From: a bacterium | GTDB taxonomy: Bacteria > Patescibacteriota > Minisyncoccia > Phycocordibacterales > CAIZLB01 | Length of the DNA stretch: 64,000 bases | Direction of reading: 5' to 3' | Assembly: GCA_031411135.1 (NCBI GenBank) | Contig: JANOAN010000003.1 | Location: 10,614 to 74,613, forward strand | Shown here: piece by piece, positions 1 to 64,000 of the stretch | Layout of the letters: each line of letters begins with the position of its first letter | Numbering within the stretch: the first letter of the stretch is position 1 | Notes under the pieces: generated by a model | What the model saw: the letters and a program-made list of their open reading frames with translations, nothing else | Databases searched by the model: none | Told to the model about the DNA's origin: nothing | Program-made: the position numbers and the translations under genes

Positions 1-1422
1 GATAGGAGAAATTTCCGGCAGAGATCGGACACCCTGGTCGCTTATTGTCAAAATAATTTTTGAATTTTTATTTTCAAGTTTGATTGCAACTGTAGAGTCT
101 TTGGAATACTGAATTGAATTTTCTAGAACATTTGCGATTGCGGTATGCAACTTGGTGCGGTCCCCTTTTATTTTATAGTCCTCATCCCCGATATCCATTT
201 CAATATTAATATTATGATGATCGATGATAAATTTTCTATCGCATAAAATATCATTCAAAGTTTGAGCTAAATCAACTTCATCTTTTGAATATTTCATTTC
301 TTCATTTTCTATTTGAGAGATGGCGAGAAAGTCTTTCACGATGACAATAAACCGATCGATAATTCCTTGCAGGCTTTTCAGGCCTATTTTGTCGAGATCT
401 ACGTCTTTGTCGTTCAACAATGAGGCGTAAGCGTTTATGGCGGTTAGAGGGCTTGCCATCTGGTGGCGGGCCAAGGAGACGAACTTTGATTTTATTTCGT
501 CGACTTCCTTCAATTGGTGGTTGGCGTGGGCGAGTTCGAGGACTAAACGGCGATTTTCTTCGTACTGTTCGGCTTGTTTTTTGACGGATTTGATGAGGAG
601 GATGCCGATGAGGATGGAGACCACGAGAAATATTACGGAGGTTGATGCGTTCCCTTTTTGTTCAAAAGCAGTGATTTTTACCAGGGTGAAAATCCATAGT
701 AGTAGGACGAAGATTTCTGTGGTGATTACTTTTATATTGAATAGATGGTGACGAGTAACAGCATAAGTAATAGCTAGTGCTACAAAAATAGTAGAAGTAG
801 GTCCAATCCATATATATTTAAAATTACCCATGGTGTGAAGTAGTAAATTTGTATTGAAAGAAATCACCCCAGAAAGAGTGTACCCAATAAAGATATATAG
901 GATCTGGAACTTCTTCGGGTCATTTTTTGAATAATTAAGGTACTTTTTAAATAATCTTAAAAAGCTGCTACAAAAATAGTAGAGTATATAGATTATAAAA
1001 ATACCGTAGTAGTGTCCAAAAACTACCTTGTTATCAAATGATTCTAAAGCAACCCCTCCTGTAACAATAGTATTTGTTTTTAAAATCAAGAAGATTAGGA
1101 AGATGTTTATAAGTACAACCTTTATTAATTTATTCTTATATTCTTGTTTAAAATCAGGAAAAATTAAACTAAAATAGTAAAAGCTACTTGCGATGGGTGT
1201 AGCTGAAACATACAAACTTCTAATCATAAAATTTATATTTTCGCTATTGGCTATTCTAAAAAATGCAACACTCCCCGCCCACCAAACAATCGTTGTAATA
1301 TTCAAAAGATAAAGAATATAAACCATACCCTTGTCGCCATTTCTATACCCAGAAGAAGACACCGTCACTAGCATTAGATTTATAAGAATAATAGCACTTA
1401 GTAATATGTTTATATTATCCAC
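1..1422 (-). CDS. sensor histidine kinase, partial (C-terminus runs off the left window edge)
   Basis: Absent from the ORF track because it is truncated. My reverse-strand translation is open from GTG at 1422 to base 1. It gives a polytopic N-terminus, then the H-box KSKFVSLARHQMASPLTAINAYASLL and the start of an ATPase domain (ILTISDQGV). It is a paralog of 2921..4504. The start could instead be ATG 1374. Confidence 0.7.
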   Translation of the reverse strand, partial: MDNINILLSAIILINLMLVTVSSSGYRNGDKGMVYILYLLNITTIVWWAGSVAFFRIANSENINFMIRSLYVSATPIASSFYYFSLIFPDFKQEYKNKLIKVVLINIFLIFLILKTNTIVTGGVALESFDNKVVFGHYYGIFIIYILYYFCSSFLRLFKKYLNYSKNDPKKFQILYIFIGYTLSGVISFNTNLLLHTMGNFKYIWIGPTSTIFVALAITYAVTRHHLFNIKVITTEIFVLLLWIFTLVKITAFEQKGNASTSVIFLVVSILIGILLIKSVKKQAEQYEENRRLVLELAHANHQLKEVDEIKSKFVSLARHQMASPLTAINAYASLLNDKDVDLDKIGLKSLQGIIDRFIVIVKDFLAISQIENEEMKYSKDEVDLAQTLNDILCDRKFIIDHHNINIEMDIGDEDYKIKGDRTKLHTAIANVLENSIQYSKDSTVAIKLENKNSKIILTISDQGVRSLPEISPI

Positions 1423-1592
1423 TTGTTTCGCTTTATTATATACTAAATGAAAGACATGAACTTTTTATGAAATAAATATGAAATATACACGATTACTTAC
1501 ATTTTTTCATATGTTATATACTTGATTAATATGCACATTTCCATTCATATTAGGAAAGCATATAATATTACCTGCCCCATTAATGATTATGT

Positions 1593-2264
1593 ATGAATTC
1601 AGACTCAAAAATAATTACCTTAACTTATTATCTATTAAGAACACTTTTGAAACCTTTCATAAAAGGTTTGTGGGTTAAAAACGTGACAGGTTTATCAAAT
1701 ATTCCCAAAAGTGGATCAGCCATATTTGCTTTGAATCATCAAAGCTTTCTAGATTTTTTGACGTTTACTGTTATTTCCCCTCGAAACGTACACTTCCTTG
1801 CGGCTGAGAAGTTTTTTGAAAGCTTGTTTTGGAAGCCCATCATGATACTGTCCGGACAAATTAAAGTGACTAGAGAGTCTCACGATAAAGCAATAGTGCA
1901 TTCAATTGTTAAAAAACATGTAGATAAGGGAATGTTGTTGGCAATTTTTCCCGAAGGGACTCGTTCTCATTCTGAATCGGAAATGCTTAAGGCTTATACT
2001 GGAATAGCAAAATATGCCCTTGAACATCGCATCCCTATTATCCCTGTCGGGGTAAAGGGAACTCATGGAATCTTTTCAAAAGGTTCTAGTGAGCTAAAGT
2101 TCAGAAAGAGTGTAGAAATTAATATCGGAGAACCATTAATACACTCCGAATACTGGGGCAAACACTTAGACAAATCTACATGCACTCTTGTTACTGAAAA
2201 AGTCATCAAAAAAATAGAGGCATTATCTGGTAAAAAATATAACCACTATGAATTCAATCAATGA
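1593..2264 (+). CDS. plsC: 1-acyl-sn-glycerol-3-phosphate acyltransferase family (PlsC-like)
   Basis: Has the acyltransferase HX4D motif (NHQSFLD) and the FPEGTRS motif. Confidence 0.75.
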   Translation: MNSDSKIITLTYYLLRTLLKPFIKGLWVKNVTGLSNIPKSGSAIFALNHQSFLDFLTFTVISPRNVHFLAAEKFFESLFWKPIMILSGQIKVTRESHDKAIVHSIVKKHVDKGMLLAIFPEGTRSHSESEMLKAYTGIAKYALEHRIPIIPVGVKGTHGIFSKGSSELKFRKSVEINIGEPLIHSEYWGKHLDKSTCTLVTEKVIKKIEALSGKKYNHYEFNQ

Positions 2265-2943
2265 TATAAAAGTTGCATTTGTTGATCTAGACGGCACTTT
2301 AATAAAAGGTCAGAGCCAAGCTTTGTTTATTAAATTTCTAAAGAATAAGAAAATTATTAGTAATCACCAATCTTTTATAATATTGTCTTGGTTTTTTTTG
2401 TATAAGATAGGCCTTGCTAAAAAAACAGAAAAAATACTCTCCTACGCACTTTCTTGTTTTAAAAACAGACCAGTAAAAGATTTCTACATCTATGTGAACG
2501 AATTTATAGAAAGTGTCATTAAAGCTAATTACTATAAGGACGCAGGGTTATTCTTAGACGACATGAGATCTAGGAATATTAAACTGGTAATACTCTCAAC
2601 ATCTGTAGATATACTTGTTAATAAGATTTCGGAAAATCTTAGGATTGAATCCTACTTGGCCACGAAGGTTGAAATATCCAATGGAATATTCACTGGTAGA
2701 ATTATTGGGGAACAAAATTATGGCGAAAAAAAATTATCAAGAATATTAGAATATATAAAACGAGATAATATAGAATTGAAAAACATCCTTGTGGTTGCGG
2801 ATAATTATTCAGATAAGGAAATTTTAATACAAGCAGGTGTAGGAATTGTTGCAAACCCCGACAAAAATATGATGAATTGGGCCCTACAAAATAAATTACA
2901 CATGATATACTTGGACAGATATGAACCTATTCAGTATATCTAG
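2248..2943 (+). CDS. HAD-IB family hydrolase (SerB-like phosphatase fold)
   Basis: N-terminal DxDGT motif (FVDLDGTLIKG) and a late ADNYSD acidic motif. Overlaps the neighbouring genes in an operon-like way. Confidence 0.65.
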   Translation: MNSINDIKVAFVDLDGTLIKGQSQALFIKFLKNKKIISNHQSFIILSWFFLYKIGLAKKTEKILSYALSCFKNRPVKDFYIYVNEFIESVIKANYYKDAGLFLDDMRSRNIKLVILSTSVDILVNKISENLRIESYLATKVEISNGIFTGRIIGEQNYGEKKLSRILEYIKRDNIELKNILVVADNYSDKEILIQAGVGIVANPDKNMMNWALQNKLHMIYLDRYEPIQYI

Positions 2944-4504
2944 TTTGATACTTTGTCTTAGCAGTATCTTTTTTAGTCTTATTGTATATAGGTCTGACAG
3001 AGAAAATCCCGTTAGTTCCGCATGGCTATATACTTCTATATGTTTTGTTGGATGGTCATTAGGTCTCTATGGTGTGACATCTTCTAACACAATGGAGACT
3101 GCATTAAAGTGGCAATATGTTCTGGATGTTTCTGCTATTTTATTACCCGCGTTCTACTTTAATTTTATATCTGAGTTATTTAAATTTAAAAATTATAAAT
3201 GGAGGTATTTAATAATTACAGTATCGTTTATTCTTGCGGGATTTAGTTTTAGTTCATTATTTAAAATTGGAGTAGAACCAAAATATGAATTTTTCTGGGT
3301 TAATCCAGGTCGCTTTTATTTAATATTCCCCATATACTTTATTATCAATGCTTTCATATCAAGTACGATATTTATTTCTCAATTTCTAAAAACATCCCCA
3401 AAATCTATTGAGCGTGGTCAAGTGAGAAACACGATGATTGCAGGCCTTATGGGATACATTGGTGGGGTATCAAATTTCTTCCCGCAATTTTTTAATATCT
3501 ACCCTTACGGAAACTACCTTGTCATCTTGTTCATAGTCTTCATGGTATACGGAGTTTTGAGATATAAACTATTAAGTACGAAGGTTATATCCGCACAAAT
3601 ATTTTCAACGATTCTAGTCTTGGTTTTTCTATTTAACTTATTTCGTTCTGCAACACTTTACGAGTGGGTTGCGAATTTTTTAGTTTTGTTATTTGTGTTT
3701 ATTTTTAGTGTCTTCTTAATAAGAAGCGTTGACCAAGAAGTTATCGCCAGGAAGGAAATCGAATCCCTCGCCACCTCACTCGAACAAGCCAACTCGCACC
3801 TCAAAGAACTGGACCAGCAAAAATCTGAATTCGTCTCCCTCGCATCGCACCAACTCCGCGGTCCCCTCACCGCCATAAAAGGCTACGCCTCAATGCTTCT
3901 CGATAACGACTTTGGACCAGTAGAGGGTGGTGTCCGCGATGCAGTGGACAAAATGTACCAATCTACTCAGGACTTGGTAGTTGTGGTTGGAGACTATCTA
4001 GATGTATCAAGAATTGAACAAGGTCGCATGAAGTACGATTTTTCTGACTTTGACATGAAGGATCTTGTCGCAACTACAATCACCGAACTAAAACCAAACA
4101 TTGAACGCGCAAAACTAGATGTGAGTTTTGATTATGATTCAAATTCAAACTTCATGGTTAATGCAGACCAAGGAAAAATCAGACAAGTAATTGGTAACTT
4201 GTTAGATAACTCGATTAAATATACACCCAAAGGTAGTATTCATGTCTGGCTTCAAAAAACTCCTGAAAATAAAATCTTAATTAGTATTTCTGATACCGGA
4301 GTTGGTATTCGCCCGGAAATTCTACCGAGGCTTTTTGAAAAGTTTACCCGAGCACCCGATGCTTCGAAAACCAATATCTTAGGAACAGGACTCGGTCTTT
4401 ACGTGGCAAAGAAAATGATAGAGGCGCATAGTGGCCGGGTGTGGGCAGAATCTGCAGGTGCTGATAAAGGTTCAACTTTCTTTATTGAACTAAAATCCCT
4501 TTGA
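2921..4504 (+). CDS. membrane sensor histidine kinase
   Basis: Multi-TM N-terminus, H-box SEFVSLASHQLRGPLTAIKGYASML, N-box LLDNSIKYT, and G-boxes DTGVGI and GTGLGL. Confidence 0.85.
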   Translation: MNLFSISSLILCLSSIFFSLIVYRSDRENPVSSAWLYTSICFVGWSLGLYGVTSSNTMETALKWQYVLDVSAILLPAFYFNFISELFKFKNYKWRYLIITVSFILAGFSFSSLFKIGVEPKYEFFWVNPGRFYLIFPIYFIINAFISSTIFISQFLKTSPKSIERGQVRNTMIAGLMGYIGGVSNFFPQFFNIYPYGNYLVILFIVFMVYGVLRYKLLSTKVISAQIFSTILVLVFLFNLFRSATLYEWVANFLVLLFVFIFSVFLIRSVDQEVIARKEIESLATSLEQANSHLKELDQQKSEFVSLASHQLRGPLTAIKGYASMLLDNDFGPVEGGVRDAVDKMYQSTQDLVVVVGDYLDVSRIEQGRMKYDFSDFDMKDLVATTITELKPNIERAKLDVSFDYDSNSNFMVNADQGKIRQVIGNLLDNSIKYTPKGSIHVWLQKTPENKILISISDTGVGIRPEILPRLFEKFTRAPDASKTNILGTGLGLYVAKKMIEAHSGRVWAESAGADKGSTFFIELKSL

Positions 4505-4553
4505 TAAATCGCCATTTTATGGCATTATGCACCTGCAGCGATAGCTGCTACAT

Positions 4554-4628
4554 GGTGACTATAGTTTAGTGGTAAAACTCCGGTTTGTGGAACCGGTATC
4601 GAGGGTCCGATTCCCTCTAGTCACCCCA
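4554..4628 (+). tRNA. tRNA-His (anticodon GTG) with encoded G-1 and CCA
   Basis: Hand-folded cloverleaf. Acceptor stem GTGACTA/TAGTCAC, with an extra 5' G pairing C73. Anticodon loop TTGTGGA. T-arm GAGGG-TCCGATT-CCCTC. A 3' CCA is present. Confidence 0.9.
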
Positions 4629-4648
4629 AATATATACTCCTAGCAAAA

Positions 4649-4677
4649 TTGACTAACCCCCTTCTTTTGCATACTAT
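4649..4677 (+). promoter_or_regulatory. sigma70-like promoter for folD
   Basis: TTGACT, a 17 nt spacer, then TACTAT, about 55 nt upstream of the folD ATG. Confidence 0.5.
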
Positions 4678-4731
4678 CAAAACGGAACTTGAAAAAACAT
4701 CACAAAAACAACACCAGAAAGCAGGTAACCA

Positions 4732-5580
4732 ATGAATCCACAAATCTTAGACGGAAAAATCTGCAGTGCCGAAGTTCGCGGAGAACTCGCCGATGAGGTC
4801 CGTAAGTGTCAGCGTCCCCCGAGTCTCGGTATCATCCTCGTCGGAAACGACCCTCGAAGCGAGGTGTACGTCAGTCACAAACTGAAAGCGGCAAAGGAAG
4901 TTGGAATAGAAACTCACATCATCCGGTGTGACTCAAACATTTCAACAGCAGACCTTCTGCTTGTCGTCGGACGGTATAATCGGGATGTGAACATGGATGC
5001 ATTTATCATCCAATTCCCGCTCCCGCCGCACATCGACAAAGAGGTCATCATCAACTCAATCGACCCTTTGAAGGACGCCGACTGCTTCCACCACGCAAAT
5101 CAAGGGTTGCTTTTCCAAGGCACTCCACGCTTCGTCCCAGCCACCCCTCGCGGAGTGATTGAATTGCTCCGCAGGTACGGCCACACAACGTCCGGAAAGC
5201 GCGTGGTAGTCGTCGGTCACAGCCTCATTGTCGGACGTCCGCTTGCTGCGGCACTTCTACTCGAAGGTCCAATGGGAGAAGCGACGGTAACAATTGCTCA
5301 CATTAAAACACAAGATCTACCGGACGTTACTCGCACAGCGGAAATCCTCATCACCGCGACAGGTAAGCCCGGTTTGATTGCACGTGAACATGTCATGCCT
5401 GGCGCAGTGGTCGTCGATGTCGGTATAACCAAAACCGAAAAAGGAATCGTAGGTGATGTGGACTTTGAAGCGGTTAGTGCTGTTGCTTCGGCAATTACTC
5501 CCGTGCCGGGAGGAGTTGGGCCGATGACGGCCGTAATACTTCTCAAGAACACACTTCTTGCACACCAGTTGTGCCGTTAA
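4732..5580 (+). CDS. folD: bifunctional methylenetetrahydrofolate dehydrogenase/cyclohydrolase
   Basis: FolD-like over its full length (ILDGK start, VGNDPRSEVYV, PVPGGVGPMT). Markedly more GC-rich than the flanking sequence. Confidence 0.9.
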   Translation: MNPQILDGKICSAEVRGELADEVRKCQRPPSLGIILVGNDPRSEVYVSHKLKAAKEVGIETHIIRCDSNISTADLLLVVGRYNRDVNMDAFIIQFPLPPHIDKEVIINSIDPLKDADCFHHANQGLLFQGTPRFVPATPRGVIELLRRYGHTTSGKRVVVVGHSLIVGRPLAAALLLEGPMGEATVTIAHIKTQDLPDVTRTAEILITATGKPGLIAREHVMPGAVVVDVGITKTEKGIVGDVDFEAVSAVASAITPVPGGVGPMTAVILLKNTLLAHQLCR

Positions 5581-5603
5581 TCTTCCACCGATCCATTCAC
5601 GAG

Positions 5604-5640
5604 ACCACCGTCCGTGACAGGGTCGGTGGTTTTTCGTTTT
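5604..5640 (+). terminator. intrinsic terminator after folD
   Basis: Hairpin ACCACCGUCC-GUGACA-GGGUCGGUGGU followed by UUUUUCGUUUU. Confidence 0.7.
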
Positions 5641-5648
5641 TATATATT

Positions 5649-5688
5649 AAAAAAAAGAGCTTGCAACATATCGCTACGTTGCAAGCTC
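5649..5688 (-). terminator. intrinsic terminator after the coaD-HD gene
   Basis: Read on the minus strand: GAGCUUGCAAC-N10-GUUGCAAGCUC followed by a U8 tract. Confidence 0.7.
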
Positions 5689-5693
5689 AGTAA

Positions 5694-6803
5694 TTAATTC
5701 TTCAATTGCTCAATCGACCGTACCAAGTTCTTCCGAGCAGTAGTTTCGTACTTGTCTCGAAACAACGCTGTCGAATAGATCGATGAACGGTCGAGGAAGG
5801 ACTGGAGGACACTTGACCGACCTGCACAGAAGTCGACCTGCGGAACCCAATCATATTCTCTGCGGATTCCCGCTTCGTACGCATCGAAGGCTTTTTCTGA
5901 CTTACCTAAAACCATGAGGTCAAGGTCTACCAGAATTTGAGCTGCACGATCAGTTGGCACTGCGGCATGCTTGGTCTCCATAACCAATTCACTGACTTGT
6001 TCACCTAGGCTATCAGGTAAATCAATCTTTCCGATAGTGTCCTTTGCCAACTCTGCACTCTGCTCTTCATTGTCCTTTGCTTTCGGATCGTAAACTGCAT
6101 CATGGAACCAGATTGCCAATGCCACAGCTGGATCACCTTCGTGCATTTGCTCGAGTTCGTCGAGCATCATCACGATATGTTCCAGATTATGGTAGGCCCT
6201 CTGCGCTTCACCATATCGTTTCAGGAGATCTTCCAAGACCGCTTCCGATCCTTTAGGATTTCCCAACACCGACATAAGCGTCGCCCAATGCTTCCGTGCT
6301 TTTCCGAGAACAAACTTTTCCTTGAGTCTGACCACAACGGCTGCAGGAACTGAACGAGTCACTTGGCTCTCCCACTCGGGGTCGATTCCAACATGCCCCT
6401 TTACCATACTTGAACTCACATGCATGAGATTCGGCAAGCATGGAACCCAGATAGTTTCGACTGTTGGGCAGATCATGCGATTCTCTTCGGCCAGCGTTTG
6501 CTCGGCTTCGAGATCTTTGAAGTTCCGCAGACCCCGAACAATGACTTGTGCACCGATAGATTCGGCATGCTTTACGACGTAATGGCCGGAGCAGACATCC
6601 ACGGTGACATTTGGCAGATGTACTACAGCTGCCTTAGCCATACCTACTCGCTCCTCGGGAGTGAATGTGTATGTCTTTCGAGGATCCACTGCGACGAGAA
6701 CAATGAGTTCATCGTAGAGCGGTGCCATCCGTTCGATGACGTTGATGTGTCCGTTTGTGATTGGATCGAGACTTGCCGCATATACTGCTTTTCTTGCTTT
6801 CAT
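5694..6803 (-). CDS. coaD: phosphopantetheine adenylyltransferase fused to a C-terminal HD-domain phosphohydrolase-like module
   Basis: The N-terminal ~160 aa look like CoaD (AVYAASLDPITNGHINVIERM, an HxGH-type nucleotidyltransferase). The C-terminal ~200 aa carry H..HD-type motifs (YHNLEHIVMM, WFHDAVYDP). Confidence 0.75.
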   Translation of the reverse strand: MKARKAVYAASLDPITNGHINVIERMAPLYDELIVLVAVDPRKTYTFTPEERVGMAKAAVVHLPNVTVDVCSGHYVVKHAESIGAQVIVRGLRNFKDLEAEQTLAEENRMICPTVETIWVPCLPNLMHVSSSMVKGHVGIDPEWESQVTRSVPAAVVVRLKEKFVLGKARKHWATLMSVLGNPKGSEAVLEDLLKRYGEAQRAYHNLEHIVMMLDELEQMHEGDPAVALAIWFHDAVYDPKAKDNEEQSAELAKDTIGKIDLPDSLGEQVSELVMETKHAAVPTDRAAQILVDLDLMVLGKSEKAFDAYEAGIRREYDWVPQVDFCAGRSSVLQSFLDRSSIYSTALFRDKYETTARKNLVRSIEQLKN

Positions 6804-6805
6804 AA

Positions 6806-7402
6806 CTATTTTCCTTTCTTTTGTTTGAGATTTTGATAGAGATTGCTCACCCTATCTTTGAGTTGATCCAAGCTACAGTCTGTGTGAACCACAAACTGAG
6901 CTCTCTGTTCTTTTTCTGCTGATGGAAGTTGCTGATCAAGTCTGGCTTGTATCTCTACATCGTCCATCTGTCTGTTTTCTCGCAATCTTCGAAACTGCTC
7001 GTCAGGATTACAGGTTGCAACTATGATCTCTGCAAACTGTTCCTCGCTCATTGTTTCGAAAATGATAGCTGACTCGACAATGCAAACCTTGCCATCACCG
7101 GCAAAATCAACCTTCTCATTCACACTTGCCCACACAAGGGGGTGGATCAGAGCTTCAAGCAATCTTTTCTTTTCAGGGTCCTCAAAGATGATTTTTGCAA
7201 TTGCTCGAAAGTTCACTTTTTCACTTGAGAAAACGTTTATACCAAGGATGGTATTGATTTGATGTCTGTGTGCATTACCAGAGATGATTTCTTTAGCAAT
7301 CTGGTCACAATCTAGAATCAATACATCTGGATACTTTGAGAGCAGTGTTGCCACAGCACTCTTACCGCAGCCTATATTGCCCGTAAGTCCGAATGGTTTC
7401 AT
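6806..7402 (-). CDS. coaE: dephospho-CoA kinase
   Basis: P-loop GLTGNIGCGKS and CoaE-like length. Lies directly downstream of coaD. Confidence 0.85.
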   Translation of the reverse strand: MKPFGLTGNIGCGKSAVATLLSKYPDVLILDCDQIAKEIISGNAHRHQINTILGINVFSSEKVNFRAIAKIIFEDPEKKRLLEALIHPLVWASVNEKVDFAGDGKVCIVESAIIFETMSEEQFAEIIVATCNPDEQFRRLRENRQMDDVEIQARLDQQLPSAEKEQRAQFVVHTDCSLDQLKDRVSNLYQNLKQKKGK

Positions 7403-7496
7403 AAGTTGTCCTTTCTTTTTTAAATGTGCTGTTCCGGAGTCATCTTCATATTTTTGACAAAAAGAGTCAATACTGTATAATAACCATTATACAAAT

Positions 7497-8264
7497 ATGC
7501 AAGAGCCCCGAAAACATCTTATGAGTCTTGGTTTAAGTGATTCTGAAGTCACCGTGTATTTAGCCATGGTGTCAGGGGCCAGAACTGCTAGAGATCTCGT
7601 AAAGGTTACTCGCCTAAAAAGACCAACAGTTTACTATGCACTGGGTTGTCTAGAAAAAAGAGGACTGACAAGCAAAACTGGCTTAGCGGGTGATAAAAGC
7701 TTTTCACTTGAACAAATTGAAAAACTATCTGTCATTGCTAAAGAAAAAGCATTGGAGTTTTCTAAACTTCAACAACGCATCGATGAGATGGTCCCTACCC
7801 TATCAGCTACATCATCTCCAGCTAATCAAAAACCAACAGTCGCTTTTTATGAGGGAGTAGACGCAGTGAAGAGCGCCGTCATGGATATGCTTTATTGTAA
7901 AAGTAAAAAAATTAGCTCTGTTGTGCCCAAGCAAAACTTTTTCTGGCAGGTAGGCCAAGATTTTGTTGAGCTTTATATTGAGGAGCGTGTTAAGCGAAGT
8001 ATTAAAACTAAGAATTTATGGGAAGCACCCATAAATAAGGGATTAATAAAACAATATTACGAGGGATTATCGCAAGTCAGAATATTACCTGAAGTAATGC
8101 ATGATAAATTTCAAACAACAACCTTTATGTATGACGACAAGACTCTCTATGTATCCTCAAAAAATAACAGCTACTGTGTACTTATAAAATCTAAGGAGCA
8201 CACGGATACGATGCGGGCATGGTTTGATGGGCTTTGGGGTGCATCGAAGCCGCATGATAGGTAG
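7497..8264 (+). CDS. TrmB-like HTH transcriptional regulator
   Basis: N-terminal winged-helix pattern (LGLSDSEVTVYLAMV...RPTVYYALGCLEKRGL). Paralogous in architecture to 30603..31331. Confidence 0.55.
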   Translation: MQEPRKHLMSLGLSDSEVTVYLAMVSGARTARDLVKVTRLKRPTVYYALGCLEKRGLTSKTGLAGDKSFSLEQIEKLSVIAKEKALEFSKLQQRIDEMVPTLSATSSPANQKPTVAFYEGVDAVKSAVMDMLYCKSKKISSVVPKQNFFWQVGQDFVELYIEERVKRSIKTKNLWEAPINKGLIKQYYEGLSQVRILPEVMHDKFQTTTFMYDDKTLYVSSKNNSYCVLIKSKEHTDTMRAWFDGLWGASKPHDR

Positions 8265-8307
8265 AGCAAATATGACAGAGACACCAATAACCTGATAAAA
8301 TATAGGT

Positions 8308-8727
8308 ATGGATATTATTTCTAGAATAAAGGCACTGCACCTTCCAATCGGTAAGTATATTGTCTTTGGTAGTTCTGTTATGGAAATTCATGGAATACGA
8401 AAATCTAGAGATGTTGATTTAATTATTGATAAAGATATATACGAGGAATTAAAGAAGCGTGGGTGGAAAAGACACTGGTTTTTTAAAAGGGTTCTTACTT
8501 GTAAGGCTTTGAAAAAAGATGGGAACGAGGCTTTCAGTCATATAAAGTGGAAAAATTATAGGGTAGAAAATGATGAGCTGTTTAGAAATGCGGAGATAAT
8601 AGACGGAGTCCCATTTATGGAGCTTAGGGAATATTTAAGGTACAAAAGATGTCTTCCACGAGCAAAGGATAAGATGGATGTTAAGTTGCTGGAAGATTAC
8701 TTTTCATCTAAAGGAATAGTGGTGTAA
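8308..8727 (+). CDS. hypothetical protein with a minimal nucleotidyltransferase-like signature
   Basis: GS-x12-DxD pattern (FGSSVMEIHGIRKSRDVDLII), typical of the Pol-beta nucleotidyltransferase fold. Confidence 0.4.
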   Translation: MDIISRIKALHLPIGKYIVFGSSVMEIHGIRKSRDVDLIIDKDIYEELKKRGWKRHWFFKRVLTCKALKKDGNEAFSHIKWKNYRVENDELFRNAEIIDGVPFMELREYLRYKRCLPRAKDKMDVKLLEDYFSSKGIVV

Positions 8728-8846
8728 AATTTTCATAAAGATCATCTAGCCAATTCCTCAAAACCATGTTATTTTCTAGGCGGACTCCGGTATAGTATCG
8801 GACGACAAGAAACTAAATTCAACGGCCCAACTGGGCTAGAAAGGAA

Positions 8847-9236
8847 ATGGCCATGCCATATGCACGATTGGTAGTACAGAGGACAGCGCACACACAACTC
8901 GGAAGTAACCAAAGCCTCATTGAGCTCGCAAACAAACTTCGCGGGTTGATCGCAGGTTGCCTCACTTGTAACGACGAAGGAGGAAAACTCCAGCCAACCG
9001 ACGTAGAAGTTGAGATCGTCGATCGCGATTGGCGTCATGTCAGTGGAAGCCACTATGATGTAACTCTTACGGTCTTTGCCAAGGAATACCCGAGCCGCAA
9101 GGTCAACCTTGGCCTCTACACGACGGGCTTAACCAAAGGACTCCAAGGTCTGCTTCCTGAGGGGCTTACCGGCTTCGTTTGGGTTCTCCTCTGCCCCGCT
9201 GCATTTGTCGAGTTTGGTTTTGAGAAAAAGGAATAA
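8847..9236 (+). CDS. hypothetical protein (GC-rich orphan)
   Basis: A 129 aa ORF with its own TATAGT -10-like box upstream and a strong terminator downstream. I recognise no family. Confidence 0.5.
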   Translation: MAMPYARLVVQRTAHTQLGSNQSLIELANKLRGLIAGCLTCNDEGGKLQPTDVEVEIVDRDWRHVSGSHYDVTLTVFAKEYPSRKVNLGLYTTGLTKGLQGLLPEGLTGFVWVLLCPAAFVEFGFEKKE

Positions 9237-9264
9237 GGAGGAACCGACCATCGCCCATCACGAG

Positions 9265-9306
9265 AGCCACAGCCCTCAGTGACAGAGGGTGGTGGTTTTT
9301 CGTTTT
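9265..9306 (+). terminator. intrinsic terminator, paralogous to the folD terminator
   Basis: CCAC-AG-CCCUC-AGUGACA-GAGGG-U-GGUGG followed by UUUUUCGUUUU. Shares the GUGACA loop and the GGTGGTTTTTCGTTTT tail with 5604..5640. Confidence 0.7.
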
Positions 9307-9328
9307 CCAACCTGATAAGCTTTTTGAC

Positions 9329-9976
9329 ATGAAGCGCATCAGAGAAGAATTTCTAGATAAGGTAGAAAAAGTCATTACCCTCCAAGAAAAAAATATCCTG
9401 GAAATCGGATGCGGTTCTGGCTCTCGATCTATCCAAATTGCAAAGAGATGTAAACACCTTACAGCCATCGAACCGGACAAAAACTTAATCGATGATGCTC
9501 TAAAAATAAACAGAGCTGACAATATTGACTACAAGATCGGTAGTGCCGAACAATTAAATTTTCCTAATCAAGCTTTTAACATCGTAGTCTTTACCCTATC
9601 ACTTCATCATGTCCCGGTTGGAAAAATGGACCAAGCTATAAATGAAGCCATACGGGTTATAAAACACAATGGTTATATTATCTTTCTAGAACCGACTAGC
9701 GATGGAAACTTCTTTGAGGCTGAAATAAAATTTGATGCTTGCGATGGAGATGAAAGGGAGCAAAAAACTTCGGCTCATGAAGCCATTCGAAATATTAAAG
9801 ATGCCAAACAGATCGCGGAGATTTCAGATGAAACAATTTTTCAATTTGACTCTGTTGAAGATTTTGTTAAGTCACTTAGTCCTAAAAAATCGATTACGGA
9901 GCTAGAAGACTTCCTTAGAAAGACCAATTTTATATTAAAAGCTTCACGAAGAATAAAAATTTTTCAGGTAGTGTAG
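9329..9976 (+). CDS. class I SAM-dependent methyltransferase
   Basis: Motif I ILEIGCGSGSRS and motif post-II NIVVFTLSLHH. Confidence 0.8.
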   Translation: MKRIREEFLDKVEKVITLQEKNILEIGCGSGSRSIQIAKRCKHLTAIEPDKNLIDDALKINRADNIDYKIGSAEQLNFPNQAFNIVVFTLSLHHVPVGKMDQAINEAIRVIKHNGYIIFLEPTSDGNFFEAEIKFDACDGDEREQKTSAHEAIRNIKDAKQIAEISDETIFQFDSVEDFVKSLSPKKSITELEDFLRKTNFILKASRRIKIFQVV

Positions 9977-9992
9977 TGTTATAATAACTCCC

Positions 9993-10853
9993 ATGGAAAT
10001 ATTTTTCTCACTAATCGTAAAACTAGCCCCACTCTACCTTCTCGTATGGCTAGGCTATATCTCAGGTAAAAAACTCCGGGTTAACAAGGAATCAGTTGCT
10101 GATTTGTTGCTTTTCGTCATCGCCCCAATCGTTGTATTAAATGGTGTAATGACCACAAATTTGTCATGGACTATCATCGCCATACCCTTCGGCTACTTTC
10201 TCGTTTCAAGCATTATAGGAGTTGGCTCGTATTTCATACTAGGTAAGTTTTGGCCCGGCTCTGAGAAGAATATCTTAGCCTTCAGTGCCGGGGCAGGAAA
10301 TGTTGGCTACTTCGGTCTCCCATTGGTTTTGGCGGTTCTCGGTGAATCAGCACTTGGTATCGCAATACTAATAGTCTTCGGTTCAATTTTGTATGAAAAT
10401 ACCATTGGTTTTTTTCTTGTCTCAAGAAGCAATGCATCCATAAAAGAATCGCTTATTAAAGTTCTACTTATGCCACGTCTGCATGCTTTTGTTGTGGGAG
10501 TAATTCTTTCTTTACTAAGTATTCAAGTTCCGGAAATGCTTAAGGATTTATTTGCCAATGCGCGAGGTGCATATTCGGTGCTTGGTATGATGCTGGTTGG
10601 TATTGGAATATCCGGAATATCAAAGGCGTCCGTTGATTTAAAGTTCATGCTATCGGCTTTTATTCCTAGATTTATTATATGGCCGACAATAATCATAAGT
10701 TTCATTATTTTAGATTCAACCTTCTTTAAACTTTACAGTACTGAAGTCCATGCAGTTCTTCTCCTGCTTTCGTCAGTTCCAATGGCTTCAAATACGGTTG
10801 CATATTCGAGTCTCTACGGAGGACATTCGGATAAGACTGCCCTTTGGTTTTGA
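9993..10853 (+). CDS. AEC (auxin efflux carrier) family membrane transporter
   Basis: Polytopic 286 aa protein with an AEC-like N-terminus (LAPLYLLVWLGYISGK...VIAPIVVLNG). Confidence 0.6.
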   Translation: MEIFFSLIVKLAPLYLLVWLGYISGKKLRVNKESVADLLLFVIAPIVVLNGVMTTNLSWTIIAIPFGYFLVSSIIGVGSYFILGKFWPGSEKNILAFSAGAGNVGYFGLPLVLAVLGESALGIAILIVFGSILYENTIGFFLVSRSNASIKESLIKVLLMPRLHAFVVGVILSLLSIQVPEMLKDLFANARGAYSVLGMMLVGIGISGISKASVDLKFMLSAFIPRFIIWPTIIISFIILDSTFFKLYSTEVHAVLLLLSSVPMASNTVAYSSLYGGHSDKTALWF

Positions 10854-10917
10854 TTAGCACGATAATAGCTCTGGTGTTTGTTCCTTTGATTTATAACGTA
10901 TTTAGTTTTTCCGTTTA

Positions 10918-10952
10918 ATTTAAAAAGGGCTGTGTCGTGGAAGACACAGCCC
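10918..10952 (-). terminator. intrinsic terminator after 10968..11198
   Basis: Minus strand: GGGCUGUGUC-UUCCAC-GACACAGCCC followed by UUUUUAAAUU. Confidence 0.7.
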
Positions 10953-10967
10953 CGCAATATCAATTTG

Positions 10968-11198
10968 TCAGTTGAGGTTCTCCTGTCGCGGAGGAGGAAG
11001 CAGTAATACTTGCAAATTTCGGCCAGGGAAGACCTTATCGAACCACTCTGCTCCTCCGTGCTCAGTGAACCACATCATGCATTCGGCATTAGTTGGATCA
11101 TGTCCAAGATTAACGCCTGCTACCCAGCGACTGAAGCCCGTCGTAGCGATCCGAACTTGGATGCGATGACGGAACAACATCAAGGGGTTGTTGTTCAT
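10968..11198 (-). CDS. hypothetical small protein (GC-rich orphan)
   Basis: A 76 aa ORF preceded by a good SD (AAAGGAGGU) 5 nt from the ATG, with its own terminator. The antisense ORFs 10972..11169 and 11010..11225 are judged to be artefacts. Confidence 0.5.
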   Translation of the reverse strand: MNNNPLMLFRHRIQVRIATTGFSRWVAGVNLGHDPTNAECMMWFTEHGGAEWFDKVFPGRNLQVLLLPPPRQENLN

Positions 11199-11348
11199 AC
11201 TCTACCTCCTTTCTATAGGGGTTAGAAGGTTTTTAGGCCAGACGGGGTGTTTGGCTTAAATTAAGCATATTCCTCATTTTATAGGGTTTCAATAGAGTTA
11301 TGCACAGTTAAACCACAGGTTTTCAACTGTTCATACATTATATTTATT

Positions 11349-11810
11349 TTATAAAACCTTCTCCAAACTCACATCAATTTCTTTAAAACCGTTATTTTTG
11401 TAAAACTCTATCGCTTCAACATTTTGTATATACGAATTTACAAAAGCTTTTTCAAACCCCTTCGACTTTGCCCATTCAAAACACTTATTCATGATAAGTT
11501 TTCCTATGCCTTTCCACCTATATTCTGGAGTCACTCCCATGTTTTCAATTTCAAAGTATTTACTTTTTCTATAGTCGATTTTCTTTGGACTGGCAGCGAG
11601 GTATCCAACTTTCTTGCCTTCATCTTCCACAATCAAACAAAGAGCCTCTGGATTATCGAGTAATTCAGTAAAATACACCCTTCCCTTATTTGATTTCGCC
11701 CACGTCAGGTCCAAATCTTTATCATATTCGGCATTATGTATAAATACCTCATCATTGAGATTTTGGAGGTCAGATACTTCATCTTTTCTGAAAAGTCTGA
11801 TGTTTAGCAT
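11349..11810 (-). CDS. GNAT family N-acetyltransferase
   Basis: Acetyl-CoA binding motif (RWKGIGKLIM) and a GNAT-like length. Confidence 0.85.
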   Translation of the reverse strand: MLNIRLFRKDEVSDLQNLNDEVFIHNAEYDKDLDLTWAKSNKGRVYFTELLDNPEALCLIVEDEGKKVGYLAASPKKIDYRKSKYFEIENMGVTPEYRWKGIGKLIMNKCFEWAKSKGFEKAFVNSYIQNVEAIEFYKNNGFKEIDVSLEKVL

Positions 11811-11845
11811 AGGTAAAGTATAGCAAAAAATAAAGATATGGGTTC

Positions 11846-11880
11846 AAAAACAAAACGCCGGAGATTTCTCTCTCCGGCGT
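11846..11880 (-). terminator. intrinsic terminator after 11910..12566
   Basis: Minus strand: ACGCCGGAGA-GAGAAA-UCUCCGGCGU followed by a U-rich tract. Confidence 0.65.
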
Positions 11881-11909
11881 TTGTGATTGTTTTACTTCGC
11901 GATTTTCCG

Positions 11910-12566
11910 CTAGGCAACTTTTCCGAGCAGACTCGGGTCAGCCACCAGCATTTTCTTTGCGTCAGCAGTGCTGATGATGACTGGAATACCCGCCATACGG
12001 AGCTGGAGTGCCCAGATCAGGTTGTCGGTTGTTGCCGCTGGAGCGTGAATCGTGTCCCCTGTTGATGAATGGATCAGTTCGATACCGCGTTCAGCCTCGA
12101 CCTTATTAAGCGAAAGTCGCTTCGTCAGGTTGAGACCGGACAGATCGATTGAACCAGTACTTTTCACCTCATCCAACGACACCACCTCAAAACTCCCACC
12201 GCGGCTTCCACCGCACCAGAAGTTGGCCGATTTGACTTGGCATCCGGACATGGTGATCCACGAACCCGAACAGCTTTCAATCCACAGTCCACCAAGGAAG
12301 TGGGTGTTGTGCATCGTCATGACCAGGGCGTCGTAGCCGCCAATCATGACCATACCGTTGAATACGATGTTTTCAAGATGGATCGATTGGTACTCCTTTT
12401 TTTCTGCCCCCGTACCTTTTTTTGTGAGATCGATCTCCTTACTGTTAATATGAACGTCGTGTTGGACGGTCATTGATGAGTGGCGGCCCATGACCATATC
12501 ATCGGTCTTGGACTTCGCCACCATTTGCTGGAACTCACGAGCTGTGAGCAGTTGCGGTGTTTTCAT
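11910..12566 (-). CDS. hypothetical protein (GC-rich orphan)
   Basis: A 218 aa ORF with a putative promoter (TTGACT..TAGACT) embedded in the 3' end of the neighbouring phosphorylase gene. No recognised domains. Confidence 0.55.
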   Translation of the reverse strand: MKTPQLLTAREFQQMVAKSKTDDMVMGRHSSMTVQHDVHINSKEIDLTKKGTGAEKKEYQSIHLENIVFNGMVMIGGYDALVMTMHNTHFLGGLWIESCSGSWITMSGCQVKSANFWCGGSRGGSFEVVSLDEVKSTGSIDLSGLNLTKRLSLNKVEAERGIELIHSSTGDTIHAPAATTDNLIWALQLRMAGIPVIISTADAKKMLVADPSLLGKVA

Positions 12567-12624
12567 AGTTTGGATGTGCCTCCGTCAGGCAGTCTAGTAC
12601 ATCTAATAATGAAGTCAACTTTAA

Positions 12625-14259
12625 CTACTTTACATGCACCTCATTCCCCAACACCGGCACATAAAACTTATCGATATATTCCACAAGCATTCTTGTCGTA
12701 CTGAATTTTTCTAAAATCAAATCTCTGGAATTTTTCATTCTCGTTCTCCATTGATCTTTCGAGTCATAATACATCGGGACAATTTCCCACTCTAAAATAT
12801 CCAACATATTTCGACTTCCTTCTATTGTCCAACCAATCTGCGAGAGATTCACTTCATACACCCAGCCGTCCCTTGTTGAAAATGGCAAAGCCCCGTTGAG
12901 GCACGCTTTCATACCTGAAGTTCCACACGCTTCCCTTCCAACCTCTGGAGTATTGAGCCACACATCACATCCTGAAACCAACATTTTTGAAAGTTCTAAA
13001 TCATAATTCGGTAAATATACTAAAATATCTTTTAACTCATTTCCTGCATATTGTAAGAGGGTTTTTAAAAACGGATTTCCTTCTTCCGCTGGTCCTGAAA
13101 AAACAATCTGCACTTTACATCCTTCTCGTGAAGCGATTTCTTTAAATCTTTTCAAGTCTGAAAGAATCGCAATTGGTTGCTTGTATTCCACCAACCTTCT
13201 TCCCCACCCAAGGAGCAGTACATCTTCGTCAAAAGCTTTCCCAGTTTGTTTTTTAATTTCTTTTAAAAGCAACCTCTTATTCTCCTGATGTCTCTGCCAA
13301 AAATTAGCTGAATCTACATAGTCGCCTATGGCATCCCAGCGCTCTATATATATACCATTCGTCACCACTTCAATATTAAAATCCTTCCACAGAACTCCAG
13401 CTTTTATTGAATGTAGCATCGACACAGCATTCACCTTTGATGACATATTAAGTGCCAAGTTTGTCATCGAGAAAAACTCTTCGTTAGGAATTTTTCCAAG
13501 GGAAATGATCACATTCAGTGCGACTTCAATTTCCTCGGAAAATCTACGGAGCATATAATCTACTTTATCAATTGCAAAAATTTCCTGACCAGCTGGCACA
13601 AGTGTGTGATTGGTAAATACAATATGCTGACGTGCATATTGATAAGCTTTCGCAAACGGCAACTGATGACGATGCATCTCGTGGCGTATAAGCTCAAGAC
13701 ATAAAAATGCCGAGTGGCCTTCGTTTAAATGGAAAACTGATGGATGGATTTCAAGTGCACGTAAAAATCTCATACCCCCGATACCAAGAAGGATTTCCTG
13801 CATCAATCTCACATCGTGATTCTCATCATACAAAATGTTCGTAATACCCTTATCATCAATATGATTTTCTTCAATATCCGTATCTAGTAAAATTATTCTC
13901 GCATTATTACTTTTGATTTCCCACGCACGAATCAGCACGTCGCGATCTCCTATGGGTAGTGTGATCGTTAAAACTTTTCCTTCTTTGTCCAAAACTTTGG
14001 ATAATCCGAAATCCCAAGGATTCTTTTTTTCTCCAAAGACACTGCCCCACTTATATTTATAAAAAAGCCCCATACATACCACCGGAAAACCCTGGTCTGC
14101 CATTTCAAAAAAATAATCTCCTGCCAAAACCCCTAATCCTCCTGCATAAAACCTACGATCATTAAAAATTGCGTACTCGGCGGAGAAATAGGCCACCGGG
14201 TCTTTTTTCAAAGCCTCGTACTGCTCTGTATTTTTAAATTGTGCAAGCCACTCTTTCAT
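12625..14259 (-). CDS. alpha-glucan (glycogen/maltodextrin) phosphorylase family, GT35
   Basis: DPVAYFSAEYAI...GGLGVLAGDYF and a later TNHT..P region. I moved the start to MKEWLAQ at 14259, which lies 4 nt after the stop of the upstream gene. The longer track ORF would overlap that gene by about 120 nt. Confidence 0.8.
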   Translation of the reverse strand: MKEWLAQFKNTEQYEALKKDPVAYFSAEYAIFNDRRFYAGGLGVLAGDYFFEMADQGFPVVCMGLFYKYKWGSVFGEKKNPWDFGLSKVLDKEGKVLTITLPIGDRDVLIRAWEIKSNNARIILLDTDIEENHIDDKGITNILYDENHDVRLMQEILLGIGGMRFLRALEIHPSVFHLNEGHSAFLCLELIRHEMHRHQLPFAKAYQYARQHIVFTNHTLVPAGQEIFAIDKVDYMLRRFSEEIEVALNVIISLGKIPNEEFFSMTNLALNMSSKVNAVSMLHSIKAGVLWKDFNIEVVTNGIYIERWDAIGDYVDSANFWQRHQENKRLLLKEIKKQTGKAFDEDVLLLGWGRRLVEYKQPIAILSDLKRFKEIASREGCKVQIVFSGPAEEGNPFLKTLLQYAGNELKDILVYLPNYDLELSKMLVSGCDVWLNTPEVGREACGTSGMKACLNGALPFSTRDGWVYEVNLSQIGWTIEGSRNMLDILEWEIVPMYYDSKDQWRTRMKNSRDLILEKFSTTRMLVEYIDKFYVPVLGNEVHVK

Positions 14260-14263
14260 TTTT

Positions 14264-15757
14264 TTAAACCCCCTGTTGTTCTGGTTGACCACCACGGAGG
14301 CGCGAGTATTCATCTTTATATTTTGTAATAATTTGTTCGACTTCTTCATTTGGAATTTTAACACGTAAAAGGTCAATTGCATTCATTGCTTCATATATAT
14401 CAAGTTTGTTTTCTAGTTTGTACACCGCATCTCGCCATAAAATTGCTTGTTCATATTCCTTGTTTTCAATTGCTTCCTTTTCCAATCGTTTCATCATATC
14501 AACGAAGGCATAATAAACCCCTTCTTCTTCACCACCTTTAGAAATAGTTCTATCTTTGAAAGGGATGCGCAGAACCGTTTGTTGTTCATGACTCATCTCA
14601 CGAATCTTTCCTGATCGTTGCCAATTGAAACCGGTCGACACGATGTTTTGATAAAGTTTACCCGCCTTGTTTAGAACTTCCGGATCAAGATTTGAAATTA
14701 AACTTAAGACTTCATGCAATCTATATGCTCCGTCCTCTACCATTTCCATACTCCACCAAGGTTTTCCTGAAGCCCACCAAAAATGATCGCTGGTTAACGC
14801 ACGATCCATCTTTTTTCGCACGTCCAAATATTCGGAAGCGTTTTTATCCATTTTCTGAACTTGATCCAACGCAAGTTTTAACAATTCATGTTGCATTGTG
14901 TGTAAAATATTCTCAGGATCTGCCCATGATATGAATTGAACTCCCCTTTCAATATCCTTCTTGCTACTAGCCCAAGTAGACTTGATTGGAGAAATTTCTA
15001 CTATGTCTTTATAAAGCTCCATGAGCTTTGAAATATTTACAAGATGTAATTCTGGAACAGAAAACATATCAAAAAGAAGTTTCTCTAACCCAGGTCGGTG
15101 GTGCCCGAAAGTTTCCCCATCCATTCCAGTCAAAATGTAACGGTTACTCTTTAAATCATCAGTCATCGCATCCATCAAAGTCTTCACCGAACGCACGCCG
15201 GCGCCCATAATAAGATTACTTAGTCTTCTTTCTCTAAAAAATACTTTCAAATTAGTATTTTTTATCTTATATATTTTAGTGTAGTCCACCCTTCCTGTTT
15301 CCCCATAAGCCGCAATCTCATCGAGGATGATCCATTCAAAACCCATTTCCTCAACGATCGCTGACATTTCCTCTTTAAAAGCCATCTCGGGTGGAAAGAA
15401 TCCTTTCGGATTATATGAATCTCCAAGGTACTGGCGGCTAATCTCATCGTTAATTTGTATCTGGCGAACAATTTCTTCTTTATCCAAAAATGGCAAGAAC
15501 GAATGATATTTGGCAGATCCTGTAAATTCGATTCGTCCATCTTTTCCCATCTCTTTCAACATTTCAATTAAATCCTGGTGACCATATCTATCAAAAAGCT
15601 CTAGCAAAGACCCGTTTATATTAAGTGTTAAGTGAATATCTTTATTGTCCCGCAACTGAGTTAGCAGGGGTCGGTAGCACTGTGCAATCACTGCTTCCAA
15701 CACATCAGCTTGCTGGTCCGGCGGCTGATATATGTGTAAGAAGTTTGCCCAGTACAT
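14264..15757 (-). CDS. glycoside hydrolase family 57 protein (alpha-glucan processing)
   Basis: GH57-type N-terminus (YWANFLHIYQPP), the GETFGHH region, and its position inside the glycogen gene cluster. Confidence 0.75.
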   Translation of the reverse strand: MYWANFLHIYQPPDQQADVLEAVIAQCYRPLLTQLRDNKDIHLTLNINGSLLELFDRYGHQDLIEMLKEMGKDGRIEFTGSAKYHSFLPFLDKEEIVRQIQINDEISRQYLGDSYNPKGFFPPEMAFKEEMSAIVEEMGFEWIILDEIAAYGETGRVDYTKIYKIKNTNLKVFFRERRLSNLIMGAGVRSVKTLMDAMTDDLKSNRYILTGMDGETFGHHRPGLEKLLFDMFSVPELHLVNISKLMELYKDIVEISPIKSTWASSKKDIERGVQFISWADPENILHTMQHELLKLALDQVQKMDKNASEYLDVRKKMDRALTSDHFWWASGKPWWSMEMVEDGAYRLHEVLSLISNLDPEVLNKAGKLYQNIVSTGFNWQRSGKIREMSHEQQTVLRIPFKDRTISKGGEEEGVYYAFVDMMKRLEKEAIENKEYEQAILWRDAVYKLENKLDIYEAMNAIDLLRVKIPNEEVEQIITKYKDEYSRLRGGQPEQQGV

Positions 15758-15762
15758 ATTAT

Positions 15763-17265
15763 TTATTGGTTTTTTTCTTCACTATTAAAAGCAATCGCTT
15801 TTTTGAACATTTCTATGTATTCTTTGGCAGACTTTTTCCAAGAAAAATCTGTGGTCATTGCGCGCTTTTGGAGAGTCACCCACTCTTTAGGATGCTTGTA
15901 AGTTTCAAGAGCGCGCACGAAGGCACCAAAAAAAGCATACGGGTCATACTTTTCAAAAACGAATCCTGTGCCTTCCTTATTGTTCTCATTATAATCAACA
16001 ACACTATCCGCTAGACCTCCTGTTTTTCTAACTAGCGGTAGTGCCCCATAGTGCATAGCTTCCATCTGAGTAAGGCCAGATGGTTCAAATTTTGAAGGGA
16101 CAAGGACTAAATCCGCCCCAGAGTGCACAACGTGAGGTAAGGTTGTATCAAATGATAAGTGAGTGGCAACTTGAGTATATCTCTTCTCTAAATCCGCAAA
16201 AAATCCTAGATATTTAGAATCCCCATTTCCTAGCACAATAAGTTGAAATTTGAAGTTTTCAAGAAGGGGTTCGATTGTCTGTAATACCAAGTCCATCCCC
16301 TTTTGCTCTGCTAGTCTAGAAACGATTGCGACAAGAGGAGTACTTGGCTCTTCTTCCAAGTTAAATTTTCGCTGTAAAACAGCTTTGTTCTTTTGCCTGT
16401 CTTTGAGGCTTTTTACTGAGTACTTGTATTCAATATATGGATTAGCAGTTGGGTCGTTACTTGTATAATCGATTCCATTTAAAATTCCCGACAGACGTGA
16501 ACGACGCTCTGCTAAAAGCCCATCGAGCATTTCACCGTATTCTGGTGTGGTGATTTCTTGCGCATAGTTTGGAGAAACCGTGTTAACCACATCTGCAAAA
16601 AGAATACCACGTCGCATAAAATTGATTTTTAACATGCGCTGATCATCAATTGCAGGTATAACTGATCGTCCATCGTCATAATCCATTTCATTTATAAAAT
16701 GATGATCAAACATTCCCTGAAAATGCAGGTTGTGAATACAAAAAACTGAAGCAATCTTGGAGATAATCGGGTCTTTGGCATATTCGGTTTTCATCAAGTT
16801 TGGAATAAGCCCTCCTTGCCAATCCGCTGAAACGATAATGTCCGGTCTCCAGTCTTCATTTCTTTTTATGAATTCTAATGCGGCGCGCGAAAAAACGGCG
16901 AATCGCGCGCCGTCATCATCATATCCATATACATTTCCTCGCTGTTCAAAGTACTCCATGTTCTCCATAAAATAACTTGGAACTTCTGAGCCGTTTGCGG
17001 TAGCCACTTTTACGTTACAAGAAATTGGGTGCTCATCTCTTCCGCTTGGAATAGAAATTCCTTCCATGATCATTTCCATCGGGAATTTTTCTTTTGGAAT
17101 TGAGCTGTAGTAAGGAATCATTACCCGAGCATCATGGCCAAGCTCGCGAAGAGCCTTTGGAAGAGAGTACATCACCTCGCCAAGTCCTCCGACTTTGATA
17201 AATGGAGCTGCTTCACAACCTAAAAAGAGAATTTTAAGGCCTTTTGATTTTAGAGAGAGTTTCAT
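15763..17265 (-). CDS. glgA: glycogen/starch synthase (GT5)
   Basis: KILFLGCEAAPFIKVGGLGEV motif and C-terminal GT-B motifs (PSKFEPSGLTQMEAM). Confidence 0.85.
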   Translation of the reverse strand: MKLSLKSKGLKILFLGCEAAPFIKVGGLGEVMYSLPKALRELGHDARVMIPYYSSIPKEKFPMEMIMEGISIPSGRDEHPISCNVKVATANGSEVPSYFMENMEYFEQRGNVYGYDDDGARFAVFSRAALEFIKRNEDWRPDIIVSADWQGGLIPNLMKTEYAKDPIISKIASVFCIHNLHFQGMFDHHFINEMDYDDGRSVIPAIDDQRMLKINFMRRGILFADVVNTVSPNYAQEITTPEYGEMLDGLLAERRSRLSGILNGIDYTSNDPTANPYIEYKYSVKSLKDRQKNKAVLQRKFNLEEEPSTPLVAIVSRLAEQKGMDLVLQTIEPLLENFKFQLIVLGNGDSKYLGFFADLEKRYTQVATHLSFDTTLPHVVHSGADLVLVPSKFEPSGLTQMEAMHYGALPLVRKTGGLADSVVDYNENNKEGTGFVFEKYDPYAFFGAFVRALETYKHPKEWVTLQKRAMTTDFSWKKSAKEYIEMFKKAIAFNSEEKNQ

Positions 17266-17282
17266 ATTGCTTAAAAATTATA

Positions 17283-17876
17283 CTATATAGAACCCTTATC
17301 TACCATAATTGCCCTGTATTCATCTGCCGTCATCTCCTTTATCTCAGGGGTATTTTTGTAGCTTGGGTTCTTTACATAAGCCGGTTTACCACCACTTTCC
17401 ATTACATAATAGGCAAAACCTTTCATTTTTCGAACTATTTCGTAGTCAGCGTGTCCTGGCAGGCTTACTGGATCTTTTTCGGCAAAGTTTACCGGACTGT
17501 CATCTGCTGTTGCGAGCCAAACCTTACCCGTGTTTACCATAAGGTGCCCAATACCTGTTGGAATTGGGAGGATATCACCTGCTTTAGTGTGAACTGCCAC
17601 GCACACTTCCATTTCATCATCAGTTTTTCTTTTCTGAAGCATCAAAATCCCTTCCCCCCGGAGAACATGGTACGTCTCATGTATGTCGCCAACATGGTAG
17701 TGCCCATAGGCTTTGATGTATTCACCCCCTACTGTTCCAGGCTCCCACACAGTAATATTCTCCTTCTCACTTCCCCCACGGATCATATAGTAGTGCACTT
17801 CTGGGCCTTCTGCATCAGGTGACATCAACACCTCTCGCATCATTTCGTGACTCCGCTCGGCAAATGGTTTTATCAT
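17283..17876 (-). CDS. cupin-type (archaeal-like) glucose-6-phosphate isomerase
   Basis: A 197 aa cupin with GHYH-x5-ETY and a later GH..VNTG pattern, resembling the cPGI signature TxGHxH..E.Y. Confidence 0.55.
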   Translation of the reverse strand: MIKPFAERSHEMMREVLMSPDAEGPEVHYYMIRGGSEKENITVWEPGTVGGEYIKAYGHYHVGDIHETYHVLRGEGILMLQKRKTDDEMEVCVAVHTKAGDILPIPTGIGHLMVNTGKVWLATADDSPVNFAEKDPVSLPGHADYEIVRKMKGFAYYVMESGGKPAYVKNPSYKNTPEIKEMTADEYRAIMVDKGSI

Positions 17877-17899
17877 AAAGATATTATACTGCTATACTA

Positions 17900-18646
17900 G
17901 TGATTATGGAACTCAAAAAAATTATTGCTTTCGATCTGGATGGGACGCTGACCGAAAGTAAGCAGCCAATGACAGAGGAGATGGCGCACCTTATTGATGA
18001 GCTATCTTCTAAAACCAAAGTGGCAATCATTTCTGGCGGTTCATTCCCGAGATTTAAAGATCAATTTCTCCACCAACTGAAAAATACAAAAAACCTTATC
18101 CTCCTGCCGACAAGTGGAAGCTGTCGATACGAATATGATGAAGCCACAAAAGATTGGAAGCAAACTTTTTCTCACCCGTTTACAAATGAAGTAAAGAACA
18201 AAGTCATCGAAGAGCTAAATAAAATTATCCAAGAAAAAGAATTTGATATACCAGAAAAACATTTCGGGCCCTATATCGAAGACCGTGGCAACCAGATTAC
18301 CCTATCGACACTTGGACAAAATGCACCAAATGATGAGAAGAAACTTTGGGACCCGCATAGCATCAAGAGACTTAAAATCAGAGAGAGATTAGAAAAATTT
18401 ATACCGGAAATCGATGCGCACATCGGCGGGATGACGTCGATAGATGTACTTCCAAAAGGTTTCGATAAAGCAGTTGGGTTGAAGTTATTATTAGAGGCAG
18501 AAAACCTCACAATTAAAGACATTCTATTTATTGGTGACGCTGTTTTTGAAGGGGGAAATGATTATTCCCCCCTCCAGGCTGGGATTGAAACCATTGGGAT
18601 TAAGGATCCGGGTGAGACAGCGGAGGTTATAAGGAAACTGTTATAA
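17900..18646 (+). CDS. HAD-IIB family hydrolase (phosphomannomutase-like)
   Basis: FDLDGTLTESKQ motif I and a C-terminal GDAVFEGGND motif. Confidence 0.7.
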   Translation: MIMELKKIIAFDLDGTLTESKQPMTEEMAHLIDELSSKTKVAIISGGSFPRFKDQFLHQLKNTKNLILLPTSGSCRYEYDEATKDWKQTFSHPFTNEVKNKVIEELNKIIQEKEFDIPEKHFGPYIEDRGNQITLSTLGQNAPNDEKKLWDPHSIKRLKIRERLEKFIPEIDAHIGGMTSIDVLPKGFDKAVGLKLLLEAENLTIKDILFIGDAVFEGGNDYSPLQAGIETIGIKDPGETAEVIRKLL

Positions 18647-18774
18647 AACCCTTTACTTTTTAAAGATTTGTACTATAGTTTTATCAGGCTAGCAATCACG
18701 CTAGAAGGCACCATTTCAAAACCAAAACGGACCAAAAGGAGGACCAGGTGTTGTAATACACCGAACAAAGAAAC

Positions 18775-19119
18775 ATGAAAAAACTTTCTGCTCACCTCCA
18801 CGAGGTGTTCCCGAAAATTCGCTCACTGATGAAGGCATTCATCGGGGTTACCCCGCAGACTTACCACCAACATGACTGGGCGAACTTCATCGGGCTGTTC
18901 TTCACAGGATGGTCTTGCCAGATCATTGTGCAAGGAGCGAGTCCGAGGAACACATTCTGCTTTATGTGGGACAGCGACCACAGCACGCTAACGGTAACGA
19001 GAAGGGATCAGTGCCACTTGGGGCAAGTTGTACCACTTGAGCCTGAAAACATCCCAGACAACACAACCATTCCGAAAGAACAGAGGGACGCAAAAAGTCA
19101 GGTGACTTTCACCTTCTAA
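18775..19119 (+). CDS. hypothetical protein (GC-rich orphan)
   Basis: A 114 aa ORF with a TACTATAGT -10-like box about 95 nt upstream and a downstream terminator at 19168..19190. Confidence 0.45.
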   Translation: MKKLSAHLHEVFPKIRSLMKAFIGVTPQTYHQHDWANFIGLFFTGWSCQIIVQGASPRNTFCFMWDSDHSTLTVTRRDQCHLGQVVPLEPENIPDNTTIPKEQRDAKSQVTFTF

Positions 19120-19167
19120 GCAATAAAGGTACCCCGACTACCTGCTCACGCGAATCGTCGGAAAGGT

Positions 19168-19190
19168 CCTGCAATTTTGCAGGCTTTTTT
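19168..19190 (+). terminator. intrinsic terminator
   Basis: CCUGCA-AUUU-UGCAGG followed by CUUUUUU. Confidence 0.6.
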
Positions 19191-19216
19191 AATACTTTCA
19201 GGTTATAATTCCCTAC

Positions 19217-19513
19217 ATGACAAACCACCAAGAAAACAATTTTTTAGAATCAGGATCCACTGAATTTTTAGCAAAGTACGGAATCCATCGCGTCAATTAC
19301 AGTTTTTTCGATAAGTTTAGATTTGTGCTGGGGGCGGGACTTGGATTAATTGCTGCTTTAGCATGGGATGAGACTTTAAAATCTGCCTTTGATGCACTTT
19401 TTCCAAAAACAGATTCAGGGTGGCACAGCTTCATATATGCTCTATTTCTTACGATCGTCGCTACAATAGTCACCTTTGGTTTGAAGATAGTTTCAAAACG
19501 ATTGAAGAAGTAA
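19217..19513 (+). CDS. small membrane protein
   Basis: A 98 aa ORF with two hydrophobic helices (FVLGAGLGLIAALAW; FIYALFLTIVATIVTFGL). Confidence 0.5.
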   Translation: MTNHQENNFLESGSTEFLAKYGIHRVNYSFFDKFRFVLGAGLGLIAALAWDETLKSAFDALFPKTDSGWHSFIYALFLTIVATIVTFGLKIVSKRLKK

Positions 19514-19565
19514 TTTAGTCACCAATTGCTCTATTAAACGGCTAGTAATATACTGAAATTCAACT

Positions 19566-21296
19566 ATGCCCCCAAGCGCAAAAACTCCAAGCATTTTCAG
19601 CATTCTTACCCCTTACAGAAAAATGATTGTATGGCTTATTATTCTTGCCACCTTTGCTAATGGTTTATCACTATTCCTACCTAAACTTATCTCAATCGTC
19701 ATAGATTCATACATTAAAGGAGTTCTGAACCTAAATACCCTTATTCTTGAATTCGGTTCTCTTACCCTGGGTATTCTTCTATTCACATACTTGTATACTG
19801 TATTGGAAATTTACGCCTCAGAAAAAGTCGGCAGAGATATAAGGTCACAACTTGTTACTAAAATTTCTAAACAAAGTTACAGATTTATCGCTGATAAAAA
19901 TCCTTCAAAACTTTTAACAACCATCACTTCTGATATTGATTCAATTAAAATGTTTGTTGGACAGGCCATAGTCTCTCTTGTTTCTTCGACTGTGATCATT
20001 ATTGGTGCCGTTATTATTCTACTTACAATTGATTGGCAACTTGCACTTGCGGTCATTACAATCATTCCAGTTATTGGCATTACTTTCTTTGTCATCTTAA
20101 AAATGGTACGAAAACTATTTGTTCAAAGTCGAGAAGTGGTTGATTGGCTCAACAAGGTAATCAGTGAAAGTATTATAGGCTCTGCATTAATCCGAGTTTT
20201 GCATACCGAAAATCTAGAGGAGGATAAATTTAGCGTTGCGAATGCTAAAGCACGTGACACTGGAATTTCTATTCTTAAATTATTTTCACTCCTGATTCCA
20301 ATTATTACTTTTGTATCAAGTATTGGCTCACTAATTGTAGTTACACTCGGTGGATACTATGTAGTAAACGGATCAATGAGTTTAGGTTCTTTTGCTGCAT
20401 TTACTAACTACATTACAATCCTCATCTTCCCTATTTTAGTTATTGGTTTTATCAGTAACATTATTGCCCAAGCTAGTGCTTCATACGGACGTATATATGA
20501 AGTGCTTCAATCCCCAGATGAAAAAGATTCTGGGAATTTTAGCGCACCACTCACAGGAGAAATTAATATAAAAAATGTAACGCTTTCATACGGCGAAAAG
20601 CCTGCTTTGAAAGACGTTTCGATTTCAATAAAAGCGAAAACTAAAACCGCTATTATTGGTCCTACCGCTGCGGGTAAGACTCAGTTATTAAATGTGCTCG
20701 CAGGACTTACTTCTCCACAATCTGGTTCTGTTGAATACGATGGTCATAAAATTTCTGAATACTCTCACACCTCATTTTACCCACAGATTGGTTTAGTCTT
20801 TCAAGACAGTGTTCTGTTCAATACAACACTCCGAGAAAATATTGCTTTTAGCACGACAGTGACTAATGAATCACTTGAAAAGGCCATTGAAACTGCAGAG
20901 CTTTCTGACTTTATTAGCACCTTACCGGAAGGTTTGGATTCAATTGTGTCGGAGCGTGGAACTTCCCTTTCTGGTGGGCAAAAGCAGCGGTTGATGTTGG
21001 CACGCGCACTTGCACTTAATCCTAAAATTTTATTCCTTGATGATTTCACTGCTAGAGTCGATGCACAAACAGAAAAGAAGATCTTGGCTAATGTTGTAAA
21101 AAATTATCCAGGGCTGACATTAATTTCAATTACTCAAAAAATTGCTCCAATTGAAAGTTACGATCAAATTATTCTATTAATGGAAGGAGAAGTTCTGGCA
21201 CAAGGTACTCACAAAGAACTTCTAAAAATCTCACCTGAATATGTCCAAATTTATGAATCTCAAAAATCAACAGAAAATTATGAACTACGAACTTAA
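19566..21296 (+). CDS. ABC transporter permease/ATP-binding protein (exporter half, type 1)
   Basis: Six-TM domain followed by Walker A GPTAAGKT, signature LSGGQKQR and Walker B ILFLDD. Confidence 0.9.
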   Translation: MPPSAKTPSIFSILTPYRKMIVWLIILATFANGLSLFLPKLISIVIDSYIKGVLNLNTLILEFGSLTLGILLFTYLYTVLEIYASEKVGRDIRSQLVTKISKQSYRFIADKNPSKLLTTITSDIDSIKMFVGQAIVSLVSSTVIIIGAVIILLTIDWQLALAVITIIPVIGITFFVILKMVRKLFVQSREVVDWLNKVISESIIGSALIRVLHTENLEEDKFSVANAKARDTGISILKLFSLLIPIITFVSSIGSLIVVTLGGYYVVNGSMSLGSFAAFTNYITILIFPILVIGFISNIIAQASASYGRIYEVLQSPDEKDSGNFSAPLTGEINIKNVTLSYGEKPALKDVSISIKAKTKTAIIGPTAAGKTQLLNVLAGLTSPQSGSVEYDGHKISEYSHTSFYPQIGLVFQDSVLFNTTLRENIAFSTTVTNESLEKAIETAELSDFISTLPEGLDSIVSERGTSLSGGQKQRLMLARALALNPKILFLDDFTARVDAQTEKKILANVVKNYPGLTLISITQKIAPIESYDQIILLMEGEVLAQGTHKELLKISPEYVQIYESQKSTENYELRT

Positions 21297-23031
21297 TTCA
21301 GAGCAAAATAAGAATAAGGTTTCTGCATGGAAAGCCATCAAAAGCTTGCTTCCCATACTTTCAGGCGAAAGCAGTATTTTGATCTATGCAAGTATTGCCA
21401 CCATTCTAAACTCGGCTGTAAACCTAATTGCACCGCTCATTATTGCCCATGTGGTTGATACGTACATCGTTACAAAGCAATTTGGTGGGGTTGTCACTTT
21501 CTCATTTATTCTTTTGGGACTTTATGTTTTTGGACTTTTTACAAGTTACGCTCAAACGAGGCTGATGGGAGGAACAGGTCAGAGAGTACTATTCAACCTT
21601 CGAACAAAAATATTCAACAAGGTCCAAGAACTTCCTACCGCGTTTTTTAATGCAAACAAAGCTGGAGATTTAATATCTAGAATCAACAACGATACTGACA
21701 AGCTAAATCAATTTTTCTCACAGACACTTGTACGATTTGTCGGAAGCATTGTCATTATGATTGGTGCGGGAATCTTCTTGCTATCGATCAATTTAAAACT
21801 TGGCGTAGCGACACTATTCCCTGCTTTTCTATTATTGATAATCACCAGAGCCCTTTCACCTTGGGTTAAAAGGGCAAACACAGTATCACTTAAATCAACC
21901 GGTGGTTTGTCTGCTGAAATTTCGGAAAGTTTACAAAATTTTAAAGTGGTAGTTGCGTTTAATCGTCGAGACTTTTTCCGTAAACGTTTTGAAGTGGCAA
22001 ATGATGATAACTATAAATCTGCAATCAAAGCTGGTGTTGCAAGTAATATTTTTACGCCGATTTTTGAATTTGCCGCAAACCTTGCACAGCTAATTGTTCT
22101 TGCGTACGGGGTTTACTTGATTACAAATGGAAACTTCACACTTGGTTTGTTATTCGGATTTTTGGCTTATGTTGCAAACTTTTACAATCCCCTTCGTCAG
22201 CTTGCTAACCTTTGGTCAAACTTTCAGGTCGCCCTTGCTGGGTGGGATAGAATTTCGGCAATATTAAATATGGAAAATGGTATGCAGGTTTTACCAAAAA
22301 ATAATGAATCGGGAGCTGGAATCATTGAATTCAAAAATGTTTCGTTTAGTTATTCAGAAGAGAAAAAAGTTTTAAGTAATTTAAATTTTGTTTTGGAGAA
22401 AGGTAAAACTTATGCACTGGTTGGACCAACATGTGGAGGTAAAACAACAACCGCCTCCCTCATGGCACGACTATATGACCCAACTGAAGGAATTGTATTT
22501 CTAGATGGAAAGGATATTCGAACCTTTTTTGCATCTGAAACAACTCAAAAGATTGGGTTTATTTTACAGGAACCTATTCTCTTTTCTGGAACAGTTAAGG
22601 AAAACATTCTTTACGGAAATGAAAAGTACAAAGATTTTAGTAATGAAGATTTTGAAAAAGTATTAAAGACTGCAGGACTTGATGGGCTATTAGTTCGATT
22701 TGATGGAGGACTTTCTGCAAAAGTTACAATGTCCGATGCCCTATCGCTTGGTCAGAAGCAATTGATTGCATTTATGAGAGCAGTGCTCCGAGAACCTGAG
22801 TTATTAATTTTGGACGAAGCGACTGCGAATATTGATACGGTGACAGAACAATTGTTGGAAGAGATTTTGAAGAAATTACCGAAGGAGACTACGAGAGTGA
22901 TTATTGCACATAGGTTGAATACGATTGAGAATGCAGATGAGATTTTCTTTGTGAATGGGGGTGGAATTACATTGGCAGGTTCGATGGAGCATGCGGTGGA
23001 GATGTTGTTGCATGGGAAGAGGGAGAGTTAG
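21280..23031 (+). CDS. ABC transporter permease/ATP-binding protein (exporter half, type 2)
   Basis: TM domain followed by Walker A GPTCGGKT, a degenerate signature LSLGQKQL, and Walker B LLILDE. I prefer the start MNYELNS at 21280, which overlaps the upstream stop by 17 nt. Together the two genes look like a heterodimeric exporter. Confidence 0.85.
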   Translation: MNYELNSEQNKNKVSAWKAIKSLLPILSGESSILIYASIATILNSAVNLIAPLIIAHVVDTYIVTKQFGGVVTFSFILLGLYVFGLFTSYAQTRLMGGTGQRVLFNLRTKIFNKVQELPTAFFNANKAGDLISRINNDTDKLNQFFSQTLVRFVGSIVIMIGAGIFLLSINLKLGVATLFPAFLLLIITRALSPWVKRANTVSLKSTGGLSAEISESLQNFKVVVAFNRRDFFRKRFEVANDDNYKSAIKAGVASNIFTPIFEFAANLAQLIVLAYGVYLITNGNFTLGLLFGFLAYVANFYNPLRQLANLWSNFQVALAGWDRISAILNMENGMQVLPKNNESGAGIIEFKNVSFSYSEEKKVLSNLNFVLEKGKTYALVGPTCGGKTTTASLMARLYDPTEGIVFLDGKDIRTFFASETTQKIGFILQEPILFSGTVKENILYGNEKYKDFSNEDFEKVLKTAGLDGLLVRFDGGLSAKVTMSDALSLGQKQLIAFMRAVLREPELLILDEATANIDTVTEQLLEEILKKLPKETTRVIIAHRLNTIENADEIFFVNGGGITLAGSMEHAVEMLLHGKRES

Positions 23032-23127
23032 TTTAAGACCTAGACATTTAGTTATTTTATTATATAAAGTGCATAAGCGCCGGAATGCATCCGGATGGCA
23101 AGTACAAAACTTCACACCTCGCCGTAA

Positions 23128-23442
23128 TTGAAAATGAATAAATATGACTCGTTAGTAGACACCTCTCGCACGTTAACTGATGCAGACTGGGAACGCGTGC
23201 TCTCTCAGGAATATCGGAAGACTCCCAGAAAACAGGAGAGCATACTCTCCTTCCTTCGAAAACTTCGAGCTAATGGACTCAGTTCCCCTGACAAAGATGT
23301 GGACTGCTTCTGTTATGCAGACCAACTGATCGTCAACAAATTGAACCCTGACCTCATCCTCATTCCAGAAAAGAAAGACTGGGGAACCAATAGTAATGGG
23401 TTTGATTCGACAAAACTTCGGCTTTTCTATCGCAAAAAATAG
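23128..23442 (+). CDS. hypothetical protein (orphan)
   Basis: A 104 aa ORF followed by the terminator at 23465..23497. The antisense ORF 23173..23445 is judged to be an artefact. Confidence 0.4.
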   Translation: MKMNKYDSLVDTSRTLTDADWERVLSQEYRKTPRKQESILSFLRKLRANGLSSPDKDVDCFCYADQLIVNKLNPDLILIPEKKDWGTNSNGFDSTKLRLFYRKK

Positions 23443-23464
23443 CAACTGGGAACCCTCCCCTCAT

Positions 23465-23497
23465 CAGGCGCCATCTACGGATGGCGCCTGTTTTTTT
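23465..23497 (+). terminator. intrinsic terminator
   Basis: CAGGCGCCAU-CUACGG-AUGGCGCCUG followed by U7. Confidence 0.75.
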
Positions 23498-23678
23498 ACC
23501 CTCACATTGACACCACCCCTCCCCCATGTTACAATCTCTCTGTTAACTTATCTTAAAGGTTTTTCTTTTCAGGACTCACCTCCTCAAACTATCTAGCTCA
23601 CATATACAGAGCTTATCTAAAACTCGCAAGATCCACCGGTCACCAATTATTTTAAAGACTGGAAGTTTACGATAAAGC

Positions 23679-25199
23679 ATGTATCCAAAATCAAACAGCG
23701 CTGGTCCTCGGACTGGCAGTCATTCGCCTAAGCGAAGTTATTCATCATCAAAACCCCGCACAGGTGGCTATTCAGCCCCTGCGGGTTCAGGTTCTTCTAT
23801 TGGACGTTCATCCTCTGGTGGAAGACCTTTTAATGCACGAGCAGCCTACGGCACTGGTTCGGGCTATTCAGCACGACCTGCATCATCTGCACCAAGTCGT
23901 TCATATAGCTCAAGACCTGCATCTGGTGCCCCTTCTCGCTCATACAGCAGTGCTCCTCGCCCTTCATACGGCGCGCCACGTCCTTACAACACTGGCCCTG
24001 GATCACGACCATCATTTGGTGGTTCTCGTGGCGGTTCATCATACGGAGGCGGACGAGGTGGCTACCAAACACGACGCCCAGCTAAAAACTTTGGAACACG
24101 AATCGATCCTTCTCGTTTTATCAACAAAGCAATCGTTACCGAAGTGGTTGAAGTTTACAGCCCTAAACACACCTTTGCAGATTTTCAAATCAATGAAGAA
24201 TTGAAAGCTTCTATTATTGCGAAGGGTTACAAAACCCCTACCCCCATTCAGGATGGCGCAATTCCTAAAATCCTCGAAGGCGTGGATGTTATTGGACTTG
24301 CCAATACTGGTACTGGAAAAACAGCGGCGTTTTTAATTCCACTTATTCATAAAATATTATTGAACCGGGACGAACAAGTTATGGTTATTGCACCAACTCG
24401 TGAACTTGCGATTCAGATCGAACAGGAATTAGTTCAGTTCACAAAGGGATTGAAAATTTATTCTGTATGTTGTGTTGGAGGTGCGAACATTGTTCCACAA
24501 ATCCGAGCACTTCGAATGCATAACAACTTCGTGATTGGTACACCAGGACGATTGAAAGATTTAATCTCGACAGGACGAATAGTTCTCTCACGATTTAATA
24601 CAATCGTTCTTGATGAAGCTGACCGAATGTTGGATATGGGATTCGTAAACGATATGCGATTCATTATGGCCGGAATGCCAAAGACAAGACAGACTCTGTT
24701 CTTCTCTGCGACAGTTTCACCTGAAATTGAAAGATTGATTCAGGAGTTTTTGAAAAACCCTGTACGAATTTCAGTTAAGAGCCGAGATACTTCTAAAAAC
24801 ATTGATCAGGACGTTATCAGAGTTCCTCGTGGCGCTGATAAAGTTCAGATCTTGAGCGATCTATTAAAGAAGCCGGAATTTAGTAAAGTAATTATTTTCG
24901 GACGAACTAAACACGGAGTTGCAAAGCTTTCTGACATGCTTGTTAAAAATGGTTTCAAGTCTGAAGCCATTCACGGTAACCTCAATCACTCTGGACGACA
25001 GAGAGCGCTTACAGGATTCAAAGCTGGAAATACTCAGGTTCTAGTAGCAACTGATGTTGCCGCTCGAGGATTGGATATTTCTAATGTGAGTCACGTGATA
25101 AACTTTGATCTACCTGCCACTTATGACGACTATGTTCACCGAATTGGACGAACAGGACGAGGAGACAAGAAAGGAACTGCCCTTACATTCGTAGAGTAA
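23679..25199 (+). CDS. DEAD-box ATP-dependent RNA helicase with an N-terminal low-complexity S/R/G/Y/P-rich extension
   Basis: Q-motif (FADF..TPIQ), motif I ANTGTGKTAAF, DEAD, SAT and HRIGRTGR. The first ~140 aa are repetitive (RPASSAPSRSYSS / RPASGAPSRSYSS, GGSRGGSSYGGGRGGY). Confidence 0.9.
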   Translation: MYPKSNSAGPRTGSHSPKRSYSSSKPRTGGYSAPAGSGSSIGRSSSGGRPFNARAAYGTGSGYSARPASSAPSRSYSSRPASGAPSRSYSSAPRPSYGAPRPYNTGPGSRPSFGGSRGGSSYGGGRGGYQTRRPAKNFGTRIDPSRFINKAIVTEVVEVYSPKHTFADFQINEELKASIIAKGYKTPTPIQDGAIPKILEGVDVIGLANTGTGKTAAFLIPLIHKILLNRDEQVMVIAPTRELAIQIEQELVQFTKGLKIYSVCCVGGANIVPQIRALRMHNNFVIGTPGRLKDLISTGRIVLSRFNTIVLDEADRMLDMGFVNDMRFIMAGMPKTRQTLFFSATVSPEIERLIQEFLKNPVRISVKSRDTSKNIDQDVIRVPRGADKVQILSDLLKKPEFSKVIIFGRTKHGVAKLSDMLVKNGFKSEAIHGNLNHSGRQRALTGFKAGNTQVLVATDVAARGLDISNVSHVINFDLPATYDDYVHRIGRTGRGDKKGTALTFVE

Positions 25200-25269
25200 T
25201 TAATACTTATATAAACATCTCTTAACATACCCATTGAGCCAAACTCGATGGGTATGTTAGTATAAAAAT

Positions 25270-25974
25270 ATGAAAGCCCCCGCCAAACTTGTACTAATTC
25301 GTCACGCTGAATCAGAAAGAAATGCAGCACTCAATGGTGGTTTTTTTCTAAATGACCCAGATATTTTACAAAAAGTTGGAAAAGTACCTGATCATAGAAT
25401 ACCCATAACTGAGCACGGTAAATCTCAAGCTAAAAAAACTTCTTCTAAATTACTAGAAATTCATGGGATTCCAGACGTAGTTTTTCATTCTGGATATACA
25501 AGAACTAAACAAACAGCTGAAGGTGTTTTAAGCGATTATCCAGAAAATGCAAATCTTTCAATAAAAGAAGACCTTCTTATTCGCGAACGAGAAGGTGGTT
25601 ATCCATATACATTATTAGAATCTGAAAAAGATCTACACTTCCCTTATTTACAAGATTATTGGAACGTTGTCGGTGGAATATTTTCTCGCCCTGTTGGAGG
25701 AGAAAGCCTAATGGATGTTGTTGAGAATAGACTAAAGCCTTTCTTAGAAAATTTAAATAAAAACTATTCTGGAAAAACAATATTTCTAGTGACGCACGGA
25801 AGAGTGATTCAGTGTATGCGCTTTATTCTAGACGAAATGTCTTTGGAAGAAATGGAAAAGTTTATAGCTGATAATAAATCGTCACCTCGAAATTGTAGCG
25901 TAGCGGTTTATAAATACGATTCAAAAGAAGAAAAATTAAAATTAGACTCTTGGGATCAAGTTTACTGGGAATAA
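25270..25974 (+). CDS. histidine phosphatase family protein (phosphoglycerate mutase-like)
   Basis: RHAES catalytic motif (LVLIRHAESERN) and a later THGRV motif. Confidence 0.8.
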   Translation: MKAPAKLVLIRHAESERNAALNGGFFLNDPDILQKVGKVPDHRIPITEHGKSQAKKTSSKLLEIHGIPDVVFHSGYTRTKQTAEGVLSDYPENANLSIKEDLLIREREGGYPYTLLESEKDLHFPYLQDYWNVVGGIFSRPVGGESLMDVVENRLKPFLENLNKNYSGKTIFLVTHGRVIQCMRFILDEMSLEEMEKFIADNKSSPRNCSVAVYKYDSKEEKLKLDSWDQVYWE

Positions 25975-26582
25975 GTAAGAGATAAACCGCCGGTCCGAAA
26001 ATCGGGCCGGCGGTTTGACGCTTCAAGATGAGCTTTCAAATACCGCTTCAGTGCGGGACCAAACTCACTTCCGCACCTCTTCAGGTATCCAGAAATGACT
26101 TCGGAGCCAATTTTCTTGTTATTTCTTTGCGCAGCCCTCACCCAGGACTTCATCTCTGATCCAATCCGACGGATTACTACTTGTCCGTCATTGTTCAGAA
26201 AAACGCTGACGAATTCATCCGGATCCCATCCGCGGGCTTCTTTCCGGATAACACAGGCGATGAGCATCTCACGCTCGACACCACTTCCATCCTCTGGATA
26301 AATCAATCCCAAGGGGAGGAACAACCCTCCGAATTTTTCTGATTGATTCAAAATTCCTTCAATCAGATTCAGGCCGTTAAGCTGTGCCGTGTAGAGATTT
26401 TCCATCACTGCCCTTTTTTCTCCAATTCGCTTCTTTTTGGCCGTTTGGACTTGGATAGCCCAGATGGCCATTCCAATGAGTAGTGCGAGTGATGTCCAAA
26501 AGAGGACCAACATACGGTTGTACGCTACATTGCCACTTTGACGAGCAGGGGCGACTCCAGTAGTGAGTGCGGGTGTGTTCAT
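25962..26582 (-). CDS. hypothetical membrane-anchored protein (GC-rich orphan)
   Basis: A 206 aa ORF with a single N-terminal TM helix (MLVLFWTSLALLIGMAIWAI). No family recognised. Confidence 0.5.
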   Translation of the reverse strand: MNTPALTTGVAPARQSGNVAYNRMLVLFWTSLALLIGMAIWAIQVQTAKKKRIGEKRAVMENLYTAQLNGLNLIEGILNQSEKFGGLFLPLGLIYPEDGSGVEREMLIACVIRKEARGWDPDEFVSVFLNNDGQVVIRRIGSEMKSWVRAAQRNNKKIGSEVISGYLKRCGSEFGPALKRYLKAHLEASNRRPDFRTGGLSLTYSQ

Positions 26583-26695
26583 AGAGTACTGAACTCATTA
26601 GTATTAATAAGTGCAAAACGCTGTGAAAAACCAACTAGGAACTTTATCTGTATTAAGCCTATTCCTCCACATTAATAATGTCAATGTGTCAACTG

Positions 26696-26779
26696 TGCGC
26701 GGGAGAAGACTCGAACTTCCACGCCCGTAAGGGCGCTACCACCTCAAGGTAGTGCGTCTACCAATTTCGCCACCCGCGC
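26696..26779 (-). tRNA. tRNA-Leu (anticodon GAG)
   Basis: Hand fold on the minus strand. Acceptor GCGCGGG/CCCGCGC, anticodon stem-loop CUACC-UUGAGGU-GGUAG, a long variable arm, and T-arm GGAAG-UUCGAGU-CUUCU (4 bp plus one G.U). Confidence 0.85.
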
Positions 26780-26839
26780 ATGAGTCGTACTATACCAAAA
26801 TAAAAAAACCTTACAATTACTGTAAGGTTTTTTTATTTC

Positions 26840-27247
26840 TTATTTAACTTCTACTGCTTCTGTCTCTACCACTTCGTCTACTATTCCTGCTCGTGCCTTG
26901 ATTAGTTCTGTCTTCATTCGCTTAGAGATTTCCTTCGCTGCCTTATCTCGGATGAAGTACAACTTTGATCGTCTTGTCTTTGATCGTCGTAGGACTTCGA
27001 TCTTGTCGATCATTGGTGAGTGTAGAGGGAAAATTCTTTCTACTCCCCATCCATTTGATGACTTTCGTACTGTAAAAGTAGCACCTGCCTCTGCTCCGTG
27101 CTTTCTCGACAAAACAAGACCTTCGAAGATCTGGATTCGAGTCTTGCCTTTTTCCTGAATTTTCTGGTGAACTTTAACAGTGTCTCCAGCCTTCATATCA
27201 AGGTCTTTTCGCTCTTTTGTGTTGTTTTTTGCTAGTGTGATTGCCAT
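26840..27247 (-). CDS. rplS: 50S ribosomal protein L19
   Basis: [31 protein letters not shown] and ERIFPLHSP motifs. The acidic C-terminal tail is longer than usual. Confidence 0.9.
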
Positions 27248-27278
27248 GGGAAGATAATATAGCAGAAGATACGGACCT

Positions 27279-27806
27279 TTACAAGAGGTCTCCCTCTATG
27301 TGGCTCAGTATAAAGTTAACCCTCTCCTCTGGTGGTAGAACCGGCACAGAGACTGGTTTATACCCAGAATGCTTATAGGCATCGATTATAGCTAGGTGGA
27401 TTTTTAGTCCCTCGTCCTTGTCTTCCCAACGAGACGTATCATTTTCATAAAATGGTAGTGGATCTAGTACGAAAACTTTCTCATACCTACCTCTTCCTAG
27501 CTTCTCTATTATTTCGGGTGGTTTAACTTTACCAAGAATTGAATACCCGTAACCGTCCACTATCCCTCTGTCATGAAAAGTCACCGCTTCGGTATCCATT
27601 TCTTCCAGTTTCAACTGCCTCTCTGCAACTAATTCTTGAAAACTTTGCAGATTAATCCAAGGCAAAGCATCGCTTCCCTTCATCTTCTCTTCTTCCATAA
27701 TCATGCGTGCTGCTTCAGGAACGACCTTATGCCCACGCGAAGCCAAGATTTCAATGACTGTTGTCTTCCCTATTCCTGGCCCACCGGTGATAACGTATTT
27801 CTTCAT
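27279..27806 (-). CDS. AAA-type ATPase (AAA_28 / NadR-kinase-like P-loop protein)
   Basis: N-terminal Walker [12 protein letters not shown] in a 175 aa protein. Confidence 0.65.
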
Positions 27807-27807
27807 T

Positions 27808-28506
27808 TTAGTTACTTATTAAAGTTCCTTTAAATTCATTATTATTTATTGCATCCCTTATCGCGGTTATATTTGAACCGTTAACAACTGCGACATCTAT
27901 TCCTAAACTTTGAGCCTCTTTTGAAGCAATTGGGTCAAATGGCGACGAAAGTCCTGGGTCCCATTTTTTAGGAATAATTTTTCTAAATTCTTTCCAGCTA
28001 ATTTTTTCTACTTGCCTGGCATCTGGATATTTTCTGGGGTCTTTATTATAGACATAATCGATATTTGATAAGTTAAGAAGCTTCTCCGCTTTAAATCTTT
28101 TGGCAAGGAGGACCGCGATGTAGTCAGTTGATCTTCCAGGTTTCCAACCGGCAGCTACCAATATTGGTTTGTTGAAAATTATTTTGTCATCTATTGGATG
28201 GTTTACGATGAATTCTTCGGTGTGAGGAAGCAGGACCGTCTTAAGAAGTTGTGCATTTAATCGTGTCGAGTGAATACCGAGCCAGTCAACTTCGTCTTTG
28301 CGTAATTTTGTCACAGCACCTCCTGCTTGTTGATAGTGCCTAGCCGTTCTTCCTCCTCCGCAGATTATGATAAATCTTTTTCCTTTTTTGATTTCTGCGT
28401 TGATTAGTTTTTTAAAGTTTTGTAAGAATCCTACATCAATTTTTTCTGGGACAATCAAAGAACCGCCGACCGATATGACTATTGGTTTAGATACTTCTTT
28501 TTTCAT
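27808..28506 (-). CDS. pyrH: amino-acid-kinase family protein, archaeal-type UMP kinase-like
   Basis: VISVGGSLIVP N-terminus, the CGGGRTARHY region and 232 aa length fit archaeal-type uridylate kinases. Confidence 0.7.
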   Translation of the reverse strand: MKKEVSKPIVISVGGSLIVPEKIDVGFLQNFKKLINAEIKKGKRFIIICGGGRTARHYQQAGGAVTKLRKDEVDWLGIHSTRLNAQLLKTVLLPHTEEFIVNHPIDDKIIFNKPILVAAGWKPGRSTDYIAVLLAKRFKAEKLLNLSNIDYVYNKDPRKYPDARQVEKISWKEFRKIIPKKWDPGLSSPFDPIASKEAQSLGIDVAVVNGSNITAIRDAINNNEFKGTLISN

Positions 28507-28532
28507 GTTTTTATTATAGCTTTATTAATTCT

Positions 28533-28569
28533 TTAAAGGAAAAGCGCCGTACCCGGAGGTAGGGCGCTG
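28533..28569 (-). terminator. intrinsic terminator closing the hammerhead operon
   Basis: Minus strand: AGCGCC-CUACCUCCGGGUAC-GGCGCU followed by UUUCCUUU. It starts 18 nt after the stop of 28587..29039. Confidence 0.65.
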
Positions 28570-28586
28570 ATGACCTTTTCAAACCC

Positions 28587-29039
28587 TTAATCTGCAGGTT
28601 CCAGAGCATCGTAGTTAACCCACTGTTCCTTACAGTATCCTCGTGTATCATCTTCCCCAAATGTTTCTTCTGGTTGTTCGAGTGGTTCTATATGCACCAA
28701 CCAATCGTGAGTATGGTGTGGTGCCTTGAAACCCAATCGCTCTCCAACGTTGCGATGATCTTCGCGTTTTTGTAATATTTCGAGAGTGAGTGTTTCTTCC
28801 CCATAATGTTCAGCGGGTGTGCGAACAGCAAGCACTCGACTACGAATTTGAGTCCCGCCGATTCGTGAACCATAAGTAGATAGGACATCTAGGTTGGCGA
28901 TCACGATGTCTCCGGGCTTCACATTACATGCGGGTGTCGGTTTTTTGCATTTATTTTGGACCATGCGATTGTTGATGTAGATACTTCCGCAGAATTCGCA
29001 TTTAAGAATCTCGAGGTTGATGGTGGTGGGTTTAATCAT
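28587..29039 (-). CDS. hypothetical protein with an N-terminal CxxC..C..C zinc-ribbon-like motif (hammerhead operon gene 3)
   Basis: A 150 aa GC-rich ORF with cysteines at CEFCGS...CKKPTPAC. The ATG lies 30 nt after the end of hammerhead 1. Confidence 0.55.
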   Translation of the reverse strand: MIKPTTINLEILKCEFCGSIYINNRMVQNKCKKPTPACNVKPGDIVIANLDVLSTYGSRIGGTQIRSRVLAVRTPAEHYGEETLTLEILQKREDHRNVGERLGFKAPHHTHDWLVHIEPLEQPEETFGEDDTRGYCKEQWVNYDALEPAD

Positions 29040-29068
29040 GTTGGTTGGGATGGATTATTTATTTGTAA

Positions 29069-29148
29069 CGTGCTTCTGTTTCGTCTTGCTCTACCACTCA
29101 GTAGAGAGACTCATCAGGCAGGCTTCACATCCTGCGACAGGTGAGAGT
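29069..29148 (-). ncRNA. type III hammerhead ribozyme, copy 1
   Basis: Minus-strand read: CACCUGUC^GCAGG-AUGUGAAG-CCUGC CUGAUGAG UCU-CUCUAC-UGAGUG-GUAGAG-CA-AGA CGAAAC AG. All core positions are present (C3 U4 G5 A6 N7 G8 A9, G12 A13 A14, A15.1:U16.1, C17, G10.1:C11.1). Predicted cleavage is after C at 29136. Confidence 0.85.
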
Positions 29149-29188
29149 TTTGAAAAGTTCTCTCAACTTTTTCTATTGCACTAAGGGG

Positions 29189-29725
29189 CTATGGGAGCTT
29201 CCTTAGTTCTGCAAGAAATGTGCTGATTTTTTGCAGTCGAGCTGTGACGAGAGTGGAGCGCCGGGTCGATTCCTCCAGCATTCGAAGCTCGTCCTTTTCC
29301 TCCCATTCAAGTTGTGAGAGTGCGGTAGAGAATAGCCCCTTGTTCTTGTGAGTGAGAGCCGACCAGTTATCCCAGTCTCCTCGGCTGTCTTGCTCAGCGA
29401 AAAGAAGTTTTCCGTCTTGCACCCGGAGCATATATCCTCCAGCTTGGCATGAGCAGAAGGAGATACGATCTCCATCTTCAAGTTCTTTGCGCAAGGTCTG
29501 GAGCTTGTAGCTCAGGCAACCTCCCTCGACTGCTTCGATTCCCGCTGAGAAGTAGCCGAGGTTCAGCCTCTCTGCATCTTCTCGAGTGATTGAGCGGTGA
29601 GATCCGAATTGGATCCCGCCAAACTCGCTTCCGTCGGTAGTGTCGGCAAGGATGCTTTGGTTGGTCTTGCCTACAAAGTAGTGCTTGGCTCCGGTGAACT
29701 TTTCAGTGAATTCGATAAATTTCAT
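29189..29725 (-). CDS. hypothetical protein (hammerhead operon gene 2)
   Basis: A 178 aa GC-rich ORF. The ATG lies 34 nt after the hammerhead 2 core. No family recognised. Confidence 0.55.
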   Translation of the reverse strand: MKFIEFTEKFTGAKHYFVGKTNQSILADTTDGSEFGGIQFGSHRSITREDAERLNLGYFSAGIEAVEGGCLSYKLQTLRKELEDGDRISFCSCQAGGYMLRVQDGKLLFAEQDSRGDWDNWSALTHKNKGLFSTALSQLEWEEKDELRMLEESTRRSTLVTARLQKISTFLAELRKLP

Positions 29726-29759
29726 AGTTGGTGTTTTGTTGGGGTTTGAGTTGTAAGGT

Positions 29760-29816
29760 TCTTCTGTTTCGCTCTGTTGAGCTCGTCAGGCAAGATTCAT
29801 CTTGCGACAGAGAGGA
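29760..29816 (-). ncRNA. type III hammerhead ribozyme, copy 2
   Basis: Minus-strand read: CUCUCUGUC^GCAAGA-UGAA-UCUUGC CUGACGAG CUC-AACA-GAG CGAAAC AGAAG. The core is intact. Stems I and II differ in sequence from copies 1 and 3 but stay paired. Predicted cleavage is after C at 29806. Confidence 0.85.
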
Positions 29817-29842
29817 TTTTAAGGTTCCTCGAACCTGCGTTC

Positions 29843-30073
29843 TCACCCCTCCACAAAGTGGAGTAGGTGAACCTCGTGCTCCTTGTTTTTCCTCTCGAGA
29901 TGCTTGACCAGTTCAAGCTGCTCGTGAGGAATCCTTGGAGTGAACCTGTGTGGTTCAGCTGAGGTGCCAGGTGCTGCGGGCTCTGACTTTGAACACTGTT
30001 CAAAGTTTCGAGTGCGCAGTTCCTGATTCCACTCGTGGCGAATCCGTTGGTGGCGGGCTTGTTTGTGGTTCAT
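29843..30073 (-). CDS. hypothetical small basic protein (hammerhead operon gene 1)
   Basis: A 76 aa ORF taken from MNHKQARHQ at 30073. The longer track ORF, which starts at 30118, would begin inside the ribozyme. The ATG lies 17 nt after hammerhead 3. Confidence 0.4.
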   Translation of the reverse strand: MNHKQARHQRIRHEWNQELRTRNFEQCSKSEPAAPGTSAEPHRFTPRIPHEQLELVKHLERKNKEHEVHLLHFVEG

Positions 30074-30090
30074 AGTGGTGGTTTGTAAGG

Positions 30091-30163
30091 TTCGCTGTTT
30101 CGTCCTGTCTGCACACATGTGCAGTAGACTCGTCAGGCAAGGTCACACCTTGCGACAGGCGGT
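30091..30163 (-). ncRNA. type III hammerhead ribozyme, copy 3
   Basis: Minus-strand read: CCGCCUGUC^GCAAGGU-GUG-ACCUUGC CUGACGAG UCU-A-CUGCAC-AUGU-GUGCAG-AC-AGGA CGAAAC AGCG. The core is intact. Predicted cleavage is after C at 30154. Confidence 0.85.
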
Positions 30164-30494
30164 TTTGAGGCGGTTTCAGAGCTACCTCGCCGTACCATGT
30201 GGGTTCTTCCCCATGGATTCAGCAGCTCCTACTCCCGCCCTTGACGCTGTGCCGCGCACAACGCTTGTCTGCTTTTTGCCAGACAAGTGGCTTTTTACCG
30301 ATTCGGCCTCCTCAGTGGTTTGTTTGCGTGATCTGGTACTTTGGAGGTCCAGTCAGGTTTGAGCCACTTAGACTCTTCGACTCGCACCCTCTGTGCCTAG
30401 TCGCCGTTCCTCGGTAGGGCTTCGCCAGCGAACCCTTGACCTTTTGTAAGGTGCCTTTTCTGCAGAAGACTATACTTGACACAACTAAATAATG
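30164..30494 (-). other. ORF-free GC-rich structured leader RNA region upstream of hammerhead 3
   Basis: No credible ORF on the minus strand (only a 10-codon ATG ORF). Several perfect local hairpins: CUUGUCUG-GCAAAAAG-CAGACAAG, UGUGC-GCG-GCACA, CCAUGGGG-AAGAA-CCC-A-CAUGG and GGG-UUCG-CUGG-CGAA-G-CCC. The 5' limit is only inferred from a weak promoter. Confidence 0.3.
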
Positions 30495-30500
30495 CTTGTA

Positions 30501-30530
30501 TTTATAGGTAGTTTTGTAATACATATTCAA
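30501..30530 (-). promoter_or_regulatory. candidate promoter of the hammerhead operon
   Basis: Minus strand: TTGAAT, an 18 nt spacer, then TATAAA. Weak evidence. A divergent plus-strand TTGACA-17-TATTTA at 30476..30504 could serve 30603..31331. Confidence 0.3.
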
Positions 30531-30602
30531 CAAAAGTACCCTACTTGCCTTATTTATAAAGGTTTGTTATAATTCTAAAACGTAATATAAAGTTACACTT
30601 TT

Positions 30603-31331
30603 ATGAAAACAAACTTAATACTCGAAAAAATAGGCCTAACAAAGCATGAAAGTGCTATATACCTAGCGCTTTTAGAGCTAGGTCCCTCAATCATTACGAA
30701 AATCTCAGAGAAGACTTCCATTCATCGACCGATCGTGTATAAAACCCTCCCTAACCTCTTAGAAAAGAAGTTGATTACACAGAACCCAGTCAAAAAACAT
30801 ATTGTCTACACAGCAGAACCACCAAACAGACTTGAAGCAATCTTTGAGGATTTAAAACACGAATTATTTAATCTTCTCCCAATACTTGAGGATTCGTATG
30901 TGATGAATACAAAAAAACTTAAAGTGAGATTTATTGAAGGTAAGGATGGGACAAAAAGAGTTTTCGACGATGTTGTCCGAAGTTTACCTAAAGGTTCAAC
31001 TTTCTACAGATATAGCTCCAACACTGACGGAGTTGAGAAAAAAGATAAATACTTACCACGTGCCTACCGAAACATTCGCGATGCAAAGAAATTGGAGCGA
31101 CAAGTCATCACCAACGAAGAAACTTCTAAGCAGAAAGAAGCAAAGTTAGATCGATTTATAAAAGTAATGCCGAACGACTTTGGATCATTCAACCACAATG
31201 TCACCCACCTGATTTACGGAGACAAAGTTGCTTTCATAGACTACAACTCAGAGACAGCGGTGGTTATTGAAAACAAAAAAATCGCAGATTTCCAGAGAAA
31301 TATTTTCCAAGTTCTATACAAAAAGCTTTAA
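30603..31331 (+). CDS. TrmB-like HTH transcriptional regulator
   Basis: LEKIGLTKHESAIYLALLELGPSIITKISEKTSIHRPIVYKTLPNLLEKKLI. Same architecture as 7497..8264. Confidence 0.55.
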   Translation: MKTNLILEKIGLTKHESAIYLALLELGPSIITKISEKTSIHRPIVYKTLPNLLEKKLITQNPVKKHIVYTAEPPNRLEAIFEDLKHELFNLLPILEDSYVMNTKKLKVRFIEGKDGTKRVFDDVVRSLPKGSTFYRYSSNTDGVEKKDKYLPRAYRNIRDAKKLERQVITNEETSKQKEAKLDRFIKVMPNDFGSFNHNVTHLIYGDKVAFIDYNSETAVVIENKKIADFQRNIFQVLYKKL

Positions 31332-32060
31332 AGCACTTCCGAAATCCTCTGGGTACGGTGCTTCAATCTTAATTAATCCGCCTCCCAGGTCAGTAAACTC
31401 AATACTCCTTGAATGTAGTGCTAATCTCTCGAAGCCCAATACCTTGGGGTGATTTGGGGCATACAAGCCATCTCCCACCACTGGGTGATGAAGAAAATGC
31501 ATGTGTACGCGGATCTGATGAGTTCTTCCGGTTAGAGGATGACACTCAATCAAACTAAAACTCGGTGTGATTTTATAATCCTGATTTTCTAAAGTGATTT
31601 CTTTTAAAACTTTATACTCTGTCACCGCTTCGCGCATCTCGCCTCGTGCAAAACGTCCAGCGCTCCACTTTCGAAAATCGCTTTTACTTCTCCCAATCGG
31701 TCTATCCACTTCCCCTTTCTTTTCCTTGAAAAGCCCCCACACAACAGCATTGTATGTTTTATGCACCTCACGATTCTGAAACTGCTCCTTTAAATATTCA
31801 AAACATTCCTGAGTTTTAGCTATAACCATGGCACCTGAAGTTTCGCGGTCCAATCTATGCACAATCCCAGGGCGATAAATAATTTCTCCTTCCGGATTTT
31901 TGCCCGGTTCGCCTACTTCTTTAATTTTTGGATACTTTTCAATCAGCCAATCACATAAATTAACCTCTTTGGTCTTTCCATCTGAATGTACGACCAAACC
32001 GGCTGGCTTGTTTATAACCAGAAGGTTCTTGTTTTCAAATAGGATTATTGGCTCTTTCAT
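31314..32060 (-). CDS. RluA-family pseudouridine synthase
   Basis: Catalytic HRLDRETSGAMVIAKT motif and a C-terminal GRTHQIRVH motif. Confidence 0.85.
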   Translation of the reverse strand: MKEPIILFENKNLLVINKPAGLVVHSDGKTKEVNLCDWLIEKYPKIKEVGEPGKNPEGEIIYRPGIVHRLDRETSGAMVIAKTQECFEYLKEQFQNREVHKTYNAVVWGLFKEKKGEVDRPIGRSKSDFRKWSAGRFARGEMREAVTEYKVLKEITLENQDYKITPSFSLIECHPLTGRTHQIRVHMHFLHHPVVGDGLYAPNHPKVLGFERLALHSRSIEFTDLGGGLIKIEAPYPEDFGSALKLFV

Positions 32061-32121
32061 TGAAACAACATTACCCTAAAAGGTTGAAAAAGTCATTTAA
32101 ATGGGATACTATCTATTTCAC

Positions 32122-32194
32122 GGGAGATTAGCTCAGTTGGTAGAGCAACTCATTTACACTGAGAAGGTCACAGGTTCGAGTCCTGTATCTCCCA
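32122..32194 (+). tRNA. tRNA-Val (anticodon TAC)
   Basis: Acceptor GGGAGAT/ATCTCCC, D-arm GCTCAGTTGGTAGAGC, anticodon loop TTTACAC, and T-arm CAGGTTCGAGTCCTG. Confidence 0.85.
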
Positions 32195-32268
32195 CAAATT
32201 AACGAGCGAAGCGACTATAACTTGTGAGGATGTCGCGAATAGCCACGCCCACCAAAGATTGATATCTG

Positions 32269-32340
32269 TGCTCCCGGTTGGAATCGAACCAACATTGACG
32301 GCTTAGAAGTCCGCAGTTCTATCCATTGAACTACAGGAGC
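32269..32340 (-). tRNA. tRNA-Arg (anticodon TCT)
   Basis: Minus-strand fold: acceptor GCTCCTG/CGGGAGC, anticodon loop CTTCTAA, and T-arm GTTGG-TTCGATT-CCAAC. Confidence 0.8.
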
Positions 32341-32371
32341 ATAACGTGATGACCCTTACGATACATTAATA

Positions 32372-32680
32372 CTACGATTTCTTCAACTCGATAATCATTT
32401 TTTCAAAACTTTCTTTTTTCTTCATATACAACTCAATGGTTTGATTAAGCTCTAATTTCCCATCCCCACCATCAGAACTAACTGTGCTTGTAGCCGTAGC
32501 GCTTTCTTTTACTATAATAGGTGCGTCCAAGTCTTTGCCATCAGCTGACATTTGGTGGTAAAAAACAAATCCATAAATCAAAACAGCCATACCGAGGATT
32601 ATAGAGGTGATTAAAACCCTCCTCCAGTCTGTTTGAGGTTTTTCGCCAATTATATAGAAATGTTTTTTAAAGAGTTTCAT
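32372..32680 (-). CDS. small single-pass membrane protein (last gene of the pilMNO cluster)
   Basis: A 102 aa ORF with one TM helix (VLITSIILGMAVLIYGFVFY). Operonic with pilMNO. Confidence 0.5.
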   Translation of the reverse strand: MKLFKKHFYIIGEKPQTDWRRVLITSIILGMAVLIYGFVFYHQMSADGKDLDAPIIVKESATATSTVSSDGGDGKLELNQTIELYMKKKESFEKMIIELKKS

Positions 32681-32686
32681 ATATTA

Positions 32687-33244
32687 TTACTGGGTTAATT
32701 TTACCTCGACATCTTTTAATTTTACCAAGACCATGTCAATACTAGCCAACCACTTTAAAGTAGAGGATGCATCACCTGATTTTGCAAACGAAAGTTTGTT
32801 AATTTTTATATTGTAAGGCAAGGCTTCAATCAAAGCGATACTTTTTGAAACATCAGATTTTGCACCTTCAATTTTAAAAGTAACCTTTAGAAAATCTACA
32901 CCGTCTGGCATACCAAACGCTTCTTCAGTCGATACTGATTGCGTCGTTATTTTAGTGCCCGTCATAGGTCCGAAACCCTCTATGGTCTGCACAACATCTG
33001 CAGTCTGATCAGGGCGAATCAGGAAGGACTTCAAATCGAAACCTTCTCTAAAATTGAGTTCGATCTTTTTTCTAAGGTCTTTAACTGCTTGATCTTTTTT
33101 CATTGCAAAAGTAACCTTATTTTTCAAATCGCCAAATGAAGCACTTTTAGCTCTGACTTGGTGAAGCATGTAGAAATATGCACCCCAGATCCCTACTGTA
33201 ATTACCAAATTGAGTATTAGAAGATTTAAAGTTTTTTTCTTCAT
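32687..33244 (-). CDS. PilO-like type IV pilus assembly protein
   Basis: N-terminal TM helix plus a periplasmic domain. Overlaps the upstream PilN-like gene by 4 nt. The assignment rests on position after PilM and PilN. Confidence 0.5.
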   Translation of the reverse strand: MKKKTLNLLILNLVITVGIWGAYFYMLHQVRAKSASFGDLKNKVTFAMKKDQAVKDLRKKIELNFREGFDLKSFLIRPDQTADVVQTIEGFGPMTGTKITTQSVSTEEAFGMPDGVDFLKVTFKIEGAKSDVSKSIALIEALPYNIKINKLSFAKSGDASSTLKWLASIDMVLVKLKDVEVKLTQ

Positions 33245-33789
33245 ATTTTTAATTTTTCGACATTAACCAAAAGATTCAAGGTAAAGTCTAAATTGTCTTG
33301 TCTCGCCAAGCTATTGTAAGGAAAAGATGCACCCGTAAAAGCCGGGTCTTGTTTTAAAGTATTAATAAACTTTATAAGCGAATCTCTATTCTTTGAAACA
33401 CCACTAAGTTGCACTGAAACATTTTCATCAAAATGATTTATTTGAAATTGACGAATGGTCGTCATGTCCCCTGCTTTTTTTTCCAAATGGCTAAAAATAT
33501 CCAAATTTGAAAATGTCTTACCTAATGGGGACAGGAACGATGCTGTATTTGAAATATCTGCCAGTTTCTTGGAAAGCTCGTCTGCACCAACAGAAGAATT
33601 TCCACCGACATTTTTTTCCTGCAACTTTAAAATCTTTTCATGGGTAGAGACTAGTACTTTTGAAGGAATAATAGATACAACGGCAACAACCCCTACAAAA
33701 GATAACGAAATCAATGCGACAATAATTAACCGCATTCGGTATTCTTGTAAAACTTTTTTCTTTTGTTCTTCTGTTAATAAGTAGAGCAT
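33241..33789 (-). CDS. PilN-like type IV pilus assembly protein
   Basis: Short cytoplasmic N-terminus, one TM helix (LIIVALISLSFVGVVAVVSII) and a periplasmic domain. Lies immediately downstream of pilM. Confidence 0.5.
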   Translation of the reverse strand: MLYLLTEEQKKKVLQEYRMRLIIVALISLSFVGVVAVVSIIPSKVLVSTHEKILKLQEKNVGGNSSVGADELSKKLADISNTASFLSPLGKTFSNLDIFSHLEKKAGDMTTIRQFQINHFDENVSVQLSGVSKNRDSLIKFINTLKQDPAFTGASFPYNSLARQDNLDFTLNLLVNVEKLKI

Positions 33790-33795
33790 AAAAAA

Positions 33796-34902
33796 TTAAT
33801 ATCTGTGTTTTGGTAAAGCCAAACCAATTACAGTAGCAAAGTCCAATGAATCATTAAATTTAATATCCGGTACAGTATCTTTTAAATCCAACACATTTTG
33901 CCAAACATTAGCTACCTCAACCTCGACATTTAAACTTGTAGAAAAATATTCCCTCAACCCAGGTAGTAATGAATCATGACCAGAGAGAATAATTTTTTTA
34001 ATCATCGCGCCTGACGTCTCCCCAGAAGACTTGAGCTTGTCTTGAAAAGATTGCCAGTAAACGATGACTCGCTGAGTCTCGTCTTTGATAGCAGATAAAC
34101 CATTAATCATCCCCGCAAAAACCTTGTTATTATCGAGGTCGACATTTTCATACAAAGGATCAGTCTTCATTTTTTCTGCTTCCTCTTTGCTTATACAGTA
34201 CTCTCTCATTAATCCATCCGTAAAATCAGCAGAACCGATTGAAACAGAAGAAGTGAATTGAAGGGCATGATCAGACACAATAGACAAAATCGTGCGTTTG
34301 TCTGAAATCTGAACCAAGAGGTATGCTGACGAGTCATCGTAATTGATTACCGCACGAGATAGGGCTTGATTTTCAATTAAAAAGGAAATCGGGGTCATGC
34401 CAGACTTTTCAAGAAGAATTGTATAATCACGCACAATTTGATAAGGCACAACCGAAACTGCAACGGTAACCATTCCTGTTTTTTTATCTGCTCGAATTGG
34501 AAAGTATTCAAAAATCGCTTCAGCCAATGTTAAAGGCACATTTTCTTCAAGGTGCATCTCGATGTTGGCTCGCATCCCTGAATCATCCCCTGCTGGCACA
34601 TCAGTTGTATACAAATAGGATTTTACTTCCGGAATAGAAACTTCAACAAAGGAAATTTTCTGAGTTTTTTGAATCTGAGTCAGAGCGTCCTGCAGATCTT
34701 TATTATTCACAAGACTATCATCAAAAGAAATTTGATTGGCAAGTTTCTGGCTACCGAATTTATTGATTTTTAGGTGCCCTGATTCCTTTGTTAATTCTAT
34801 ATATTTAACAGAAGAAGGGGTAATGTCCAGACCAACATGAGACATGTCTAAAAAATATGGTGTCGGGAAATATGTAAGGAGCTTTGTGGAGAGCTTCATC
34901 AC
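33796..34902 (-). CDS. pilM: type IV pilus assembly ATPase-fold protein PilM
   Basis: A 368 aa actin-like fold pattern (GLDITPSSVKYIEL ... ILSGHDSLLPGLREY), in the context of PilN- and PilO-like genes. Confidence 0.65.
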   Translation of the reverse strand: MMKLSTKLLTYFPTPYFLDMSHVGLDITPSSVKYIELTKESGHLKINKFGSQKLANQISFDDSLVNNKDLQDALTQIQKTQKISFVEVSIPEVKSYLYTTDVPAGDDSGMRANIEMHLEENVPLTLAEAIFEYFPIRADKKTGMVTVAVSVVPYQIVRDYTILLEKSGMTPISFLIENQALSRAVINYDDSSAYLLVQISDKRTILSIVSDHALQFTSSVSIGSADFTDGLMREYCISKEEAEKMKTDPLYENVDLDNNKVFAGMINGLSAIKDETQRVIVYWQSFQDKLKSSGETSGAMIKKIILSGHDSLLPGLREYFSTSLNVEVEVANVWQNVLDLKDTVPDIKFNDSLDFATVIGLALPKHRY

Positions 34903-34918
34903 CCAATTATAACACTTC

Positions 34919-35251
34919 CTAAGAGATTCTTGTACCGGCTGGAATGTCAGCTGTGGGTTTTAATAACCCAAGATTATTTTCATGCGAGGCAGCGAGGATC
35001 ATAGCCTGACTTTCAAGTCCCATAATCATGCGGGGCTCGAGATTTGTCACGAATGGAAAATTTTGGTTTATAAGTTGTGTTAAGTCAGGAAAAAATTTAG
35101 CGATACCTGAAATTACCTGTCGTGGGGCAGGTTCTGCAAAGCCCACAGTTAGTTTTAAAAGCTTTTCAGACCCAACTACAGGTTCAGCCGACAGAATCTT
35201 TCCGATTGTTATCTCGACTTTTGCAAAGTCATCAAAGGTTATTTTGTTCAT
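34919..35251 (-). CDS. tRNA-binding domain protein (CsaA/Trbp111-like)
   Basis: FAKVEITIGKILSAEPVVGSEKLLKLTV...QVISGIAKFF, the typical OB-fold tRNA-binding domain. Confidence 0.75.
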   Translation of the reverse strand: MNKITFDDFAKVEITIGKILSAEPVVGSEKLLKLTVGFAEPAPRQVISGIAKFFPDLTQLINQNFPFVTNLEPRMIMGLESQAMILAASHENNLGLLKPTADIPAGTRIS

Positions 35252-35639
35252 TTTTATATTTAAGCCTATTTAAGTAACTTTGTAAAATGATTGAAGCGGC
35301 ACCGGAGTCGATATTTTCCGTATCTCCTTGGATTTTTGAGACTTGGTGGGAAGATAAAGTTTCGGGTTCGTATACGAGAGGTATATTGGAAAGTTTTGAG
35401 AATTTTTCTACAAATTTTTTTATATCCTTCATAATCGGATTTTCAACATTATTAAAGTCTTTTGATTCCCCTACCACTACCAAGTCGATATCGTTTTGTT
35501 TACACAGCTCTTGTATTTGTTGCGGAAGCTCAACATCATTTTCAATAATAGAATGTGGAAAAGCAATTTTCTTGTCAGGATCTGACATGGCGATACCAAC
35601 ACGTCTTTTTCCGTAGTCAATTCCTAAAGCTCTGCTCAT
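35232..35639 (-). CDS. ruvX: Holliday junction resolvase-like / pre-16S rRNA nuclease YqgF
   Basis: ALGIDYGKRRVGIAMSD N-terminus and 135 aa length. Confidence 0.8.
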   Translation of the reverse strand: MSRALGIDYGKRRVGIAMSDPDKKIAFPHSIIENDVELPQQIQELCKQNDIDLVVVGESKDFNNVENPIMKDIKKFVEKFSKLSNIPLVYEPETLSSHQVSKIQGDTENIDSGAASIILQSYLNRLKYKNEQNNL

Positions 35640-35688
35640 ATGGTGAGAATACTAGCATTTGATAGGGTTTTTTGATAGGATGTTCCGC

Positions 35689-35775
35689 GGAGGAGTGGCA
35701 GAGTGGTCGATCGCAACAGTCTTGAAAACTGTAGTCCTCGCAAGGGGACCGTGAGTTCGAATCTCACCTCCTCCG
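35689..35775 (+). tRNA. tRNA-Ser (anticodon TGA)
   Basis: Acceptor GGAGGAG/CTCCTCC, anticodon stem-loop ACAGT-CTTGAAA-ACTGT, a long variable arm, and T-arm GTGAG-TTCGAAT-CTCAC. Confidence 0.9.
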
Positions 35776-35840
35776 CACGCAAAAAACAGCTCAGAATATG
35801 GGCTGTTTTTTGTTTATCCAGGTGAGATTCGAACTTTTGG
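35768..35840 (+). repeat. att-like repeat copy 1 (tRNA-Ser 3' end + hairpin + inverted T-arm fragment)
   Basis: CTCCTCCGCACGCAAAAAAC, a hairpin, then TGTTTATCCAGGTGAGATTCGAACTTTTGG. Its parts recur at 37231..37320, 37871..37920 and 38630..38665. Confidence 0.7.
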
Positions 35841-35944
35841 TGTTGACTTATTGCATTTTAGTGATATAAATGTGAAGAATTTTCAAGTACTTTAAAATCA
35901 GTGCTTGGGCTTGGAAGAAAGACTGTAATTGACTTGCTGGCAAT

Positions 35945-37138
35945 ATGCCAAGCGGATTATTGACTTTCACTCCAAACCCAACTCACTACAAAATGAAAAC
36001 AAATCATGCGGAGCCGATCGATCGGCTTATCCGTTCCTACGAAGCAACGATGCAGTTCATCACATTTATGATGTGGCTCTGGAGAAGAGGAGATACTGAC
36101 GGGAGGTTCACAGATCCTTTTTGGCAGAGAATCTTCAATGGGCCTGTGAAGAACTGGAAGGATCTTCGTAAAGCCCTCCTTCGAATTCACAGCGACGGCT
36201 TTGATAACGAAAAGTTTGCAGGTCCTTCAATCACGGAACATGCTCTTAGTCAGAAAGAATTTGAATTCGGACAGTCTCGGATGATTGCTTCTCGTGTCGC
36301 CGAATGGACAAGGTCATCACGTCGTGTTTACTTTGTCCCAACCGACCTCCAACTCTTGCTTTCGACGACGAGTCTCAAAGATGTAGATTGGTCAATGATC
36401 AATTGGCCGTTTGATTCATTTCTGATTTCCTTCGAAATTCCAGTCAAACATCGAGGCAAGCAGATCGACTCGGTGTTGGTATCAAAGGAGCGGGTGGGAG
36501 AACATAAGATTATGGTGATTGAAACAATTGCCACTGATCTCCCGACCATCGAGTCGGTATTCGTCGGAAACCAAATCCAACGAATTGAAACGGCTCTGAG
36601 GAAGGAAGATTTCGAATACGCATCCGAAAAACTTGGAGGTGCGTATACAAATCGGCTCGCCATTGGCGGTGGAGACATCTGGCTTGCAAGCGAAAAGACG
36701 TTCAAACCTGGCGGACTAGCAGAAAAATTCGAGAACTTAGGGGAAGATCCTGAGTCAAAAATTATCTTCCGATTAATGTTCGGGCTACTTCTATACCTAC
36801 AGTCTCGCCCTCACAAGGAGCTTGCACCAAAAGGATGGGAGCCTTCAGCATTCGAACGGTGCGAAGGTCCAGCAAAAGTCATACGCATCGAGTCAGAAGT
36901 GTGCATCGTAAAAAGCATCTACAAGCTGACTGACACTGAACGGTCTGTGTTAGGACCTGCACTCCGCGGTGGATACGTTGAGGTGTCCCCTCACCACCGT
37001 GAGGGACACTGGCGTCGCCCACCGGGTAAAGGTGATGATCCAAATCACCCAAAGACAGTCTGGGTCAGACCTACAATAGTCAGAGGAGATAAGCTTGTCG
37101 ATGGAACACTACCAGTCGGGAGCTCTGAAGTAGTGTAA
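35945..37138 (+). CDS. hypothetical protein (GC-rich island cargo)
   Basis: A 397 aa ORF (alternative start MKTNH at 35993) with the C-terminal motif VSPHHREGHWRRPPGKG. No family recognised. The antisense ORFs are judged to be artefacts. Confidence 0.55.
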   Translation: MPSGLLTFTPNPTHYKMKTNHAEPIDRLIRSYEATMQFITFMMWLWRRGDTDGRFTDPFWQRIFNGPVKNWKDLRKALLRIHSDGFDNEKFAGPSITEHALSQKEFEFGQSRMIASRVAEWTRSSRRVYFVPTDLQLLLSTTSLKDVDWSMINWPFDSFLISFEIPVKHRGKQIDSVLVSKERVGEHKIMVIETIATDLPTIESVFVGNQIQRIETALRKEDFEYASEKLGGAYTNRLAIGGGDIWLASEKTFKPGGLAEKFENLGEDPESKIIFRLMFGLLLYLQSRPHKELAPKGWEPSAFERCEGPAKVIRIESEVCIVKSIYKLTDTERSVLGPALRGGYVEVSPHHREGHWRRPPGKGDDPNHPKTVWVRPTIVRGDKLVDGTLPVGSSEVV

Positions 37139-37230
37139 ATGATGGTAATCCCATTCGGTGCCAGTAACGTGTAACTGGCATACCCACCTTTCTCGAGCGT
37201 TGTCTCGGGGGGTGGTTTTTATTTTACATA

Positions 37231-37320
37231 CCAAGTTCGAACAGCCTCCACGGTCCTCCGCACGCAAAAACCGCCCGAAAGGGCGGTTTGTTTTATCACA
37301 AGTGAGATTCGAACTTTTGC
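37231..37320 (+). repeat. att-like repeat copy 2
   Basis: AAGTTCGAACAGCCTCCACGGTCCTCCGCACGCAAAAACC, the hairpin CGCCC-GAAA-GGGCG, then TTTTATCACAAGTGAGATTCGAACTTTTGC. Confidence 0.7.
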
Positions 37321-37422
37321 GTAAATTATTGAACCACTACGGTAGTCTTTACTTTTAATAATTAAGTGGTAGTTTTAGATTGAACCCAGCACGCAAAACA
37401 ATAAAAACGGAGGTAACCAAAA

Positions 37423-37785
37423 ATGCAAAATTATGCACTCAGGTCTTTATGGAGACCATTAACGCCAGCACAACGAGGAATGATCCTCATGGCATATGAT
37501 CAATCGACACATGCTGACGTGTGGGAAGCGCTCAAGAGTGAAGAAGACCACCAAAGGGTCACTCTACTTTCACGAACAGTAGTCGAGGCTCACGTAGATC
37601 TGGCGCAAAATGATGACCCTGAACTCATGGTAGGAACCTCACTTGTGTCATCCAACTTTGCGGTGAGTTTCGTTCGCTGGTTTCGCGAATTGAAAGCCTG
37701 GAAAGAGTTAAGGTGGGATGACCCTCATCTGTTCCACACGCTTCTATCTCACGCCTGTGTCGCAAAAAAACTCGAAACGGTGTAA
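37423..37785 (+). CDS. hypothetical protein (GC-rich island cargo)
   Basis: A 120 aa ORF with an SD-like GGAGGU 9 nt upstream and a downstream terminator (CACCGCU-CUGACAA-AGCGGUG plus a U-tract). Confidence 0.5.
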   Translation: MQNYALRSLWRPLTPAQRGMILMAYDQSTHADVWEALKSEEDHQRVTLLSRTVVEAHVDLAQNDDPELMVGTSLVSSNFAVSFVRWFRELKAWKELRWDDPHLFHTLLSHACVAKKLETV

Positions 37786-37870
37786 CCGCACGATCAAAAA
37801 TATGGCTACGGCCTTCCCCGCACTGGACTGTGCCACCGCTCTGACAAAGCGGTGTTTTCTTTTTTATAAA

Positions 37871-37920
37871 AAGTTCTAACAACCCCCACGGTACTCCGCA
37901 CATTCGAACATTTTATCTAC
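37871..37920 (+). repeat. att-like repeat copy 3 (pseudo tRNA 3' end only)
   Basis: AAGTTCTAACAACCCCCACGGTACTCCGCAC closely matches the left part of copy 2. Confidence 0.6.
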
Positions 37921-37927
37921 AAAAAAT

Positions 37928-38608
37928 CTATTTTAAGCGCTTCTTATTTGGATTCAAAAAATTTTCCCTAGTCGCCACCCTTTTCCCTGTTTTTCTTTCA
38001 ATTTCCTTGCGGGCATTGCCTGAAACTCTACCGCCGTCCTTTGCATCTTTCTGAAGTAATGGAAATCCTTTAGAGTCTCTACTCCGAGAAAGCTCTGTTG
38101 TTGTTGCTTCTCCTAACATTGTGAGTATAAGTTCAAGCTCATTCATATGGTCTCGTGCATTATCCTGCTTTGAGATTTTTTTATAATCTTTTATTTCTTG
38201 AGCGGTCATTTCAAAAGTTCCTTTATATATTTCGTTTGTGAGAATTGCGAACTCAATACCTTCCTTCGCTTCTCTGTTTTTCCATTCATCAGTAAGAGTG
38301 TTGCGAACATTAATACCTCGAATTCTTTTAGCAATCCAATCTTCGTTGTGTCCTTTTTGCTCGTAAGTTTTCTTTGCTCGTAAAACAGCTCGTTCAGGGT
38401 CTTGTATTTCTTCTATTCGTTCCTGACCTACTTTTGCCAACCACAACTTAAATGGTTCTGCTTTCGATGAAGGAATGGCTTGTATGATACGAAAGATACC
38501 TGCCAAATTGGCACAATTTACCTTCTGAACCCATCCTTTCGTCTCTATTCCAAGGGGGGTGGCAATTTGCCCCCACCCTTTTGATAACTCCTCATCCCTT
38601 CTACGCAT
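37928..38608 (-). CDS. Bro-N / DinD-like (phage antirepressor-type) protein, apparently N-terminally truncated
   Basis: FRIIQAIPSSKAEPFKLWLAKVGQERIEEIQDPERAV..YEQKGHNEDWIAKRIRGINVRNTLTDEW is the conserved central region of DNA-damage-inducible protein D / BRO family proteins. The usual N-terminal segment is missing. Confidence 0.65.
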   Translation of the reverse strand: MRRRDEELSKGWGQIATPLGIETKGWVQKVNCANLAGIFRIIQAIPSSKAEPFKLWLAKVGQERIEEIQDPERAVLRAKKTYEQKGHNEDWIAKRIRGINVRNTLTDEWKNREAKEGIEFAILTNEIYKGTFEMTAQEIKDYKKISKQDNARDHMNELELILTMLGEATTTELSRSRDSKGFPLLQKDAKDGGRVSGNARKEIERKTGKRVATRENFLNPNKKRLK

Positions 38609-38629
38609 ATCCTTGATATACCCTTCGAG

Positions 38630-38665
38630 CTGTTTTTGTTTATCCAGATGAGATTAGAACTTTGA
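38630..38665 (+). repeat. att-like repeat copy 4 (right part only)
   Basis: GCTGTTTTTGTTTATCCAGATGAGATTAGAACTTTG matches 35804..35840 of copy 1, with two substitutions and two single-T deletions. Confidence 0.6.
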
Positions 38666-39297
38666 TATACTTAAATGGTATGGAGCATCTCCCATTAGAC
38701 ATAAAAAATTTCGGCTTTGTTCAAAGAGAAATCTGTAATGGTATTACTGTTAAATACAAATGTGGAAGAGATTTTCTTTATTATGCTCTACATTTTCTTT
38801 TACCTTCAAAATTCAATCCTGAAACTAACAATCCGCAAGAAATAGATAGAAATCACTTTTTTGGACTTACTGTTCCTGTATGGCTCGCTTGGACACAGCT
38901 GTAATTTTACAAAATGCCAACATTCTTAAAGAGGCTCTCTTTGGAATTAAAGATAAATGATGTGATAGTTACTAACTTTTTGAAATTTGTTTATGCAATG
39001 CTTTTCTCAAGAATATCTTATGAAAATGCCCTGGAAAGAATTGAAGGTAATGTGAAAAATGGATTGGTATCAGGTGTGGATTTGGCCTTACGATGGCAAG
39101 GGTTGGAAGACCACGTGCTTTTTGTGTATGGGTATGATGTAGATAATCTCTATGTGTTTGATACTAATAAAATTTCAAGACTTGAATATGAAAAGCTTAC
39201 TGATGATGAGCGATACTACATGAAACTACCAAAATCAGTAGTTAAAAACAGGTGGAAGACATTTAGTCGGGTGTGGGAAGTGTATAAAGTGAACTAA
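38662..39297 (+). pseudogene. gene interrupted by a single in-frame TAA (possible papain-like cysteine peptidase)
   Basis: ORFs 38662..38904 and 38914..39297 share a frame (offset 252 nt) and are separated only by TAA at 38902 plus 3 codons. A Cys candidate (KCGRDFLYYAL) sits in the first part and a His candidate (EDHVLFVYGYD) in the second. Confidence 0.45.
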
Positions 39298-39352
39298 TAG
39301 TGTTTAGACCGAGCTAAACTGATAGTAGTTTATATTCTGAATTATTTTTTAT

Positions 39353-39916
39353 CTAGTGCCCCACCTCCTGCAATTCATCATGCCCATAACCCTCACCTTC
39401 TGGTAATTGTTTTGCAATATAAAACAAAGCAACAAAAAGAATCAATCCTACTATTGTAATTTTTAAAAATCTTTTAAATGTAAATTCATTTCGATAATCA
39501 CGATAAATAAAAGACAAATATCCCAAGAAAACACCGAGTGGCAAAAGTATCGCTGCTACGAATGGACCATCTAGATAATGTTGCGTAGCACCACTCACCA
39601 TACCAGTTCCAATGGAAAGGATTGTTGAAAACCAAATGTATGGAATTAATTGTTTAAGTGACGATATCCCATGCTCAAGTATGTTTCCAATAACGAACAA
39701 TATGACACCTAAAATAATTAAAATTATGTATTTTGTTATATTTCCTCCAAGAGTCCCAGCATGCACGATCGAGCCGGAAATTAATCCAACACCTAAATAT
39801 TTAAACATATGAGAAACAAAAGATTTGGTAGAATTCATTTGGTTGGTGTTCATAGTTGAACCATTATATACCAAAATTTTCAAGTTGATACTGATTTTTA
39901 TAATAAGTTTGAACAC
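39353..39916 (-). CDS. polytopic membrane protein
   Basis: 187 aa with 5-6 hydrophobic helices. The start may lie at the internal MNTNQM. Confidence 0.5.
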   Translation of the reverse strand: MFKLIIKISINLKILVYNGSTMNTNQMNSTKSFVSHMFKYLGVGLISGSIVHAGTLGGNITKYIILIILGVILFVIGNILEHGISSLKQLIPYIWFSTILSIGTGMVSGATQHYLDGPFVAAILLPLGVFLGYLSFIYRDYRNEFTFKRFLKITIVGLILFVALFYIAKQLPEGEGYGHDELQEVGH

Positions 39917-39978
39917 CCTCCCCTACCAACAAAAAAACCACCCACATGGGCGGTTTTTTTGTTTTACTTACCCTGTCT

Positions 39979-40944
39979 TTATCTCCCTGTCGTAAACGAT
40001 CCTGTAGCAGAGCCTGACATGTTACCTGAAGCATCAGCACTTCTCACAGAGTAGAAATATGTTGTGCTCGAAGCTAAGCCTGAGACAGTTACATCATGAA
40101 GGAATACTCTATCAGACAAACTCACCGTGCTTGAACCAGTCACAACTACTGGACTTGATGTACTCACCCATACCCCACTGTCTGATCTTTCGTTAGTTAA
40201 CCAGAAGATGTGAGTAGACGAAGCGTTCGTGTTGTATGTTGTGCTGAAGTAAATACTTGGTGCAGTTACGTCCACTGAAGCAACCGCTGTAGTGTGGAAT
40301 CGCATAACTTTTGTCACTTTTGTATTCCCTGCAGAGTCCTTAGCTGTGACTGTGAAATAATACTGGGTATTAACACTAAGCCCACTTAACACAACAGAGT
40401 GACTTGTAGAAGTTGAAGTATCTACTACTACATTACTATTTACATCAACAATGGAACTTGTAGCAAATCGGACGTCCCCTGTTGTAGACGCATTAGTCTT
40501 CCAAGAGATTGTTGCTGTGGAAGTTCCGACACTTACCACATTAACATCCTTGATTACTGGGATAACCATATCTACAGTACTTGTAGAATGTTTCTTGAAG
40601 AATTTTCCAAACCAGTTTTGGAAACCACCATTCTCTAATTTCTTCTCTATTCCCTTTGGTAATCCTTTACCATCCTCTAATCTTTTCTCGATACCTCGTG
40701 GTAGCATTATTCCACTTGAAGCTGTGACTGTGGCATTGGCAGATGTTTGAACTCGGACTTCATCCTTATCATCATCGTCATGCTTGTCTTTTGATACGTT
40801 TGTATTTAGAGACACATTACCTAACAACCCCTTTGCATCCGCAACTGCAGGGCTCAAGCTCATGAGAACAAAAGCAAAGGAGGTCATGGTCGTGGCAATT
40901 ATTTTTAAGTTTTTCATTTTATTTTGCGAAATCATGTCGCGCAC
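39979..40944 (-). CDS. secreted protein with two fibronectin-III-like repeats
   Basis: Signal peptide (NLKIIATTMTSFAFVLMSLSPAVADA). Two repeats of the pattern ISWKTN..TGDVRF......TQYYFTVTAKDSAGN and IFWLTN..SGVWVS...TTYFYSVRSADASGN. Confidence 0.6.
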   Translation of the reverse strand: MRDMISQNKMKNLKIIATTMTSFAFVLMSLSPAVADAKGLLGNVSLNTNVSKDKHDDDDKDEVRVQTSANATVTASSGIMLPRGIEKRLEDGKGLPKGIEKKLENGGFQNWFGKFFKKHSTSTVDMVIPVIKDVNVVSVGTSTATISWKTNASTTGDVRFATSSIVDVNSNVVVDTSTSTSHSVVLSGLSVNTQYYFTVTAKDSAGNTKVTKVMRFHTTAVASVDVTAPSIYFSTTYNTNASSTHIFWLTNERSDSGVWVSTSSPVVVTGSSTVSLSDRVFLHDVTVSGLASSTTYFYSVRSADASGNMSGSATGSFTTGR

Positions 40945-41133
40945 CGTCCTTTAAAGCGCGACTGACTTTATTTTGTATTTAGGCTTATAATTCGTCTCTA
41001 ACACAATAAAAGACGCTGGGTACTATTTCTTCTTACTCAGCAGGTAGACATCTGTAAATAAGCGGTTTACTATAGACCACAAGAAGGGGTGTTATTTCCC
41101 GGCAATCAAAACCACACTTCTTCGTCTTAACAA

Positions 41134-41652
41134 ATGGAGGAAATACAAAATAACTTTTTAGAGGCATACAATACCTACTCGGACTCTATCTTCCGATTCT
41201 GTCTTTTTAAGTTGAGCGATCGGGAAATTGCAAAAGATTTTATGCAAGACACTTTCACCAAAACTTGGATGCTAGTTTCGAAGAAAAAAGTAGAGATTAA
41301 GAGTCTCAAAGCCATTCTTTACAAGATAGCCGGAAATTTGATTATCGATGAATACAGGCGACGAGGAAGACGCGGACTAGCAGCGTCACTCGACGTCCTC
41401 CACGAAGAAGGATTCGACCTTTATTGTGACGAAACATCTTCCATGATGGACCATATGGATGGAAAAAAGGCAGTCTCATTAATCTCAAAAATCCAAGAAC
41501 CGTATGGCGAGGCAGTATTCATGCGATACGTTCAGGGATTGGAGCTCGACGAAATGGCAGAGATTACTGGGGCTTCCGAAAACACCATGTCAGTGAGGGT
41601 GCACAGAGGAATTTCAATACTAAAAAAACTTTTTAATAAAGAAAATGAGTAA
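41134..41652 (+). CDS. ECF-type RNA polymerase sigma-70 family factor
   Basis: Region 2 (FMQDTFTKTW, IAGNLIIDEYRRR) and a region 4 HTH (LDEMAEITGASENTMSVRVHRG). Confidence 0.8.
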   Translation: MEEIQNNFLEAYNTYSDSIFRFCLFKLSDREIAKDFMQDTFTKTWMLVSKKKVEIKSLKAILYKIAGNLIIDEYRRRGRRGLAASLDVLHEEGFDLYCDETSSMMDHMDGKKAVSLISKIQEPYGEAVFMRYVQGLELDEMAEITGASENTMSVRVHRGISILKKLFNKENE

Positions 41653-42802
41653 AAACAATCAAAACAATCAAATACAGGATCACGAAATGCATGAAGATAT
41701 TCATAAGCTTTTTTCTATAGCCAAAGAGGAGTCGCTTTCTCATGATGAAAAAAAACAAGGGGCGATAGATTTTAAGAACTTTATGGAAAAAAATCCAAAC
41801 AGAGGTGTTTCAATGGTAAGTCCTTATATAAAAAATCTTTTCATTAGCACTTTCAAATTTGTTAAACAGCGACAATTAGTAGCTATAGCCTTAGCGGTGA
41901 TTTTGGTATTAGGAGGATCTAGTGGGACTGCGTATGCAGCGGTCAATTCCCTCCCGGGAGATTTGCTTTACCCGATAAAGATCAATATTAATGAAAAACT
42001 TGAAAGTGTTTTAGCTAGAGGCACAGAAGCCAAGGCGCGAGTTGCTGTAAAGCATGCCATAAATCGAATAGAGGAGGTTGAAAAATTGGCGGTTGCCGGT
42101 AAACTAGAAAAATCGAGTGAGGGTTCTGTTTCTGCCACTTTGGCTTTACAGTCAAAAGTAGTTCAGGAGAATATCTTAAAACTTAAAACAGAGGGAAATG
42201 TAGAAGCGGCAATAGTTATCAGCTCAGATTTTGAAAATTCATTGAATGATCATAAAAAGAATTTGGCAAATCTAGTTAAGAACAGTAGGGACACCGCGAG
42301 GGACCTTTTGGTAAAGACTAGTGAAAATATACATGACAATATATTAGCTGCCGCGAAGGAACGCTTGATACTTGAGGACAGTCTTTCAACATCAAACCAA
42401 ATCACTGTCAATAAAAAAATTGCCAATGACGAATTAATTGCTTCTCAGAAAAAAATTAAGAAAATCGAGGGTGCTGTTAATGCATCTCGCAACATAGATA
42501 AAGATATAAAAGATACTTTGAAAAATGCTGTGAAAACTGTTTCTGAAAGCGAAGAGAAGATAAATGTAGGGGCATACAACAATGCAGTTGTCTTACTCAA
42601 AGACGCCAAGGAGAATACCGATAAGCTGGAGGAGGAATTTAAGAAATCACCCATCGATTATTCAAAATCTGGTAAGACGCCCATACCTACAAGCACTGCA
42701 ACCCCCACTTCTTCAACTTCAGTGGATGGTAGTAGCAGTTCCACAATTAATATTCAAAATAATAACTTACCCATCCCCGTTCCATCAGTTCCTAGATTGT
42801 GA
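41645..42802 (+). CDS. putative anti-sigma / membrane-anchored coiled-coil protein
   Basis: Overlaps the sigma gene stop. Has one TM helix (LVAIALAVILVLGGSSGTAYA), a long helical ectodomain and an S/T/P-rich tail. Confidence 0.45.
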   Translation: MSKNNQNNQIQDHEMHEDIHKLFSIAKEESLSHDEKKQGAIDFKNFMEKNPNRGVSMVSPYIKNLFISTFKFVKQRQLVAIALAVILVLGGSSGTAYAAVNSLPGDLLYPIKININEKLESVLARGTEAKARVAVKHAINRIEEVEKLAVAGKLEKSSEGSVSATLALQSKVVQENILKLKTEGNVEAAIVISSDFENSLNDHKKNLANLVKNSRDTARDLLVKTSENIHDNILAAAKERLILEDSLSTSNQITVNKKIANDELIASQKKIKKIEGAVNASRNIDKDIKDTLKNAVKTVSESEEKINVGAYNNAVVLLKDAKENTDKLEEEFKKSPIDYSKSGKTPIPTSTATPTSSTSVDGSSSSTINIQNNNLPIPVPSVPRL

Positions 42803-42979
42803 CTCAGTAATAAATTTTCAGATATTAAGTAATTTCTTTATACATCAACGAAATCTGCCCCCTCACTACCCCAAGCCCCCTTCACAACTTTTTTATTTTT
42901 ATTTATCTCCAATATTGTATCTTTGTGACTAGATACATATTCAATATGTCTATGTACATAAAACAACCTCAAAAATACC

Positions 42980-43291
42980 ATGAATGCAATACTCGAAACT
43001 CCGCTGTCGATCAAAGAACTGGCCATAAAGCTTTTTAAAGGAAGCTTTCACACGTTCTACACACTGTCACCCGAATTCCCTCAAACACCAGATGTTTACA
43101 TGTGCTGGATCGGTGAATGCCGAAACCATGCCATTGGATTAGGACTCCGCAATATCCGTGGATCTGTGCTTCCTTTCTTTGGATGCAAAGATTGCCTACG
43201 GAGATTTAACGGAATCGTCTCTGATGATGTTCCTCCGATGAAGACTTCCCTACTGGCCTTCGACGGAACACCTATGAGGAAAAACATCTAG
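42980..43291 (+). CDS. hypothetical Cys-containing small protein (GC-rich orphan)
   Basis: A 103 aa ORF followed by a strong terminator at 43292..43346. Confidence 0.45.
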   Translation: MNAILETPLSIKELAIKLFKGSFHTFYTLSPEFPQTPDVYMCWIGECRNHAIGLGLRNIRGSVLPFFGCKDCLRRFNGIVSDDVPPMKTSLLAFDGTPMRKNI

Positions 43292-43346
43292 CGCCCACCA
43301 TTCAACACGAGCCCCTGTCGTTTGATGGTGGGCTTTGTGTTTTTAT
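43292..43346 (+). terminator. intrinsic terminator
   Basis: CCCACCAU-N23-AUGGUGGG followed by CUUUGUGUUUUU. Confidence 0.6.
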
Positions 43347-43432
43347 ATAAATTAAATTTTATAACTTTTTAATCTTTTATTCATATCGTATTGTTACATT
43401 GACACCACATATCCAAAGTATATACTTCGGAT

Positions 43433-43702
43433 ATGAAGAAAACCATGCTTAGTATTAAAATAGATTCGAAACAGAAACAAGAAGCCAAAAAAACCGCTGA
43501 GGCTTTAGGGATTCCTCTTGGAACCATTATCTCTGCCCTACTGCGACAGTTTGTGAGGGACAAAGAAATAAATCTTTCGATCCCTCTCAAGCCTTCAAAA
43601 TACTTGAGAGATTCTATCAAGGAAGCGGAGGAAGAATATGCTTCTGGAAAGTTAAAACCTTATAAAGATATTGACGAATTATTCAAAGAATTGAACGTCT
43701 AG
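43433..43702 (+). CDS. type II antitoxin, RelB/DinJ-like
   Basis: An 89 aa ORF with an RHH-like N-terminus (LSIKIDSKQKQEAKKTAEALGIPLGTIISALLRQF). Lies immediately upstream of the toxin. Confidence 0.7.
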   Translation: MKKTMLSIKIDSKQKQEAKKTAEALGIPLGTIISALLRQFVRDKEINLSIPLKPSKYLRDSIKEAEEEYASGKLKPYKDIDELFKELNV

Positions 43703-43708
43703 CGACTT

Positions 43709-43972
43709 ATGAAAATAATCATATCGTCAACTAAATTTAAAAGAAAGGTTAAAAAGTTATCACCTAAAATCCTTCTCCTTATTAAAGAAAAGGTTGCTAT
43801 TTTTAGAGAAAATGAATTCGACCAAATTTTAAACAATCACAAGTTGAGTGGACTCTATATAAACCGTAGAAGTATAAATATTACCAGCGATATTAGGGTT
43901 ATTTATAGAAAAGTCTCTGAAAATATGTACCTTTTTCTGACTATCGGCACCCACAGCGAACTGTACTCTTAA
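43709..43972 (+). CDS. type II toxin, RelE/YafQ family mRNA interferase
   Basis: An 87 aa ORF with NHKLSG...SINITSDIRVIYRK....LFLTIGTHSELY, the typical C-terminal signature of the family. Confidence 0.75.
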   Translation: MKIIISSTKFKRKVKKLSPKILLLIKEKVAIFRENEFDQILNNHKLSGLYINRRSINITSDIRVIYRKVSENMYLFLTIGTHSELYS

Positions 43973-43975
43973 AAA

Positions 43976-46900
43976 CTATCGCCTTATTTTCTTTACATAC
44001 GAAATAATCAGAATTGCGATAAAGATAATCAGAAGGACCAACACTGTATTGAGAAGCCATGAATATTTTTCGCTAAATGGTACGACGGCGACAAATGGTT
44101 TGTATTCTGGATTACTAAGTACACCAGATACAACAACCGTTGAAAGGTCTTTTTGCTTTAATGAAGTGTTTTGTAAAACAGTATCGATATCATAAACTGG
44201 TGAATTCAGATTTCCTCCAAAATATAAATAGAATGGCCCGGAACTTCGAGGTACAAAAGTAAGGACTGCTGCAGGAGAGTTAACCATAACTTTTGATTCT
44301 AAATTAAGTGGCTGATTATCTTGGTTATCAATGATAATTTGATAGTGCGACGCCTTAATCATTGGAAAGTTGATATGGAGACTTTCCAGTTTAGTACCAT
44401 CTTCTTTTGAGAAGGAATAGATGCTACCACCCCCAACTTCATACCACACTCCACTTGGGCTTGCGATAATGTTTGAATAACTACCAATCCCCCCTTCTAC
44501 AAAATCGTTTTTAACTTGCAATCTTATGTTTCGGTAAAAATTAGTCGAAGAGCCAATAAGGTCAATCCCATTTGCTAAAATCCCCTTATCTTTAAAATCA
44601 AAATAAATTTCAGTTGTCTGATTTTTTTCATTCTGAACTATTTTTACGTCTTTTGGGACAGAATTTTCCTTAAGTCCTGAAATCAGGGCTGATTGTGTGG
44701 CAAATCCAAATATGCCCACTTTTTTTGGCCTAAAATTAAGTAGACTATTATTAAAACTTACATCATTTTTAATTGAGCTGTCCTGATCAAAAGGTATCAA
44801 GACTACTTTTAAAAACCTTGAATTACTCGGTTCGTATGAGATTGTTGCATTCCCTACAGATTGCTTTGTGGCAGCATCGTAAAAATTAAAAATATATTGA
44901 GGTTTCTCTTCTAGAGATAATTGTCGCCAATTACTACTATCAAGAGAAAGGGATGTGTCTGATCCATACACCTTTACAATATAGCGGAAATTATTTTGAG
45001 ATGCTGTATCTACAAATCTAAGTACATTGTGTGTTAAAAATGTCTTGTCTTTATTATCTAGTATAAATTCAAGGTGTCTATTTCTTTCTGAAAGATTCTG
45101 CACGTCCAAATCTACAAACTCTGATGTGTCCCCGAACGACGAATAATTCAACGTATACGGCACCTGCACTCCGATTCCTGTGAAAACTCTGATATCAGAA
45201 ATGTTACTTTTCTCCTGCACATCAGCTGGGATGATCAATCTTGTAGGTCTCCCTTCAACAATCGAAGCTGAGCTTATTTCTGCACGATAAGGAGAAGCCT
45301 CGATAATCTCTTTATCAGTGGCCGCAAATGTAGAATTTGGAATAGATAATAACCCTAGCAAAAGCAATGAAACCGCCCCTGTCTTTAATTTGTCTTTATA
45401 CTTTGCATAAATAAATGATGCAAAAAGTGCAATAACTCCAAAAACCAGTGATGTTATAATTCGATAAACTGGTCCGAGATCCCAAACATCTACAAATATC
45501 TTAACCGCGGTAACTGCCATCAAAACCATTCCTGTTGTTCTAAACCATTTACTCTTCACAGAAAAACCAATCCCAATTGAAATCAATGCGTACAAGATCC
45601 ACACAATATCTACTGCTGTATTCTTTTGATTTGAAAGACTTCTAGTCACAGTAGAGAGGTCTAATTTTTTTTGCTGAAGCTCTGTTTGGTAATCTTGAGT
45701 CTGTCCTTCCGTCATTGCATTACTACTATTATAAGTATTGCTTGCGTAATAATTCTGTTGCAGTTGTGCTATTTCTTTATTTAAAGATTCAGTCTTAACA
45801 TAAATCTTACTTGAATACAGCTGTGATGTTTCAGATGTTAGTATAAAAATACTAGCAACCTGAGCAATTACAAAGTAAACAGCCACCAAACTCTTTGTTC
45901 CTTGTGTTACATCCACCCCCTCTTTTACGGCCTTATTAAGAATAAACGCCAATACATACGCAGTGACAATTCCTACTAAGAAAATAAAGAACCTCTCGTT
46001 CCACAAGAAATTAAATGCTTTACCGTAAACCATACTGTCCACATATCTTACGAATGTATACAAGGCGCTTACCACGAAAACAATTGAGCCATAGGCGTAC
46101 AGATTTTTACCTTTTAAATTGTAATCGAGTGCATACATAGCCACAGCCTCTACAAACCACGCGAGAGCAATCCAAGGTCCATCTAATTGTGCTGGAATTG
46201 CTAGTGTGAGAAACAAAGCTGACATAGCCGGTAAAAACATGTTCAGTAATTTATTTTCCTTATTCGTCTTGAACGAAAGTAATGCGATTGCAAAATACAA
46301 CATTGCCATCAAAATCATGAAAAATCCCATGAAGTTTTTGAAGGGTTCATACAATAATGAATAAGTTACTGTCGCATAACCCAAAGCGTTCACAACAATA
46401 ACAGCAAGGTCTGTAGAGTCTGACATTTCTTTTCGAATAATGTGATGGAATATTGAGGACAAAAGAAAAACTACAAAATACAGGAATAAGAAAAAGCACA
46501 TTCCAAGTCTGTCAGCTTTTTCATATAGATTCGTAAAGCACATAAAGACCAGAAGCCATGTGCCCGCAAAGGCGGTCGTTGTTAGCTTTCTCCATTTATA
46601 AACATATGCGACGACCATAACACCAACATCGAGAATTAAGATATATGTCAAAACCTGAGAAAGTGACGCGTTCGAAAGTGTCATAAATATAGGAGTCAAA
46701 AATCCACCAACTACTCCGATCATAGCCAAAACCATCGCGTTATCCACCACACTTAACACAACTGATAGGGCCGAAATACCAATAAGAAGTCCGTACGCTA
46801 CAGGGCTTGAAACAAGATGATAGAAAGCAAAACTTGCAAAAGTTGTTAGATATAAAAGTCCAATACCACAACCCATCAAAATGTTTGAATATGCCCGATA

Positions 46901-47356
46901 TTTTTCACGAATGTATTGACCAACAGAAATAAAGGCTACGCCAGCGATAATTCCAATTATTACCCTACCTGTAACACCAATAATATTATTAACGAAGGCA
47001 TATCTTAGGAAAAAAGAAACTCCGAGAATGACCGCGACTACGCCAGCAACACCTAGGATCCTTCCCCACTTCTCTTCATTATTGATAGGATTAGGTACGG
47101 CAACAACAGGAGTAACTGGAACTGGTTGTGGAATCGCTTCAGGAACTTGGTTTAAAATAGGAGCAGATTGTACAAATTGTTTTTTCTCTAAAAGACTAAT
47201 ACGATCCTCTACTTTGTAAATTTTGACTAACAATATAACAAATGCTGCAACTATCAATATAAACTCGAACATAATGATTTTAATAAGGGTTATTAATATA
47301 CTTACATTATACTCCTTATTTTTAAACACAAGAGCATTCCCACGAACCTCAGGCAA
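43976..47356 (-). CDS. very large polytopic membrane protein (DUF2339-like N-terminal half, extracytoplasmic C-terminal half)
   Basis: 1126 aa. About 20 predicted TM helices in the first ~650 aa, then a ~430 aa soluble domain, then a final TM anchor. The start may be the internal MFEFIL at about 47272. Confidence 0.6.
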   Translation of the reverse strand: MPEVRGNALVFKNKEYNVSILITLIKIIMFEFILIVAAFVILLVKIYKVEDRISLLEKKQFVQSAPILNQVPEAIPQPVPVTPVVAVPNPINNEEKWGRILGVAGVVAVILGVSFFLRYAFVNNIIGVTGRVIIGIIAGVAFISVGQYIREKYRAYSNILMGCGIGLLYLTTFASFAFYHLVSSPVAYGLLIGISALSVVLSVVDNAMVLAMIGVVGGFLTPIFMTLSNASLSQVLTYILILDVGVMVVAYVYKWRKLTTTAFAGTWLLVFMCFTNLYEKADRLGMCFFLFLYFVVFLLSSIFHHIIRKEMSDSTDLAVIVVNALGYATVTYSLLYEPFKNFMGFFMILMAMLYFAIALLSFKTNKENKLLNMFLPAMSALFLTLAIPAQLDGPWIALAWFVEAVAMYALDYNLKGKNLYAYGSIVFVVSALYTFVRYVDSMVYGKAFNFLWNERFFIFLVGIVTAYVLAFILNKAVKEGVDVTQGTKSLVAVYFVIAQVASIFILTSETSQLYSSKIYVKTESLNKEIAQLQQNYYASNTYNSSNAMTEGQTQDYQTELQQKKLDLSTVTRSLSNQKNTAVDIVWILYALISIGIGFSVKSKWFRTTGMVLMAVTAVKIFVDVWDLGPVYRIITSLVFGVIALFASFIYAKYKDKLKTGAVSLLLLGLLSIPNSTFAATDKEIIEASPYRAEISSASIVEGRPTRLIIPADVQEKSNISDIRVFTGIGVQVPYTLNYSSFGDTSEFVDLDVQNLSERNRHLEFILDNKDKTFLTHNVLRFVDTASQNNFRYIVKVYGSDTSLSLDSSNWRQLSLEEKPQYIFNFYDAATKQSVGNATISYEPSNSRFLKVVLIPFDQDSSIKNDVSFNNSLLNFRPKKVGIFGFATQSALISGLKENSVPKDVKIVQNEKNQTTEIYFDFKDKGILANGIDLIGSSTNFYRNIRLQVKNDFVEGGIGSYSNIIASPSGVWYEVGGGSIYSFSKEDGTKLESLHINFPMIKASHYQIIIDNQDNQPLNLESKVMVNSPAAVLTFVPRSSGPFYLYFGGNLNSPVYDIDTVLQNTSLKQKDLSTVVVSGVLSNPEYKPFVAVVPFSEKYSWLLNTVLVLLIIFIAILIISYVKKIRR

Positions 47357-47373
47357 TGTTACAATATTAACAA

Positions 47374-47847
47374 ATGAAGAAAGATCCTATTACATGGCAC
47401 AACCATGAATACGAACATAGAGAAAAAAGTCGTGACTGGTTCTTTGCTGTCGGAATCATTACGGTATCGGCCTTTATAATTGCAATTCTCTTTAACAACT
47501 ACATTCTATCAGTACTAATCTTACTTGGAGGTTTTTGCATGATTCTCTTTGGTAACAAAGAACCTAATCATGTCCGGTTTGAAATCAATGGGGCTGGAAT
47601 AATTATTGATAAAACCCTTTATCCATTTGGAACCCTACATTCTTTTTGGGTGGAAAATAATGACCACATTGAAATGCCATCGATGCTTTTTATTCGTTCC
47701 AATAAAGCACTGGTTCCTTTAATTCATATACCTATGATTTGGGATGTTGATCCAGAAATAGTTAGAAATCATCTTTTAGAACATATACCCGAGGAGGAAC
47801 ACTCGGGATCAGTTTCTCATAGGATTATGGATTATATTGGTTTTTAG
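47374..47847 (+). CDS. two-TM membrane protein, hypothetical
   Basis: 157 aa with a hydrophobic hairpin (WFFAVGIITVSAFIIAILF / LSVLILLGGFCMILF) followed by a soluble domain. Confidence 0.5.
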   Translation: MKKDPITWHNHEYEHREKSRDWFFAVGIITVSAFIIAILFNNYILSVLILLGGFCMILFGNKEPNHVRFEINGAGIIIDKTLYPFGTLHSFWVENNDHIEMPSMLFIRSNKALVPLIHIPMIWDVDPEIVRNHLLEHIPEEEHSGSVSHRIMDYIGF

Positions 47848-47963
47848 CTAAGTAAGTATTGACATTCATAACATAATATTTTATGGTGTACTCGGCAAAG
47901 ATCTTTGATCTGGTCAATTGTCAGAGTAATTTCACAAACCACCAACAAGAAAGGATTATTCAT

Positions 47964-48644
47964 ATGCTAAGTAATGTCAGACACGAAAGCAAAGTAAATA
48001 CCAACGGAAGAAGTGCAGTGTGTGGTTACGCAAAAGCTGAAGAAAGGAACCATCCTGTAGCCGTAGTAATATTCATAATCATACTGGCAGCACTTACTGC
48101 CGAGTTCGTGATTATCCCTTGGAAGAACAGGACGAAGACGGCAGAAGTGACTTCGGTTCAAGTTTTACCGCTCACCTACATTGAGGAAGCACGTGTAGAG
48201 AAAACCCTCCTCGCCCTCAAAGCGTGGACGGAATCGAGCGAATCCAGAAGTAAAGTCATGGACGAGACCATTCGTCAAATGACTGACGCAGTAACGTCGG
48301 AAATCTACTGGCACCAGACGAATGAAAAGGAACGCAAGGTGCTACGAGAGGTTATCGAGGGCAAGGAGAGGAAGAATATTCCCATTCCCTCTGGACTGCA
48401 AGAAAGTCTGGCAAAGTTGGGAGACTTCGAAGCTTCGATTCCCCACCTGTGGAACAAGGACTTCAACCTCCCTTCCACACTGTCGCGACTTGAGGCGGAT
48501 AAAATCAAGACAGCCGCTGGCAAGACTGTTTATGAGAAGTTCAAGAGGTGGAGAGCAGATGAAGAAGATGTAACGAGGTACGTCCTCGGTATCGTCCCGT
48601 CTCGAGCGACCCCATTGCCCCCGCAGATCAAGAAAAAGCGCTAA
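47964..48644 (+). CDS. hypothetical membrane-anchored protein (GC-rich orphan)
   Basis: I moved the start to MLSNVRH at 47964, because the track start at 47883 lies inside the promoter TTGACA-17-TATGGT (47860..47888). One TM helix (VAVVIFIIILAALTAEFVII). Terminator at 48652..48693. Confidence 0.5.
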   Translation: MLSNVRHESKVNTNGRSAVCGYAKAEERNHPVAVVIFIIILAALTAEFVIIPWKNRTKTAEVTSVQVLPLTYIEEARVEKTLLALKAWTESSESRSKVMDETIRQMTDAVTSEIYWHQTNEKERKVLREVIEGKERKNIPIPSGLQESLAKLGDFEASIPHLWNKDFNLPSTLSRLEADKIKTAAGKTVYEKFKRWRADEEDVTRYVLGIVPSRATPLPPQIKKKR

Positions 48645-48651
48645 CGCACCG

Positions 48652-48693
48652 TCGCTGATGGTCCCTTCTTTGGGGCCGTCAGCGATTTTCTTT
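48652..48693 (+). terminator. intrinsic terminator
   Basis: CGCUGAUGGUCCC-UUCUUU-GGGGCCGUCAGCG followed by AUUUUCUUUU. Confidence 0.65.
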
Positions 48694-48723
48694 TATATGA
48701 AGTTTATGGTAATTTAAGCGAAT

Positions 48724-48798
48724 GCTCTCGTCGTTCAATGGATAGGACGTAACTTTGCGGAAGTTATGATACAGGTTCGATTCCTGTCGAGAGCACCA
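48724..48798 (+). tRNA. tRNA-Arg (anticodon GCG) with encoded CCA
   Basis: Acceptor GCTCTCG/CGAGAGC, anticodon stem-loop TAACT-TTGCGGA-AGTTA, T-arm ACAGG-TTCGATT-CCTGT, and a 3' ACCA. Confidence 0.8.
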
Positions 48799-48870
48799 CT
48801 AAGGCCGATGCGGAGGCCTCATATTTCTCAACGTTTTTTCGTTGTTGAAATTGAGCACCCCGCTTGGAAT

Positions 48871-50268
48871 CTAACTTTTAGGAAGGATACCTTCTTTTTG
48901 CTGTTTTTGATTGGGCTGACTTACAGGAGGTGTGTCTTTCAACAGCTCATCTGATTCAGTCTTATCAACAGATATCTTTCCATCTTTCAAAATCAATTTG
49001 CTTTTCAGGTTTACTAAAACATGACGTTGTTCGTAAATGTTGCCATCTTTCAGGAGAAACTTCATATATTTTTTGATATCAATATCTCCTAATTCCTTAC
49101 TCTCAAATCCACCTGGATCACCGATGACATCTCTGTGAAAACGATACATTCGATTTACATCCATATCCATCTGTCCTCGTACGCCGAGTTCGTTAATGGA
49201 TAATTCATCAACTATCTCACAGAGTGATTTTATGAGATCCTCCTCACGGATATATGTCATAGGACAATGATGATCTTTTGTCCTTGAACAACCATAATAG
49301 ACGTATCTCATAATAGTTCCGTCTTTCAAAGCTTTAAACTTTTCTTCAGCAGTAACACTTGAACCACAGAGTCCGCATTTAATTAAATGTGTGTAAGCAA
49401 AATCTTTTTTGTAAATCCGTGTCGCTCGTTTTTTCTTCTTCATTTCTTCTCGCACTTTATCAAAAAGTTCCTTTGTGATGAGTGGTTTATGTACACCATG
49501 GTACCAATTACCGCTTTTCTTAGGGTACTCAAACATGCCGTAATAAAAAGTTCTAGTGAGAGCTAGTTGTACACCACTTAATGCAATATGTTTTCCGTTT
49601 GGTGATCTAAAGTCTAGTTCATCAGTAAGCCAATCTCGTATACGATGTTGACTCCAACCCTCGGACGCTTTTTCAAACATCATTTGGACTATGTGTGCTC
49701 GAACTGGATCTATCTTCACAATACCTCGATTACCTTTCTCTCCAACATTCGTGTATCCCAAAGGTGCAACCCCTGGCCACAACCCTTTTTCTACAAGAGT
49801 TCTCAAACCTCTTTTTACATTTATACCTTTAGTATCATTTTCAAGTTTTGCTTGTGATCCAAGAATCATGAGTAGAAATTTCTCGTTAGGTGAGTTAGAA
49901 AAGTTTTGATTATATGTCCTGATTTCTAAAAGTTGCTTACTATCCATAAGATCAATCAGTCTACCTAGATCACCTGCATTTCGGCTAAGTCTATCTGGAT
50001 GCCACGTAAGGATTGCATTGTATTTTCCAGCCTTTATCTCGTCGATCATTTTATTAAAAACTTCACGCTCACCAGAATTTTTAGCTGAGTGGGCTTCAGT
50101 TTTTACTGTCACTACTGAAAGATGATCTCGTTCGGCAAGTTTATTCATCTCACTTATCTGAGATTCAATTGACAAAGCTTGTCGTTCTTCGTCCTCGCTA
50201 GATTTTCTGGCGTAGAGGCAGTAGATGAGGGCTGGAGATGGCACTTCTTTTACAGCAGAGTTTTCCAT
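48871..50268 (-). CDS. large serine recombinase (resolvase/invertase N-domain + recombinase + zinc-ribbon)
   Basis: YARKSSEDE catalytic Ser region, PDRLSRN, a recombinase domain, and a Cys cluster (CGLCGS...YYGCSRTKDHHC). Confidence 0.85.
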   Translation of the reverse strand: MENSAVKEVPSPALIYCLYARKSSEDEERQALSIESQISEMNKLAERDHLSVVTVKTEAHSAKNSGEREVFNKMIDEIKAGKYNAILTWHPDRLSRNAGDLGRLIDLMDSKQLLEIRTYNQNFSNSPNEKFLLMILGSQAKLENDTKGINVKRGLRTLVEKGLWPGVAPLGYTNVGEKGNRGIVKIDPVRAHIVQMMFEKASEGWSQHRIRDWLTDELDFRSPNGKHIALSGVQLALTRTFYYGMFEYPKKSGNWYHGVHKPLITKELFDKVREEMKKKKRATRIYKKDFAYTHLIKCGLCGSSVTAEEKFKALKDGTIMRYVYYGCSRTKDHHCPMTYIREEDLIKSLCEIVDELSINELGVRGQMDMDVNRMYRFHRDVIGDPGGFESKELGDIDIKKYMKFLLKDGNIYEQRHVLVNLKSKLILKDGKISVDKTESDELLKDTPPVSQPNQKQQKEGILPKS

Positions 50269-50309
50269 AACTCATATTTTAATAAAAATACAGATGGAAA
50301 TCTAGATAT

Positions 50310-51629
50310 TTATTCCATCATCAGCTTCTTATCCTTCAGCAATATTCTACTCTTAATACAACTTAGCACTTCTCGCTTCTGCAACATCGTCCCGTGCTGA
50401 AGCATATGCTTTGCAAATGTTTTGATTGATACGTCTTTGTGCTTCTTCGATTGCCCTAGATCCACCCCAAGCACTCCAGTCTGGAAAAGTGCATATCGTG
50501 CCACTTCTTCTTGAAGCTTCTGCTTCAGTTCTGATTTATCCATGCTCATCTTGTCTATTATCGGTAACATCTCTGATATCAATATATCCTCTTTCACTGA
50601 CTCGTTCGGACAGTCTCGATCCTTCAATTTGGTGCACCTGTAGTAGACATGAGCGTTGAAACCACCATCCTTCAATTCCTTGATCTTCTCCTCTGCTGTT
50701 ATGCCCGATTCGCAGTAGGCACAGTGGAGCATTCTGGTGAAGGCAAACTCTCTGCCGTAGGCTTTTTTCTTCTCAACCCTGATTTTGTCCTGCACCAGAT
50801 CGAAAAGTTCCTTGGTGATGATCGGTGTATGCTTGCCTGTATACCAGTCACCGCTTCCAACAGGATATTCAAACACTCCGTAGTAGAAGGTCAGCCTTAA
50901 TATTCGGTAGATATTACCTAATGTCATCGGCTTGTTGCCTCTTGTTACAAATTTCACATCTTTGAGCCACCTATATATCTTCCTACCAGAGTAGTTTTCA
51001 GTGGCTACTTTTTCAAATATTTCTTTTATGAGTGGTGCTCTTACGGGATCAACTTCCACCTGACACTTTTTATCCACATTTTTGCTGTTTAGGTATCCAG
51101 TTGGTGCTGTGCATGGCCAGAGTCCCATCTGGCATCTTGCCCTTAGGCCTCGCTTCACATTTACCACCTTATTGTCGTTCTCAAGCTTTGCCTGTGATCC
51201 TAGAATCATGAGCATAAATTTCTCATTCGGCGTGTTGCTGAACTTTTGTCCATAGGTGCGTATCTCATGAAGCTTCTTCTGATCCATCAAGTCTACGATT
51301 CTTCCAAGATCACCTGCGTTTCGTGCAATTCTATCAGGTGCCCACGTCAGTATTCCATTGAACTTACCCTGATTGATCTCATTCACGATTTCGTTGAACA
51401 CTGGTCGTTGCCCCGCTTCCTTGGCAGAATGCGACTCTTGTTTTCTTGCCACAATCTCTAATCCCTCATTAATCGCCATCTTCTCCATTTCCCGTATCTG
51501 GCTATCAATGGAGAGTACCTGCTTATCCTCCTGTTCTGTACTTTTCCTTGCGTAAAGCACGTATTTAACCCTTACAGGGATTGATATTTTGGCCTCCATC
51601 CCCACTGGCCTTTGTATTGTATGATCCAT
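50310..51629 (-). CDS. large serine recombinase, paralog of 48871..50268
   Basis: YARKSTEQE, PDRIARN, and a Cys cluster (CAYCES...YYRCTKLKDRDC). The start may be the second Met (MEAKIS, 51599), which aligns better with the paralog's N-terminus. Confidence 0.85.
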   Translation of the reverse strand: MDHTIQRPVGMEAKISIPVRVKYVLYARKSTEQEDKQVLSIDSQIREMEKMAINEGLEIVARKQESHSAKEAGQRPVFNEIVNEINQGKFNGILTWAPDRIARNAGDLGRIVDLMDQKKLHEIRTYGQKFSNTPNEKFMLMILGSQAKLENDNKVVNVKRGLRARCQMGLWPCTAPTGYLNSKNVDKKCQVEVDPVRAPLIKEIFEKVATENYSGRKIYRWLKDVKFVTRGNKPMTLGNIYRILRLTFYYGVFEYPVGSGDWYTGKHTPIITKELFDLVQDKIRVEKKKAYGREFAFTRMLHCAYCESGITAEEKIKELKDGGFNAHVYYRCTKLKDRDCPNESVKEDILISEMLPIIDKMSMDKSELKQKLQEEVARYALFQTGVLGVDLGQSKKHKDVSIKTFAKHMLQHGTMLQKREVLSCIKSRILLKDKKLMME

Positions 51630-51633
51630 ACCT

Positions 51634-51683
51634 ACATTGATGACAGAGACCCTCCGAGGAGTCTAGGAGGGGTCAGTTGGTAA
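51634..51683. repeat. 50-bp intergenic repeat, copy A
   Basis: ACATTGATGACAGAGACCCTCCGAGGAGTCTAGGAGGGGTCAGTTGGTAA. About 40 of 50 positions are identical to copy B by hand alignment, and the differences cluster in a central ~10 bp. Confidence 0.8.
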
Positions 51684-52022
51684 CTAATTTCGCTCAATCT
51701 CTGATTTTTTGCTCAATCCTTTCTCTTTAAAAAACCCGTCTATCATTTTTACGTTACCTTTCGCTCCAACGTGCCAGATGTTAACTTCGTTAACTGGAAT
51801 GATTTCTTTGTAATCGTAAATTGTTACCACTGTAGGCTTTTTATGTTTTGTTTTGAAAGACCATTCGACACGCACCTTTCCATCGCTAGATTTCCACCTT
51901 TCATCAGTAACTCTGTCGTTGGGTTTACCTAGACAACTGACAAGATGCTCGTATGAAGAAATGGTATATCCACTGAAACTTGAGCCGTTTATATCCTTTG
52001 GTTCTGCTTTGATGAATTTCAT
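51684..52022 (-). CDS. hypothetical protein
   Basis: A 112 aa ORF lying exactly between repeat copies A and B. No family recognised. Confidence 0.5.
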   Translation of the reverse strand: MKFIKAEPKDINGSSFSGYTISSYEHLVSCLGKPNDRVTDERWKSSDGKVRVEWSFKTKHKKPTVVTIYDYKEIIPVNEVNIWHVGAKGNVKMIDGFFKEKGLSKKSEIERN

Positions 52023-52082
52023 ATGTTTTTTGCTTGTTAATTCGGCCTACGTCAGAGTCACTTGTAGCGGGTTTTCACAAAC

Positions 52083-52132
52083 ACATTGATGACGCAGACC
52101 ACTTAGGAAGTCTAGGAGGGGTGAGTTGGTAA
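52083..52132. repeat. 50-bp intergenic repeat, copy B
   Basis: ACATTGATGACGCAGACCACTTAGGAAGTCTAGGAGGGGTGAGTTGGTAA. It follows a 21-nt module (52050..52070) that recurs at 57981..58000. Confidence 0.8.
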
Positions 52133-52149
52133 TTTTTAGCCTTAAAAAC

Positions 52150-52179
52150 TTAGTAAATAGGCAATTTTTATGGTATAAT
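52150..52179 (+). promoter_or_regulatory. promoter of the KAP NTPase gene (extended -10)
   Basis: TTAGTA, an 18 nt spacer, then TGgTATAAT. The -10 ends 9 nt before the ATG at 52189, which implies a leaderless or near-leaderless mRNA. Confidence 0.45.
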
Positions 52180-52188
52180 GTTGTCATC

Positions 52189-54897
52189 ATGTCAGAAGAC
52201 GAGCAAGATAAAATCAGCAAATGGGACACGCCTTCCAAGAAGGACATGTTCGGCCGTGAGCCGTTTGTAGATACGATAGTAAAAACAATCCAATCGTCTC
52301 AAGAAGGCTTTAACTTGGGTGTCTCTGCTCGATGGGGAGAAGGTAAATCATCAATCTTAGAACAGCTCCAGCCAAAACTAGAAGAGTTGAATTACAAAGT
52401 CTTAACTTTTTCTCCTTGGAAATATACACAGGACAATATATCAATTAAAAGAAAGTTTATAATCGATATCTACTCCCAACTTGGAGAGGATTATGATGAT
52501 ACTGAACTATACAGTTCAACAGAAAGTCAGAAAGAACTAAAAATTGATGCTTACGATAGTATATTTTTTAATAGACTCGGAATTTTTATTCGCTACGGCC
52601 TAACGGTATCTATTTTATTTTTGGCAGTTCTTTTTATTATAAAGTATTGGTTTGGATTTACAATAAATATTACACAGACTTTTTCCACCAATTTATTTAT
52701 TCCTATACTTGCAGCACTTTTACCCATTGTCACAAAAATTACAGAAGTGACGGTAAAACATACAACCCCAAAAATAGAATCTGCCGAGCAATTTGAAAAA
52801 AGATTTAATGACGTTATAAACGGAATAATGGGCACCCATAAATCGCCGGGGAAAATAATCATTTTTGTCGATGATCTTGATCGATGCAATCATGTTGAAG
52901 TTGAACAGATACTTACAGCTTTATTTACATTTTTCAACAATAAGCATTGTACTTATGTGATTACAGCTGATCACACTGTTATTCGAAGATATATAAGTAG
53001 TTTCTTAAAGCTAGAAAACGATCTTAAAGATGATGGAACGGTAGATATGAAAAAGACAGAAGAGACTAGACAAAAAGAGGCGACGGAATATTTAAAAAAG
53101 ATTTTTCAGATTAACTTTATTGTTCCAAGGATACCTAGTGATCTACTTGAACCTTGGATAAGTGACCTACTGAAGGCCAGTCCTGTTATTGAGTTCAAGA
53201 ACCATTACGCAAAAGATTATTTAGTAAACCTCATACTTAATAATTTTCAGGGCAATCCCAGAAAGATAAAGCACTTTATTCGAACTTTAGCATTCCAATT
53301 AGAAGCAATTAATGAAAAAATCCAATGTCTTGCGGATCAAAAGGTAGATGAGAGTAAAAACCTCAACAAGGTTAAGGATTCTCCAGAGCTTTTAGCAAAA
53401 ATACTCATTCTCCAAGATAGGTTCCCTAACTTTTACGAGAAGATCGTATTAGAGCCAAAGCTTTTACAAAGACGTGAAGCTGGCGAGATGGATGAAGACA
53501 AAGAATTACAGAACCTTCTTGCTCAAGAGCCAAAATTCTTTAATTCGCTGACTCGTAATTCTACTCTGAAGACTATCGACCCTTATTACTTCCTGTACTT
53601 CTCAGGATCGACTGGCTTCGTGGAAACTGCTGTAGTCGACCCAGCGGAGGTCAAGGCTCTTGCAAGAAGTGCAGACTTTGACGGACTCACAAAAATAATT
53701 CGAGGTTTGACCGATGAGCCGAGAAACATGCAAGTTGAACATATAAAGCTTGAATTTGATTCTCCACAAATACAACCACCTGAAAAAGTAAATATTGTAA
53801 GAAGTCTTTTCCATACAGTTACTTTAATAGAAGAACCCAGCCTCAGACTCCAAAAGCTTAAAGAAATTCTTGATAATAAGACAAAGTACAAGCTTGAATT
53901 TGCATCCTTGCAGTCGGTTGATTTTGGAAACTTTATAACTTTTGCAGATATTGATGTAATAAACAAACTTTTTGTAGGTACTCCTTTCACAGATATTGCA
54001 ATGCAGACTCAAATTCTTAGTGCATTTATAAGCAAGCAAGATGAAATAAAAAATGTTGATGTTCTAAAAAAGTTTATTCAAGTTATTGCCACTGGCATTT
54101 CTAAGAACGATGCCAATTCTCAATCTTATCTAATATTGGCAAAAAAGATAAGTGATAAAAACTTTCTTGATGCAGATACGCTTCAGAATAGTTTGATTGA
54201 AACATATAAAAAGGCTCCCGATCCTTTAAAACAGGAACTTTTTGATACATTGCTTGATATTAAACCAAAGTTATCTGCACCAAAGCAACAGGAATTTGAA
54301 GAGATAATTCTAGCTGTTATTGAAAAAGACCCTATCGCCGAAAGTCTTGCGATGATTGGCAATATTCCTGTGAAGATTAATAAATCTAAATTAAGTATGT
54401 CGAAAGTCACTTCAGTAGTGAACAAAAGAATTTCTAGTTCAACAGATGTTGAAATTGCTCAGCTTGCAAATATTATGCTTCATCAAGCTATAAAAGATGA
54501 GCTTGGTCCAGATAATACAGAGCTAACACTCATTACTCTGGTCGAATTACTTGATTCTAAGGATCAACCAACGATAGCACTCATAAGAGGACGCCTTCCT
54601 GAATTCATAACTCATTCGACTAATAAGTCAAAGTTGCTAGATCAAGTATTGAAATCTGTAGAAACTGGCCCCCTTACGGAAAGTGCTCAAACGATGGATA
54701 CCTTGAAGAGCATGGATGATTTCTGGAACACCAATCCTTTTTTAAAAAAGGAACTTGTATCTAAATTGAAAGCTTCTTTGAAATGGATCGTGGATAAGGA
54801 TATAAAAAGTTTAGTAACAAAAAGTTTGGGAGAACTCGATCCTCCTCCTGAGCCCAAGAAGAAAAAAGAGTCCACTGAGCCTGCACCAGATAAATAA
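52189..54897 (+). CDS. KAP-family P-loop NTPase
   Basis: Walker A ARWGEGKSS, then two hydrophobic helices inserted into the NTPase domain (LGIFIRYGLTVSILFLAVLFII, LFIPILAALLPIV), then Walker B IIIFVDDLDRC. This insertion is the defining KAP architecture. I moved the start to MSEDEQDK. Confidence 0.75.
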   Translation: MSEDEQDKISKWDTPSKKDMFGREPFVDTIVKTIQSSQEGFNLGVSARWGEGKSSILEQLQPKLEELNYKVLTFSPWKYTQDNISIKRKFIIDIYSQLGEDYDDTELYSSTESQKELKIDAYDSIFFNRLGIFIRYGLTVSILFLAVLFIIKYWFGFTINITQTFSTNLFIPILAALLPIVTKITEVTVKHTTPKIESAEQFEKRFNDVINGIMGTHKSPGKIIIFVDDLDRCNHVEVEQILTALFTFFNNKHCTYVITADHTVIRRYISSFLKLENDLKDDGTVDMKKTEETRQKEATEYLKKIFQINFIVPRIPSDLLEPWISDLLKASPVIEFKNHYAKDYLVNLILNNFQGNPRKIKHFIRTLAFQLEAINEKIQCLADQKVDESKNLNKVKDSPELLAKILILQDRFPNFYEKIVLEPKLLQRREAGEMDEDKELQNLLAQEPKFFNSLTRNSTLKTIDPYYFLYFSGSTGFVETAVVDPAEVKALARSADFDGLTKIIRGLTDEPRNMQVEHIKLEFDSPQIQPPEKVNIVRSLFHTVTLIEEPSLRLQKLKEILDNKTKYKLEFASLQSVDFGNFITFADIDVINKLFVGTPFTDIAMQTQILSAFISKQDEIKNVDVLKKFIQVIATGISKNDANSQSYLILAKKISDKNFLDADTLQNSLIETYKKAPDPLKQELFDTLLDIKPKLSAPKQQEFEEIILAVIEKDPIAESLAMIGNIPVKINKSKLSMSKVTSVVNKRISSSTDVEIAQLANIMLHQAIKDELGPDNTELTLITLVELLDSKDQPTIALIRGRLPEFITHSTNKSKLLDQVLKSVETGPLTESAQTMDTLKSMDDFWNTNPFLKKELVSKLKASLKWIVDKDIKSLVTKSLGELDPPPEPKKKKESTEPAPDK

Positions 54898-54956
54898 TCA
54901 AATGTTGGCAACCCATGCTTCGCAAGTCTATATTTTTAAGCTAAGATTCTTCTAAC

Positions 54957-55778
54957 ATGGCAAAGAAAATTTTGACTAACATAAAACAAAAACCTCACTT
55001 CTCTCACAGGGATTTTGTTCTGTATCTTGGCAATTCAACCGATATCCTCAATGAGCTTCCAGAAAATTCCATAGATATGATTTTTGCAGATCCTCCATAC
55101 ATGCTTTCAAACGGAGGATTCACTGTTCATGCAGGAAAGATGGTAAGTGTTGATAAAGGAGACTGGGACAAAAGCAAAGGATTTGATAGCGACTACTCAT
55201 TTCATAGAAAATGGCTAGAGGCCTGCTATCGAGTCCTCAAACCCCAAGGAACCATTTGGGTTAGTGGAACATATCATTCAATCTATCAATGTGGTCACGC
55301 TATTCAGTCTATCGGTTTTCATATTCTCAATGATATAAGTTGGTTCAAGCCGAACGCTTCGCCGAATTTAAGCTGTAGGTTTTTTACAGCCAGTCACGAG
55401 ACATTGCTCTGGGCTAGGAAACATAAAAAAGCAAAGCACACGTTCAATTATGAATTGATGAAAGGTGGAGAATGGTCTGAAGATTTTATTAAAAAACCAA
55501 ATCTACAGATGCGTTCTGTATGGGCAATTAATCCACCCAAAAAAGAAGAGAAAAAATTTACCAAGCATCCGACACAAAAACCACTTTCACTTCTAGAGAG
55601 GATTGTTCTCGCAAGTACAAACAAAGGAGATATAATCCTTGATCCTTTTACCGGTAGTTCCACAACAGGAATCGCTGCTAAAAAACACGGACGAAAGTTT
55701 ATCGGTATTGATACTGAGGAGAAATACTTAGCTCTTTCTCAAAAACGCTTTCAAGATTTAGTCGAGGCTGGTAATTGA
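54957..55778 (+). CDS. beta-class N6A/N4C DNA methyltransferase
   Basis: Motif IV IFADPPY lies near the N-terminus and motif I DPFTGSSTTG near the C-terminus, which is the beta permutation. Confidence 0.85.
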   Translation: MAKKILTNIKQKPHFSHRDFVLYLGNSTDILNELPENSIDMIFADPPYMLSNGGFTVHAGKMVSVDKGDWDKSKGFDSDYSFHRKWLEACYRVLKPQGTIWVSGTYHSIYQCGHAIQSIGFHILNDISWFKPNASPNLSCRFFTASHETLLWARKHKKAKHTFNYELMKGGEWSEDFIKKPNLQMRSVWAINPPKKEEKKFTKHPTQKPLSLLERIVLASTNKGDIILDPFTGSSTTGIAAKKHGRKFIGIDTEEKYLALSQKRFQDLVEAGN

Positions 55779-56616
55779 CTATTACTACTTCGGATATCTT
55801 TCCTCTCTTGTCAGATTTTGAATTAATCATTCGGCTAGCATATACAGGAATCTGCTTATAGCCAGAATATATTTCCTTAATGAATGGTGCACTAGAATTA
55901 CTAAGCATTACATATACGCCCTTTTTATCTAGCTCGATAAATAAATCTCTAAGCTTTATTTGATCATCCTTAGAGAAACTATCTTTACTATAACTTGTAA
56001 ATGATGATGTCTCTGATAAAGGATGGTACGGGGGGTCGAAGTATACAAAGTCTCCAGCCTTAGCATTTTTCACAGCATCAGCAAAGGATCCACTAGTAAT
56101 TTTTGTATGAGAAAGCATCTCAGATACAAGTTTTAGGTTTTCTTCGTCCACAATCTTTGGATTCGTATAGCTTCCCATAGGAACATTAAATCCACCCTTT
56201 GAGTTTTCTCTATAGACACCATTGAAGGCTGTCTTGTTTAGAAAAAGAAAGTATAGACTCTTTTTGAAATCGTCAGCAGGGAGTGAATTATACTTTTCTC
56301 TGATTGAGTAATAAAACTCTTTTCTTTCTTCTGTATTTTTTGATATAAAATCTTTCTCAATTTTTCTTAAAGACTTAATCAATTCGCCAACATTATCTTT
56401 GATGTTTTTATAGGTTTGAACTAGAGTCTTGTTCACATCGTTTATGTGAGCCTTCTTTGGATTCAATGCAAAGAATACCGCACCTCCACCGATAAACGGT
56501 TCAAAATACGAATTGTACTTTTGGGGAAAGAGAGCATCTAACTGTGTCAAAAGCTGGGTCTTACCCCCAACCCATTTAAGGAACGGCTTAGCTTTCTTAG
56601 AAATATCTATCTTCAT
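55699..56616 (-). CDS. Dam-family (alpha-class) DNA adenine methyltransferase
   Basis: LKWVGGKTQLL, motif I FEPFIGGGAVFF and motif IV YFDPPY, in alpha order. Its 3' end overlaps the convergent methyltransferase gene by 80 nt. Confidence 0.85.
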   Translation of the reverse strand: MKIDISKKAKPFLKWVGGKTQLLTQLDALFPQKYNSYFEPFIGGGAVFFALNPKKAHINDVNKTLVQTYKNIKDNVGELIKSLRKIEKDFISKNTEERKEFYYSIREKYNSLPADDFKKSLYFLFLNKTAFNGVYRENSKGGFNVPMGSYTNPKIVDEENLKLVSEMLSHTKITSGSFADAVKNAKAGDFVYFDPPYHPLSETSSFTSYSKDSFSKDDQIKLRDLFIELDKKGVYVMLSNSSAPFIKEIYSGYKQIPVYASRMINSKSDKRGKISEVVIVNYQPRLNLESVFEKELSISPQYQYR

Positions 56617-56696
56617 GTATTGATTTTATCATTTTTTGATACCGATTCCTATCTTTCATTGTTCTAAGCCCTATTTTGTGATTTAATTGCATTATT

Positions 56697-57230
56697 ATGA
56701 AAGTCGGAGGTATCGGAGGAACAAACACAAAGTCGGGGCTACACTTTGAAGGAAAGGTGGATTTTCTCGAGGCCCTCAAAATAGTAAAGGGCTATGAAAT
56801 AAAGGATGACGGGTCTATCCTTTTCGAAGGTAAGGTTGTAGCTCTCAATCTCCGAAAATACAAGCTCTACGAATTTCTAGAAAGTAAAGGTGTTAATCAC
56901 AAAGAAATACTTTCAAAACGTCTTCTCCCTGATGATGCTATCTTGGTACTCAACACGAATTCATTTTACGTAATTGAAATTAAATTCCAACAGGTTGCTG
57001 GTTCTGTGGACGAAAAATTGCAGACATGCCATTTCAAAAAGAGACAGTACGAAAAATTGATGAATTCACTCGGTGTAAAAGTGGAATATATCTACATCTT
57101 AAGTGACTGGTTCCAAGCTCCTGCGTACAAGGATGTTCTCGCTTACATTAAAGAGGTTGATTGCGATTATTTCTTCGAAGAAATAACTCTAAACCGTCTC
57201 GGGCTCCCATCTCCAACAGAGACTATCTAA
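56697..57230 (+). CDS. small PD-(D/E)XK nuclease-like protein, candidate restriction endonuclease
   Basis: LLPDDAILVLNTNSFYVIEIKFQQ gives PD...x13...E-I-K. Divergently paired with the Dam-like methyltransferase, 80 nt apart. Confidence 0.45.
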   Translation: MKVGGIGGTNTKSGLHFEGKVDFLEALKIVKGYEIKDDGSILFEGKVVALNLRKYKLYEFLESKGVNHKEILSKRLLPDDAILVLNTNSFYVIEIKFQQVAGSVDEKLQTCHFKKRQYEKLMNSLGVKVEYIYILSDWFQAPAYKDVLAYIKEVDCDYFFEEITLNRLGLPSPTETI

Positions 57231-57846
57231 ATCCTGGCATTGCTGATTGAAGTACTTCTGTATAGTGTTTCTTGTCGTCGATATAATCTCTAAGCGTAAG
57301 TAGTAGGTTTTTAAACATATAAGCCTCGGTATAAATCTTTTCATTCTTGCAGAAAAGTTCAATCATTATCGCAACGTAATCTAAAGACAGGGTGTAATCC
57401 TGCTCAATGTGTGCATACTTTTGTGTAATCTCATCAACGGTTTCAAGTTTATAGTTATTCCTATCTTCAACCGATGCGAAAGGCGTAGTTCTCTCATAAA
57501 AATCAATGTAGTACTGAACTATCTCTCGAACGTCTTTGCGATACTGAGGGATTTTCAGAAGAAGATCGACAACCCAAAATGTATGAGTCGGCGGTGTCAT
57601 TATTTTGTTCACTCCTGGCACGAGAATTTTTACTACGAAATCAATATCTGGTCTTGCACCTCTACTTCCTTGAAATAGACCAATCAAAGTTCCGTCTTTT
57701 GTGACATATGTCTTAAAAGCAGTTAGACGAGGTCTCAGTTGAGCGAGATTAGTTCCATCATAATATCTAGAGTTGTATTCGTGTGACATTACAGAAAGTA
57801 TAGCAAAAGCTAGGCTGTTGGTAACTAGAGCTTCGCAACCCTCCAT
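57223..57846 (-). CDS. hypothetical protein (last cargo gene of the cassette)
   Basis: A 207 aa ORF with no recognised family. It has a 285 nt upstream region carrying repeat module C. Confidence 0.45.
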   Translation of the reverse strand: MEGCEALVTNSLAFAILSVMSHEYNSRYYDGTNLAQLRPRLTAFKTYVTKDGTLIGLFQGSRGARPDIDFVVKILVPGVNKIMTPPTHTFWVVDLLLKIPQYRKDVREIVQYYIDFYERTTPFASVEDRNNYKLETVDEITQKYAHIEQDYTLSLDYVAIMIELFCKNEKIYTEAYMFKNLLLTLRDYIDDKKHYTEVLQSAMPGFR

Positions 57847-57951
57847 ATCTAAGCTAAGGTACAGACAGATACCTCAGTTTTTGGTATCATGGTAATCACA
57901 ACAAAGACCTAACCCCTAGAAAACCCTTAGTTTCCTAGGATATGGTCGTAA

Positions 57952-58131
57952 TAAAAACCGCTACAGTATAGAAGACTCCTCGTCAGAGTCACTGTAGCGG
58001 TCGCGTCTAGGAAACTGGATGTGGGTTGAGCCGAAAGGTTCGATCACAATGGCGAGGGGTCTTCTGTCTCAAGGCTCAAAACTCCTCGCCACTTATTATT
58101 AGTTAATAAGCTTAAACCGCTACAGTGGCTT
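57952..58131. promoter_or_regulatory. structured intergenic element with three mutually exclusive 11-nt pairing segments
   Basis: ACCGCTACAGT at 57957..57967 and again at 58116..58126, with its exact complement ACTGTAGCGGT at 57991..58001. Also an internal GAGCC-GAAA-GGUUC hairpin (58028..58041), GGCGAGG/CCUCGCC (58051..57 / 58084..90) and TTGAGCC/GGCTCAA (58026..32 / 58073..79). The strand of action is unresolved. Confidence 0.4.
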
Positions 58132-59091
58132 ATGAAAAATCAAATAAGGCGTATTCCGCCATCTGGCTACTTAATTGTAGTTCTGTTTCTAGTAACTTTA
58201 ATATTTCCAAAACACGCAAATGCAACATCAGGATCATGCTCATACCACGGAGGTGTCGCATGTAGTCTCAGGTCGGATTATGACGGCAGTGTAATTTGCA
58301 ACGACGGATGGAAAGATAGTTCAGTATCATTTTCAAATGCAGATGAGTGCAAAACATCCTTACCGTCATGCCCCTTACCTTCAGGTGCGAAATCTGATTG
58401 TGGCTCACTCCGTGCACAACTTGCACGAGGACAGTTGCTCGGCACTACGTTTGGAGACAATGAGCTAGCTCAGTGCGATGCTCAGAATACAACCTACGAT
58501 TCTGCCCAGTCTGCATATCAACAATGTCTTACTTCGCAGTCAGCAATACAATCTCAACAATTTAATAACTACGTGGATCAAAGTAAAACTCAAGATCAGG
58601 CTTTTAATCAGCAGATGCAGACCAAGTACGACGCATACTGTGTTTCATCACAAGGTGTAGGAAGTGTCTGGGTTGGCGAATTCGGTCCGAACGGATCATG
58701 TAAACCAACTAATTCTGATTTCTGGAAATCGTGTCAGGGAAAAATGGGTACAAATGCAACGTACGATAAATCTTCGGGGTATTGTACTTGTTATAGCGGA
58801 TACGTTGTAGATGGAGACAATCAATGTGTAACAGAAGTTCAGCCAAGCATCCAAACTCCAGATGTTCCACAGACACAACCTGTTGTCACTACTCCCATAC
58901 AAAAAGTAATTGCAGTAAAAAAGCCGATAACTAAACCGACCGTCGTTCCAGTCGTATCTGAACAATCTACTACAACCATAGCTCAACCCATTGTCACAGA
59001 TACTCCTACCGTCAAACCTATTGAAGATAAAAGCTGGTTTGGTTCACTGTTTGAAAAAATAGGAAGCTTCTTTACTAATCTATTCCACTAA
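58132..59091 (+). CDS. secreted cysteine-rich protein with a T/P/V-rich C-terminal linker
   Basis: Signal peptide (LIVVLFLVTLIFPKHANA), about 16 Cys in the mature N-terminal half, and a Q/S-rich middle. Confidence 0.6.
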   Translation: MKNQIRRIPPSGYLIVVLFLVTLIFPKHANATSGSCSYHGGVACSLRSDYDGSVICNDGWKDSSVSFSNADECKTSLPSCPLPSGAKSDCGSLRAQLARGQLLGTTFGDNELAQCDAQNTTYDSAQSAYQQCLTSQSAIQSQQFNNYVDQSKTQDQAFNQQMQTKYDAYCVSSQGVGSVWVGEFGPNGSCKPTNSDFWKSCQGKMGTNATYDKSSGYCTCYSGYVVDGDNQCVTEVQPSIQTPDVPQTQPVVTTPIQKVIAVKKPITKPTVVPVVSEQSTTTIAQPIVTDTPTVKPIEDKSWFGSLFEKIGSFFTNLFH

Positions 59092-59094
59092 AAC

Positions 59095-59472
59095 ATGCCT
59101 AAAACCGTAGTCCACATCGATGATGATAAATTCCTTCTCAACATGTACGACATCAAATTGAGACGTGCTGGCTGTAGTGTGTACGCATTCCAGACTTTTG
59201 ATTCAAAAATTGTCGAGGATATTGCAAAGTGCAAGCCTGACATTATTGTTTCTGATATAGTCCACGACCCAAAAGACCCTGATGGCATTGAACTCTGTAG
59301 GCAGATGCAAAAAGATGAAAGGCTCAAGAATGTTCCGTTCGTCTTTTTGTCGAATACTCTTGGGTATTTAAAGAAGGTTGATATTTCAGATTTGAAGATC
59401 GCCAAACAGATAGAGAAAGCTACGACTCAGCCTGATGACGTGATAACTCAAATCCTTAACATAATAAAATAA
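59095..59472 (+). CDS. single-domain response regulator (receiver only)
   Basis: A 125 aa ORF with the HIDDD acidic pocket, a phospho-acceptor candidate in IIVSDI, and a CheY-like length. Confidence 0.6.
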   Translation: MPKTVVHIDDDKFLLNMYDIKLRRAGCSVYAFQTFDSKIVEDIAKCKPDIIVSDIVHDPKDPDGIELCRQMQKDERLKNVPFVFLSNTLGYLKKVDISDLKIAKQIEKATTQPDDVITQILNIIK

Positions 59473-59481
59473 GCTAGTTTT

Positions 59482-59877
59482 TTATCCTTGAAAATCTACC
59501 TGAAATCTATACATTCCCATTCCGCATGTTCCGTTTAAGGTTGCAACCTGTGGACTTCCTATATCAATATCTGTCGTTCCAGACTGAGGAAGTGACTTTG
59601 AAATATTCATACTTGGAATACGCACAGTTGAAGAGCAGTCGAATGTTCCATTGGTATCGAACCTAAGGATGCTTGGCACACCCGCCTTTGCAATACTGCT
59701 TCCTGGTTGGTATCCGCCCTTGGCATGAATCTCAATAATCTGTTTTCCGTCTACAATTGAGACATTGTTTGCGTTAGCGACTTGACCAGAACCTTTGGTA
59801 TTCGCATTTTTTGCAAACATAAATGCTCCTCCGATTAATACGACCGCCACGATAATTGATATAGTTGTTGCTTTCAT
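59482..59877 (-). CDS. cupredoxin-like secreted protein (copper operon accessory)
   Basis: N-terminal TM/signal segment and the pattern GTFDCSS...C.MGMY near the C-terminus. Operonic with copA. Confidence 0.6.
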   Translation of the reverse strand: MKATTISIIVAVVLIGGAFMFAKNANTKGSGQVANANNVSIVDGKQIIEIHAKGGYQPGSSIAKAGVPSILRFDTNGTFDCSSTVRIPSMNISKSLPQSGTTDIDIGSPQVATLNGTCGMGMYRFQVDFQG

Positions 59878-59890
59878 AAAGATGATTATA

Positions 59891-60916
59891 CTAAAAATTA
59901 AAGACTGGTGGAATGACCCCGATCACCACTAAACTGTTAATAAGGTTAAAGATTGCAAACATGATGACTACCAGCCCTGCTGACTTGAAGAATATGCCTG
60001 ACTTAGAGCTATTCTTGATACTGAACGAACTGAAGCTTACCAAGGCTAGTACAGGTAATGTCCCTAAAGCGAATGACAGCATTGTTAATCCTCCTTTTAG
60101 GAAACTGCCTGTAGTAAGTGTGTAAAGTTGCATTGATTGTGTAAATCCACACGGCAGAAAAAATGTAGCAATACCAACAAGGAGAGGTGTAAGAGTATGA
60201 TTAAACTTCGAAACATCAAGTGCATGCTTTGACATAAATTTCGGCATTGAGGGCTGTAGTTTTTTAGCCCACTGGAATACATCAAGAAGATTGATTCCAA
60301 GTATGAGCATAACAATTCCGATTATGAGACTTAAGGCAAATGATGCATTGGTACTTAAGGTGAATGCAGAGCCGATTGCACCTATCACTCCTCCGAGAAT
60401 AAAAAATGAGACTATTCGTCCGCCGTGGAACATGAGCTGTGGACGAATTTTGTCTCCTTCTTTTGCAAATGTTGCCGACATCGAAAGAACTATCCCTCCG
60501 ACAACAGCCATACAAGTTGAAAGTGAAGCAATGATACCGATTACAAATGCCGTACCATAAGTTACGTTGCCTCCACCCACAAGATTAATTAAACCAATTT
60601 TTTGCAGACCGAAAAACAGGACTGCAAAGCCTAATGCGATAGGTACAGCAATTTTAAAATCTGCCCAGTTCTTTTGAACCACTCGTTTTTCTATAGAAAC
60701 AGTATAACCATGAGGCTTGAGTGGAGCAGTAAGCTCCTCTGCGATCTGTTCAGGTGTCTTATCACCAAAATTTCCAGAAACTTCCACCGAATGATTCTTG
60801 AGACTTGCTTTAACAAAACTAATATTAGACAGCTCTCCAAGCTCACTTTCGGTCATAAGAACACAAGCGTTGCAATGTATACCGTGAATATGAAAAGTGT
60901 ATTTTTGTTCAGTCAT
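59891..60916 (-). CDS. HMA-domain fused polytopic membrane protein (DsbD_2/TauE-like family)
   Basis: I moved the start to MTEQKY at 60916, 4 nt after the copA stop. N-terminal HMA motif GIHCNAC, then 6-7 TM helices with LSTCM and LPCGF motifs. Confidence 0.65.
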   Translation of the reverse strand: MTEQKYTFHIHGIHCNACVLMTESELGELSNISFVKASLKNHSVEVSGNFGDKTPEQIAEELTAPLKPHGYTVSIEKRVVQKNWADFKIAVPIALGFAVLFFGLQKIGLINLVGGGNVTYGTAFVIGIIASLSTCMAVVGGIVLSMSATFAKEGDKIRPQLMFHGGRIVSFFILGGVIGAIGSAFTLSTNASFALSLIIGIVMLILGINLLDVFQWAKKLQPSMPKFMSKHALDVSKFNHTLTPLLVGIATFFLPCGFTQSMQLYTLTTGSFLKGGLTMLSFALGTLPVLALVSFSSFSIKNSSKSGIFFKSAGLVVIMFAIFNLINSLVVIGVIPPVFNF

Positions 60917-60920
60917 AAAT

Positions 60921-63215
60921 TTATAATTTCTGAGCCTTAATTCGTAATGAGTTCGACACCACTGATACACTTGAGAAAGCCATAGCAAGTCCTGCAAACA
61001 CAGGGTTCAAAAGCCAACCGAAAATTGGATAGAATGCACCAGCCGCAAGCGGAATACCGATAATGTTGTAGATAAATGCCCAGAAGAGGTTCTGCTTGAT
61101 TCCTCTCATGGTTATTTTGGAAAGCTTGATTGCTTTTACAAGTTTTGAGATGTCACCACCGAGAAGAGTAATGCCCGCTGATTCAATTGCAACATCAGTA
61201 CCAGTTCCCATTGCAATACCTACATCGGCTTGAGCCAAAGCAGGAGCGTCGTTCACTCCGTCACCTGCCATAGCCACTATTTTTCCCTGTGACTGTAGTT
61301 CCTTAATCTTTGCCAATTTATCTTGTGGCAAGACATGTGCAATTACCTCATCAATACCAACAAGCGACGCGATGTATTTTGCTGCTTCCTCATCATCACC
61401 TGTAAGCATGACAACTTTTATTCCAAGTTTATGAAGATTTTTAACAGCCTCAATAGATTCAGCTTTTATTTCATCTGCTACCATAACAAACCCAAAAGCT
61501 TTTTCTTTTGTGGATATAATAACAGGAGTCTTTCCTTGTGCGGTGAATTGCCCAATCTTTGTGAAATCAAAAGACAGATTTAAATCCTTTATTAATTTAG
61601 CGTTGCCGACAAAATATTCAGTACCACCTACTGATCCTTTCAATCCTTTTCCTTGAATACTTTCAAAATTCGAAACATCCCGAATTTCAATATTTTTTTC
61701 TTTAGCGTAATTCACAATCGCATTGGCAATCGGGTGCTCTGATTTTTTCTCAAGCGATGCAATTATAGATATAAATTCTTCATTTTTTAGACTTGATTGA
61801 TTTTCAATATCAACGAGTGTCGGCTTACCAATAGTGATTGTTCCTGTCTTATCAACCACGACAGTATCCACCTTGTGAAGCTTTTCAAGCGTCGCTGCAT
61901 CTTTAATAAGGATTCCTTCCTTAGCACCTTTACCAACACCAACAATAATTGCGGTGGGGGTAGCCAAACCAAGAGCACACGGACAGGCAATCACCAATAT
62001 TCCGACAAATGACACGAGACCGTCTGAAAGAGCTTGTGAAAAGCCTAAAGGTCCAGTTCCTAAAAGTAACCATGCTCCAAGAGTCACGAAAGCCAATATT
62101 AGAACTATTGGTACGAATACACTTGATATTTTGTCAGCTAATGCTTGGATTGGAGCCTTGCTTCCTTGAGCCTCCTCAACCATCTTTATGATCTGTGCGA
62201 GCAATGTTTCTGAACCCACTTTTGTGGCCTTAAATGTAAATGATCCACTTGTATTTATTGTTCCAGCTACAACACTGTCACCAATTTTCTTTTGTACTGG
62301 CATAGGCTCTCCAGAAATCATTGATCCATCTACAAACGATGAACCCTCTGTGATAACACCGTCAACTGGAATTTTTGCTCCTGGCTTTATGATAATTAGG
62401 TCTCCGTGCTTCACCTCATTTATTGAAATTTCTATTTCTTTTCCGTCACGAATTATCAGTGCTGTTTTCGCCTGGAGATTTAAAAGTTTTTCTATAGCAT
62501 CGCCGGTCTTTATCTTAGATCTAGCCTCCAAATATTTACCGAGAGCAATAAATGTAATGACTACAATTGTTACATCGTAATACGTGTGGGTCACATTAAT
62601 ATATGGTCGAAGTGCATCCTCAAATGCTGTGATTATAAAGCTATAGAGGAAAGCGACGGACGTACCGATTCCGATAAGGGTGTCCATGTTCGCCTTGCCG
62701 TAACGAAGAAAACGATAGAATCCTAGTAGATACGGTTTACCAACTACGAACAAAGTATATGTCGCAAAGATCGGGAGGAGATGATGAAAAAATTCACTGA
62801 TCGTATAGCTCATCGCAGGAATCGCACCATACTGAGCAAGAATATCCCAGCCCATTACAAAAATACTAATTATTGCTAGAGGAATTACTGACATTACTTT
62901 TGATCTCATGTCTGCCACTTCTGCGAGCTTTTCTTTTTTTGATTGGTTAAGACCTAGATGCTCCGCATGCTCTGAAGCACTCATTCCCATATCTCCTGCT
63001 GAGGGTACATCGAGAGAGTAACCTAGTTTTTCTATCTGCTTTGAGAGGTGTTGTGGATTAGTCTTTGACTCGTCAAAAGAGACTTTTGCTGTCTCTGTCC
63101 CATAATTAACCTCAACAGATTTAACGCCTTCAGTCTTTTTGAAAGTTTTTTCTATGATTCCTGCACAAGAAGCACAGTGCATACCCCTTACTTTGTAGGT
63201 TTTAGATTCATTCAT
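60921..63215 (-). CDS. copA: copper-translocating P1B-type ATPase
   Basis: N-terminal GMHCASC HMA domain, TGEP, the CPC membrane motif (ACPCALGLATP), DKTGT, and GDGVNDAPAL. Confidence 0.92.
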   Translation of the reverse strand: MNESKTYKVRGMHCASCAGIIEKTFKKTEGVKSVEVNYGTETAKVSFDESKTNPQHLSKQIEKLGYSLDVPSAGDMGMSASEHAEHLGLNQSKKEKLAEVADMRSKVMSVIPLAIISIFVMGWDILAQYGAIPAMSYTISEFFHHLLPIFATYTLFVVGKPYLLGFYRFLRYGKANMDTLIGIGTSVAFLYSFIITAFEDALRPYINVTHTYYDVTIVVITFIALGKYLEARSKIKTGDAIEKLLNLQAKTALIIRDGKEIEISINEVKHGDLIIIKPGAKIPVDGVITEGSSFVDGSMISGEPMPVQKKIGDSVVAGTINTSGSFTFKATKVGSETLLAQIIKMVEEAQGSKAPIQALADKISSVFVPIVLILAFVTLGAWLLLGTGPLGFSQALSDGLVSFVGILVIACPCALGLATPTAIIVGVGKGAKEGILIKDAATLEKLHKVDTVVVDKTGTITIGKPTLVDIENQSSLKNEEFISIIASLEKKSEHPIANAIVNYAKEKNIEIRDVSNFESIQGKGLKGSVGGTEYFVGNAKLIKDLNLSFDFTKIGQFTAQGKTPVIISTKEKAFGFVMVADEIKAESIEAVKNLHKLGIKVVMLTGDDEEAAKYIASLVGIDEVIAHVLPQDKLAKIKELQSQGKIVAMAGDGVNDAPALAQADVGIAMGTGTDVAIESAGITLLGGDISKLVKAIKLSKITMRGIKQNLFWAFIYNIIGIPLAAGAFYPIFGWLLNPVFAGLAMAFSSVSVVSNSLRIKAQKL

Positions 63216-63218
63216 ATT

Positions 63219-63482
63219 CTATTTTCTTTTAAGCCTATACACCTTAAGTATTTCTCCAATAGCCGTTTTTTCTTTCCCTTTCTGCATTTGTTTTACAACG
63301 CAAGTGCTCAGGTGATTTTCCATCAGAGCATCTTCAATGGTTGAAAGTGCCTGCTTTACGGCAGACGTTTGAGTTATGACATCAATACAATATGCATCTT
63401 TTAAGAGCATGTCCTGTAGACCTCTCACTTGACCCTCAACAATTTTTAACCGTCTAACCAGCTTTTGTTTTGCCTCATTCAT
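63219..63482 (-). CDS. csoR: CsoR-family metal-sensing transcriptional repressor
   Basis: LVRRLKIVEGQVRGLQDML....YCIDVITQTSAVKQAL...L..HL..CV is the CsoR/RcnR (DUF156) pattern. I moved the start to MNEAKQ at 63482, so that the operator lies upstream of the gene. Confidence 0.85.
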   Translation of the reverse strand: MNEAKQKLVRRLKIVEGQVRGLQDMLLKDAYCIDVITQTSAVKQALSTIEDALMENHLSTCVVKQMQKGKEKTAIGEILKVYRLKRK

Positions 63483-63493
63483 ATTATATATAA

Positions 63494-63511
63494 TACCCCC
63501 TAGGGGGTATA
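63494..63511. promoter_or_regulatory. candidate CsoR operator (perfect 18-bp palindrome)
   Basis: ATACCCCCTAGGGGGTAT lies 12 nt upstream of the csoR ATG. G/C-tract inverted repeats of this form are typical CsoR operators. Confidence 0.7.
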
Positions 63512-63700
63512 TGTCAATATTTAAGTATTGAAGTGTTTGTATAGAAACCAATAAAAGCTTTACACTAAATTTACACCCTCTCCATATAATTCACCACATC
63601 AAGCAGAAAGTAATTCGTCATTACATTCGTACTTGCGCCATTAAGTAAGAATACGATGGTGATTATAAAATTAATAATTTGATCATTAAATAAATTACGT

Positions 63701-64000
63701 ATGTTAAAAAATAAAGCAACATCTCTTACTGTCGGTGCAATGGCTCTAGCGGGTCTGGTTGCGGGTTTCGCTACTATGGCAGGTGCACAAAGCACAGCAA
63801 CAACTGCTCCTGCTACTAGCACAACCGTTACAGCAACCCAAACAGTCGATACTCCAGAAAAGGGAGATACTCCTGATGCTACAGGTACAGAGACTCGTAA
63901 ACATGCTCCCTTGGGAGGTGATGGTGTAGTTTCCAGCATCAACGGTACAACTATCGTCGTAGGTGAAGAATCTGACGAAGGCGGAGCGTCATACACAGTA
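63701..64000 (+). CDS. secreted T/A-rich protein, partial (runs off the right window edge)
   Basis: My translation from ATG 63701 gives MLKNKATSLTVGAMALAGLVAGFATMAGAQS, a signal peptide, and stays open to the window end. I prefer it over the antisense track ORF 63571..63996. Confidence 0.55.
   Translation, partial: MLKNKATSLTVGAMALAGLVAGFATMAGAQSTATTAPATSTTVTATQTVDTPEKGDTPDATGTETRKHAPLGGDGVVSSINGTTIVVGEESDEGGASYTV

What the first reader, a model, noticed from the sequence alone, without database searches (positions are those of the whole stretch)
28533..30530. Operon punctuated by three type III hammerhead ribozymes, one in front of each orphan ORF
**What the sequence shows.** On the minus strand, three elements at 29069..29148, 29760..29816 and 30091..30163 each read: short stem III 5' strand, GUC, stem I hairpin, CUGA(U/C)GAG, stem II hairpin, CGAAAC AG.

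- Every invariant hammerhead position is present in all three: C3 U4 G5 A6 N7 G8 A9, G12 A13 A14, A15.1:U16.1, C17, and G10.1:C11.1.
- Stem I differs in sequence between copies but stays paired: GCAGG/CCUGC, GCAAGA/UCUUGC, GCAAGGU/ACCUUGC.
- Stem II also differs but stays paired: a 10-bp interrupted helix, a 4-bp CUC-AACA-GAG helix, and a GUCU..CUGCAC helix. This covariation is what a functional RNA predicts.

**Position relative to genes.** Each ribozyme ends 17-34 nt before the ATG of a GC-rich orphan ORF (76, 178 and 150 aa). One terminator at 28533..28569 closes the unit.

**Predicted consequence (inference).** Self-cleavage after 30154, 29806 and 29136 would cut a polycistronic transcript into monocistronic RNAs. 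Each would keep the ribozyme fold and a 5'-OH at its 5' end. Cleavage would also release two internal fragments of 348 and 670 nt with 5'-OH and 2',3'-cyclic phosphate ends, which are in principle ligatable into circles.

**Novelty.** Hammerheads are known in bacterial and phage operons. I cannot tell whether this three-gene cargo or this lineage has been described.
Basis: partly seen in the sequence, partly recalled or inferred. Interest (0 to 1): 0.9.

Follow-up and report, generated by a model that had tools for sequence, protein, structure and literature searches.

The report
Hammerhead ribozymes punctuating variable gene cassettes
Three sequence-intact self-cutting hammerhead RNAs are predicted to chop one transcript of a Patescibacteria (CPR) bacterium into single-gene pieces; that layout is already known from prophages, but here it marks the junctions of a regulator-linked, strain-variable array of orphan genes that recurs across this bacterial group.

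Summary
Three type III hammerheads lie on the minus strand at 30093-30161, 29761-29813 and 29073-29143. All have an intact core and paired stems. Predicted cleavage is after 30154, 29806 and 29136. Each sits 21-37 nt before an ATG, inside one GC-rich unit closed by one terminator.

Rfam finds all three, but below its gathering score. A family-specific model, covariation and a compensatory change in a sister strain support them.

The arrangement itself is not new. Perreault et al. 2011 described and cleaved triple hammerhead arrays flanking single prophage genes.

What is new is the context:
- The same hammerhead variant recurs in Patescibacteria genomes as a module: upstream hairpin, hammerhead, conserved leader motif, then a small ORF.
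- Arrays lie divergent from a TrmB-family regulator in 12 of 16 evaluable genome arrays and in 5 of 6 loci picked by TrmB homology alone.
- A sister strain (TrmB 97.5% identical) keeps the leader, HH1, ORF1, HH2 and the terminator but carries different cassettes. The upstream breakpoint is at the 3' end of HH2.
- Twister ribozymes occupy the same slot elsewhere.
- Cargo is almost entirely orphan.

Most likely function: insulation of each cassette at the RNA level, plus portable homology for cassette exchange. Cleavage itself was not tested.

The parts
30603..31331 (+). TrmB-family HTH regulator gene, transcribed divergently from the array; candidate regulator of the array promoter
   Evidence: Pfam PF01978, E 1.8e-13. 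Orthologues at 69-98% identity sit in the same divergent position next to hammerhead arrays.
30471..30602 (.). AT-rich divergent promoter and operator region. Holds the conserved box TGTCAAGTATAGT just upstream of the GC-rich unit, and palindromes
   Evidence: The TGTCAAGTATAnT box is conserved in L062, L068 and L051 by eye. Inverted repeat 30507-30517 / 30530-30540. The simple sigma-70 scan found no minus-strand promoter, so the transcription start is inferred.
30164..30465 (-). First unit: about 300 nt, GC-rich, no credible ORF. Candidate structured non-coding RNA whose 3' end would be made by HH1 cleavage
   Evidence: Folding energy z = -3.56 against shuffles. 13 differences in 303 nt against L062, with two 1-nt indels that break the only long ORF. 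9 of the 13 differing positions are unpaired in the window-only MFE. No Rfam hit at E<=10.
30093..30161 (-). Hammerhead HH1 (type III); predicted cleavage after C17 = 30154
   Evidence: Rfam 25.6 bits, E 0.016. Core intact. An A-U to G-C compensatory change in stem II against L062.
29843..30073 (-). ORF1, 76 aa, basic, orphan
   Evidence: The frame is kept in L062, with 8 non-synonymous and 5 synonymous codon changes and no indels. No Pfam, PHROG or PADLOC hit.
29812..29830 (-). P0 hairpin (GAGGA-ACCUUAAAA-UCCUC) abutting stem III of HH2; would become the 3' end of the ORF1 fragment
29761..29813 (-). Hammerhead HH2 (type III); predicted cleavage after 29806. Upstream breakpoint of the cassette replacement seen in strain L062
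   Evidence: Rfam 41.2 bits, E 6e-7. Homology to L062 ends at 29746, just 3' of HH2.
29751..29760 (-). Post-ribozyme leader motif AACCUUACAA. Copies also at 30083-30092, 29063-29072 and, after the presumed transcription start, 30444-30453
   Evidence: The family version GUUCUUUAAAA is enriched downstream of hammerheads: TTCTTT in 39 of 150 against 4.8 in background.
29189..29725 (-). ORF2, 178 aa; a real protein of unknown function
   Evidence: Homologues P0002 (60% identity) and P0124. AlphaFold2 pLDDT 91. No PDB fold match apart from the C-terminal coiled coil.
29142..29165 (-). P0 hairpin (UGAGAG-AACUUUUCAAAA-CUCUCA) abutting HH3
   Evidence: The same loop sits on a covarying stem in L062 (GGGG/CCCC) and in L068.
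29073..29143 (-). Hammerhead HH3 (type III, long stem II); predicted cleavage after 29136
   Evidence: Rfam 36.9 bits, E 1e-5. Near-identical long stem II in L051, L001 and L068.
28587..29039 (-). ORF3, 150 aa, a true orphan with a Cys-rich N-terminus
   Evidence: Only itself among 5.8 billion proteins. Weak DUF7479 match, E 0.018, below cut-off.
28533..28569 (-). Intrinsic terminator closing the unit. Shared with strain L062, where it is the downstream boundary of the replaced segment

Best explanation
**What it is.** The three elements are intact type III hammerhead self-cleaving ribozymes of a variant common in Patescibacteria (CPR) genomes and in some phage contigs. Each is the core of a junction module:
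- a hairpin (P0) that ends at the cleavage site;
- the hammerhead;
- a conserved A/U-rich leader motif;
- a start codon about 20-40 nt further on.

**The transcription unit.** The modules punctuate one unit that runs from a promoter shared divergently with a TrmB-family regulator gene (about 30465) to a single terminator (28533).

**Inferred mechanism.** Co-transcriptional self-cleavage after 30154, 29806 and 29136 would yield four RNAs:
1. a non-coding leader of about 310 nt;
2. a 348-nt ORF1 RNA;
3. a 670-nt ORF2 RNA;
4. an ORF3 RNA of about 600 nt.

Each downstream piece would start with a 5'-OH and a folded ribozyme. For HH2 and HH3, the upstream piece would end in a hairpin plus a 2',3'-cyclic phosphate. 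Stability and translation of every cassette would then be independent of its neighbours, as with the synthetic RiboJ insulator.

**At the DNA level.** The conserved 70-110-bp modules are the only homology between otherwise unrelated cassettes. They are where cassettes are exchanged between strains. The locus therefore behaves as a regulator-controlled, hypervariable array of small, mostly orphan genes.

**Shown versus inferred.**
- Shown: ribozyme identity at sequence, structure and covariation level; module anatomy; the TrmB linkage; cassette replacement with its upstream breakpoint at a module.
- Inferred: cleavage in vivo, the insulation and stability effects, recombination as the mechanism of exchange, and regulation by TrmB.
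For: **Ribozyme identity.**
- Full-length Rfam Hammerhead_3 matches; pattern enrichment of 3 against 0.05 expected.
- In 35 family members, 13 of 16 pairs show changes on both sides and 92.9% of cells are paired, against 37-46% when partners are slid.
- An independent A-U to G-C compensatory change in HH1 stem II between the window and L062. The remaining differences in HH1 and HH2 fall in loops.

**Module features.**
- A hairpin of 6 bp or more abuts stem III in 66% of 148 hammerheads, against 14% of control positions.
- The downstream motif is enriched 8-15 fold.
- The median distance from hammerhead to start codon is 28.5 nt.

**Arrays.**
- 21 genome loci, nearly all Patescibacteria.
- 87 metagenome loci with 171 model hits, up to 6 per array.

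**TrmB link.**
- 12 of 16 evaluable genome arrays, 13 of 44 metagenome arrays and 0 of 16 viral arrays.
- 5 of 6 loci chosen by TrmB homology alone carry hammerheads.

**Cassette turnover.**
- Window 29746-31346 matches L062 at 90% and 27307-28568 at 85%. The segment between differs, although it keeps homologous hammerhead modules.

**Selection for cleavage rather than for one fold.**
- Twister-P1 replaces a hammerhead ahead of a homologous cassette leader in L001, and sits inside a hammerhead array in L116.

**Published precedent.**
- Triple hammerhead arrays cleave as predicted in vitro and in E. coli (PMC3088659).
Against: - No cleavage, transcript or RNA-end data exist for this locus.
- All three score below Rfam's gathering threshold.
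- Stem III is only 4-5 bp and is not the thermodynamically favoured pairing for HH1 and HH3 in isolation. Efficiency could be low or could depend on tertiary contacts.
- HH1 lacks a clear P0 hairpin.
- The covariation set was selected by patterns and a pairing filter, which inflates the percentage paired.
- The loci were found with a pattern specific to this variant, so the census is biased.
- The promoter was not detected by the consensus scan.
- Cassette exchange by recombination within modules rests on one well-resolved strain pair.
- The conserved downstream motif has no demonstrated function.
Confidence: 0.68

Rival explanations
1. Remnant or domesticated piece of a phage. The array is a phage early or 'moron' operon with a divergent repressor, in the style of an immunity region. 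The hammerheads are the ordinary prophage-associated kind and have no host-specific role.
For: - The same hammerhead variant occurs in arrays on IMG/VR viral contigs.
- One of these, L022, carries Sak-like annealing protein and exonuclease VIII genes.
- The unit is GC-rich relative to the host.
- Cargo is orphan.
- A divergent HTH gene next to an operon resembles a phage immunity switch.
- Perreault 2011 places most bacterial hammerheads near prophage genes.
Against: - No integrase or phage gene lies within 5 kb on either side in the sister-strain table, and none among the window neighbours scanned. The neighbours are L19, a UMP-kinase-like gene, RluA and pilus genes.
- PHROG hits for the cargo are nil.
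- No similarity to 50,697 phage or 72,556 plasmid records.
- The TrmB gene and array occupy the same position in lineages whose TrmB is 69-98% identical.
- 0 of 16 viral arrays carry the TrmB gene.
Confidence: 0.15
2. Circular RNA factory. The 348-nt and 670-nt pieces released by two cleavages are ligated, by the reverse hammerhead reaction or by an RtcB-type ligase, into circular RNAs, as in eukaryotic retrozymes and viroid-like agents.
For: - Cleavage gives 5'-OH and 2',3'-cyclic phosphate ends, the substrates of RtcB. This is general knowledge and was not tested here.
- All three hammerheads share the same stem III core (CUGU / ACAG). The 3' end of any fragment can therefore re-pair with the ribozyme at its own 5' end.
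- Stem III is short, as in circular-RNA hammerheads.
- In L001 and L124, non-coding units of 300-400 nt are flanked by ribozymes on both sides.
Against: - No reverse transcriptase or replication function is nearby.
- The fragments carry ordinary ORFs with leaders.
- The P0 hairpin at the 3' end suggests end protection rather than ligation.
- Perreault et al. searched for circular or spliced products in comparable arrays and found none.
- No RNA data are available here.
Confidence: 0.07
3. Translation starters. The point of each ribozyme is not separation as such. It creates a 5'-OH end with a folded ribozyme directly upstream of a Shine-Dalgarno-less, C/A-rich leader, and this recruits ribosomes to each ORF.
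For: - None of the three window leaders has a Shine-Dalgarno sequence. They read ACCACCACUAUG, CACCAACUAUG and CCAACCAACAUG.
- Spacing to the start codon is tight, with a median of 28.5 nt.
- A conserved motif lies between ribozyme and start codon, and also just after the presumed transcription start.
- Ribozyme self-cleavage is reported to drive cap-independent translation in eukaryotic RNA viruses (bioRxiv 10.1101/2024.05.16.594327).
Against: - Host genes nearby also lack obvious Shine-Dalgarno sequences, for example the kinase-like gene at 28506. SD-less initiation may simply be the norm in this organism.
- Several family members do have a GGAGG between motif and start codon.
- 41 of 187 hammerheads have no ORF within 160 nt, and some precede non-coding units.
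- The precedent is eukaryotic.
Confidence: 0.1

Closest known systems
Clustered hammerhead ribozymes flanking single genes in prophages (Perreault et al. 2011, PLoS Comput Biol; triple arrays of Clostridium scindens, Azorhizobium caulinodans, Agrobacterium tumefaciens)
   Same: - Several hammerheads lie on one strand within about 2 kb.
- Each sits between small genes of inconsistent identity.
- The proposed role is processing a long transcript into single-gene RNAs.
- Cleavage of such arrays was shown in vitro and in E. coli.
   Different: - Those arrays lie in prophages near integrase genes.
- The array here lies among housekeeping genes of a Patescibacteria chromosome, with no phage genes.
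- It is linked to a divergent TrmB-family regulator.
- Its first unit is non-coding.
- It shows cassette turnover between strains, with the upstream breakpoint at a ribozyme module.
Co-location of different self-cleaving ribozyme classes in bacteria (twister with hammerhead; basis for finding twister-sister, pistol and hatchet; reviewed in PMC6765202)
   Same: In related loci a twister-P1 sits in the same slot as a hammerhead: L001 546-602 and L116 2193-2266. This fits the known shared gene associations.
   Different: - The window itself has only hammerheads.
- The interchange can be seen at the level of one homologous cassette leader, after HH2 in L062 and after the twister in L001.
- The review states that the reason for the association is not known.
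RiboJ-type synthetic ribozyme insulators
   Same: A hammerhead placed between promoter or upstream RNA and the ribosome-binding region cleaves off variable upstream sequence, so each gene gets a standard 5' end. This is a functional analogy to the module found here.
   Different: - RiboJ is engineered from a satellite RNA hammerhead, with a hairpin placed downstream.
- The natural module has its hairpin upstream of the cleavage site and a conserved single-stranded motif downstream.
- No functional test was done here.
Integron gene-cassette arrays
   Same: - One promoter drives an array of short, promoterless, mostly orphan cassettes.
- Cassettes are separated by conserved structured junction elements.
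- Content varies between close strains.
   Different: - No integrase was found, and no attC sites were identified.
- The junctions are RNA enzymes.
- Exchange is presumably by ordinary homologous recombination.
- This is an analogy only; the locus is not a member.
Retrozymes and viroid-like circular RNAs with type III hammerheads
   Same: Type III hammerheads with a short stem III flank units of a few hundred nucleotides.
   Different: Those are eukaryotic or RNA replicons that circularise and need reverse transcription or RNA replication. No such machinery or evidence is present here.

Membership tests
Hammerhead ribozyme, type III (Rfam RF00008) | Conserved catalytic core: C3 U4 G5 A6 N7 G8 A9, G12 A13 A14, A15.1-U16.1, H17 | tested here: met
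   All positions are present in all three elements, with GUC at the cleavage site.
Hammerhead ribozyme, type III (Rfam RF00008) | Three-way junction with stems I and II closed by loops and stem III open | tested here: met
   Full-length alignment to the model consensus structure. Stems I and II form in the MFE folds. Stem III is only 4-5 bp and is fully predicted only for HH2.
Hammerhead ribozyme, type III (Rfam RF00008) | Stems maintained by covariation among relatives | tested here: met
   13 of 16 pairs change on both sides in 35 relatives. This set was preselected for pairing. An independent A-U to G-C change is seen in HH1 stem II against L062.
Hammerhead ribozyme, type III (Rfam RF00008) | Score at or above Rfam's curated gathering threshold (48.5 bits) | tested here: not met
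   The three score 41.2, 36.9 and 25.6 bits. This is an annotation cut-off, not a biological criterion. Only 2 of the 34 Hammerhead_3 hits in related loci pass it.
Hammerhead ribozyme, type III (Rfam RF00008) | Mg2+-dependent site-specific self-cleavage | not testable with these tools
   This needs in vitro transcription or RNA-end mapping.
Prophage-associated clustered hammerheads (Perreault 2011) | Several hammerheads on one strand flanking individual genes | tested here: met
Prophage-associated clustered hammerheads (Perreault 2011) | Prophage context (integrase or phage genes nearby) | tested here: not met
   Neighbours are L19, an AA-kinase family gene, AAA_28, RluA and pilus genes. No PHROG hits for the cargo. 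No match to phage or plasmid records.
Integron | Integrase gene (intI) next to the array, and attC recombination sites between cassettes | tested here: not met
   The Pfam table for 5 kb on either side in the sister strain shows no integrase. The junctions are hammerheads. attC sites were not searched for specifically.
Retrozyme or viroid-like circular RNA | Circular RNA product and a replication or reverse-transcription route | not testable with these tools
   No RNA data are available, and no reverse transcriptase is seen nearby.
Twister ribozyme | Match to a twister covariance model | tested here: not met
   No twister hit in window 28300-30800 at E<=10. Twister-P1 is present in related loci L001 (48.3 bits) and L116 (40.3 bits), both below the gathering score of 67.2.

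The most novel reading that the evidence does not exclude
The locus is one instance of an undescribed, Patescibacteria-wide genomic device: a TrmB-controlled, recombinase-free cassette array.
- Self-cleaving ribozyme modules (hammerhead or twister, with a 3'-end hairpin and a standard leader) act as the RNA-level insulators that make any incoming cassette expressible.
- The same modules provide the portable DNA homology through which cassettes are swapped between strains.
- Cassettes include orphan proteins and ribozyme-flanked non-coding RNAs of 300-400 nt.

If true, this would give bacterial hammerheads a concrete biological role.
Probability: 0.35. Interest if true: 0.8.

Novelty: new variant of a known kind. 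Interest (0 to 1): 0.6.

Why it matters
**The open question.** What bacterial hammerhead and twister ribozymes are for has been unresolved since 2010-2014. The 2019 review still calls their roles 'largely elusive'.

**What this locus adds.** It places the known 'ribozyme between genes' layout in a defined, recurrent, chromosomal setting:
- one promoter and one terminator;
- a linked regulator;
- sister strains that differ only in the cassettes between ribozyme modules.

**Why that helps.**
- The insulation and cassette-exchange hypothesis becomes testable, both by comparative genomics of existing CPR genomes and by metatranscriptome end-mapping.
- Standard Rfam thresholds miss almost all of these ribozymes, so they are probably unannotated in CPR genomes.
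- About 96% of the cargo has no Pfam match. The arrays are a concentrated source of unknown small proteins, and possibly of new non-coding RNAs, in organisms that live attached to other cells.

Tried and rejected
**Searches that added nothing about the cargo or the island.**
- A default Rfam scan of the window gives only tRNAs and LOOT, no ribozyme. The hammerheads appear only with E-value thresholds.
- Pfam, PHROGs and PADLOC give nothing above cut-off for the three ORFs. A wider cargo set of 55 proteins gives 2 Pfam hits and 0 PADLOC hits.
- ORF3 has no homologue at all.
- Fold searches with the confident ORF2 model match only its coiled-coil tail.
- Phage and plasmid collections have no DNA similarity to the island.
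- Cargo proteins are not shared between the window and the other arrays by tblastn.
- I found no paper that links hammerheads with the candidate phyla radiation or Patescibacteria.

**The leader as a member of a wider non-coding RNA family: not established.**
- nhmmer with the window leader finds only the sister strain.
- A profile built from the L068 and L124 leaders finds L070 but not the window.
- MAFFT alignment of five leaders is poor.
- Only short shared motifs remain: CCGAGGAA, and YACGGCG followed by a hairpin.
- An alifold result in which all 18 differences were unpaired weakened to 9 of 13 when the window-only MFE was used.

**Ideas considered and dropped.**
- A fourth, degenerate hammerhead or another ribozyme in the leader: none found.
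- The 73-aa ORF at 30312-30533 as a gene: rejected. It starts in the AT-rich promoter region, and indels against L062 break its frame.
- A recurring 'ORF' (…ARNFGTFIAATLTCSPVFGLR…) near several arrays gave no Rfam hit. By eye it looked to me like the antisense reading of an HU-type DNA-binding protein gene; I did not check this. HU genes (Bac_DNA_binding) are annotated near TrmB in other loci.

Full report
**1. The observation**

On the minus strand, the three elements read as canonical type III hammerheads.
- The 5' strand of stem III ends in GUC.
- A stem I hairpin, the box CUGA(C/U)GAG, a stem II hairpin and CGAAAC-AG follow in that order.
- C17 lies at 30154, 29806 and 29136. The two internal fragments would be 348 and 670 nt.

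Tests against chance and against the curated family:
- The generic box pattern occurs three times in the 64 kb window, all here and on one strand. Shuffled sequence gives 0.05 on average.
- Rfam Hammerhead_3 matches all three end to end. Scores are 41.2, 36.9 and 25.6 bits, with E-values of 6e-7, 1e-5 and 0.016 for the 2.5 kb searched.
- All three are below the curated 48.5-bit cut-off. A default scan of the window reports none.

Local context:
- ORFs of 76, 178 and 150 aa begin 21-37 nt after each ribozyme.
- A stem-loop followed by a U-tract at 28533-28569 closes the unit.
- The unit is 50-56% GC in a 33-43% GC neighbourhood.
- Stems I and II form in thermodynamic folds. Stem III has only 4-5 pairs and is fully predicted only for HH2.

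**2. Relatives**

ORF2 has one homologue in the word-indexed protein collection (60% identity). Its contig, L001, carries two hammerheads of the same variant and a twister-P1 match of 48.3 bits, E 8e-9.

Exact-pattern scans for this hammerhead variant returned:
- 27 viral contigs;
- 21 genome loci, almost all Patescibacteria (Nomurabacteria, Saccharibacteria, Parcubacteria, Paceibacterota);
- 87 metagenome loci.

I built a covariance model from 35 of these sequences.
- It finds no copy in the window beyond the three, which were part of its training set.
- It finds 171 copies in the metagenome loci, with up to six per array.

Covariation in the 35-sequence alignment:
- 13 of 16 pairs show changes on both sides.
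- 92.9% of cells are paired, against 37-46% when the partners are slid.
- These sequences were preselected by pattern and by a pairing filter. The paired percentage is therefore inflated, although inner stem I and stem II were not fixed by the search patterns.

An independent check comes from a sister strain. HH1 stem II differs by a compensatory A-U to G-C change, and the other differences in HH1 and HH2 fall in loops.

Only 2 of the 34 Hammerhead_3 hits in related loci reach Rfam's gathering score. None did in the default scan of 19 genome loci.

**3. The module**

The ribozyme is the centre of a larger repeated unit.
- A hairpin of at least 6 bp ends within 4 nt of stem III in 66% of 148 distinct hammerheads, against 14% of control positions.
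- In the window this hairpin is present before HH2 (29812-29830) and HH3 (29142-29165), but not clearly before HH1.
- The HH3 hairpin loop AACUUUUCAAAA recurs on covarying stems in L062 and L068.
- Downstream, a motif is enriched 8-15 fold. The family consensus is GUUCUUUAAAA; the window version is AACCUUACAA or CACGUUACAA.
- In the window, the same motif also follows the presumed transcription start (30444-30453).
- The start codon of a small ORF follows at a median of 28.5 nt. Median cargo length is 130 aa.

**4. The locus**

The gene divergent from the array (30603-31331) is a TrmB-family HTH protein.

Linkage between a divergent TrmB-family gene and the first hammerhead (380-980 nt apart):

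| Set | Arrays with divergent TrmB |
|---|---|
| Evaluable arrays in Patescibacteria genome loci | 12 of 16 |
| Evaluable metagenome arrays | 13 of 44 |
| Evaluable viral arrays | 0 of 16 |
| Loci fetched by TrmB homology alone | 5 of 6 |

The first three sets were found through the hammerhead, so they could be biased. The fourth set is the unbiased control.

Further points:
- A third ORF2 homologue (P0124) also lies in a seven-ORF array divergent from a TrmB gene.
- The intergenic region holds a box TGTCAAGTATAnT, conserved by eye just before the unit, and palindromes.
- I infer, but have not shown, that these are the array promoter and TrmB operators. The consensus promoter scan did not call a minus-strand promoter.

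**5. Cassette turnover**

The sister strain L062 has a TrmB protein 97.5% identical to the window's and lies on a 790-kb contig.
- It matches the window from TrmB through the leader, HH1, ORF1 and HH2 at 90%, and again from the terminator onwards at 85%.
- The 1.18 kb between (ORF2, HH3, ORF3) is replaced by 1.68 kb. That segment carries three other ORFs (54, 167 and 220 aa) and two hammerhead modules homologous to the window's.
- Homology ends within the leader motif just 3' of HH2.
- The modules are conserved while the cargo on both sides of them differs. This is what recombination within modules would produce. It rests on one well-resolved strain pair.
- The leader of the cassette after HH2 in L062 is homologous to the one that follows the twister in L001. 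Two unrelated ribozyme folds therefore serve the same slot.

**6. Cargo**

- Across non-viral loci, 129 distinct ORFs directly downstream of hammerheads fall into 99 clusters.
- Of 55 scanned, 2 have a Pfam match and none a PADLOC match.
- ORF3 is unique in 5.8 billion proteins.
- ORF1 keeps its frame in L062, with 8 non-synonymous and 5 synonymous codon changes.
- ORF2 is a real protein. Its first 80 residues define a family with about 100 hits among 50%-identity representatives, mostly 80-aa proteins.
- Its AlphaFold2 model is confident, with pLDDT 91. Apart from the C-terminal coiled coil it matches nothing in the PDB.

**7. The first unit**

Between the promoter and HH1 lie about 300 nt of GC-rich sequence without a credible ORF.
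- It folds better than shuffles, z = -3.56.
- It differs from L062 at 13 of 303 positions. It is more conserved than ORF1 (16 of 231) or the TrmB region (about 90%).
- Two 1-nt indels break the only long ORF.
- Differences are enriched in unpaired positions: 9 of 13 against about 41% expected.

In L001 and L124, comparable non-coding units are flanked by ribozymes on both sides.
- L068, L124, L070 and L001 share sequence blocks: CGCAGGAC..GUUUGGCG, and CACGGC followed by a hairpin.
- I could not show that the window's leader belongs to that family. It remains a candidate structured RNA.

**8. How it most likely works**

Shown here:
- intact ribozyme sequence and structure;
- the module anatomy;
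- the operon layout;
- the TrmB linkage;
- cassette replacement with its upstream breakpoint at a module.

From the literature:
- Comparable triple arrays cleave completely during transcription and in E. coli (PMC3088659).

Inference:
- Cleavage gives each cassette RNA a uniform 5' end: 5'-OH, the folded ribozyme, then the standard leader.
- Where a P0 hairpin is present (before HH2 and HH3), the upstream RNA ends in a hairpin with a cyclic phosphate.
- Expression of any cassette is then independent of what lies upstream.
- The conserved modules also give unrelated cassettes the homology needed for exchange.
- TrmB would switch the whole array on or off.

**9. Rivals**

- A prophage remnant is the main alternative. 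The same variant occurs in true phage contigs: L022 carries Sak and exonuclease VIII genes.
  - Against it: the locus has no phage genes and no match to phage or plasmid records.
  - It also occupies a conserved position beside the TrmB orthologue, and no viral array carries TrmB.
  - A phage origin in the distant past is not excluded.
- Circular RNA production is compatible with the shared stem III sequence. It has no support here and was not detected in earlier work on similar arrays.
- A direct role in translation initiation is compatible with the SD-less leaders and could coexist with the main model.

**10. Verdict**

- The arrangement as such is a known kind. It is a new variant because of four things: the lineage, the sub-threshold hammerhead variant with its hairpin and leader module, the conserved divergent TrmB gene, and the strain-level cassette turnover at ribozyme modules.
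- Interest is moderate to high rather than exceptional. It rests on the locus making an old question testable.

Noticed in passing
window 30164-30465 (-): About 300 nt of GC-rich non-coding sequence lies between the promoter and HH1. It folds well (z = -3.56) and is more conserved against the sister strain than the adjacent ORF. It is a candidate structured RNA whose 3' end would be made by the ribozyme, and it has no Rfam match.
   Followed up: partly
L068 622-945 (-), L124 34-450 (+), L070 about 814-846 (-), L001 134-545 (+): These non-coding units of 300-400 nt share sequence blocks (AGCCGAGGAA, CGCAGGACU..GUUUGGCG, CUGCACGGC followed by a hairpin). They are flanked by ribozymes or by a promoter plus a ribozyme. 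This may be an undescribed RNA family carried as a 'cassette'. Rfam finds nothing there.
   Followed up: partly
L001 546-602 (+); L116 2193-2266 (+): Twister-P1 matches (48.3 and 40.3 bits, below the gathering score of 67.2) sit inside hammerhead arrays. In L001 the twister is followed by the same leader motif and by a cassette leader homologous to the one after HH2 in L062.
   Followed up: partly
L001 79-133 (+): A hammerhead copy has AUC at the cleavage site and CCGACGAG in place of CUGACGAG (U4 to C). Stem III covaries (CCAU/AUGG). It may be inactive or a tolerated core variant.
   Followed up: no
window 57906-58045 (+): A LOOT RNA (RF03000) match scores 52.7 bits, above the gathering score of 46.4. 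It is the only non-tRNA family found by the default scan.
   Followed up: no
window 25962-26779 (-): This is a second variable spot. A tRNA (26696-26779) is followed by a 206-aa orphan ORF of 47-49% GC, downstream of the L19 gene. Homology to the sister strain stops at 26800, and that strain has a LAGLIDADG-like ORF there instead.
   Followed up: partly
window 7497-8264 (+): A second TrmB-family gene lies in the window (HMM E 3.9e-62). No hammerhead is detected next to it.
   Followed up: no
window 30083-30092, 29751-29760, 29063-29072, 30444-30453 (-); related loci: A conserved motif (AACCUUACAA here, GUUCUUUAAAA in the family) follows each ribozyme and the presumed transcription start. A similar sequence forms the loop of several upstream hairpins (AACUUUUCAAAA). 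Its function is unexplained.
   Followed up: partly
window 29189-29725 (-), residues 1-80: The N-terminal domain of ORF2 defines a family with about 100 hits among 50%-identity representatives, mostly 80-aa proteins (consensus M.F.EF....K.YFVG....ILADT..G.EFGG). It has no Pfam family and no PDB fold match, although the predicted structure is confident.
   Followed up: partly
L096 (380-aa cargo after a hammerhead); L158 2533-3678: An AAA_28 ATPase is the gene divergent from the TrmB orthologue in the one TrmB locus without a hammerhead (L158). An AAA_28 protein is also the only cargo protein in the scanned set with a strong Pfam hit. A separate AAA_28 gene lies at 27279-27806 in the window.
   Followed up: no

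What the first reader, a model, noticed from the sequence alone, without database searches (positions are those of the whole stretch)
28587..30073. Three orphan proteins as hammerhead cargo, with no recognisable domains
The three ORFs match no family I can recognise.

- 76 aa: basic, MNHKQARHQRIRHEW...
- 178 aa: MKFIEFTEKFTGAKHYF...
- 150 aa: has a CEFCGS...CKKPTPAC zinc-ribbon-like motif.

They share composition (high GC, A/C-rich SD-less leaders ending CCAAC(U)AUG) and are co-transcribed with the ribozymes. The unit sits between core genes (pyrH-like on one side, a TrmB-like regulator on the other) in an otherwise AT-rich genome. That suggests acquisition as a module. If there is an undescribed functional system in this window, this ribozyme plus three-gene module is my best candidate. 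The function is unknown.
Basis: inference. Interest (0 to 1): 0.55.

Follow-up and report, generated by a model that had tools for sequence, protein, structure and literature searches.

The report
Hammerhead-cut operon of orphan genes
A 2-kb foreign-looking gene cluster, probably in a Patescibacteria-type bacterium, is predicted to be cut by three self-cleaving hammerhead RNAs into separate messages for two conserved but uncharacterised proteins and one doubtful third ORF; this is a known, still unexplained layout rather than a new three-protein system.

Summary
The ORFs and ribozymes are real and lie on the minus strand. One GC-rich unit (about 28,535-30,530) reads: putative promoter, 310-nt structured leader, HH1, 76-codon ORF, HH2, P2 (178 aa), HH3, P3 (150 aa), terminator.

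P2 and P3 are genuine genes under purifying selection. P2's N-terminal ~80 residues define a family with about 90 cluster representatives. P3 belongs to a small family with conserved Cys and His residues. Neither family matches Pfam, PHROGs or PDB; family A also gave nothing consistent in PADLOC.

P1 has no homolog among 1.84 billion representatives. Its RNA folds far more stably than the coding segments, so it may be a structured RNA.

The three do not travel together. P2 relatives are ribozyme cargo in three other loci, always with different neighbours. P3 relatives have no ribozyme next to them, and the two families co-occur only here.

The same hammerhead subfamily forms arrays of 2-4 copies in Patescibacteria MAGs and IMG/VR viral contigs, with varied and mostly unannotated cargo. 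Clustered hammerheads flanking variable genes were described in 2011.

Verdict: this is a new member of a known kind, a ribozyme-processed array of independently assorted accessory cassettes. Protein functions remain unknown.

The parts
30501..30530 (-). Candidate promoter, TTGAAT-N18-TATAAA, in the AT-rich spacer shared with the divergent TrmB gene.
   Evidence: Read from the sequence. The consensus scan does not report it because the -10 hexamer lacks the final T. Inferred, unverified.
30442..30454 (-). 5' box GCACCUUACAAAA at the start of the GC-rich leader.
   Evidence: It is identical over 13/13 nt to L001 133-145, which follows a hammerhead there. The box family GWWCYTTRMAA has 4 matches in the window, 3 of them in this island.
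30163..30470 (-). GC-rich structured non-coding leader RNA. It would be released by HH1 cleavage with a 2',3'-cyclic phosphate end.
   Evidence: The longest ORF is 56 aa and nothing here is conserved. MFE is -113.9 kcal/mol, z=-3.7 or -3.0. No Rfam family matches. Leaders in the same position occur in L024 (z=-4.8) and L001 (z=-9.9 to -11.9).
30091..30162 (-). Hammerhead HH1 (type III, long bipartite stem II). Predicted cleavage after C30154.
   Evidence: Rfam RF00008 gives 25.6 bits, E=0.015. Custom model R1 gives 58.1 bits (this sequence was in the model's seed alignment). The core is CUGACGA...GAAA with cleavage triplet GUC.
29843..30073 (-). P1, a 76-codon ORF whose coding status is unresolved and which may be part of a structured RNA.
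   Evidence: No hit among 1.84 billion representatives (profile positions 329-404). Not called as a gene in L003. The segment folds with z=-6.5/-5.7, against -2.3 to -3.3 for the P2 and P3 segments. In favour of coding: GC1/2/3 is 0.66/0.34/0.58, and the start context matches P2 and P3.
29812..29830 (-). Hairpin GAGGA-ACCUUAAAA-UCCUC abutting HH2. It would be the 3'-terminal hairpin of the upstream cleavage product.
   Evidence: the MFE pairs this stretch differently. Hairpins in the same position precede hammerheads in most other loci.
29760..29814 (-). Hammerhead HH2 (minimal type III). Predicted cleavage after C29806.
   Evidence: Rfam gives 41.2 bits, E=5.4e-07. R1 gives 70.4 bits (in the seed alignment).
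29189..29725 (-). P2, 178 aa: family-A domain (about residues 1-80) plus a C-terminal extension ending in a long helix.
   Evidence: Homologs: P0002 at 60% identity, P0004 (177 aa) and about 90 family-A cluster representatives. pN 0.257 against pS 0.824 versus L001. In the AF2 model only helix 135-175 is confident. No Pfam, PHROGs or PDB match, and no consistent PADLOC match.
29143..29164 (-). Hairpin GAGAG-AACUUUUCAAAA-CUCUC abutting HH3.
29072..29144 (-). Hammerhead HH3 (type III, extended stem II). Predicted cleavage after C29136.
   Evidence: Rfam gives 36.9 bits, E=9.3e-06. R1 gives 60.9 bits (in the seed alignment). A near-identical stem II occurs in L018 (a Paceibacterota MAG), and extended-stem-II hammerheads of similar length in L001 and L034.
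28587..29039 (-). P3, 150 aa, family B. Invariant residues are C14, C17, C31, H111 and W113, with a possible beta-rich middle region.
   Evidence: Six other cluster representatives, E from 8.9e-34 to 4.8e-04, aligned as A4. pN 0.323 against pS 0.757 versus L032. No significant Pfam or PDB match for the family; P3 itself has no PHROGs, PADLOC or NCBIfam match. The AF2 model is unusable, pLDDT 31.8.
28535..28568 (-). Intrinsic terminator: AGCGCC...GGCGCU hairpin followed by UUUUCCUUU.
   Evidence: z=-2.9.

Best explanation
This is a horizontally acquired, single-promoter transcription unit of about 2 kb, probably in a Patescibacteria (CPR)-type genome.

Three type-III hammerhead ribozymes are predicted to cut the primary transcript into four RNAs (inferred from sequence; cleavage was not tested):
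- a structured leader of about 330 nt;
- a very stable RNA of about 350 nt that carries the doubtful 76-codon ORF;
- a monocistronic mRNA of about 670 nt for P2;
- a monocistronic mRNA of about 600 nt for P3.

Each upstream product would end in a hairpin plus a 2',3'-cyclic phosphate. Each downstream product would start with a 5'-OH, the folded ribozyme body, a conserved CUUUACAA-type box and an unstructured A/C-rich leader running into the start codon. Inferred consequences are that the cistrons become physically separate, their 5' and 3' ends are standardised and protected, and translation and decay of each cassette are uncoupled from its neighbours.

The cassettes are independently assorted accessory genes drawn from a pool shared by Patescibacteria and their phages. 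They are not components of one machine. P2 and P3 are real proteins from two uncharacterised families, and their biochemical roles are not determined.
For: Anatomy:
- Everything lies on one strand. The only hairpin with a U-tract is at the 3' end.
- Three hammerheads have intact cores.
- The hammerhead fold is backed by covariation in 23 subfamily members: 99.7% of cells paired, 41 compensatory cells, 0/500 shuffles reaching that.

Generality:
- The subfamily pattern occurs in 10 IMG/VR viral contigs.
- It occurs in 11 GTDB genomes, mostly Saccharibacteria, Parcubacteria or Paceibacterota.
- Model R1 finds co-oriented arrays of 2-4 strong hammerhead matches in L005, L006, L007, L012, L015, L016, L019, L023, L024 and L034.
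- Cargo is heterogeneous, and 25 of 30 cargo proteins have no Pfam hit.

Cassette independence:
- Family A is hammerhead/twister cargo in the window, L001, L034 and L024, each time with different neighbours.
- Family B elsewhere stands alone, with its own promoter and terminator modules in L026.
- A and B co-occur only in the window.

Foreignness:
- GC and GC3 are well above the flanking genes.
- A P2 homolog (P0004) sits in a longer small-gene array, also divergent from a TrmB gene.

Real genes: purifying selection on P2 and P3.

Literature: clustered hammerheads flank variable genes and cleave roughly 2-kb polycistronic transcripts in vitro (PMC3088659). Processing of polycistronic mRNAs is the proposed role of bacterial ribozymes (PMC6765202).
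Against: - Cleavage was not shown for these copies, and all three score below Rfam's gathering threshold.
- The promoter is only a weak consensus match.
- There is no phage or integrase gene in or next to the island, so the source of the DNA is inferred from composition and from where the hammerhead subfamily occurs.
- The supposed benefits of cleavage (stability, insulation) are inference.
- The census rests on about 35 loci, many of them short contigs and several chosen because they contain the hammerhead pattern.
- Protein function is unresolved. Both AF2 models were run before the family alignments existed and are unusable.
Confidence: 0.6

Rival explanations
1. A dedicated three-protein functional system (for example defence or toxin-antitoxin), in which P1, P2 and P3 act together and the ribozymes set their stoichiometry.
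For: The ORFs are co-transcribed, share composition and similar start contexts, and have no known domains.
Against: - P1 has no homolog.
- P2- and P3-family genes never co-occur in the 10 other distinct loci examined.
- P2 relatives have unrelated neighbours in L001, L034 and L024.
- P3 relatives are stand-alone genes.
- P1-P3 have no PADLOC hit, and the 94 family-A members give no consistent one.
Confidence: 0.08
2. Part of the payload is RNA, not protein. The HH1-HH2 segment (the 'P1' ORF) and the leader would be ribozyme-released structured ncRNAs. Because they carry 5'-OH and 2',3'-cyclic phosphate ends, they could be ligated into circles by an RtcB-type ligase.
For: - The P1 segment has z=-6.5/-5.7, against +0.5 to -3.3 for 14 ribozyme-flanked segments that carry an ORF of at least 65 codons.
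- Three of the four ORF-less ribozyme-flanked segments are equally or more stable: L001 135-545 between a hammerhead and a twister (z about -10 to -12), L016 at -8.6 and L016 at -7.7. The fourth, in L015, is not (z=-2.1).
- P1 has no homolog and no gene call.
- In the MFE fold the two ends of the P1 segment pair with each other.
Against: - P1 has a coding-like GC1/2/3 pattern and the same CCA(A)CUAUGA start context as P2 and P3.
- There is no sequence similarity among the putative ncRNAs.
- No Rfam family matches.
- Circular products were sought and not found in the 2011 study of other arrays (PMC3088659).
- Presence of RtcB in this genome was not checked.
Confidence: 0.3
3. A prophage remnant or phage-derived 'moron': the island is a leftover of a Patescibacteria phage early-gene array, and P2 and P3 act in phage-host conflict.
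For: - The hammerhead subfamily is present in 10 IMG/VR viral contigs, with arrays in front of small ORFs.
- Composition is foreign.
- Published hammerhead clusters are mostly in prophages.
Against: - There is no integrase, att repeat or phage structural gene at the island.
- Families A and B were not found in IMG/VR and family A has no PHROGs match.
- Hammerheads of this subfamily also precede housekeeping-type genes in MAGs: upp in L032 and a periplasmic binding protein in L019.
Confidence: 0.2
4. The ORFs are chance reading frames in a non-coding ribozyme-rich spacer.
For: No known domains and poor AF2 confidence.
Against: P2 and P3 have homologs at E of 1e-53 and 1e-33. Synonymous sites are saturated while non-synonymous sites are constrained. 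This remains tenable only for P1.
Confidence: 0.03

Closest known systems
Clustered hammerhead ribozymes flanking genes in prophages (Perreault et al. 2011, PMC3088659; examples in Clostridium scindens, Azorhizobium caulinodans, Agrobacterium tumefaciens)
   Same: Several co-oriented hammerheads within about 2 kb flank single genes whose identities vary, many of them hypothetical. The proposed role is processing a long transcript into gene-length RNAs.
   Different: - The host is probably a Patescibacteria-type genome, and no prophage genes adjoin the island.
- This is a specific type-III subfamily with a 4-5 bp stem III, an abutting upstream hairpin, a conserved downstream CUUUACAA-type box and A/C-rich leaders.
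- Some cargo segments in related arrays are ORF-less structured RNAs.
- Cleavage here is untested.
Shared gene associations of bacterial hammerhead and twister ribozymes (reviewed in Weinberg, Weinberg & Hammann 2019, PMC6765202)
   Same: The P2 homolog locus L001 carries both a twister-P1 and two hammerheads. This is the same interchangeable use of ribozyme classes near the same genes.
   Different: I could not check whether family A or family B is among the associated gene families listed in that literature. Neither family has a Pfam model.
Synthetic ribozyme insulators such as RiboJ (from my own knowledge of synthetic biology, not checked here)
   Same: It would work the same way: a self-cleaving ribozyme upstream of the RBS removes upstream context and leaves a defined 5'-OH end with a hairpin.
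   Different: This is a natural element used repeatedly within one operon, and its effect on expression has not been measured.
Ribozyme-flanked circular RNAs (retrozymes, viroid-like RNAs)
   Same: A unit flanked by two self-cleaving ribozymes yields 5'-OH and 2',3'-cyclic phosphate ends that a ligase can join.
   Different: There is no evidence of circles or of RNA replication. The units are DNA-encoded cistrons in a bacterial chromosome.
Integron gene-cassette arrays (analogy only)
   Same: Arrays of small, mostly unannotated, independently assorted genes are separated by structured repeats. A P2 homolog (P0004) also sits in a longer small-gene array divergent from a TrmB gene.
   Different: No integrase and no attC sites are present. 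The repeats are RNA ribozymes, and mobility of single units is not shown.

Membership tests
Hammerhead ribozyme, type III (Rfam RF00008) | Catalytic core C3-U4-G5-A6-N7-G8-A9, G12-A13-A14, and a cleavage triplet ending in H17. | tested here: met
   All three copies carry CUGA(C/U)GA, GAAA and GUC.
Hammerhead ribozyme, type III (Rfam RF00008) | Three-way junction with stems I and II closed by loops and stem III open, supported by covariation. | tested here: met
   Across 23 subfamily members, 99.7% of cells are paired, 7 of 14 pairs show double changes, and 0/500 shuffles reach the observed score. Parts of stems I and III were fixed by the search pattern, so the independent evidence comes from stem II and the outer part of stem I.
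Hammerhead ribozyme, type III (Rfam RF00008) | Score at or above Rfam's gathering threshold of 48.5 bits. | tested here: not met
   Scores are 25.6, 41.2 and 36.9 bits. The shortfall is largely due to long stem II insertions and the short stem III.
Hammerhead ribozyme, type III (Rfam RF00008) | Site-specific self-cleavage. | not testable with these tools
   Needs in vitro transcription or end-specific RNA-seq.
Clustered-hammerhead gene arrays (Perreault 2011) | At least two co-oriented hammerheads within a few kb that flank individual genes. | tested here: met
   Three hammerheads within 1.1 kb, one before each ORF.
Clustered-hammerhead gene arrays (Perreault 2011) | Prophage or integrase context. 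| tested here: inconclusive
   No integrase or phage gene lies in or beside the island. The same hammerhead subfamily does occur in IMG/VR viral contigs.
Family A (this work, alignment A5; no public name) | About 80-residue domain with the motifs F-x-EF, (K)HYFVG, ILADT-x2-G-x-EFGG and G-x2-SYKL. | tested here: met
   P2 residues 1-80; the local profile hmmsearch gives E=2e-31. One search lists 98 hits at E<=0.001, of which about 90 are family A.
Family B (this work, alignment A4; no public name) | 140-150 aa protein with C-x-F-C-G, a third Cys about 14 residues later, and an H-D-W-(L/M)-V-x-V-(K/E)-P motif. | tested here: met
   P3 carries every invariant residue (C14, F16, C17, G18, C31, P36, H111, W113, P119).
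Zinc-ribbon domain (Pfam DUF7479 as nearest model) | Score above the Pfam gathering threshold, with two CxxC-type knuckles. | tested here: not met
   15.6 bits against a cut-off of 27. The second Cys pair of P3 (C31...C38) is not conserved in the family; only C31 is. A Cys3-His site using H111 is my inference.
Known anti-phage defence systems (PADLOC-DB 2.0) | Any component matching a PADLOC model. | tested here: not met
   No hit for P1-P3 at E<=1. The 94 family-A members give only scattered single hits.
Integron-like cassette array | Integrase gene and attC recombination sites. | tested here: not met
   No integrase-like ORF appears in the ORF lists for 21.5-33 kb and 35.7-38.5 kb, and the only direct repeats in the island are the hammerheads and their boxes. 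The rest of the window was not searched, and no attC model was run.
Ribozyme-derived circular RNA | Ribozymes on both flanks, giving ligatable ends. | tested here: met
   Met by geometry for the P1 and P2 units.
Ribozyme-derived circular RNA | Detected circular molecules. | not testable with these tools
   Needs RNA data.

The most novel reading that the evidence does not exclude
The hammerhead-delimited units of Patescibacteria and their phages could be a general cassette system with two cargo types: mRNAs and very stable ncRNAs of 250-500 nt. Each unit would start with the conserved CUUUACAA-type box.

On this reading the window's leader and 'P1' segment are such excised RNAs, possibly circularised through their 5'-OH and 2',3'-cyclic phosphate ends. 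Family A (P2) would be a protein that functionally accompanies ribozyme-processed RNAs, which would explain its repeated linkage to hammerhead and twister ribozymes. That would put a concrete protein family and RNA class behind the long-unexplained gene associations of bacterial self-cleaving ribozymes.
Probability: 0.12. Interest if true: 0.75.

Novelty: new member of a known kind. Interest (0 to 1): 0.38.

Why it matters
Why bacterial self-cleaving ribozymes cluster with each other and with particular genes is still an open question (PMC6765202). This locus adds three things:

- A compact, easily synthesised 2-kb test case with three ribozymes and predicted product sizes.
- A named candidate ribozyme-associated protein family. 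Family A is hammerhead or twister cargo in four independent loci and is absent from Pfam, PHROGs and PDB.
- Evidence that in Patescibacteria the same ribozyme subfamily delimits both mRNAs and ORF-less, highly structured RNAs.

For genome annotation, the three ORFs should not be read as a new multi-protein system, and the 76-codon ORF should not be taken as a gene without further evidence.

Tried and rejected
- **Domain libraries on P1-P3.** Pfam, PHROGs, PADLOC and NCBIfam gave nothing significant.
- **Family-wide searches.** Pfam, PHROGs and PADLOC on all 94 family-A members, Pfam on family B, and PDB profile searches for both families gave nothing consistent.
- **Structure prediction.** AlphaFold2 on P2 (2-sequence alignment, pLDDT 47.7) and P3 (single sequence, pLDDT 31.8) was run before the family alignments existed. 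No fold search was run because it would be meaningless.
- **Searches of IMG/VR.** Alignments A5 and A6 were too diverse for the search for related loci to build a search pattern. A4 and P2 gave no viral relatives.
- **Neighbour homology.** I tested whether P3 and P1 are homologous to the neighbours of the P2 homolog in L001; they are not.
- **P1 versus the first cargo of L024.** There is only a 29-nt, 79% DNA match and a BLASTP E of 0.083. I judge this compositional, from the A/C-rich leader running into the ORF.
- **Leader similarity.** The window leader is not alignably similar to the L001 leader, and blastn/nhmmer find nothing.
- **Post-hammerhead box as a promoter.** Rejected as a -35 element: it lies only 10-32 nt from the start codons, and in the window it occurs only in the island.
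- **The conserved L029 intergenic element.** It is not a known ribozyme (no Rfam hit) and has no further copies in IMG/VR.
- **Att-like direct repeats at the island borders.** None found.
Full report
**1. What is in the sequence**

The finding lies on the minus strand. Read 5'->3' on that strand, the region holds:

- An AT-rich spacer shared with the divergent TrmB gene, containing a weak promoter candidate (TTGAAT-N18-TATAAA, 30530-30501).
- A GC-rich stretch of about 310 nt with no credible ORF (30470-30163).
- Hammerhead HH1 (30162-30091).
- A 76-codon ORF, P1 (30073-29843).
- A hairpin (29830-29812) abutting HH2 (29814-29760).
- P2, 178 aa (29725-29189).
- A hairpin (29164-29143) abutting HH3 (29144-29072).
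- P3, 150 aa (29039-28587).
- A GC-rich hairpin followed by UUUUCCUUU (28568-28535), the only terminator-like element.

GC is 0.46-0.54 across the unit, against about 0.37 in the flanking AA_kinase (pyrH-like) and TrmB genes. GC3 is 0.41-0.58 against 0.31-0.39.

**2. The ribozymes**

Rfam's Hammerhead_3 model matches all three at 25.6, 41.2 and 36.9 bits. In the 2.25-kb search the E-values are 0.015, 5.4e-07 and 9.3e-06, all below the 48.5-bit gathering score. Each copy has the full catalytic core (CUGA(C/U)GA, GAAA), the GUC cleavage triplet, closed stems I and II and an open stem III of 4-5 bp.

A pattern derived from them found the same subfamily in 10 IMG/VR viral contigs. It also found 11 GTDB species-representative genomes, most of them labelled Saccharibacteria, Parcubacteria, Paceibacterota or Patescibacteria.

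On 23 distinct members the three-stem structure is 99.7% paired with 41 compensatory cells. No shuffle out of 500 reached that, and slid controls reached 37-47%. Parts of stems I and III were fixed by the search pattern, so the independent covariation is in stem II and the outer half of stem I.

Predicted cleavage sites are after C30154, C29806 and C29136. Cleavage itself was not tested.

**3. The three ORFs**

*No annotated family.* None of the three matches Pfam, PHROGs, PADLOC or NCBIfam. The only hit is DUF7479 for P3, at 15.6 bits against a cut-off of 27. The word-indexed search found one P2 homolog (P0002, 60% identity) and none for P3.

*Exhaustive search.* I ran the single exhaustive HMMER job on a concatenated profile of P2, P3 and P1, with P0002 aligned to the P2 part.

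- It returned 98 hits at E<=0.001.
- About 90 hit P2 residues 1-80. Most are stand-alone proteins of about 80 residues (family A, alignment A5).
- Three cluster representatives share P2's full length including the C-terminal extension: the window protein, P0002 and P0004.
- Six hit P3 end to end (family B, alignment A4). Invariant residues are C14, F16, C17, G18, C31, P36, H111, W113 and P119.
- None hit P1.

*Selection.* Against their homologs' DNA, synonymous sites are saturated (pS 0.76-0.82) while non-synonymous differences are low (pN 0.16-0.32). P2 and P3 are therefore real genes under purifying selection.

*No wider annotation.* Neither family has a significant Pfam or PDB match. Family A also has none in PHROGs and nothing consistent in PADLOC.

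Only the C-terminal helix 135-175 of P2 is confident.

**4. P1 is doubtful**

For coding:
- GC1/2/3 is 0.66/0.34/0.58, a coding-like pattern.
- Its start context (ACCACCACUAUGA) resembles those of P2 and P3.

Against coding:
- It has no homolog among 1.84 billion representatives.
- No gene was called there in the identical public contig L003.
- The HH1-HH2 RNA is unusually stable, z=-6.5 or -5.7.

For comparison, the P2 segment gives z of -2.75 to -3.3, and the P3 mRNA segment (HH3 to the terminator) gives -2.28. Eleven coding segments between ribozymes in other arrays give +0.5 to -1.9. Three of four ORF-less ribozyme-flanked segments give -7.7, -8.6 and about -10 to -12; the fourth, in L015, gives -2.1.

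I put the chance that P1 is a translated protein at roughly one half.

**5. Do the parts travel together?**

They do not.

*Family A as ribozyme cargo* occurs in four independent loci:
- the window;
- L001/L002 (hammerhead, 411-nt structured RNA, twister-P1, a 119-aa gene, the P2 homolog, hammerhead, a 189-aa gene);
- L034 (three hammerheads; cargo of 82 aa family A at 71% identity to P2, 138 aa and 188 aa);
- L024 (three hammerheads; the third cargo is a divergent family-A protein, E=2.4e-08).

The neighbours differ every time. More distant family-A genes in L027 and L029 have no Rfam ribozyme nearby.

*Family B* genes in L025, L026 and L032 are stand-alone. In L026 the gene sits in an island of small genes between rny and ymdB, each gene with its own terminator-promoter repeat. 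Families A and B co-occur only in the window.

One contig without available DNA carries the P2 homolog P0004 in a longer small-gene array that is also divergent from a TrmB gene. This may be a syntenic variable site.

**6. The wider pattern**

Model R1 finds co-oriented arrays of 2-4 strong matches to this hammerhead subfamily (L016 and L012 each add one weak match):
- in the MAG-derived loci L015, L016, L019, L023 and L024 and the short Logan metagenome contig L034;
- in viral contigs L005, L006, L007 and L012.

Cargo is heterogeneous. Of 30 cargo proteins, 25 have no Pfam hit. The exceptions include a periplasmic binding protein, DUF932 and a weak receiver-domain match, and the gene after the L032 hammerhead is a UPRTase. 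Besides family A, two other families recur: L018/L034, and L023/L024. Some units have no ORF at all.

Common flanking features are:
- a hairpin directly upstream of stem III;
- a conserved box 5-12 nt downstream (GUUCUUUACAA, GAACCUUACAA or CAUUUAAAAC);
- then an A-rich or A/C-rich leader.

In the window the box occurs only in this island. It also marks the start of the ribozyme-less leader (30442-30454), where it is identical over 13/13 nt to L001 133-145. Its function is unexplained.

**7. Comparison with what is known**

Perreault et al. 2011 (PMC3088659) reported that multiple hammerheads often flank individual genes or short gene blocks in prophages, and that the identities of those genes are not constant. 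They showed cleavage of roughly 2-kb polycistronic transcripts in vitro and proposed processing into gene-length mRNAs. They looked for circular or spliced products and found none.

The 2019 review (PMC6765202) states three things. Bacterial ribozymes cluster with each other and with certain genes. Twister and hammerhead ribozymes share these associations. The reason is undetermined.

A full-text search for hammerhead together with CPR or Patescibacteria terms surfaced nothing among its 12 top-ranked hits. The window is therefore a new example of a known architecture in a little-studied lineage.

**8. Mechanism**

Shown:
- anatomy and ribozyme integrity;
- protein conservation;
- independent assortment of the cassettes.

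Inferred:
- a single promoter;
- co-transcriptional cleavage into four RNAs;
- 3' hairpin plus cyclic phosphate ends on upstream products;
- 5'-OH plus ribozyme body plus box plus unstructured leader on downstream products;
- the resulting uncoupling of stability and translation between cassettes.

The leaders' A/C richness (0.80-0.95 against 0.54 +/- 0.15 for the window) would keep them from pairing with the ribozyme. The lack of a Shine-Dalgarno motif is the norm in this genome (4 of 47 ORFs). The functions of P2 and P3 remain unknown. My only structural guess is a Cys3-His metal site in P3.

**9. Verdict**

- The interpretation as a novel ribozyme plus three-gene system is not supported.
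- The best reading is a ribozyme-processed array of independently assorted accessory cassettes.
- Interest is moderate-low (0.38). Novelty: new member of a known kind.
- The most novel reading still open (probability about 0.12) is that these arrays release functional, possibly circular, structured RNAs, and that family A is functionally tied to ribozyme-processed RNAs.

Noticed in passing
L029 1249-1352 and 1605-1714: Two copies of a conserved intergenic element lie between small genes of a family-A array, exactly where hammerheads sit in other arrays. Each is a hairpin with compensatory changes, then CCUGUACUGGACU, an 8-9 bp stem with compensatory changes, GAGAGCC..CAGGAAAGUUCUUUGAGG and an SD. 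It has no Rfam match and no copy in IMG/VR. It is a candidate undescribed processing element.
   Followed up: partly
L001 135-545: A 411-nt ORF-less RNA bounded by a hammerhead (78-134) and a twister-P1 (546-602) is extremely stable (z=-9.9 to -11.9). It starts with the CCUUACAAAA box and a near-perfect hairpin of about 24 bp. No Rfam family matches.
   Followed up: partly
L016 2751-3255 and 1423-1748 (minus strand): Two further ORF-less, very stable segments lie between hammerheads in a Parcubacteria MAG (z=-8.6 and -7.7). Each begins with the GUUCUUU box followed by a 12-21 bp near-perfect hairpin.
   Followed up: partly
window 30442-30454, 30083-30093, 29751-29761 (minus strand); most hammerhead loci: A conserved box (GAACCUUACAA, GUUCUUUACAA or CAUUUAAAAC) lies a few nucleotides after the hammerhead and also at ribozyme-less 5' ends. 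The loops of the upstream hairpins carry a similar YUUNAAAA motif. Its function is unknown.
   Followed up: partly
L032 2108-2164 (+); L019 5042-5098 (-): The same hammerhead subfamily sits directly upstream of housekeeping-type genes: a UPRTase (upp) gene and a periplasmic binding protein. In these genomes it is therefore not restricted to orphan or phage genes.
   Followed up: no
window 57906-58045 (+): LOOT RNA (RF03000), 52.7 bits, above its gathering score of 46.4.
   Followed up: no
window 35689-38608: tRNA-Ser (35689-35776) is followed by a GC-rich block with a 397-aa unknown ORF (35945-37138), a 120-aa ORF and a 226-aa minus-strand ORF (37928-38608) that looks Bro-N/DinD-like by eye. 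This is possibly an integrated element at the tRNA.
   Followed up: no
window 23679-25199 (+): A DEAD-box helicase-like ORF has a low-complexity N-terminal tail of about 140 aa rich in S, G, R and P. This explains the GC peak at 23.6-24.2 kb.
   Followed up: no
window 25962-26582 (-): A GC-rich (0.48) 206-aa ORF of unknown function lies next to tRNA-Leu (26695-26779). It is another compositionally odd spot.
   Followed up: no
L027 about 7200-7400: Two direct copies, about 130 nt apart, of a roughly 55-nt motif contain ...GCCACACGAAACAGCGAACAUCGA, which resembles the 3' end of window HH1. They lie inside a family-A small-gene island. Model R1 does not recognise it as a hammerhead.
   Followed up: no
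L026 2785-5502: The island of small genes between rny and ymdB that holds a family-B gene is punctuated by repeated terminator-promoter modules (for example CCGGTTTTTTTTATTCTTGAATGTCGGGTATATT, three copies) instead of ribozymes.
   Followed up: partly
contig of P0004 (ENA ERZ1426856, no DNA available): A 177-aa full-length P2 homolog sits in an eight-gene array of small genes divergent from a 244-aa TrmB gene, mirroring the window's TrmB adjacency. This could be a syntenic variable site or a regulatory link.
   Followed up: no

What the first reader, a model, noticed from the sequence alone, without database searches (positions are those of the whole stretch)
30164..30494. About 340 nt of GC-rich, ORF-free, hairpin-dense RNA whose 3' end would be set by hammerhead 3
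**Observation.** Between the candidate operon promoter (30501..30530, minus strand) and the first hammerhead there is no credible minus-strand ORF. The longest ATG ORF inside it is 10 codons. The track ORF 30312..30533 would start within the promoter region and reads as low-quality sequence.

The segment is as GC-rich as the neighbouring coding regions. It contains several perfect local helices:
- CUUGUCUG-GCAAAAAG-CAGACAAG
- UGUGC-GCG-GCACA
- CCAUGGGG-AAGAA-CCC-A-CAUGG
- GGG-UUCG-CUGG-CGAA-G-CCC

It also has an internal direct repeat, GAACGGCGACUAGG / GUACGGCGAGGUAG.

**Interpretation.** Ribozyme cleavage at 30154 would release it as a discrete RNA with a cyclic-phosphate 3' end. It could be a new structured ncRNA, a decayed fourth cassette, or a long regulatory leader.

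**What it does not match.** I compared it by eye with RNase P (no GAGGAAAGUCC / ACAGAANNNGGCUUA boxes), tmRNA (no tRNA-like end), SRP RNA and the twister and pistol consensus sequences. None matched.
Basis: partly seen in the sequence, partly recalled or inferred. Interest (0 to 1): 0.5.

Follow-up and report, generated by a model that had tools for sequence, protein, structure and literature searches.

The report
Hammerhead-released non-coding leader RNA
A roughly 310-base stretch with no gene, at the head of a small operon whose genes are separated by self-cutting hammerhead RNAs, is most likely cut off as a separate folded RNA; it has only one known relative and no known function.

Summary
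The stretch is real and non-coding. It is the first transcribed unit of a GC-rich operon (minus strand, about 30462 to 28534) in a Paceibacterota-like genome. The order is leader, hammerhead, orf76, hammerhead, orf178, hammerhead, orf150, terminator. The operon runs divergently from a TrmB-type regulator.

Hammerhead 1 would cut after C30154. A promoter element conserved across related loci puts the start near 30462, so the RNA is about 310 nt, not 340.

No Rfam family matches. No reading frame is conserved.

The only homolog (L200, a sister strain) is 95.9% identical in the leader. Changes fall mainly in predicted loops. This block may simply have been shared recently.

Downstream of hammerhead 2 the two strains carry different genes.

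In related genomes the same slot holds one of three things:
- an ORF;
- other ORF-free RNAs;
- a covarying RNA family absent from Rfam, in one case flanked by a hammerhead and a twister.

The window's leader fails that family's model.

Best reading: a ribozyme-released, stand-alone non-coding RNA cassette, function unknown, possibly partnered with the co-inherited arginine-rich orf76. Interest is moderate.

The parts
30154..30462 (-). Leader RNA. It is ORF-free and GC-rich (0.56) and forms about 9 local helices. The 5' end is inferred from the conserved -10 box. The 3' end is C30154, set by hammerhead cleavage.
   Evidence: It is 95.9% identical to L200 3052-3351.
30469..30481 (-). Conserved promoter element TGTCAAGTATAGT, with the -10 box TATAGT at 30469-30474.
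   Evidence: The same element stands at the same distance from the unit-start motif in L200, L136, L206, L208 and L210.
30501..30530 (-). TATAAA). It is the less likely of the two.
   Evidence: The -35 is changed to CCAAT in L200. The consensus scan did not call it.
30444..30454 (-). Unit-start motif GCACCUUACAA. The same motif follows each hammerhead (30083-30093, 29751-29761).
   Evidence: CCTTACAA occurs 8 times in the window against 2.4 expected. The motif is seen after hammerheads in most CPR loci.
30379..30435 (-). 5' domain of three hairpins: GGGUUCG-CUGG-CGAAGCCC (30417-30435), CCG-AGGAA-CGG (30404-30414) and GACU..GCAC-AGAGG-GUGC..AGUC (30379-30402).
   Evidence: MFE. The L200 changes at 30397, 30391 and 30390 fall in the bulge and loop of the third hairpin.
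30286..30369 (-). Long hairpin (AGUGGCU/AGCCACU closing helix). It carries a 33-nt CA-rich region (30312-30344) that is predicted to be mostly single-stranded and is identical in L200. That region contains ACAAACCAC, which also lies in the orf76 5' UTR (30078-30086).
   Evidence: There is one change in this hairpin (30308), and it breaks a predicted pair.
30246..30287 (-). Two hairpins: CUUGUCUG-GCAAAAAG-CAGACAAG and GUUGUGC-GCG-GCACAGC.
   Evidence: The L200 change at 30275 is in the loop of the first hairpin.
30154..30239 (-). 3' domain. GGCGGG (30234-30239) pairs with CCGCCU of the first CCGCCUC copy (30167-30173) and encloses two nested hairpins. The duplicated sequence CCGCCUC AAAA CCGCCUG ends at the cut site.
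   Evidence: There are no changes in the last 50 nt against L200. Pairing with the second copy costs about 4 kcal/mol and would block hammerhead stem III.
30093..30161 (-). Hammerhead 1 (type III). Cleavage falls between C30154 and G30153.
   Evidence: Rfam 25.6 bits, E = 0.029. Family pattern match. Compensatory change at 30120/30113 in L200.
29843..30073 (-). orf76, a small basic protein with the Arg/His-rich N-terminus MNHKQARHQRIRHEWNQ. It is inherited together with the leader.
   Evidence: Synonymous CGG to AGA and three other silent changes against L200. L151 ORF85 shares the N-terminus (phmmer E = 1.4e-4). It has almost no other relatives.
29761..29813 (-). Hammerhead 2. Homology with L200 ends just after it.
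29189..29725 (-). orf178, a variable cassette with no known domain.
   Evidence: There is one 60% homolog (P0002, L001). It is absent from L200.
29073..29143 (-). Hammerhead 3.
28587..29039 (-). orf150, a variable cassette with no known domain.
   Evidence: It is absent from L200.
28534..28568 (-). Terminator-like hairpin AGCGCC-N14-GGCGCU followed by UUUUCCUUU. Homology with L200 resumes here.
   Evidence: Read directly from the sequence. The boundary of the L200 alignment lies at 28568. The scan did not call it because its loop exceeds 8 nt.
30603..31331 (+). Divergent TrmB-family regulator. Its orthologs sit next to hammerhead arrays in many Paceibacterota.
   Evidence: PF01978, E = 1.8e-13. 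Orthologs at 69-71% identity lie beside arrays in L142, L182, L136 and L164. There are 146 homologs.
30515..30597 (.). Palindromes TGTAAC-N6-ATTACG (30581-30597) and TGTATTACA (30515-30523). They are probable operators for the regulator.
   Evidence: They recur in L206, L208, L209 and L210. That they bind the regulator is inference.

Best explanation
The stretch is the non-coding first unit of a hammerhead-punctuated operon of variable cassettes in a Paceibacterota-type bacterium.

Proposed sequence of events:
1. Transcription starts about 7 nt downstream of the conserved TATAGT box (near 30462). It is probably controlled by the divergent TrmB-type regulator.
2. The nascent RNA folds into a chain of local hairpins.
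3. Once hammerhead 1 is transcribed it cuts after C30154. Its stem III is only 3 bp, so the two products separate.
4. The released RNA is about 310 nt and GC-rich, with a 5' triphosphate and a 2',3'-cyclic phosphate.
5. The orf76 message starts with a 5'-OH and the hammerhead body.

The released RNA most likely acts as a free-standing structured RNA, not as a cis-acting leader. My preferred guess is that it partners with the co-inherited arginine-rich orf76 protein.

Shown by sequence analysis:
- the stretch is non-coding;
- the hammerhead is intact and has a compensatory change;
- one close homolog exists;
- substitutions favour predicted loops;
- the unit behaves like a cassette.

Inferred:
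- the transcription start;
- cleavage in vivo;
- stability of the released RNA;
- any partnership with orf76.
For: Non-coding:
- Stops occur in all frames. No frame has an excess of synonymous changes (3:9, 5:7 and 1:11).
- A 1-nt deletion in L200 at 30416, together with an insertion at 30460, shifts the frame of the only long ORF. That ORF also starts upstream of the -10 box.

Hammerhead:
- Searches support the assignment.
- Stem II has a compensatory change in L200.

Conservation against L200:
- The leader core has 12 substitutions and 1 indel in 292 nt (95.9% identity).
- By comparison, 32-58% of four-fold sites have changed in TrmB, pyrH and RluD.
- The TrmB-promoter intergenic region has 8.6% changes, and third codon positions of orf76 have 10%.
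- Nine of 13 changes are in unpaired positions (permutation P about 0.01).
- Folding z-scores are -3.4 and -4.0.

Cassette behaviour:
- The block from the leader through hammerhead 2 is shared with L200. The genes after hammerhead 2 differ.
- Orthologous promoters carry either no leader (L208, L332, L137), a short one (L330), or a different covarying RNA (L142, L182, L136, L206).
- ORF-free units also occur internally. In L001 one lies between a hammerhead and a twister. In L133 two stand in tandem, each ending in a hammerhead.

Link to orf76:
- L151 has the same order: an ORF-free leader, a hammerhead, then an orf76-like ORF.
Against: - There is only one homolog, and it is 96% identical. No covariation test of this RNA is possible.
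- The whole block from the leader to hammerhead 2 is about 95% identical between the two strains, while the flanking genes differ far more at silent sites. The block may therefore have been exchanged recently. On that reading the leader is not clearly more conserved than orf76 (4.1% against 6.5% changes).
- The neighbouring orf76 mRNA folds even better (z = -6.4), so strong folding is a property of the island, not of the leader alone.
- One substitution (30308) breaks a predicted pair.
- No structural relative of the 3' domain was found in 410 kb of related loci.
- There are no expression data.
- The orf76 partnership rests on co-inheritance in two lineages and on a basic N-terminus only.
Confidence: 0.5

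Rival explanations
1. It is a cis-acting regulatory leader. The 5' region would sense a signal (a ligand, a protein or the regulator's state) and control either hammerhead 1 cleavage or expression of orf76 and the later cassettes. It is then discarded.
For: - It sits directly after a regulated promoter.
- The duplicated CCGCCUC/CCGCCUG allows GGCGGG to pair either with the first copy (hammerhead free) or with the second copy (stem III blocked). The difference is 4 kcal/mol.
- The last 50 nt are invariant in L200.
Against: - No intrinsic terminator or start-site sequestering element lies on the minus strand.
- The fold compatible with an active hammerhead is the clear ground state.
- Orthologous promoters work without any leader (L208, L332, L137).
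- ORF-free units of the same build occur in internal positions, flanked by ribozymes on both sides (L001, L133).
Confidence: 0.2
2. It is a decayed cassette or a functionless spacer. On this reading a former coding unit lost its start codon and is carried along. Its conservation reflects recent common ancestry of the block.
For: - It begins with the same unit-start motif as the coding cassettes.
- ACAAACCAC(U) in its large loop (30315-30323) repeats the orf76 5' UTR (30078-30086). It is followed in frame by the longest open stretch (56 codons), which shows 3 silent and 2 replacement changes against L200.
- Low divergence of the whole island leaves room for hitch-hiking.
Against: - No protein similarity was found in any frame, although that search was of doubtful sensitivity.
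- The open stretch has no ATG, GTG or TTG at its head.
- Substitutions avoid predicted stems.
- The leader is at least as conserved as the coding orf76 and more conserved than orf76 third positions (12/292 against 8/77).
- Non-coding units with the same start motif form a covarying RNA family in related loci, so the motif does not imply coding.
Confidence: 0.2
3. It encodes a small protein or leader peptide. Candidates are the 10-codon MGKNPHGTAR preceded by AGGAG, or the 56-codon open frame with an unusual start.
For: - AGGAG lies 11 nt upstream of the ATG at 30214 (read from the sequence).
- Frame 1 has the best silent-to-replacement ratio, 5:7.
Against: - The peptide changes (N to I) in L200.
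- The ATG and the AGGAG lie inside predicted helices.
- The other ORFs of the array use no Shine-Dalgarno sequence.
- The ratio is not significant.
- No homologous protein was found (weak).
Confidence: 0.05
4. It is a diverged member of a known RNA family (RNase P, tmRNA, SRP, 6S, twister, pistol and so on), or of the RNA family found in the same slot of related genomes.
For: - It occupies the same position as the R2-family RNA in L142, L182, L136 and L206.
- Short shared words occur (GGCGGGAGUA with L001; CCGAGGAA with L206 and L151).
Against: - Rfam 15 at E up to 10 gives only a chance snoRNA hit in the leader.
- Model R2 with filters off scores 1.1 bits, E = 6.6, on the leader.
- nhmmer and blastn find nothing.
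- The local alignment to L151 is not better than shuffles (58 of 500).
Confidence: 0.04

Closest known systems
Intercistronic hammerhead and twister ribozymes in bacterial and phage operons (review PMC6765202; Perreault et al. 2011, from my own knowledge)
   Same: - Type III hammerheads sit 20-50 nt after one ORF and 20-45 nt before the next.
- They would cut a polycistronic RNA into units with 5'-OH and 2',3'-cyclic phosphate ends.
   Different: - Here a unit delimited by the ribozyme has no ORF at all.
- The array is tied to a conserved TrmB-type regulator in Patescibacteria.
- The units differ between strains.
- A search of the held literature found no paper that mentions both hammerheads and this bacterial group.
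ORF-free RNA family in the same slot of related genomes
   Same: - Same position after the divergent promoter.
- Same unit-start motif.
- Same ending in a hairpin followed by a hammerhead.
- Similar size (220-410 nt) and similar GC excess.
   Different: - That family has five conserved helices. In the alignment, 97% of cells are paired and 19 pairs show changes on both sides; the alignment was fitted to the model.
- The window's leader does not match the model.
Large structured bacterial ncRNAs found as GC-rich, ORF-free islands in AT-rich genomes (OLE, raiA, ROOL, GOLLD; PMC8632094, PMC11109978, PMC10861870)
   Same: - A GC-rich, ORF-free, multi-helix RNA in a genome of 40% GC.
- Function unknown.
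   Different: - Those classes are widespread and show strong covariation.
- This RNA is known from two strains only.
- Its 3' end is made by a ribozyme, not by a terminator.
Phage lambda N protein with nut/boxB RNA (from my own knowledge; an analogy only)
   Same: A promoter-proximal structured RNA is followed by a small protein with an arginine-rich N-terminus.
   Different: - There is no sequence or structural match to boxB.
- The candidate loops vary between the two strains.
- Cleavage would detach the RNA from the transcribing polymerase.
- None of this was tested.

Membership tests
Hammerhead ribozyme type III (for the element that sets the 3' end) | Conserved core: CUGANGA, GAAA, and a cleavage triplet GUC before stem I | tested here: met
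   CUGUC|GCAAGG...CUGACGAG...CGAAACAG at 30093-30161.
Hammerhead ribozyme type III (for the element that sets the 3' end) | Score at or above Rfam's gathering threshold for RF00008 | tested here: not met
   25.6 bits against 48.5 (E = 0.029). The long interrupted stem II lowers the score.
Hammerhead ribozyme type III (for the element that sets the 3' end) | Three stems supported by compensatory change | tested here: inconclusive
   There is one A-U to G-C change in stem II against L200. Stems I and II vary freely among 87 family copies from other loci. No formal covariation test was done.
Hammerhead ribozyme type III (for the element that sets the 3' end) | Self-cleavage activity | not testable with these tools
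   This needs an in vitro transcription and cleavage assay.
Any Rfam 15 family (RNase P, tmRNA, SRP, 6S, twister, pistol, hatchet, riboswitches and others) | Covariance-model match in 30154-30500 | tested here: not met
   cmscan at E up to 10 gave only SNORD65 at E = 5.9.
   The best hit in the leader is 1.1 bits, E = 6.6, with filters off. True members score 32-117 bits.
Protein-coding gene | A reading frame kept open and in register in homologs, with an excess of silent changes | tested here: not met
   Stops occur in all frames. L200 has indels at 30460 and 30416. The silent-to-replacement ratios are 3:9, 5:7 and 1:11.
Riboswitch or attenuator leader | An expression platform: a terminator or a start-site sequestering helix after a conserved aptamer | tested here: not met
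   No minus-strand terminator lies in the leader. The hammerhead-active fold is the ground state. Ligand binding cannot be tested here.
Ribozyme-flanked circularisable RNA (retrozyme-like) | Self-cleaving ribozymes on both sides of the unit | tested here: not met
   Only the 3' side has a ribozyme; the 5' side is a promoter. Internal units in L001 and L133 do meet this feature.

The most novel reading that the evidence does not exclude
Paceibacterota and their relatives carry a so far undescribed kind of locus: a regulator-controlled array in which hammerhead or twister ribozymes mark the borders of interchangeable cassettes. Some cassettes encode orphan proteins and others encode structured non-coding RNAs. 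The ribozyme repeats would both process the transcript and serve as the recombination joints where cassettes are swapped. The window's leader would be one such RNA cassette, and it would work together with the arginine-rich orf76 protein as a ribonucleoprotein.
Probability: 0.15. Interest if true: 0.8.

Novelty: new variant of a known kind. Interest (0 to 1): 0.5.

Why it matters
The biological role of most bacterial hammerheads is unknown. The usual suggestion is that they process polycistronic messages.

This locus and its relatives show ribozymes that delimit units with no ORF, and they show units that differ between near-identical strains. If cleavage is confirmed, ribozymes would be acting as a way to make discrete non-coding RNAs in ultra-small bacteria.

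The work also gives a concrete, testable set of loci: the window, L200, and the R2-type family with covariation. These can be used to ask what such RNAs do and how the cassettes move.

For this one RNA the immediate value is smaller. It is a candidate known from only two strains.

Tried and rejected
Searches for relatives of the leader:
- blastn of the leader against phage and plasmid collections found no match.
- blastn and nhmmer against about 80 hammerhead loci found no match.
- A six-frame translation searched against 5.8 billion protein clusters found no hit. This search failed to recover the ORF that JGI called over the L200 leader, so it is a weak negative.
- A loose hammerhead pattern in viral contigs returned mostly chance hits.
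- The pattern CCGAGGAACG..GCGAGTC in viral contigs gave 119 hits, none with a hammerhead downstream. They are chance matches.
- Model R3, built from the leader's 3' domain, found nothing but the window and L200 in 410 kb.
- Model R2 scored at chance level on the window.
- The local alignment of the leader to the L151 leader is no better than shuffles.

Searches for targets or copies:
- A search of the 64-kb window for targets or copies of the leader found only matches of 11 nt or less.

Cassette proteins:
- Pfam and PHROGs searches of the cassette proteins found almost nothing. A few proteins in other loci are receiver-like.
- AlphaFold models of orf150 and orf178 had pLDDT 32 and 48. That is too poor for fold search.
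- An exhaustive search with orf76 gave one weak hit.

Other checks:
- A second GC-rich region at 23.1-24.2 kb is a DEAD-box helicase with a low-complexity N-terminus plus a small ORF. It is unrelated.
- The idea of a switch between the two CCGCC copies was kept only as a minor rival.

Full report
**What is in the window.**
The window has 40% GC and carries ordinary bacterial genes: ribosomal protein L19, a UMP-kinase-type amino-acid kinase, a pseudouridine synthase, and tRNAs. Homologs of the neighbouring regulator are named Patescibacteria or Paceibacterota by their sources.

Between the kinase gene and a divergent TrmB-family regulator (30603-31331, +) lies an island of about 50-54% GC on the minus strand. 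Its parts, in order of transcription, are:
- an AT-rich promoter region;
- the ORF-free stretch of the finding;
- hammerhead 1 (30093-30161);
- orf76 (29843-30073);
- hammerhead 2 (29761-29813);
- orf178 (29189-29725);
- hammerhead 3 (29073-29143);
- orf150 (28587-29039);
- a terminator-like hairpin (28534-28568).

**Check of the observation.**
- The stretch has stops in all three minus-strand frames. The longest ATG ORF wholly inside it is 10 codons. A 21-codon ATG ORF starts at 30198 and crosses the cleavage site.
- GC of 30164-30494 is 0.529.
- The four listed helices are present.
- The RNA folds better than dinucleotide shuffles, with z = -3.4 to -4.0. This is not unique to the leader. The orf76 message has z = -6.4 and the leader's antisense strand has z = -2.8.
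- The 'internal direct repeat' is 9/14 identical in register. Repeats of at least 11/14 arise in 45 of 60 shuffles, so it carries no weight.
- The three hammerheads score below Rfam's gathering threshold (E = 0.029, 1.1e-6 and 1.9e-5). They have intact cores and fit a strict pattern that is absent from shuffles. The same pattern occurs in 10 viral, 11 genome and 55 metagenome contigs. Eight of the 11 genome records are titled Saccharibacteria, Parcubacteria or Paceibacterota.

**The 5' end.**
The element TGTCAAGTATAGT (30469-30481) is kept in the window, L200, L136, L206, L208 and L210. In each it stands at a fixed short distance from the start motif of the first unit. I therefore place the start near 30462, which gives an RNA of about 310 nt. 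This is inference.

The ORF at 30312-30533 starts upstream of this -10 box. In L200 compensating +1 and -1 indels shift its middle part into another frame. It is spurious.

**Known families.**
Rfam 15 gives nothing in the leader at E up to 10 except a chance snoRNA hit. There is no match in the phage or plasmid collections.

**Homologs.**
The only homolog came from the regulator's 98%-identical ortholog, on a 790-kb JGI contig (L200). Window 29746-31346 aligns to it at 90% identity.

| Segment | Changes against L200 |
|---|---|
| Leader core (30162-30454) | 12 substitutions and one 1-nt indel in 292 nt (95.9% identity) |
| Four-fold sites of TrmB, pyrH, RluD | 47%, 32%, 58% changed |
| TrmB-promoter intergenic region | 8.6% changed |
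| Bases around the start site | 30% changed |
| orf76 | 6.5% changed (10% at third codon positions) |

- Nine of the 13 leader changes lie in positions unpaired in the minimum-energy fold (binomial P = 0.046). Weighted by pairing probability, the permutation P is about 0.01.
- Hammerhead 1 has an A-U to G-C double change in stem II.

Caveat: the whole block from the leader to hammerhead 2 is about 95% identical, while the flanking genes are far more diverged at silent sites. The block may have been exchanged recently. In that case the leader's conservation says less. Against orf76 third positions the difference is only modest (12/292 against 8/77).

**Coding tests.**
No frame shows an excess of silent changes (3:9, 5:7 and 1:11). 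A six-frame query found no protein relative. It also missed the ORF that JGI called over the L200 leader, so I give it little weight.

The longest open stretch (56 codons, no start codon) follows ACAAACCACU, which resembles the orf76 5' UTR. This is the only hint of a decayed cassette.

**The locus is a variable cassette array.**
After the motif that follows hammerhead 2, the window carries orf178 and orf150. L200 carries ORFs of 54, 167 and 220 aa, each preceded by a hammerhead. Homology resumes at the terminator.

Orthologs of the regulator (69-83% identity) sit beside similar arrays in L142, L182, L136/L164 and L206. More distant relatives do so in L137, L133, L166, L154, L139 and L159.

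Typical hammerheads lie 20-50 nt after a stop codon and 20-45 nt before the next ATG. Almost all cassette proteins lack any Pfam or PHROGs match.

Every unit, coding or not, begins with a motif like GWWCYUURMAA. Nearly every hammerhead is preceded by a hairpin that ends 0-3 nt before CUGUC. Such a hairpin would leave a protected 3' end on the upstream product. This is inference.

**What fills the leader's slot elsewhere.**
- In L208, L332 and L137 the promoter drives an ORF directly. L330 has a leader of about 130 nt.
- In L142, L182, L136/L164 and L206 the slot holds an ORF-free RNA of 220-340 nt.
- A model built from L142 and L182 alone found L001 (E = 5e-9), L206 (8e-6) and L136 (0.08).
- The resulting alignment has 97% of cells paired and 19 pairs with changes on both sides. 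None of 500 shuffles or slid registers comes close. The alignment was fitted to the model.
- The rebuilt model also finds L129, L143 and L174.
- Rfam has no such family.
- In L001 this RNA is internal. A hammerhead lies at 79-133 and a twister-P1-like ribozyme at 546-602 (48.3 bits, E = 7e-8, below the gathering score), so ribozymes would cut it at both ends.
- In L133 (a Saccharibacteria chromosome) two different ORF-free units stand in tandem, each ending in a hammerhead.

So ORF-free units delimited by ribozymes are a regular but optional part of these arrays.

**Is the window's leader a member of that family?**
No. With filters off, the family model scores 1.1 bits (E = 6.6) on the leader. 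nhmmer finds nothing. A model of the leader's own 3' domain finds only the window and L200 in 410 kb.

L151 has the same order: an ORF-free leader, a hammerhead, then an ORF whose N-terminus matches orf76 (phmmer E = 1.4e-4). Its leader shares CCGAGGAACG and GCGAGUC with ours. The alignment is no better than shuffles, however. I treat this as a lead only.

**orf76.**
Gene callers skip orf76. Against L200 its Arg/His-rich N-terminus shows CGG to AGA and three other silent changes. It is therefore coding. It has almost no relatives. It is inherited with the leader in the window and L200, and an orf76-like ORF follows an ORF-free leader in L151.

**Mechanism.**
- The hammerhead-active fold is within 1 kcal/mol of the minimum (-71.4 against -72.2 kcal/mol). 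It coexists with the closing helix GGCGGG/CCGCCU of the leader's 3' domain.
- Pairing GGCGGG with the second CCGCC copy would block stem III, but costs about 4 kcal/mol.
- Stem III is only 3 bp, so the products should separate after the cut.
- I found no target or copy of the leader elsewhere in the window.

**Verdict.**
The stretch is a real, non-coding unit that a hammerhead terminates at its 3' end. It is best read as a stand-alone structured RNA cassette of unknown function. A cis-regulatory leader and a decayed or hitch-hiking cassette remain live rivals.

The evidence for this particular RNA is thin: one close homolog and no covariation. The context is the more notable result. It consists of regulator-linked, ribozyme-punctuated, strain-variable arrays with non-coding units, plus a covarying RNA family not in Rfam. 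The held literature did not mention this context.

Noticed in passing
window 57906-58045 (+): An Rfam LOOT RNA match above the gathering score (52.7 against 46.4 bits).
   Followed up: no
L142 4418-4546, L182 1293-1421, L001 236-356, L206 770-866, L136 4052-4157, L129 5966-6069, L143 758-844, L174 148-239: A five-helix RNA family that is not in Rfam 15 and shows many compensatory changes. In related Paceibacterota it occupies the slot that the leader occupies here. In L001 it lies between a hammerhead and a twister-like ribozyme.
   Followed up: partly
window 30444-30454, 30083-30093, 29751-29761, about 29062-29072; most CPR loci: Every unit of the array, coding or not, starts with a motif like G-W-W-C-Y-U-U-R-M-A-A (here GCACCUUACAA or GAACCUUACAA). 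The motif follows the promoter directly in L208 and L332. Its role is unknown.
   Followed up: partly
window 28587-29761 against L200 900-2640: Two strains whose flanking genes are 87-89% identical at the DNA level carry different ORF cassettes downstream of the same hammerhead. Homology breaks just after the hammerhead and resumes at the terminator. This points to cassette exchange at the ribozyme repeats.
   Followed up: partly
window 30581-30597 and 30515-30523: The palindromes TGTAAC-N6-ATTACG and TGTATTACA lie between the TrmB-type gene and the array promoter. They are repeated in L206, L208, L209 and L210 and are probable operator sites.
   Followed up: no
L330, revcomp positions about 805-890 and 1600-1685 upstream of its TrmB gene: Two copies of another structured 5' UTR element follow hammerheads (UUGGUUGYGG...CCRCAACCAACGCAAYCGAUAAGCUCCCUUCCGGGAUGACACGG). 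The stems differ between the copies by compensatory changes.
   Followed up: no
window 29843-30073 (-): orf76 is missed by the gene callers in two assemblies and its RNA is very strongly folded (z = -6.4). Silent changes in its Arg/His-rich N-terminus nevertheless show that it is coding.
   Followed up: partly
window 30262-30289 (+): On the plus strand the CUUGUCUG hairpin reads as a terminator-like stem followed by GCTTTTTACC. It could stop antisense transcription. No plus-strand gene lies upstream of it.
   Followed up: no
window 23679-25199 (+): A GC-rich patch here is the Ser/Gly/Arg-rich low-complexity N-terminus of a DEAD-box helicase. It is unrelated to the hammerhead island.
   Followed up: yes
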